A stretch of DNA of 4,120 nt, from the IMG/VR virus record IMGVR_UViG_2740892274_000011, one strand, 5' to 3'. This stretch comes from a virus. Its lineage: Duplodnaviria > Heunggongvirae > Uroviricota > Caudoviricetes. The translations under genes were made by a program, and so were the position numbers. How positions within the stretch are numbered: position 1 is the first letter of the stretch; the number at the start of each line of letters is the position of its first letter. The notes beneath the pieces are model-generated. The model ran no database searches and was not told the origin of the DNA. It was given only the letters and a program-made list of their open reading frames with translations. This document shows positions 1 through 4,120 of this stretch, in pieces.

Positions 1-64
1 GTCACTCTCGTCTGGGGAATATCTCCCCGGCAGCCTTCAGGGAAAAATATCATCAGATGGCTGC

Positions 65-238
65 TTAAAAAAAGAACAAATGGTAGTGTCCGCTATTGCC
101 AGTACACCTCAGGGTATAAGGGGTTATGGCCACCGGACTACCAAACGGCTGCCAGCCCTCTTTCAGTTTATGTGTCAGCTTTTCCGCAAGATCTGACGGC
201 GGCGCCGCCCTGACAACATCATAGTGTTTAAATGCCAT
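65..238 (-). CDS. small conserved prophage protein, 57 aa; resembles the DUF1737-type small proteins found just upstream of lysis genes in lambdoid prophages (family recalled from memory, unverified)
   Basis: ATG at 238-236 (rc) with GGTGGAAAG about 8 nt upstream; stop TAA at 67-65. Product MAFKHYDVVRAAPPSDLAEKLTHKLKEGWQPFGSPVAITPYTL... The tool ORF 65..253 starts 5 codons earlier at an ATG with no Shine-Dalgarno. Confidence 0.5.
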   Translation of the reverse strand: MAFKHYDVVRAAPPSDLAEKLTHKLKEGWQPFGSPVAITPYTLRCTGNSGHYHLFFF

Positions 239-250
239 GGTTCTTTCCAC

Positions 251-265
251 CATCTGAAAAATAAT
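251..265. repeat. direct repeat copy A (catctgaaaaataat), left boundary of the AT-rich insert
   Basis: Matches 847-863 at 15 positions with two 1-nt indels; sits at the junction between the ~50% GC phage backbone and the AT-rich segment. Confidence 0.4.
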
Positions 266-431
266 TCTTTAAAATACCTGACATGTAATACAGAAAAAAC
301 ACAAAACCATACCTTAAATAAAAACCTGATTATCAAGCAGATATGCATGGATAAACTACAAGACGAGATATAAACCACCCTGCATTTAAATAAACAATAA
401 ACAACATCAGAAAAATAATTCTGCTCTATGG

Positions 432-458
432 TTTACATTCAAAAATATCATTTATACT
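432..458 (+). promoter_or_regulatory. candidate sigma70 promoter for the 499-834 ORF
   Basis: -35 TTTACA (432-437) and -10 TATACT (453-458); spacer is 15 bp, which is shorter than optimal; A-rich upstream region. Confidence 0.3.
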
Positions 459-498
459 TTTCAGAACATCACCAGCAAGGCATAAACAAGGAAACTAA

Positions 499-834
499 AT
501 GAAGTGGATTGTGATTGATACAGTTATCCAGCCATCATGCGGAATATCTTTTTCAGTCATATGGAGTAAAATAAAATTAATAATCTGGTATCAATCGGAT
601 GCTTTCTTACCTCCTGAAAGTATATTTACACTGACTCACACAGGCATCATGCTCAATAACAAAGTGCTACCTGTAACCATTTACAACGTAGTACCATTCA
701 ATAAAACATTCTGGAATTCAATCAAAAATAGCCAGGAATGCCCTACAAATACAGATAACGTATTGAATGAATGCTTTAATAACCGTTGCACTCTGCAAAT
801 ATGTCCTTATGGACTAAAACAACAAAGTCCATAA
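499..834 (+). CDS. hypothetical protein, 111 aa, encoded opposite to the phage late operon inside an AT-rich insert
   Basis: ATG at 499 preceded by AAGGAAA (488-494) with a 6-nt spacer; candidate promoter upstream; 12-bp perfect hairpin overlaps the stop codon TAA at 832-834; no competing ORF on the other strand; AT-rich codon usage with 6 AUA codons. No recognisable family. Confidence 0.4.
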
Positions 835-837
835 GGA
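804..837 (+). terminator. perfect 12-bp stem-loop (tccttatggact / 10-nt loop / agtccataagga) overlapping the stop of the 499-834 ORF; possible weak or bidirectional terminator
   Basis: Perfect inverted repeat 804-815 / 826-837; followed on the + strand by GTTTACT, which is only a partial U-tract. Confidence 0.3.
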
Positions 838-846
838 GTTTACTCA

Positions 847-863
847 CATCTGACAAAATCAAT
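847..863. repeat. direct repeat copy B (catctgacaaaatcaat), right boundary of the AT-rich insert
   Basis: Near-identical to 251-265; overlaps the U-tract of the minus-strand terminator. Confidence 0.4.
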
Positions 864-890
864 ATAAACAGCCCCTCCGGAGAGGGGCTG
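851..890 (-). terminator. rho-independent terminator of the minus-strand cargo unit
   Basis: 9-bp GC-rich stem (869-877 cagcccctc / 882-890 gaggggctg, loop cgga), followed on the minus strand by UUUAUAUUGAUUUUGUC. Confidence 0.7.
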
Positions 891-965
891 GAGAGTGGCG
901 CTATGTGCCATTGCATGGTGCCGGGTGCCTCCCGGTGAATTCAGTACCAGCACCTGAATCCGCGA

Positions 966-1201
966 TTATCCCATATACCTACTCGCTGATTGCCCCTCCG
1001 CACAGGGGGATTCACCATGCCAGTTTCTTTTAACAAACTCCCCGCAAACCAGACAACAGTCAACCGCCTGAATTGTGAAGTATTTAAAAATTTCTCCCGC
1101 TAACTGATACCCGGCTAACAGTCTGGCGTTTTCTTTTTCAGCAACGGGAAAGCAACAACCACCACACCCGCCACCAGCACACCGTCAGCCAGCACTGACA
1201 T
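966..1201 (-). pseudogene. candidate ~79-aa membrane-anchored ORF interrupted by a frameshift in an A-run (or read by -1 frameshifting); the N-terminal 28-codon ORF (1115-1201) encodes MSVLADGVLVAGVVVVAFPLLKKKTPDC
   Basis: ATG at 1201-1199. A 72-codon open frame with no canonical start (1184-969, stop 968-966) lies in the -1 frame and overlaps the 28-codon ORF. Adding one A to the A5 run at 1133-1138 fuses them into MSVLADGVLVAGVVVVAFPLLKKENARLLAGYQLAGEIFKYFTIQAVDCCLVCGEFVKRNWHGESPCAEGQSASRYMG. Weak RBS. Confidence 0.25.
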
Positions 1202-1281
1202 TATCCGGCTGCTGCAATGCCATTCACAAAAACAGTAAGCAATCACTTTTTACCGTAACAGGTGATAATCCAGATATGTAT

Positions 1282-1608
1282 CTACCCCAGATGAGTAATC
1301 CGAAGTTCATCCATACCACAGGTCCTGGCTATTCTGTTGTACTCCTGAACAAGAGCAAATAATTCTGAATTAGCAACCATGAACTCATCGCAAACCCTCT
1401 GTATAGCATCACTATTCAGAATAATAACGTCTCTTCCCGAAAGACGATCAGGAGTACAGAACAAAACTGTCAAACGGCTGAAGGCCTTTGCTCGTGCTGC
1501 ATTGACTATATCAATACGCTGCCTAAGGATGAAACACCCCGACGCCTCATCAATATTCACTCTACCCACACCATATGAATGATAAATATTTAATGCTGAA
1601 AAAACCAT
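1282..1608 (-). CDS. hypothetical protein, 108 aa from the ATG (117 aa from the upstream TTG at 1635); unrecognised cargo gene in the stx-equivalent position
   Basis: Open frame bounded by TAA just upstream of 1635 and TAG at 1284-1282; lies directly downstream of the phage tRNA genes on the late transcript; 6 of 11 Arg codons are AGA/AGG and 3 of 10 Ile codons are AUA; weak RBS at every candidate start. Confidence 0.45.
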   Translation of the reverse strand: MVFSALNIYHSYGVGRVNIDEASGCFILRQRIDIVNAARAKAFSRLTVLFCTPDRLSGRDVIILNSDAIQRVCDEFMVANSELFALVQEYNRIARTCGMDELRITHLG

Positions 1609-1745
1609 TAGACCGTATAACAAACACTCAATCAATACTTAACAGAACTTTTATTTTTGACAAACATAAAATATTTTCAACAATATCCTGAGCCAGGTAT
1701 ATTTCAGTATAAGGCTCTGCCGGAAGGAATCTGGAAGAATGAATA

Positions 1746-1822
1746 TGGCGCGCTGTACTGGATTCGAACCAGTGACCGATTGCTTAGAAGGCAATTGCTC
1801 TGTCCGGCTGAGCTAACAACGC
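1746..1822 (-). tRNA. tRNA-Arg (anticodon UCU), phage-encoded (argN/argO type of Stx and lambdoid phages)
   Basis: rc reads GCGTTGTTAGCTCAGCCGGACAGAGCAATTGCCTTCTAAGCAATCGGTCACTGGTTCGAATCCAGTACAGCGCGCCA; 7-bp acceptor stem, D-stem GCTC/GAGC, anticodon stem ATTGC/GCAAT with loop CTTCTAA, T-arm ACTGG-TTCGAAT-CCAGT, encoded CCA. Confidence 0.9.
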
Positions 1823-1836
1823 TGAATACCGATAAT

Positions 1837-1916
1837 GGACCGCCATCGGGGACCCGCCCCCGCACCAACAACCCTGTTATCGTGTCGTCTGCTCTTCCTG
1901 ATAAGCTAATGGCGGT
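1837..1916 (-). ncRNA. degenerate tRNA-like element (possible tRNA pseudogene in the middle slot of the cluster)
   Basis: 8-9 bp acceptor-like stem (ACCGCCAT...ATGGCGGT) followed by CCA; D-arm-like TAGCTTATCAGGAAGAGCA; GC hairpin CGGGG-GCGGGT-CCCCG in the T-arm position but no TTCRA T-loop and no anticodon stem that pairs. Confidence 0.25.
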
Positions 1917-1922
1917 TTGTGA

Positions 1923-1998
1923 TGGTGGCCCTTGCTGGATTTGAACCAGCGACCTGGCGATTATGAGTCGCTCGCTCTCACCACTGAGCTAAAGGGCC
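1923..1998 (-). tRNA. tRNA-Ile2-like (anticodon CAU; ileX/ileY/ileZ type, formally also compatible with tRNA-Met)
   Basis: rc reads GGCCCTTTAGCTCAGTGGTGAGAGCGAGCGACTCATAATCGCCAGGTCGCTGGTTCAAATCCAGCAAGGGCCACCA; canonical cloverleaf; anticodon loop CTCATAA; closely resembles E. coli ileX as recalled. Confidence 0.9.
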
Positions 1999-2034
1999 GG
2001 GAGCAGAATAATAACGGTCCGTAATTAATTCCGC

Positions 2035-2061
2035 AATAAAAAACCCGCTCGGCGGCGGGTT
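2035..2061 (-). terminator. rho-independent terminator, probable tR' (late-operon terminator that Q overrides)
   Basis: On the minus strand: stem CCCGC / loop CGCCGA / GCGGG, extendable to 7 bp with flanking A-U pairs, followed by UUUUUUAUU; lies 40 bp downstream of the Q stop and upstream of the tRNAs. Confidence 0.7.
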
Positions 2062-2100
2062 GTAGAAACTCTTCTAACGTCAGGCATAAAACGCCCATAG

Positions 2101-2955
2101 TTATGACGAATTTACCACAGATTCCGGAAAAATCAACCTAGTTACCTTTTTTAACTGCCGCTCAGCCCATGCTTCTTCAATATCAAACCGAGTCACCAGC
2201 GCATCATAGAATTTCTTAACTGTTTTTTCCCATGACGCGCGTGTTATCTGGTTTGTCACCTCGCATATAGCATTAAATGCCTCCGTTGATGGTAGTCTTT
2301 CATAGCCACGACCACCACAACGCTGGCAGTCTCTGATAACAGGCATACCACGTTTTACCGACTCTTCACGATGAATGGCGACACCACGCCCACGGCAATC
2401 CTTACAGGCGGTGGAAACCTCACCCTTTCCGCCACACTCCGGACAGGCAACTTTTACCACCTCCCTGACTTTTTTCCATTCTTCCCAGTAAGACGGATAC
2501 ACACCTTTCGTACACTTTGCCCATACCGGCGGCTTACCATCCGGATACTGGACCTTGTTTGTAAAAACTACGCTTTCAATAAATTTTTCCCCATAGCAAC
2601 AAGGGCACTGCTTTTTACTCGCTGCGCTGCGGGCATAATCCTCAAAAGCGTACGAAGCCATAATGCGCATCACTACCGGTTTTATTTCTGCCGGAAGTTT
2701 TCTCAACGCCGCCACACGATCGCACCGACTGAGTGCATAATCTGCCAGTAATTCTGTTGCCCGCGCCCTGTCATTCATACTGATGCCCATTTTCCCCAGG
2801 AACGCAGAAAACCCCATCTCAGCCCGATTCTGTGTCATGCCCTGCGCGGCCATCACATCAGTGATACTCAGCGCATCTTTTGACGTTGAGGCCGATGCAT
2901 CGGTCAGGCAAGGGGATTTTGGGGAGTAGTATTTCGGTAAATCTTCCAGTTTCAT
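2101..2955 (-). CDS. putative late-gene antiterminator Q (long 82/Qin-type), 284 aa, cysteine-rich with CxxCxGxG zinc-finger-like repeats
   Basis: Position is diagnostic: immediately downstream of rusA and upstream of pR'/tR' and the tRNA cluster. The start ATG (2955-2953) overlaps the rusA stop (ATGA). Motifs CPCC, CPECGGKG, CKDCRGRG, CQRCGGRG. Confidence 0.6.
   Translation of the reverse strand: MKLEDLPKYYSPKSPCLTDASASTSKDALSITDVMAAQGMTQNRAEMGFSAFLGKMGISMNDRARATELLADYALSRCDRVAALRKLPAEIKPVVMRIMASYAFEDYARSAASKKQCPCCYGEKFIESVVFTNKVQYPDGKPPVWAKCTKGVYPSYWEEWKKVREVVKVACPECGGKGEVSTACKDCRGRGVAIHREESVKRGMPVIRDCQRCGGRGYERLPSTEAFNAICEVTNQITRASWEKTVKKFYDALVTRFDIEEAWAERQLKKVTRLIFPESVVNSS
2109..2136 (-). 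promoter_or_regulatory. candidate late promoter pR' (extended -10 type) overlapping the 3' end of Q
   Basis: On the minus strand: -35 TTGATT (2136-2131), 16-bp spacer, TGG + TAAATT extended -10 (2117-2109); the predicted transcript to the terminator is about 65 nt. Confidence 0.35.
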
Positions 2956-3211
2956 TTTTTGACCTGCTCTTCATGCATTATGGGGTAAATCTTCACCCCC
3001 AGACGTCCACCAGATACTGGCTGACCACGAACGATATTGATTTCATCAAACTGCTCATCGTCCATTAACACTCCCGCATGTGTCAGTGCATCCAGTGGTG
3101 CTTTCAGGATATTGTCCAGGTCACGACGGCGCTTATCCGGTGGCTCTGCAATAATCTTTATCGCCAGTCTTCCGGACAGGCTTAATTTCAGTCGCTGCTG
3201 ACGGACAATAA
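2952..3211 (-). CDS. rusA: RusA-family Holliday junction resolvase (partial; 5' end lies in the N gap)
   Basis: Translation ...KRRRDLDNILKAPLDALTHAGVLMDDEQFDEINIVRGQPVSGGRLGVKIY... matches the RusA core motif (RRRDLDN..KA..DALT.AG..DD), as in DLP12 RusA; stop TGA at 2954-2952; 86 codons visible. Confidence 0.85.
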
Positions 3212-3633
3212 NNNNNNNNNNNNNNNNNNNNNNNNNNNNNNNNNNNNNNNNNNNNNNNNNNNNNNNNNNNNNNNNNNNNNNNNNNNNNNNNNNNNNNNNN
3301 NNNNNNNNNNNNNNNNNNNNNNNNNNNNNNNNNNNNNNNNNNNNNNNNNNNNNNNNNNNNNNNNNNNNNNNNNNNNNNNNNNNNNNNNNNNNNNNNNNNN
3401 NNNNNNNNNNNNNNNNNNNNNNNNNNNNNNNNNNNNNNNNNNNNNNNNNNNNNNNNNNNNNNNNNNNNNNNNNNNNNNNNNNNNNNNNNNNNNNNNNNNN
3501 NNNNNNNNNNNNNNNNNNNNNNNNNNNNNNNNNNNNNNNNNNNNNNNNNNNNNNNNNNNNNNNNNNNNNNNNNNNNNNNNNNNNNNNNNNNNNNNNNNNN
3601 NNNNNNNNNNNNNNNNNNNNNNNNNNNNNNNNN
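3212..3633. other. assembly gap (422 N)
   Basis: Run of N in the sequence. Confidence 1.
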
Positions 3634-3733
3634 TACGGATAGCGTCTTTTGTTATGCCCGTTTTTTCGAGTTGTTCAGCATGACGCAGCATTTCCTGCGC
3701 GTGTTTACGCAATTGTTCAGGGGTAAAAGTCAT
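3634..3733 (-). CDS. hypothetical nin-region protein, N-terminal 33 codons only (3' end in the gap)
   Basis: ATG at 3733-3731; MTFTPEQLRKHAQEMLRHAEQLEKTGITKDAIR...; same strand as and upstream of rusA; the tool ORF 3188..3748 is an artefact spanning the N run. Confidence 0.4.
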
Positions 3734-3868
3734 TGTCTGGTTGTTCAAAAGAAACGCTCCATCTTACTGCTGTCAGTTCGTTTATTACTGTATCTGCGCG
3801 GATTGCCGGGCTTCATGGGAGTGGAAAGCACCCGTGCACTTTCCTGGTCCACAGGCAGAAAATGTCCG

Positions 3869-4018
3869 TAGACTGGCCCCCTGAATCTCCAGACAACCAG
3901 TATCACTTAAATAAGTGATAGTCTTAATACTAGTTTTTAGACTAGTCATTGGAGTACAGATGATTGATGTCTTAGGGCCGGAGAAACGCAGACGGCGTAC
4001 CACACAGGAAAAGATCGC
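3869..4018 (+). mobile_element. IS2 left-end remnant (IRL, promoter/operator region and the first 20 codons of orfA), truncated at 4018/4019
   Basis: TAGACTGGCCCCCTGAATCTCCAGACAACCAgTATCACTTAAATAAGTGATAGTCTTAATACTAGTTTTTAGACTAGTCATTGGAGtACAGATGATTGATGTCTTAGGGCCGGAG... matches the IS2 left terminus as recalled, with 2 mismatches; similarity stops after AAGATCGC. Confidence 0.85.
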
Positions 4019-4076
4019 AATTGTGTCAACGCCACGATGTTTGACCGTTATTTGCCATTTTCATGCCCGCTAAATA
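3960..4076 (+). pseudogene. insC: truncated IS2 orfA (InsC); authentic for the first 20 codons ([20 protein letters not shown]), then reads into unrelated sequence
   Basis: Start ATG at 3960 as in IS2; diverges from IS2 orfA (…IAIVQQSF…) at codon 21; stop at 4074-4076. Confidence 0.6.
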
Positions 4077-4120
4077 CTTTCGTTACTGATGCTGTCCGCT
4101 TTCCACCATTTCATCATCAC

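What the first reader, a model, noticed from the sequence alone, without database searches (positions are those of the whole stretch)
251..866. AT-rich 581-bp insertion flanked by near-identical direct repeats
The motif catctga(c)aaaat(c)aat occurs at 251-265 and 847-863, matching at 15 positions with two 1-nt indels. The repeats bracket a segment of much lower GC than the flanking phage DNA. On the phage strand copy B is the terminator U-tract and copy A runs straight into the RBS and start of the small ORF at 65-238, so the ancestral arrangement was probably terminator followed directly by that gene, with the AT-rich module inserted between them. This looks like a secondary moron acquisition with target-site-like duplication or short-homology recombination.
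Basis: seen in the sequence. Interest (0 to 1): 0.55.

Follow-up and report, generated by a model that had tools for sequence, protein, structure and literature searches.

The report
Known iraL gene cassette in prophage
The AT-rich block is the already characterised iraL gene (a small protein that protects the stress sigma factor RpoS from degradation), sitting in a well-known cargo slot of a lambda-like prophage; the flanking "direct repeats" are weak and are not an insertion scar.

Summary
The sequence facts hold. A 32% GC block (window 240-863) lies between about 50% GC phage DNA, and an imperfect direct repeat sits at its two inner edges. The block is the iraL cassette, 618/624 identical to the CFT073 locus whose transcription start and RssB anti-adaptor function were shown experimentally (PMC4045071). 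Its right neighbour is the prophage sRNA gene STnc100 (860-1049, minus strand), which owns the hairpin at 869-890. Its left neighbour is a DUF1737/NanS-type gene, here truncated by an IS3-family element.

The proposed ancestral state, terminator abutting the small ORF, was not found in 5,426 complete E. coli genomes. Prophages without iraL carry a 170-230 bp spacer instead, which in one case holds the anti-sRNA AgvB. Stx2c phages carry a 70%-identical paralogous cassette in the same slot that lacks the repeat. An Stx2k phage has a different left junction altogether.

Both repeat copies lie inside the cassette. There are no terminal inverted repeats and no single-copy empty site. The moron reading is right. 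Target-site duplication is not supported; short-homology recombination was not tested.

Verdict: an ordinary, already known element exchanged as a module at the "convergent sRNA" moron slot. Low interest.

The parts
240..863 (+). iraL cassette: the AT-rich (32% GC) moron. It holds an upstream regulatory region, a promoter, the iraL coding sequence and a 3' hairpin.
   Evidence: Homology to iraL-less prophages breaks at 239/240 and about 862/863. The segment is 618/624 identical to the CFT073 iraL locus. At least 80% of the cassette query is present in 1,432 of 5,426 complete E. coli genomes, and listed full-length copies are 98-99.5% identical.
499..834 (+). iraL coding sequence, 111 aa: an IraM-family RssB anti-adaptor.
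   Evidence: NCBIfam NF007393 'anti-adapter protein IraM', 162 bits against a cut-off of 121. It is 61% identical to K-12 IraM and 74% identical to the Stx2c-phage paralog. PDB 8twd IraM matches at E=6e-31.
430..466 (+). iraL sigma-70 promoter and transcription start. The start is the A at 466. The -10 element TATACT is at 453-458. The -35 element is probably TTTACA at 432-437.
   Evidence: The 5'RACE-mapped mRNA 5' end ACATCACCAGCAAGGCATAAACAAGGAAACCA (PMC4045071) equals window 466-497 with one mismatch. My placement of the two hexamers is inferred from the sequence.
387..403 (-). PhoP-box-like direct repeat TGTTTAttgttTATTTA, at -79 to -63 relative to the iraL start.
   Evidence: It matches the (T/G)GTTTA-N5-(T/G)GTTTA pattern at 11 of 12 positions. 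It is conserved in the 70%-identical Stx2c and Stx2k cassettes. Function is inferred only.
804..837 (+). 12-bp perfect hairpin spanning the iraL stop codon; the likely 3' end or terminator of the iraL transcript.
   Evidence: Inverted repeat I5 is 100% complementary. The stem forms in the minimum-free-energy fold of 795-900, z = -6.2. The T-tract after it is weak, so termination is inferred.
243..265 (.). Repeat copy A, at the left inner edge of the cassette. On the minus strand it lies just upstream of the DUF1737 ribosome-binding site.
839..863 (.). Repeat copy B, at the right inner edge of the cassette. On the minus strand it lies just after the STnc100 terminator tail.
   Evidence: This stretch is absent, as a 28-nt gap, from the Stx2c paralogous cassette.
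402..422 (.). Third and best copy of the motif, 19/21 identical to 248-268, at -64 to -44 of the iraL promoter. It may act as an A-rich UP-like element.
   Evidence: It is partly conserved in the Stx2c cassette. Function is inferred.
860..1049 (-). STnc100-family prophage sRNA gene. Its intrinsic terminator is the hairpin at 869-890 plus the tail TTTATATT.
   Evidence: Rfam RF02076 scores 132 bits against a gathering score of 47, covering model positions 1-206 in full. The terminator scan also finds it. The same family sits at the same place in L001, L002, L003, L006, L008 and L016.
65..238 (-). Truncated DUF1737 gene (homologous to the N-terminal domain of NanS-p) that opens the lysis-proximal late genes. 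Its 3' end is replaced by IS sequence.
   Evidence: Pfam PF08410 matches at E=1e-15. Homologs start MAFKHYDV at the ATG equivalent to 238. Relative to L010 the window lacks about 526 bp at roughly 109-112.
1..111 (+). 3' end of an IS3-family element: the OrfB C-terminus and the terminal inverted repeat.
   Evidence: Window 1-112 is 100% identical to L010 974-1085. The L010 ORF matches NF033516, IS3 family transposase, at 336 bits.

Best explanation
The AT-rich block is the iraL moron of a lambdoid prophage.

Shown by others on a 99%-identical locus: iraL is transcribed from its own sigma-70-type promoter during ordinary growth of the lysogen. IraL binds the adaptor RssB, which stops RpoS being delivered to ClpXP, so RpoS is stabilised in log phase.

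Shown here: the cassette occupies a defined slot in the late region. On one side is the intrinsic terminator of the phage-strand sRNA gene STnc100. On the other is the start of the DUF1737/NanS-type gene that precedes the lysis genes. The cassette points against late transcription. In other prophages the same slot holds a 170-230 bp spacer with a convergent small unit (AgvB in one case), or a 70%-identical iraM-family paralog.

Inferred: the module moves between prophages by homologous recombination in the conserved flanks, STnc100 on the right and the DUF1737 N-terminal coding region on the left. That is allelic module replacement rather than insertion with duplication. I read the short imperfect repeat at the cassette edges as a third member of an A-rich motif family inside the iraL regulatory region, not as a junction scar.
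For: Identity of the cassette:
- NCBIfam IraM scores 162 bits.
- The cassette is 618/624 identical to CFT073 iraL.
- The published 5'RACE start sequence matches window 466-497 (PMC4045071).
- The CFT073 prophage at potB has the same gene order: Q, tRNAs, DUF3927, iraL on the opposite strand, DUF1737, holin.

The slot:
- STnc100 sits at 860-1049 on the minus strand and at the equivalent place in every comparison locus.
- Sharp breakpoints at 239/240 and about 862/863 are shared against four iraL-less loci. The flanks are 86-97% identical.
- AgvB lies in the spacer of L002, convergent with STnc100.
- The L008 spacer has a plus-strand terminator.
- This matches the convergent sRNA pair at the moron site described by Tree et al. 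2014 (PMC4104026).
- The paralogous cassette is in the same slot and orientation in Stx2c and Stx2a phages.

Against a junction scar:
- No contiguous empty-site allele appeared in 5,426 genomes.
- The repeat is absent from the paralogous cassette.
- The Stx2k phage has a different left junction.
- There are no terminal inverted repeats.
Against: - The end-versus-end repeat is nominally unusual: 0.1-6% of shuffles reach it, depending on the end window chosen. It also sits within a few bases of both independently defined breakpoints. Pure chance is therefore not a comfortable explanation.
- Neither the original donor nor the original recipient of the cassette was identified, so the founding event could have used short homology.
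- Flank-mediated recombination is inferred from mosaic patterns, not observed.
- The junction searches list only the top or an evenly spaced 60 rows. A rare empty-site allele with diverged flanks could have been missed.
Confidence: 0.85

Rival explanations
1. The cassette was inserted once between a terminator and the small ORF by illegitimate recombination at a short shared sequence. The motif was left at both junctions as a pseudo target-site duplication.
For: The repeat lies within 0-11 nt of both breakpoints. It is better than 94-99.9% of shuffles, depending on the end window used.
Against: - No single-copy empty site was found. Alleles without iraL carry an unrelated 170-230 bp spacer that lacks the motif.
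- Both copies lie inside the cassette-specific sequence.
- The 70%-identical paralog in the same slot has no copy B and only a degenerate copy A.
- A third and better copy lies internally at 402-422.
- Copy A is polymorphic at its first base in CFT073.
Confidence: 0.08
2. The repeat is coincidental similarity in A/T-rich, low-complexity regulatory DNA and has no meaning for either mechanism or function.
For: - With 60-nt ends, 116/2000 shuffles reach the observed score.
- The motif needs 2-3 gaps to align.
- It is not conserved in the paralogous cassette.
Against: With 30-nt ends, only 2/2000 shuffles reach the score. Only 0.46% of window pairs inside the real cassette do. There are three copies of the motif in 624 bp.
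Confidence: 0.55
3. The cassette is a transposon-like, miniature transposable element (MITE)-like or integron-like mobile unit that carries iraL.
For: Nothing beyond the direct repeat and the unusual base composition.
Against: - The cassette ends carry no terminal inverted repeats.
- ORF listing shows no transposase- or integrase-sized reading frame inside it.
- In the loci examined, full-length copies sit in one prophage slot; the exceptions seen were secondary deletions or rearrangements.
- K-12 iraM shares only the coding region with it.
Confidence: 0.02

Closest known systems
iraL of uropathogenic E. coli CFT073 (c1429; Hryckowian et al. 2014, mBio, PMC4045071)
   Same: The cassette is 99% identical, including promoter, transcription start, coding sequence and 3' hairpin. 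The surrounding prophage has the same gene order.
   Different: Six substitutions in 624 nt. One is in the 5' UTR just before the start codon and one is the base immediately 5' of the mapped start. Here the left neighbour, DUF1737, is truncated by an IS3-family element.
iraM (ycgW) of E. coli K-12, next to the e14 element
   Same: Same protein family, 61% amino-acid identity, with the same expected target, RssB. A PhoP-box-like repeat upstream fits the PhoPQ control known for iraM; that comparison rests on my background knowledge and was not tested here.
   Different: Homology covers only the coding region, window 497-818 at about 70% nucleotide identity. The flanks, genomic context and regulation differ: iraL is reported to be expressed in log phase.
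iraM-family cassette of Stx2c, Stx2a and Stx2k phages (for example phage 2851, phage 1717 and L006)
   Same: Same slot, between the STnc100 terminator and the nanS-p start, and same orientation. It is AT-rich (37% GC). The PhoP-like box and the promoter region are conserved.
   Different: About 70% nucleotide and 74% amino-acid identity. It lacks the 28 nt that carry copy B and the 3' arm of the hairpin, and it has no end repeat. In the Stx2k phage the left fifth of the cassette is missing and holin is the neighbour.
Convergent sRNA pair at the lambdoid 'moron insertion site' (AgvB/AsxR anti-sRNAs opposite an STnc100/EcOnc27-type sRNA; Tree et al. 2014, PMC4104026)
   Same: Same slot architecture: a cargo unit on the opposite strand, convergent with the STnc100-family gene, upstream of the conserved ORF that precedes lysis.
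   Different: Here the cargo is a protein-coding gene of 624 bp, not a 51-60 nt anti-sRNA. No AgvB or AsxR match was found in the window.
Phage morons in the sense of Juhala/Hendrix (2000)
   Same: Its own promoter, a hairpin at the 3' end, unusual base composition, and a location between elements that lie closer together in related phages.
   Different: The alternative allele is not an empty junction but another small unit, so this is replacement rather than simple addition.

Membership tests
IraM/IraL family of RssB anti-adaptors | Sequence membership in the curated family model above its cut-off | tested here: met
   NF007393 scores 162 bits against a cut-off of 121, covering residues 1-110. 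PDB 8twd IraM matches at E=6e-31.
IraM/IraL family of RssB anti-adaptors | Near-identity to the experimentally characterised iraL allele, including its mapped promoter and transcription start | tested here: met
   618/624 identical to CFT073. The 5'RACE sequence matches window 466-497 with one mismatch.
IraM/IraL family of RssB anti-adaptors | Binds RssB and stabilises RpoS | not testable with these tools
   Shown for the CFT073 allele in PMC4045071. For this allele it is inferred from near-identity.
Phage moron | Autonomous transcription unit (own promoter and terminator) inside a phage operon | tested here: met
   The promoter and transcription start come from the literature on a 99%-identical sequence. 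The 12-bp hairpin is at 804-837. Terminator activity was not measured.
Phage moron | Base composition differs from the surrounding phage DNA | tested here: met
   32% GC against about 45-50% in the flanking 200-nt windows.
Phage moron | Absent from the same position in related phages, whose flanking genes are otherwise adjacent | tested here: inconclusive
   The cassette is absent from L001, L002, L003, L008 and L016. In those loci the flanks are separated by a different 170-230 bp unit rather than being adjacent.
Insertion with target-site duplication (transposition-like) | One copy of the repeat at the empty site | tested here: not met
   No empty site with a single copy was found, and the spacer alleles lack the motif.
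Insertion with target-site duplication (transposition-like) | Terminal inverted repeats and/or a transposase | tested here: not met
   The cassette ends carry no inverted repeats. ORF listing shows no transposase-sized reading frame inside the cassette.
Insertion with target-site duplication (transposition-like) | Exact duplication of fixed length directly abutting the element ends | tested here: not met
   The repeat is gapped (15/17 or 20/25), and copy A starts 3-11 nt inside the left breakpoint.
STnc100 sRNA (Rfam RF02076), right flank | Covariance-model score above the gathering threshold over the full model | tested here: met
   132 bits against a gathering score of 47, model positions 1-206.

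The most novel reading that the evidence does not exclude
The three-copy A-rich motif CA(C/A)CATC(T/A)GA(C)AAAAT(C)AAT occurs at 243-265, 402-422 and 839-863. It could be a functional site that both regulates iraL and marks the module edges. It might bind a nucleoid or regulatory protein, or act as a short linker where lambdoid modules recombine. In that case the end repeat would be a real boundary signal of this cargo slot rather than chance.
Probability: 0.07. Interest if true: 0.35.

Novelty: already known. Interest (0 to 1): 0.12.

Why it matters
There is little here for discovery. iraL, its promoter, its function and its presence on a prophage-like island are published, and the cargo slot downstream of Q/PR' is a described moron and convergent-sRNA site.

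The modest added value is a precise map. The iraL cassette and its Stx-phage paralog occupy exactly the position that other prophages use for anti-sRNA genes, opposite STnc100. The alleles look exchangeable through the conserved flanks. This links two separately described kinds of prophage cargo that rewire host regulation: RpoS stabilisation and sRNA sponging.

It also explains why iraL is so widespread: 1,432 of 5,426 complete E. coli genomes carry at least 80% of the cassette. It may also explain why iraL is kept in decayed prophages.

Tried and rejected
- **Empty-site search.** I ran three composite queries against 5,426 complete E. coli genomes: flanks only at 366 nt, flanks only at 141 nt, and flanks with one hybrid motif copy at 168 nt. 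No contiguous junction allele appeared.
- **Transposon or MITE reading.** Rejected. There are no terminal inverted repeats and no transposase-sized ORF in the cassette.
- **Fur box.** iraL is raised in a fur mutant (PMC7157518), so I looked for a Fur box as an explanation of the A-rich motif. No site has 3 or fewer mismatches, and the best in-cassette matches are only 12/19, both inside the coding sequence. Rejected.
- **Rfam scan of the cassette.** I looked for a hidden sRNA such as AgvB or AsxR. Nothing above noise was found.
- **Rfam scan of the Stx2-phage spacer (L003).** No AsxR or AgvB hit. I claim only a plus-strand terminator-like hairpin for that spacer type, scanned in the homologous L008 spacer.
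- **Homology between the left part of the cassette and the spacer alleles.** None was found with word size 7.
- **Second promoter after copy A.** I read the sequence downstream of copy A on the plus strand by eye and saw no acceptable -10 element.
- **UTI89 look-alike.** UTI89 has the string CACATCTGAAAATAT about 50 nt from its second STnc100 copy. I treated this as a chance 9-mer and did not pursue it.
- **Genome-collection scan with IraL.** It returned only 6 loci and added no new context for the full cassette.

Full report
**Observation**

The two strings are present as described. 251-265 reads CATCTGAAAAATAAT and 847-863 reads CATCTGACAAAATCAAT. A local alignment extends the similarity to 243-265 versus 839-863: 20 matches in 25 columns, with three 1-nt gaps and two mismatches. 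The segment between them is AT-rich. Positions 240-866 are 32% GC, while 200-nt windows on either side are about 45-50%.

The motif is not confined to the ends. The best repeat in the region is ungapped, 19/21, between 248-268 and 402-422.

I defined the segment ends independently of the repeat, from homology breakpoints (see below). Dinucleotide-preserving shuffles then reach the observed end-versus-end score in 2/2000 cases with 30-nt ends, 15/2000 with 40-nt ends and 116/2000 with 60-nt ends. Within the real cassette, 0.46% of 30-nt window pairs score as high. So the repeat is real and somewhat unusual, but weak.

**What the AT-rich segment is**

The only sizeable ORF inside it is 499-834 on the plus strand, 111 aa. 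It matches NCBIfam NF007393 "anti-adapter protein IraM" at 162 bits against a cut-off of 121. It also matches the solved IraM chain 8twd at E=6e-31. It is 61% identical to K-12 IraM.

The whole 624-bp segment, 240-863, is 618/624 identical to the iraL locus (c1429) of uropathogenic E. coli CFT073. Hryckowian et al. 2014 (PMC4045071) showed the following for that locus:
- IraL binds RssB and stabilises RpoS in log phase.
- 5'RACE placed the mRNA 5' end at ACATCACCAGCAAGGCATAAACAAGGAAACCA.

That string is window 466-497 with one mismatch. It puts the transcription start at 466, with a TATACT -10 element at 453-458.

A 12-bp perfect hairpin at 804-837 spans the stop codon.

At least 80% of the cassette query is found in 1,432 of 5,426 complete E. 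coli genomes, and listed full-length copies are 98-99.5% identical. The cassette is also 97-98% identical in E. albertii and in several sequenced phages.

**What flanks it**

Right flank. Rfam places a full-length STnc100-family sRNA (RF02076) at 860-1049 on the minus strand, scoring 132 bits against a gathering score of 47. The GC-rich hairpin at 869-890 and its tail TTTATATT form that gene's intrinsic terminator. Copy B therefore begins essentially where the sRNA ends and overlaps its tail by only 3-4 nt.

Left flank. The minus-strand ORF is a DUF1737 domain (Pfam E=1e-15). It is homologous to the N-terminus of the NanS-p esterases of Stx phages. The homologous start codon is at 238.

In this window the gene is truncated. 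Window 1-112 is identical to the 3' end of an IS3-family element in E. coli ECMA0423, and about 526 bp of phage sequence are missing at roughly 109-112.

Further right on the minus strand lie DUF3927, two tRNA genes and a Q antiterminator. This is the late region of a lambdoid prophage. CFT073 has the same arrangement in its potB prophage.

**Is it an insertion between a terminator and the small ORF?**

I compared four iraL-less loci: phage JLK-2012, PPyecE_EH1910, Stx2 phage Lyz12581Vzw and E. coli 2017C-4109. Homology stops at 239/240, directly after the DUF1737 start codon. It resumes at about 862/863, just before the STnc100 terminator.

Those loci are not empty, however. They carry 170-230 bp of unrelated sequence:
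- In PPyecE_EH1910 the spacer contains the anti-sRNA AgvB on the plus strand (Rfam 96.5 bits), convergent with STnc100.
- In 2017C-4109 it contains a plus-strand intrinsic terminator facing the STnc100 terminator.
- The homologous hairpin and T-run can be read in the Lyz12581Vzw spacer.

This is the arrangement Tree et al. 2014 (PMC4104026) describe as convergent sRNA pairs between the moron coding sequence and a conserved phage ORF.

Three composite queries were designed to detect a contiguous junction, with or without one motif copy. Against 5,426 complete E. coli genomes, none gave a one-piece hit among the rows listed. Every full-coverage place listed was two pieces, spanning either about 365 bp (spacer allele) or about 764/992 bp (iraL allele). 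None of the spacers contains the motif.

**Other alleles of the slot**

Stx2c and Stx2a phages (2851, 1717 and others) carry an iraM-family paralog. It is 74% identical at the amino-acid level and about 70% at the nucleotide level across the whole cassette. It sits in the same slot and in the same orientation.

That cassette is also AT-rich: 37% GC against 51-59% in its flanks. It has no end repeat. The 28 nt that carry copy B and the 3' arm of the hairpin are a gap in the alignment. The copy A equivalent is degenerate. The end-versus-end score is at background.

In an Stx2k phage the paralog lies between stx2B and holin. Homology begins only at window-equivalent position 368, so the left fifth of the cassette is absent.

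That condition is met for the paralogous cassette.

In two E. coli genomes a prophage deletion runs from inside the cassette (about window 273) to a tail gene, and iraL is retained.

**Mechanism**

- Shown by others on a 99%-identical sequence: iraL is an autonomous unit expressed in the lysogen, and its product blocks RssB-dependent RpoS degradation.
- Shown here: it occupies the anti-sRNA position of the late-region cargo slot, convergent with STnc100. The slot has at least four alternative contents with shared, sharply defined flanks.
- Inferred: modules are swapped between prophages by homologous recombination in the conserved flanks, STnc100 and the DUF1737 N-terminus, which are 86-97% identical across alleles.
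- Inferred from established lambda biology: Q-antiterminated late transcription must read antisense through iraL to reach the lysis genes, and may interfere with iraL during lytic growth.

**The repeat**

Both copies lie inside cassette-specific sequence. A third and better copy lies at -64 to -44 of the iraL promoter. The cassette ends carry no inverted repeats, and ORF listing shows no transposase-sized reading frame inside the cassette.

I therefore read the repeat as a member of an A-rich motif family in regulatory DNA, or as chance. It is not a target-site duplication. A founding short-homology event cannot be excluded, because neither the donor nor the original recipient is known, but nothing supports it.

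**Comparison and novelty**

This is iraL, a known gene in a known type of site. The only increment is the explicit mapping of the iraL and iraM-paralog cassettes onto the STnc100/anti-sRNA slot, together with the evidence for replacement rather than insertion. Interest is low.

Noticed in passing
window 1-111: This is the 3' end of an IS3-family element: the OrfB C-terminus ...ISPAAFREKYHQMAA* plus the terminal repeat. It abuts the DUF1737 gene. Relative to E. coli ECMA0423 (L010), about 526 bp of phage DNA are missing, with 3-4 nt of overlap at the junction. The small ORF at 65-238 therefore ends in IS-derived codons.
   Followed up: partly
window 387-403 (minus strand): A PhoP-box-like direct repeat, TGTTTAttgttTATTTA, matches the pattern at 11 of 12 positions. 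It lies at -79 to -63 from the iraL transcription start. It is conserved in the 70%-identical Stx2c and Stx2k cassettes as TAAACAaagaaTAAAC(G/A). This suggests PhoPQ control of prophage-borne iraM-family genes.
   Followed up: partly
window 281-302: A 22-nt block, ACATGTAATACAGAAAAAACAC, is 20/22 conserved between the iraL and Stx2c-type cassettes, in an otherwise poorly conserved upstream region (alignment A1). Its function is unknown.
   Followed up: no
L016 (E. coli UTI89) 1506-1715 and 1993-2183: Two STnc100-family copies lie in tandem, about 280 bp apart, in one prophage late region. The 225-bp spacer allele follows, and iraL is absent.
   Followed up: partly
L015 and L017 (E. coli ST361 and strain 98223): A prophage deletion joins the inside of the iraL cassette (about window 273) to the minor tail protein L gene. 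The lysis and head genes are removed but iraL is kept.
   Followed up: partly
L019 (phage phiSTEC1575-Stx2k) 553-1185: The iraM-family module lies between stx2B and holin, with a truncated STnc100 and no nanS/DUF1737 gene. This is a third junction type for the module.
   Followed up: partly
window 3212-3633: A 422-nt run of N (masked sequence) lies inside a minus-strand ORF upstream of the Q antiterminator gene. Its content is unknown.
   Followed up: no
window 3868-4120: IS debris. An IS2 left end with the first 22 codons of its TnpA repressor (NF006928) breaks off at about 4023. It is followed by sequence matching an IS21-family istB region.
   Followed up: partly
window 1282-1635 (minus strand): A 117-aa ORF between the tRNA genes and DUF3927 has no Pfam or NCBIfam match. 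The DNA is conserved in phage mEp460 and in many E. coli prophages.
   Followed up: no
window 1923-1998: ARAGORN calls this tRNA as Met (CAT anticodon). RefSeq annotates the homologous prophage tRNA in E. coli 042 and CFT073 as tRNA-Ile. This would fit the lysidine-modified CAT anticodon of the ileX type, though that identification rests on my background knowledge.
   Followed up: no

What the first reader, a model, noticed from the sequence alone, without database searches (positions are those of the whole stretch)
432..837. Self-contained opposite-strand gene inside the late operon
The 111-aa ORF at 499-834 has its own near-consensus promoter elements, a well-spaced AAGGAAA Shine-Dalgarno and a perfect 12-bp hairpin over its stop codon, and it runs against the phage late transcript. 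That layout is typical of genes expressed from the prophage in the lysogen, such as lysogenic-conversion, superinfection-exclusion or defence genes. The protein ([43 protein letters not shown]…[31 protein letters not shown]) has no recognisable family and a Cys-containing C-terminus.
Basis: partly seen in the sequence, partly recalled or inferred. Interest (0 to 1): 0.5.

Follow-up and report, generated by a model that had tools for sequence, protein, structure and literature searches.

The report
iraL, a known prophage RpoS stabiliser
The opposite-strand gene is real, but it is iraL, an already characterised prophage gene whose small protein blocks the adaptor RssB so that the stress sigma factor RpoS escapes degradation during normal growth.

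Summary
The described features are all in the sequence: a 111-aa ORF (499-834), AAGGAAA 4 nt before the ATG, TTTACA/TATACT hexamers (spacer 15 nt, not 17), and a perfect 12-bp hairpin over the stop codon.

The claim of "no recognisable family" is wrong. The protein passes NCBIfam's IraM model (162 bits, cut-off 121) and matches the solved IraM chain 8TWD (E 6e-31). It is 110/111 identical to IraL of E. coli CFT073, and the exact sequence is the Shigella allele. The published 5' RACE end of iraL mRNA matches window 466-497 at 31 of 32 bases.

IraL has been shown experimentally to bind RssB and to stabilise RpoS in log phase in CFT073 and Shigella sonnei (PMC4045071). About 27% of complete E. 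coli genomes carry it.

Defence or exclusion has no support.

- The frame is under purifying selection (dN/dS 0.10-0.15).
- The hairpin decays in relatives.

Small extras:
- a convergent STnc100 sRNA always lies next to it;
- four C-terminal cysteines are invariant;
- there is a PhoP-box-like repeat upstream.

Verdict: already known, low interest.

The parts
432..437 (+). -35 hexamer TTTACA of the iraL promoter
   Evidence: Sequence. Identical in CFT073. [quoted passage not shown]
453..458 (+). -10 hexamer TATACT, 15-nt spacer from the -35
   Evidence: The position is kept as TATGAT or TATAAT in the 75% and 74% paralogues.
466..466 (+). Transcription start inferred from the published 5' RACE of CFT073 iraL
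   Evidence: The RACE sequence ACATCACCAGCAAGGCATAAACAAGGAAACCA equals window 466-497 with 1 mismatch, at 496.
488..494 (+). Shine-Dalgarno AAGGAAA
   Evidence: Sequence. AAGGA is kept in three of the four relatives shown; P0019 has AAGAG.
499..834 (+). iraL coding sequence (111 aa + stop), RssB anti-adaptor of the IraM family
   Evidence: NCBIfam NF007393, 162 bits against a cut-off of 121. PDB 8twd_A E 6.3e-31. 110/111 identical to CFT073 WP_000871291.1. dN/dS 0.10-0.15.
804..837 (+). Perfect 12-bp hairpin, 10-nt loop, over the last codons and the stop. Probably a 3'-end stabiliser or weak terminator of iraL mRNA.
   Evidence: Not conserved in the 88%, 75% and 74% relatives.
860..1049 (-). 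Neighbour, not part of the gene: convergent STnc100-family prophage sRNA. Its terminator hairpin (869-890 plus a T-run on the - strand) ends 25 nt from the iraL stop.
   Evidence: Rfam RF02076, 132.4 bits against a gathering score of 47. Terminator scan. The same pairing is seen in L003, L004, L006 and L009.
387..403 (-). Candidate only: PhoP-box-like direct repeat TGTTTA-N5-TATTTA, at -79 to -63 from the start site
   Evidence: One mismatch to (T/G)GTTTA-N5-(T/G)GTTTA (20 of 200 shuffles of the window give a match). Perfect at the same place in L006, 1 mismatch in L003, absent in L009.

Best explanation
The ORF is iraL, the prophage-borne paralogue of iraM. It is transcribed on its own from a sigma-70 promoter (TTTACA-15-TATACT, start at 466), against the direction of the prophage late genes, while the prophage is silent. 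The 111-aa protein binds the response-regulator adaptor RssB, so RssB cannot hand RpoS (sigma-S) to the ClpXP protease. RpoS therefore accumulates during exponential growth, and the host switches on part of its general stress regulon without prior stress. Shown by experiments in the literature on a 110/111-identical protein and on Shigella sonnei: the start site, the effect on RpoS level and half-life, and the interaction with RssB. Shown here: identity with that gene, family membership, purifying selection, and the conserved position in lambdoid late regions. Inferred: that this particular Shigella allele (S74 instead of L74) works the same way; that the 12-bp hairpin stabilises or ends the mRNA; and that Q-antiterminated late transcription would silence the gene during lytic growth.
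For: Family: NCBIfam anti-adapter protein IraM, 162 bits against a cut-off of 121. The solved IraM chain 8twd_A matches at E 6.3e-31 over residues 1-78. Homologues carry a precomputed Pfam PF11183 (PmrD) hit. Identity with iraL: window 109-2040 is 98.1% identical to the CFT073 potB prophage, with only 4 differences within 432-837. That protein, WP_000871291.1, lies where the paper places iraL. The RACE-mapped 5' end matches 31 of 32 bases. JJ1886 has two copies, as published. Identity to K-12 IraM is 61%, against the published 58.9%. The exact protein is the Shigella allele. Function: lower RpoS in CFT073 and S. sonnei iraL deletion mutants, and two-hybrid plus pulldown interaction with RssB. 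Of 15 IraM residues that contact RssB, 11 are identical and 4 are conservative changes. Coding: dN/dS 0.10-0.15, with 46-55 of 73-100 differences at third codon positions. Context: the same opposite-strand slot between Q/tRNAs and DUF1737/holin in six other loci.
Against: Nothing contradicts it. Caveats follow. The window allele carries L74S next to contact residue 75 and has not been tested separately, although the paper's S. sonnei mutant may well carry it. The promoter spacer is 15 nt, which is suboptimal. The AlphaFold model is poor (pLDDT 59.9), so fold agreement is only weakly shown. Here the prophage is an IS-bounded remnant, so 'inside the late operon' is only historically true.
Confidence: 0.95

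Rival explanations
1. It is functionally an IraM. The gene would be mainly a PhoP/PhoQ-induced (low Mg2+, acid, osmotic) anti-adaptor, as K-12 iraM and Salmonella rssC are, rather than a constitutive log-phase one. The upstream PhoP-box-like repeat would be the control element.
For: A reverse-oriented TGTTTA-N5-TATTTA lies at 387-403, 63-79 nt upstream of the start site. It is a perfect PhoP box at the same place in the 75% paralogue and has one mismatch in the Stx2c-phage paralogue. K-12 iraM is a highly PhoP-responsive gene. The iraL paper did not test PhoP or Mg2+.
Against: The iraL and K-12 iraM upstream regions do not align at all: blastn matches start at the ATG. The motif sits in very AT-rich DNA, and 10% of shuffles of the window give such a match. 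It is missing in the 88% relative, which keeps the same core promoter. iraL is expressed in LB log phase without stress. Conservation between paralogues may be shared ancestry only.
Confidence: 0.2
2. It is a superinfection-exclusion or anti-phage defence gene of the prophage.
For: Only the layout: an AT-rich, opposite-strand, lysogen-expressed moron in a late region.
Against: No match to any PADLOC defence model. There is clear membership of a family with a different, demonstrated biochemical target, RssB. A secondary effect on phage through RpoS cannot be excluded but is not indicated.
Confidence: 0.02
3. The ORF is spurious and the functional unit is an RNA: the hairpin, or an sRNA or antisense transcript.
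For: The hairpin is very stable for its composition (z -5.8), and a true sRNA gene lies next door.
Against: The frame is intact and under purifying selection across paralogues down to 53% identity. The hairpin decays in relatives while the ORF, including the 4-residue extension, persists. No Rfam family matches 432-837. The protein's N-terminal domain has been crystallised in the K-12 homologue.
Confidence: 0.01

Closest known systems
IraL (YcgW) of E. coli CFT073 and Shigella sonnei (Hryckowian et al. 2014, mBio, PMC4045071)
   Same: 110/111 residues. Identical -35 and -10 hexamers, Shine-Dalgarno sequence and hairpin. The same mapped mRNA 5' end (31/32). The same prophage slot between Q/tRNAs/DUF3927 and DUF1737/holin.
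   Different: One amino-acid change (L74S, the Shigella allele), one synonymous change, and two 5'-leader or promoter-proximal SNPs (465, 496). Here the prophage is reduced to a remnant flanked by IS600 and IS2/IS21.
IraM of E. coli K-12 (PDB 8TWD; Brugger et al. 2023, PMC10844676)
   Same: Homologous over 107 residues (61% identity). 11 of 15 RssB-contact residues are identical. The same four C-terminal cysteines and the CPYGLK end. The same target, RssB.
   Different: Unrelated promoter region; K-12 iraM is PhoP-induced. IraM binds both RssB domains whereas IraL binds only the N-terminal domain in two-hybrid assays. IraL has a 4-residue C-terminal extension (QQSP). K-12 iraM has no neighbouring STnc100 and has its own T-tailed terminator.
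IraM-like genes of Stx2 and Stx2c phages (e.g. phage 1717, 2851; annotated 'iraM' in some records)
   Same: 71-75% protein identity. The same opposite-strand placement, here immediately after stx2AB. The same convergent STnc100 sRNA and shared GC hairpin.
   Different: Most are 107 aa and lack the 12-bp hairpin. The 111-aa P0019 variant, also downstream of stx2AB, keeps the 4-residue extension and part of the hairpin. The -10 is TATAAT or TATGAT and the -35 differs. No experimental work on them was found in the library.
PmrD (PhoP-activated connector that binds phospho-PmrA; Pfam PF11183)
   Same: Brugger et al. report that the IraM N-terminal fold resembles only PmrD. Family members carry a precomputed PF11183 hit. 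Both are small proteins that bind a response-regulator receiver domain.
   Different: Different target (PmrA, not RssB) and outcome (protects phosphorylation rather than blocking an adaptor). The Pfam copy scanned here gave no PF11183 hit for the window protein at E <= 1.

Membership tests
IraM/IraL/RssC family of RssB anti-adaptors (NCBIfam NF007393) | Full-length match to the curated family model above its cut-off | tested here: met
   162 bits against a cut-off of 121, residues 1-110 on profile positions 1-113 of 114.
IraM/IraL/RssC family of RssB anti-adaptors (NCBIfam NF007393) | Homology to the crystallised RssB-binding N-terminal domain of IraM | tested here: met
   8twd_A E 6.3e-31 over residues 1-78; 50 of 78 residues identical.
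IraM/IraL/RssC family of RssB anti-adaptors (NCBIfam NF007393) | Conservation of the IraM residues that contact RssB (clusters I-III and P66) | tested here: met
   Cluster I 5/5 identical. Cluster II 3/5, with T13S and L75I. Cluster III 2/4, with H63N and I64V. P66 identical.
IraM/IraL/RssC family of RssB anti-adaptors (NCBIfam NF007393) | Beta-barrel plus beta-hairpin plus one alpha-helix fold | tested here: inconclusive
   The AlphaFold2 model has mean pLDDT 59.9. It shows seven strands followed by helix 69-76, which is consistent. The Foldseek top hit is 8twd_A at E 7e-6, but TM is only 0.37-0.46.
IraM/IraL/RssC family of RssB anti-adaptors (NCBIfam NF007393) | Binds RssB and stabilises RpoS against ClpXP | not testable with these tools
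   Published for the 110/111-identical CFT073 protein and for an S. sonnei iraL deletion mutant.
iraL subtype (as defined by Hryckowian et al.: >=95% nucleotide identity to CFT073 iraL, own conserved promoter) | >=95% identity over the coding region and >=96% over the promoter region | tested here: met
   2 differences in the 336-nt coding sequence and 2 in the 120 nt upstream; the hexamers are identical.
iraL subtype (as defined by Hryckowian et al.: >=95% nucleotide identity to CFT073 iraL, own conserved promoter) | mRNA 5' end as mapped by 5' RACE | tested here: met
   Sequence match of 31/32 at 466-497. Transcription in the source strain itself was not tested.
iraM proper (K-12 type) | >=95% identity to K-12 iraM and a homologous PhoP-controlled promoter | tested here: not met
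   68.8% nucleotide and 61% protein identity. The upstream regions do not align.
Anti-phage defence systems (PADLOC) | Match to any defence-protein model | tested here: not met
   0 families at E <= 0.01.
Intrinsic terminator (for the 804-837 hairpin) | G+C-rich stem, short loop, run of T immediately downstream | tested here: not met
   Not listed by the terminator scan. The loop is 10 nt, 5 of 12 pairs are G-C, and the tail is GTTTACTC.

The most novel reading that the evidence does not exclude
The prophage-borne IraM-family gene and the convergent STnc100 sRNA would form a conserved two-gene stress-rewiring cassette of lambdoid late regions, occupying the slot next to or in place of stx. Within it, iraL would be additionally PhoP-responsive through the reverse PhoP-box-like repeat at 387-403. 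The invariant C-terminal Cys4 motif (C81, C92, C97, C102), deleted from the only crystal structure, would bind a metal or form disulfides that tune how the protein engages RssB.
Probability: 0.2. Interest if true: 0.4.

Novelty: already known. Interest (0 to 1): 0.12.

Why it matters
The gene matters biologically. A prophage remnant raises RpoS in growing cells of uropathogenic E. coli and Shigella, which changes stress resistance and possibly niche adaptation. That was published in 2014, and the gene is routinely annotated, under the name IraM. The value of this check is mainly corrective: the 'orphan' ORF has a family, a solved homologue and a demonstrated mechanism. Three things may be worth a specialist's glance. 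First, the strict pairing with a convergent STnc100 sRNA, which no paper read here mentions. Second, the invariant four-cysteine tail, which the structural work removed. Third, a possible PhoP box, which would link iraL to the same signal as iraM and rssC.

Tried and rejected
- **Pfam scan:** it gave no family for the protein, only a sub-threshold Nairovirus NSm hit. NCBIfam, PDB and PHROGs (phrog_4407, unknown function) all recognised the protein.
- **Generic promoter scan:** it missed the real promoter because of its 15-nt spacer, and listed only weaker sites at 391-419 and 550-577.
- **The 12-bp hairpin as a conserved RNA element:** rejected. It is perfect only in the iraL allele and decays in the 88%, 75% and 74% relatives and in K-12.
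- **The GC hairpin 869-890 as the iraL terminator:** rejected in favour of its being the terminator of the - strand STnc100 sRNA. The T-run is on the - strand only.
- **Trans base-pairing of STnc100 with the iraL 5' region:** the duplex energy was no better than shuffles, 56% of which were as good. The first attempt timed out.
- **Structure prediction from a 16-sequence alignment:** low confidence (pLDDT 59.9), and it could not say anything about the cysteine-rich tail.
- **Supplementary files of the iraL paper** (primer and promoter figures): not held.
- **Defence function:** no PADLOC hit.

Full report
**1. Observation**

AAGGAAA lies at 488-494, four bases before the ATG.

The promoter-like hexamers are TTTACA (432-437) and TATACT (453-458). 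Each is 5/6 to consensus. They are separated by 15 nt rather than 16-18, which is why the generic scan did not report them.

The inverted repeat 804-815 / 826-837 is a perfect 12-mer with a 10-nt loop, and the stop codon (832-834) is in its right arm. As RNA it folds at -17.5 kcal/mol, z = -5.8. It lacks a T-run and is not terminator-like by the scan's criteria.

The gene is AT-rich, 30-39% GC against about 50% around it. Everything else recognisable nearby lies on the - strand:
- a Q antiterminator at 2101-2955 (Pfam Antiterm, E 7e-55);
- tRNA(CAT) and tRNA-Arg(TCT);
- a DUF3927 gene;
- a DUF1737 fragment.

**2. Identity**

The protein is not an orphan.
- NCBIfam's 'anti-adapter protein IraM' model scores 162 bits against a cut-off of 121.
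- The solved chain 8TWD_A (IraM residues 1-78 bound to RssB) matches at E 6.3e-31.
- PHROGs has it as phrog_4407.
- Megablast finds the 651-bp stretch at 90% identity or more in 1446 of 5426 complete E. coli genomes, always annotated 'anti-adapter protein IraM'.
- A more sensitive search adds about 3300 genomes with the about 70% identical K-12-type iraM, and a small 74% class.

The 2014 mBio paper by Hryckowian et al. (PMC4045071) split this family. It separated K-12 iraM from iraL, the CFT073 gene on the potB island, which shares 58.9% protein identity with IraM.

I fetched that CFT073 region. WP_000871291.1 sits at 1343465-1343800 inside the prophage next to potB. Window 109-2040 is 98.1% identical to it. 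Within 432-837 there are four differences:
- 465, A versus G;
- 496, T versus C;
- 719, giving S74 instead of L74;
- 729, synonymous.

The paper's 5' RACE sequence of iraL mRNA, ACATCACCAGCAAGGCATAAACAAGGAAACCA, is window 466-497 with one mismatch. This places the start 7 nt after TATACT. JJ1886 has two copies, as the paper says. [quoted passage not shown]

The exact window protein is on record as the Shigella (sonnei/flexneri) allele on about 1000 contigs. The window's ends fit that origin: an IS600 end at 1 to about 119, and an IS2 left end followed by an IS21 piece at about 3868-4120.

**3. Coding versus RNA**

Against K-12 iraM and the Stx2c-phage paralogue, dN/dS is 0.10-0.15, and 46-55 of 73-100 differences fall at third codon positions. 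Seventeen family members down to 53% identity keep the frame.

The hairpin is the variable feature. It is perfect only in iraL. It is reduced to a few pairs in the 88% relative (P0016), partly kept in the 75% relative (P0019), and absent in the Stx2c-phage gene and in K-12. The 111-aa relatives P0016 and P0019 keep the four-residue extension (QQSP, QQCP, QHSP) that the right arm encodes; the Stx2c and K-12 genes are 107 aa and lack it. The protein is therefore the selected unit.

**4. Mechanism**

From the literature:
- iraL is transcribed in mid-log LB cultures.
- Deleting it lowers RpoS level and stability in CFT073 and lowers RpoS in S. sonnei.
- A plasmid copy with its native promoter was also assayed in K-12.

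Brugger et al. (PMC10844676) show that the IraM N-terminal beta-barrel docks on the 4-5-5 face of the RssB receiver, on the helical linker and on the C-terminal domain, which blocks sigma-S engagement. Of the 15 contact residues they name, 11 are identical here. The other four are conservative: T13S, L75I, H63N and I64V.

My AlphaFold model is poor (pLDDT 59.9). It shows the expected strands followed by a helix at 69-76, and it retrieves 8TWD_A as the only significant Foldseek hit.

Inferred, not shown:
- the S74 allele behaves like L74;
- the hairpin protects or ends the mRNA;
- Q-antiterminated late transcription would run antisense through the gene on induction.

**5. Context**

In every relative inspected, the IraM-family gene lies on the strand opposite to the late genes. 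On one side are Q, the tRNAs and stx2AB or DUF3927. On the other are DUF1737 or the DUF1737-SASA esterase and the holin. The relatives were E. coli 042, JJ1886, CFT073, an Stx2c prophage and three further contigs. Forty-six sequenced phages carry a copy, 41 of them Stx2-type phages at 71-73% identity.

Defence has no support.

**6. Things beyond the finding**

(a) Rfam places an STnc100-family sRNA at 860-1049 on the - strand, at 132 bits against a gathering score of 47.
- Its terminator is the GC hairpin 869-890, with a T-run on the - strand.
- The sRNA ends 25 nt from the iraL stop.
- The same convergent pair, with a 10-36 nt gap, occurs beside all four prophage lineages tested, but not beside K-12 iraM.
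- The 2026 preprint on Pas/STnc100 sRNAs does not mention iraM or iraL.
- A test for trans pairing between the sRNA and the iraL leader was negative.

(b) C81, C92, C97 and C102 are invariant in all 17 members and in a 36%-identical Salmonella fragment. Yet this tail was removed for crystallography and described as less conserved and flexible.

(c) A reverse PhoP-box-like repeat lies at 387-403.
- It is perfect in one paralogue, one mismatch off in another, and absent in a third.
- It is weak evidence on its own: 10% of shuffles give such a match.
- It is a cheap hypothesis to test, given that iraM and rssC are PhoP-controlled.

**7. Verdict**

This is a real gene, correctly described and correctly read as a lysogen-expressed moron. 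It is the already characterised iraL. Novelty: already known. Interest: low.

Noticed in passing
window 860-1049 (-): STnc100-family prophage sRNA (Rfam RF02076, 132 bits) converging on iraL. RefSeq annotates only a pseudo 'hypothetical protein' there. The same convergent iraM-family/STnc100 pair is found in L003, L004, L006 and L009, but not next to K-12 iraM.
   Followed up: partly
window 739-804 (codons for C81, C92, C97, C102): Four cysteines in the C-terminal tail (CP-x9-C-x4-C-x4-CPYG) are invariant in 17 family members and in a 36%-identical Salmonella fragment. The tail was truncated in the only crystal structure, so a metal site or disulfides are possible.
   Followed up: partly
window 387-403 (-): PhoP-box-like direct repeat TGTTTA-N5-TATTTA, 63-79 nt upstream of the iraL start. 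It is a perfect box at the same place in L006, has one mismatch in L003, and is absent in L009. On its own it is compatible with chance in AT-rich DNA.
   Followed up: partly
window 1-119 and 3868-4120: An IS600 end cuts the DUF1737 fragment on the left. On the right, an IS2 left end (about 3868-4024) is itself interrupted and followed by an IS21 istB piece. The iraL locus here is a short IS-bounded prophage remnant, typical of Shigella.
   Followed up: partly
window 1282-1635 (-): This 117-aa ORF matches phrog_2873 (unknown function, E 4e-70, from residue 10). It is not annotated in the corresponding 500-bp gap of CFT073, 042 or JJ1886, so it may be a missed phage gene.
   Followed up: no
window 1923-1998 (-) and 1746-1822 (-): ARAGORN calls the CAT-anticodon tRNA 'Met', but RefSeq annotates it as tRNA-Ile in relatives. 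Together with tRNA-Arg(TCT), it forms the usual rare-codon tRNA pair downstream of Q in Stx-type lambdoid phages.
   Followed up: no
window 3212-3634: A run of 423 N masks part of the gene upstream of the RusA/Q region. Nothing can be said about it.
   Followed up: no
L002 3429-3596 (K-12): K-12 iraM lies just beyond the icd pseudogene fragment that follows mcrA, so it appears to be adjacent to e14 rather than inside it, although the literature says it is 'on e14'.
   Followed up: no

Follow-up and report, generated by a model that had tools for sequence, protein, structure and literature searches.

Background

In the Stx2 phage 24B the late region runs from the antiterminator gene Q, through pR', qut, terminators, three tRNA genes and a further terminator, to stxAB, which is followed by small ORFs, a DUF1737 esterase gene and the lysis region. 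The interval that separates Q, tR' and the tRNA genes from the esterase and lysis genes is an insertion hotspot, occupied by stxAB or by other late-region accessory genes (morons), such as those for TciA and TciB, for IraM-like proteins and for Psr-type AraC regulators. In phage JLK-2012, from which the TciA/TciB labels are taken, and in O157:H7 the tRNA genes are followed by tciA, coding for a TerB-like protein, and tciB, coding for a DUF3927 protein. In EHEC, the prophage-encoded AraC-family regulators PsrA, PsrB and PatE govern both type III secretion and resistance to acid (PMC10877973).

A second set of reference systems is provided by small helical anti-activators, which include Aqs1 of phage DMS3, here likened to the protein under study. 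Aqs1 binds LasR, TraM of the Ti plasmid binds TraR, and Aar/ANR proteins bind AggR. Members of the ANR family are smaller than 10 kDa, fold into three helices and conserve residues A10, E14, A22, W26, A29, W43 and R47 (PMC4983702).

The sequence analyzed, hereafter the window, is a stretch of 4,120 nucleotides of Caudoviricetes DNA. An initial annotation, made from the letters alone, had pointed to an ORF in the stx slot; the gene that corresponds to it is called ORF92 in the following.

Organization of the late region

All late-region genes of the window lie on the minus strand. The order of transcription starts with a RusA-type gene (minus strand), partly masked by a run of Ns (3211-3633), and continues with the gene for a 284-aa Q-type late antiterminator (2101..2955, minus strand), which matches Pfam PF03589 (7e-55) and PHROG 127, 'anti-termination protein Q-like'. 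An ORF of 126 aa is present antisense to Q. The Q/tRNA interval holds a tR'-like intrinsic terminator (2042..2061, minus strand), detected by a terminator scan, whose 7-bp stem includes 5 GC pairs and precedes TTTTATTG; phage 24B has annotated terminators at the analogous position. A tRNA cluster follows (1746..1998, minus strand), in which both ARAGORN and Rfam detect two tRNAs: tRNA-Ile2 (CAT), corresponding to ileZ (1923-1998, minus strand), and tRNA-Arg (TCT) (1746-1822, minus strand). Alignment to phage 24B reveals between them a degenerate argN pseudo-tRNA (approximately 1823-1922, minus strand). The cluster is 92% identical overall to ileZ-argN-argO of the Stx2 phage, with the middle tRNA diverged in the anticodon arm and in the T-loop. 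The Stx-phage scaffold proposed in the initial annotation is thus found in its order, with Q (PF03589), a terminator and then tRNAs, but not in the integrity of the tRNA cluster, since argN is degenerate and only two tRNAs are intact.

Downstream of the tRNA genes, ORF92 extends from a GTG start (1560-1558) to a TAG stop (1284-1282) and codes for a 92-aa protein, predicted to form a helical hairpin (1282..1560, minus strand). It is preceded by a 5' leader (1561..1635, minus strand), formerly read as an N-terminal extension, and followed, after 35 nt, by a DUF3927 gene of 43 aa (1115..1246, minus strand), which RefSeq (PGAP) reports in strains 042 and 64, whose corresponding regions are identical, and which is named 'TciB' in phage JLK-2012. 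The order ORF92-(TerB-like)-DUF3927 is seen again in Citrobacter and in a C-like variant, designated C'. Downstream, the cargo slot is bounded by the STnc100 sRNA with its terminal hairpin (860..1049, minus strand), recognized by Rfam RF02076 with 132 bits, versus a gathering score of 47. Additional cargo in the same interval is an IraM-like anti-adaptor gene (499..834, plus strand), whose orientation converges with that of the late operon; the gene scores 162 bits against NCBIfam NF007393, whose cutoff is 121, and RefSeq agrees with the assignment. A DUF1737 fragment (65..253, minus strand; Pfam PF08410, 1.5e-15), whose RefSeq (PGAP) equivalent is a partial pseudogene, is the leftover of an esterase gene which Stx phages carry downstream of stx and which is full-length in phage 24B. 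In E. coli 042 and in strain 64 the DNA is nearly identical and goes on into holin, lysozyme, Rz and terminase genes. Around ORF92 the prophage is degraded, as indicated by IS fragments, the DUF1737 pseudogene and the pseudo-tRNA.

Comparison with phage 24B bears out the position assigned in the initial annotation, since stxAB is found there in the interval where the window has ORF92 and the DUF3927 gene; these two genes replace stxAB between the tRNA cluster and the STnc100-like sRNA. Matches to phage records follow the same partition. Stx2 phages match the terminator and tRNA segment of the window, and some phage records match the tRNA cluster and the STnc100 region as two joined pieces. The ORF92/DUF3927 segment is matched by a single record out of 50,697, mEp460_ev081, and among the same records no sequenced Stx phage carries ORF92.

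The resemblance between stxAB and ORF92 is one of location and of cassette-like mobility, relatives of ORF92 being bracketed by terminators. Shiga toxin and the other cargo proteins have no sequence or structural relation to the ORF92 product, which looks cytoplasmic and non-enzymatic. Identity with Shiga toxin, or with an AB5 toxin, was rejected: there is no Pfam match, the predicted fold is an all-helical hairpin and no N-terminal hydrophobic signal is seen when the sequence is read by eye.

Coding capacity

The ORF originally reported at 1282-1635 on the minus strand exists and includes the peptide then quoted; it spans 117 aa when read from a TTG (1635) and 108 aa from an ATG (1608). Its length alone is no evidence of a gene, because the ORF antisense to Q is also found in the window. 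Its coding capacity was evaluated by comparing three variants of the region, i.e. A, which is that of the window, B, from the O43 strain RM10042, and C, from ETEC4079. Although only 67-72% identical at the DNA level, the three keep a 92-codon, GTG-initiated frame with the same ends and no indels. Differences between them number 19-24, 18-23 and 40-44 at codon positions 1, 2 and 3 respectively, so that third positions differ about twice as often as the others, and dN/dS is 0.26-0.27. In a set of 10 homologues the sense frame alone is free of stops. Antisense frames are interrupted by stops in most of them, and for this reason an antisense ORF (1379-1582, plus strand) was discarded as a candidate; the similar dN/dS obtained in the antisense phase is expected, because wobble positions are shared. 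Intact ORF92 is present in all of the 79 near-identical variant-A copies which could be extracted from viral contigs.

A terminator-like hairpin located within ORF92 (1446-1428) was treated as a chance occurrence, because it falls within the conserved coding frame. The initial annotation had also considered that the ORF might be a fragment of a larger degraded gene; no longer homologue was found in protein profile searches. It is the conservation across variants and homologues that shows ORF92 to be a genuine protein-coding gene.

Definition of the start codon

Homology and polymorphism back a product of 92 aa, starting at GTG 1560, rather than the 108-117 aa of the initial annotation. Both the block of homology and all distant relatives, which are 20-40% identical, begin at this codon; the latter start with MSEINFEA or MINPVPEA, aligned to (V/M)NIDEA. 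At the DNA level, similarity among variants A, B and C begins about 35 nt upstream of GTG 1560, and about 80 nt upstream when only A and B are compared. As DNA, the segment 1561..1635 is homologous to variant B, where the frame is nevertheless disrupted; to the corresponding segment of variant C it shows no relationship.

Polymorphism among the 79 variant-A copies from viral contigs is distributed in a similar way. The 92-codon core contains 6 synonymous and 5 non-synonymous changes (P=0.02 versus neutral, the reference being the neutral share of synonymous sites), and the 25-codon extension contains 1 synonymous and 5 non-synonymous changes, in addition to an indel allele. No Shine-Dalgarno sequence is found upstream of either ATG 1608 or TTG 1635. 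GTG 1560 is preceded by a weak Shine-Dalgarno-like GGTG/GGG, and variant C has AGGAG at the same place; its product is a 92-aa protein in RefSeq (WP_001017777.1). On the basis of the broken upstream frame in B, of the unrelated sequence in C and of the polymorphism pattern, the 108-aa and 117-aa models were rejected. To judge from these comparisons, the coding sequence most likely comprises 92 codons, from GTG 1560 to the stop at 1282-1284, and the N-terminus called for ORF92 in the annotations of GenBank submitters is probably wrong.

Protein family and distribution

The only family to which the protein could be assigned is PHROG 2873, annotated as 'unknown function', in accordance with the earlier impression that it fits no recognizable family. 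The match is full-length (E = 3.8e-70, 233.9 bits; residues 10-117 of the 117-aa version against positions 1-108 of a 108-position profile) and places ORF92 in the same protein family, the difference being that the profile was built on a 108-aa gene call, while the evidence for ORF92 favors 92 aa. PHROG 4827, again of unknown function, is a remote relative (E = 4.2e-05). No well-characterized family emerged from Pfam, NCBIfam or PADLOC. In the Pfam scan of the ORF the best result was RHIM, with 12.8 bits, below the cutoff of 20; NCBIfam gave no match, and no family of PADLOC-DB was found at E<=1. When 21 family members were scanned against Pfam, no family was common to more than two of them.

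An exhaustive search with HMMER, covering 1.84 billion representative proteins, detected only 20 clusters, and a profile search of 5.8 billion proteins detected 40. All full-length members range in size between 91 and 110 aa and belong to Escherichia/Shigella, Citrobacter, Salmonella, Serratia, Morganella and Xenorhabdus. They fall into two subfamilies, one carrying a TPDR loop motif and the other starting with MSEINFEALGRCQHLK. Public sources name the members of the clusters 'hypothetical protein', apart from occasional labels that are evidently due to mis-clustering.

At the DNA level the ORF is present in 1,314 of 5,426 complete E. coli genomes, i.e. about one quarter; 1,179 of the copies are at least 99% identical to that of the window, and 128 only 60-80%. 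Carriers include EPEC E2348/69, EAEC 042 and 55989, O104:H4 and an ST131 strain. The RefSeq complete-genome rows listed for variant A show no annotated gene at the position of ORF92. That the family is small, narrowly distributed and uncharacterized, and that ORF92 is a conserved hypothetical gene, is well supported by these results.

Predicted fold and sequence features

Structure prediction and a Foldseek search, both suggested in the initial annotation, yielded a confident helical hairpin and no specific structural match. Two independent AlphaFold2 runs, based on 6 and 21 sequences, produced the same model, with mean pLDDT of 85 and 88 and pTM of 0.71-0.73. The product is predicted to consist of a helix spanning residues 3-33/35, a short hairpin loop at about 36-48, a second helix at 50-81 and a short tail. 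Such a fold, as modeled, is a generic alpha-hairpin, or plain coiled-coil. Among known structures, the prefoldin beta subunit resembles it in shape only, with an identity of 3-16% and Foldseek E values of 0.14-0.24, and the prefoldin matches come from different taxa, archaeal and eukaryotic.

Residues R23, N64 and N75 are invariant; L12, V71 and A78 are invariant or nearly so, and Y74 is found in most members. When the heptads are traced by eye along the sequence, L12, R23, N64, V71, Y74 and A78 fall on the 3-4 heptad core and N75 flanks it, so that the conserved residues would mostly build the coiled-coil core. By the same reading, R23 is expected to lie opposite N64 in the hairpin, as a buried pair; register and oligomeric state are typically set by polar pairs buried in this way. 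Charge is unevenly distributed, helix 1 being basic and both the loop and helix 2 acidic, and nearly cancels over the whole protein. Inspection of the ORF92 sequence by eye showed no catalytic motif, and neither a signal peptide nor a transmembrane segment. The product would be a soluble cytoplasmic protein of 92 residues, whose two long helices run antiparallel and are connected by a short loop; enzymatic activity, pore formation and secretion as a toxin are all unlikely.

Genomic context and expression

Genes of the ORF92 family are located between Q, or a methylase gene, and the holin gene in prophages of E. coli, Citrobacter, Morganella and Serratia. The order is Q ... ORF, TerB-like, DUF3927, holin in Citrobacter; Q, methylase, ORF, holin in Morganella; and Q, ORF, holin region in Serratia. 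In the Serratia and Morganella prophages the gene is flanked by intrinsic terminators, one upstream and the other 15-70 nt downstream, and in variant C a terminator directly follows the stop codon. In Serratia, an extended -10 element, TGTATAAT, lies about 35 nt upstream of the start and is followed by an AAGGA Shine-Dalgarno sequence.

Further copies are found elsewhere. Plasmids of porcine and bovine E. coli carry the gene adjoining a PapB-regulated, K88-type fimbrial operon, and an unannotated copy is contained in a BFP-like type IV pilus operon of plasmid pTD225C4_139. The Xenorhabdus copy belongs to an island of cargo genes in a Mu-like tail module. The copy of the window lies between conserved phage genes and is missing from otherwise related phages, namely 24B, which has stxAB, and JLK-2012/O157, which have tciAB. 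As judged from its sequence context, ORF92 is best described as a 'moron', i.e. an autonomous accessory cassette, inserted in the late-region hotspot of a stx-negative lambdoid prophage.

The copy of the window is preceded by only weak promoter-like sites, and the next terminator downstream is that of STnc100. Because no convincing promoter is present and no terminator intervenes before STnc100, read-through from pR' would be a reasonable source of expression for this copy. No LexA-type operator was recognized upstream of ORF92 when the sequence was read by eye. The further step, that expression would come solely from the Q-antiterminated transcript, is to be weighed beside relatives which are bracketed by terminators, in some cases equipped with a promoter-like element and in others located on plasmids, outside late operons. 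Transcription is probably dual, with read-through from the Q-dependent late promoter complemented by a small unit of its own, as in the relatives.

Possible functions of ORF92

The reading preferred here, to which a probability of about one half is assigned, is that ORF92 is a moron which fills, together with the DUF3927 gene, the interval holding stxAB in Stx phages, and encodes a cytoplasmic, oligomeric helical-hairpin binder acting on another macromolecule. The protein would most likely form a small oligomeric helical bundle, and would act by stoichiometric binding of its partner, as an inhibitor or a regulator. Both the oligomeric state and the binding mode of action are suggested by the absence of catalytic features and by analogy with the small helical proteins described above.

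The most interesting specific version of this binder mechanism, possible but on balance unlikely, would make ORF92 an anti-activator, or a partner, of a prophage AraC-family regulator of the Psr/PatE type, bound stoichiometrically after the models of TraM, Aar/ANR and Aqs1; the copy of the window would then be an orphan acting in trans. The suggestion comes from gene order. At three loci of variant B and two of variant C', ORF92 is located 89-130 nt downstream of a gene for a 241-242-aa AraC-family protein, on the same strand. Identity is 64% between the two AraC proteins and about 61% between their ORF92 partners, from which it follows that the pair diverged together. The window keeps the intergenic leader of the AraC-ORF92 pair, without the regulator. 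The link is not obligate, because O157:H7 has an AraC gene at this position and no ORF92; conversely, the copies of the window, Citrobacter, Serratia and Morganella are devoid of an AraC gene, and the synteny may simply reflect an inherited mosaic order.

The comparison with known anti-activators is similarly two-sided. TraM and ANR/Aar share with ORF92 the size (about 70-100 aa), an all-helical hairpin, a likely oligomeric state and carriage by mobile elements, and adjacency to an AraC-family activator, observed in some ORF92 lineages, is a further trait in common with small helical anti-activators. No sequence homology to ORF92 is detectable in either, however, and in structure TraM is a generic match, hundreds of other hairpins being at least as good. 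Membership in the ANR/Aar family was rejected, as the ANR signature is absent, there is no conserved Trp pair, and the protein, of 92-99 aa, has two long helices and an estimated mass of about 10.5 kDa. ORF92 might found a new family of mobile-element anti-activators, being a coiled-coil hairpin that would bind and modulate prophage-encoded AraC-type regulators, or the regulators of plasmid adhesin operons, and would act in trans where orphaned, a proposal that is tentative and on balance unlikely.

Less likely than an anti-activator is a DNA-topology sensor of gammaproteobacterial phages, in which ORF92 would be a distant, DNA-binding relative of GapR (UPF0335/DUF2312). GapR, a nucleoid-associated protein of alphaproteobacteria, clamps DNA that is overtwisted; its homologues are abundant in viral contigs. 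Like ORF92 it is a helical protein of about 90 aa, and the two show a similarity, sub-threshold but above that of shuffled controls, over the first 47 residues. GapR chains, representing five distinct sequences, top the search of all PDB sequences with the family profile, at E = 0.05-0.25. Profiles were compared by hhalign starting from one sequence, from 71 genomic sequences and from 140 genomic and viral sequences, with shuffle controls. The alignment covers 47 columns, comprising the N-terminal helix and a G-x-D-V-K-I-L-like motif (P = 0.0013), and its score of 23.1 exceeds those of 200 out of 200 column shuffles and 199 out of 200 period-7 shuffles; in addition, helix 1 of ORF92 is basic. 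Against this, hhalign gave a probability of no more than 12-19%, the score did not rise with a broader GapR profile, the Pfam model PF10073 matches none of 21 family members and the predicted helix topology differs. As a sequence-based lead, kinship with GapR is thus improbable.

ORF92 could also serve the phage life cycle as a late-operon protein, for instance in lysis timing or late transcription, instead of being directed at the host, but this is improbable. The constancy of its place on the late strand, between Q and holin, in four genera and despite identities of 20-40%, would agree with such a role, as would the location directly upstream of the holin gene in Morganella. Terminators, however, part the gene from holin, and the gene is missing from nearly all sequenced phages (1 of 50,697 records has it), yet occurs on plasmids and in the tail-module island of Xenorhabdus; unlike an antiholin, moreover, its product has no transmembrane segment.

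A toxin, a component of a toxin-antitoxin system or an anti-phage defense protein is decidedly unlikely. The idea is prompted by the presence of stx in the same slot of related phages, by the small hydrophobic DUF3927 peptide encoded next downstream and by the general knowledge that prophage morons often exclude other phages. PADLOC gave no match, however, and reading of the sequence by eye disclosed neither a signal peptide nor a transmembrane segment or enzymatic motif; furthermore, the pairing with DUF3927 is not kept in variant B, Serratia, Morganella or the plasmids, and the fold is a plain coiled-coil hairpin.

Finally, the view that ORF92 is not a functional gene, being either a chance ORF or the decaying fragment of a larger one, for which its unannotated state in variant A among the RefSeq rows listed, the GTG start with a weak Shine-Dalgarno sequence and the degraded prophage surroundings may be adduced, is essentially excluded by the dN/dS of 0.26, the equal length in three variants, the distant homologues of 91-99 aa with the same ends, the open frame confined to the sense strand, the intact state of 79 copies out of 79 and the failure of profile searches to find a longer homologue from which it could derive.

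Conclusion

The correction of the gene model, to 92 aa with a GTG start, is a concrete gain in annotation for a sequence contained in about one quarter of complete E. coli genomes. ORF92 appears to be a further autonomous cassette in the cargo slot that is of greatest consequence in lambdoid phages. Its recurrence beside AraC-type regulators and adhesin loci provides a lead to what may be a small regulatory binder.

Annotation and relatives of ORF92

ORF92, the 92-aa protein gene located in the stx position of the lambdoid prophage (window 1282-1560, minus strand), is present as variant A, the window copy, in about 1,180-1,300 complete E. coli genomes. Among the E. coli RefSeq matches listed, no gene is annotated under variant A, and the gene calls made by GenBank submitters range between 108 and 118 aa; the annotation gap, or inconsistency, is a systematic one.

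An unannotated homologue of 96 aa was found on plasmid pTD225C4_139 (NZ_CP035861.1; locus L178, 4983-5273), where it is flanked by the lytic-transglycosylase gene and a pilin-like gene within a BFP-like type IV pilus operon. The existing annotation wrongly labels this pilin-like gene a dehydrogenase E2 subunit.

In two diverged lineages, an AraC-family (Psr/PatE-like) gene of 241-242 aa is located directly upstream of ORF92; it was detected in the loci of variant B and of the C-like variant (L262 3969-4694 and L264 4142-4870) and in the variant-B locus of the O43 strain RM10042 (L003 4322-5047). In O157:H7 (L266) this position is occupied by a related AraC gene, after which come the tRNAs and tciAB instead of ORF92.

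Genes flanking ORF92 in the prophage

Upstream of ORF92, a degenerate argN pseudo-tRNA (window 1823-1922, minus strand) is flanked by two intact tRNAs. Acceptor stem, D-arm and a CCA-like end are retained, while, compared with Stx2 phage 24B, changes are seen in the T-loop and in the anticodon arm, which is diverged and contains inserted sequence. The element is absent from the ARAGORN, Rfam and RefSeq (PGAP) annotations alike.

The Q ORF (window 2101-2955, minus strand) encodes 284 aa. Because the RefSeq annotation of near-identical prophages reports 273 aa, and family profiles cover the protein only up to residue 273, the comparison suggests a C-terminal extension of 11 residues, probably originating from an altered stop codon. 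A run of 423 N (window 3211-3633) masks part of the RusA-type gene.

At window 3860-4120 the prophage is interrupted by insertion-sequence debris. About 150 bp of it, including transposase codons 1-22, are the terminal part of an IS3-family element, which we take to be IS2-like and which is present in many copies (22,983 matching places across 4,769 genomes). This IS end abuts a different sequence, which at other sites adjoins istB of an IS21 element. In protein P0017 (20 contigs), variant-B ORF92 is joined at its start to that IS end.

Downstream cargo and the STnc100 sRNA

A hydrophobic DUF3927 protein of 43 aa, named 'TciB' in phage JLK-2012, is encoded at window 1115-1246 (minus strand). 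In several prophages DUF3927 recurs with the TerB-like 'TciA' and with ORF92; TciA is missing from the window. An STnc100 sRNA gene (window 860-1049, minus strand; Rfam RF02076, 132 bits) lies 3' of ORF92 and DUF3927, on the strand shared by all three, which could form a single transcription unit, with the sRNA at its 3' end. Several STnc100/PasD-like repeats, judged from recurring 'MVNPPVRRG' pseudo-ORFs, follow variant B (L003, about 2640-3600).

The GC-rich hairpin at about 870-893, which represents the STnc100 end, also faces a convergent IraM-like anti-adaptor gene (window 499-834, plus strand; NCBIfam, 162 bits). This gene lies within the late region, on the strand opposite to the late genes, and must be crossed in antisense by late transcription. 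It is a further cargo gene of the small stoichiometric-inhibitor type, sharing its slot with ORF92.
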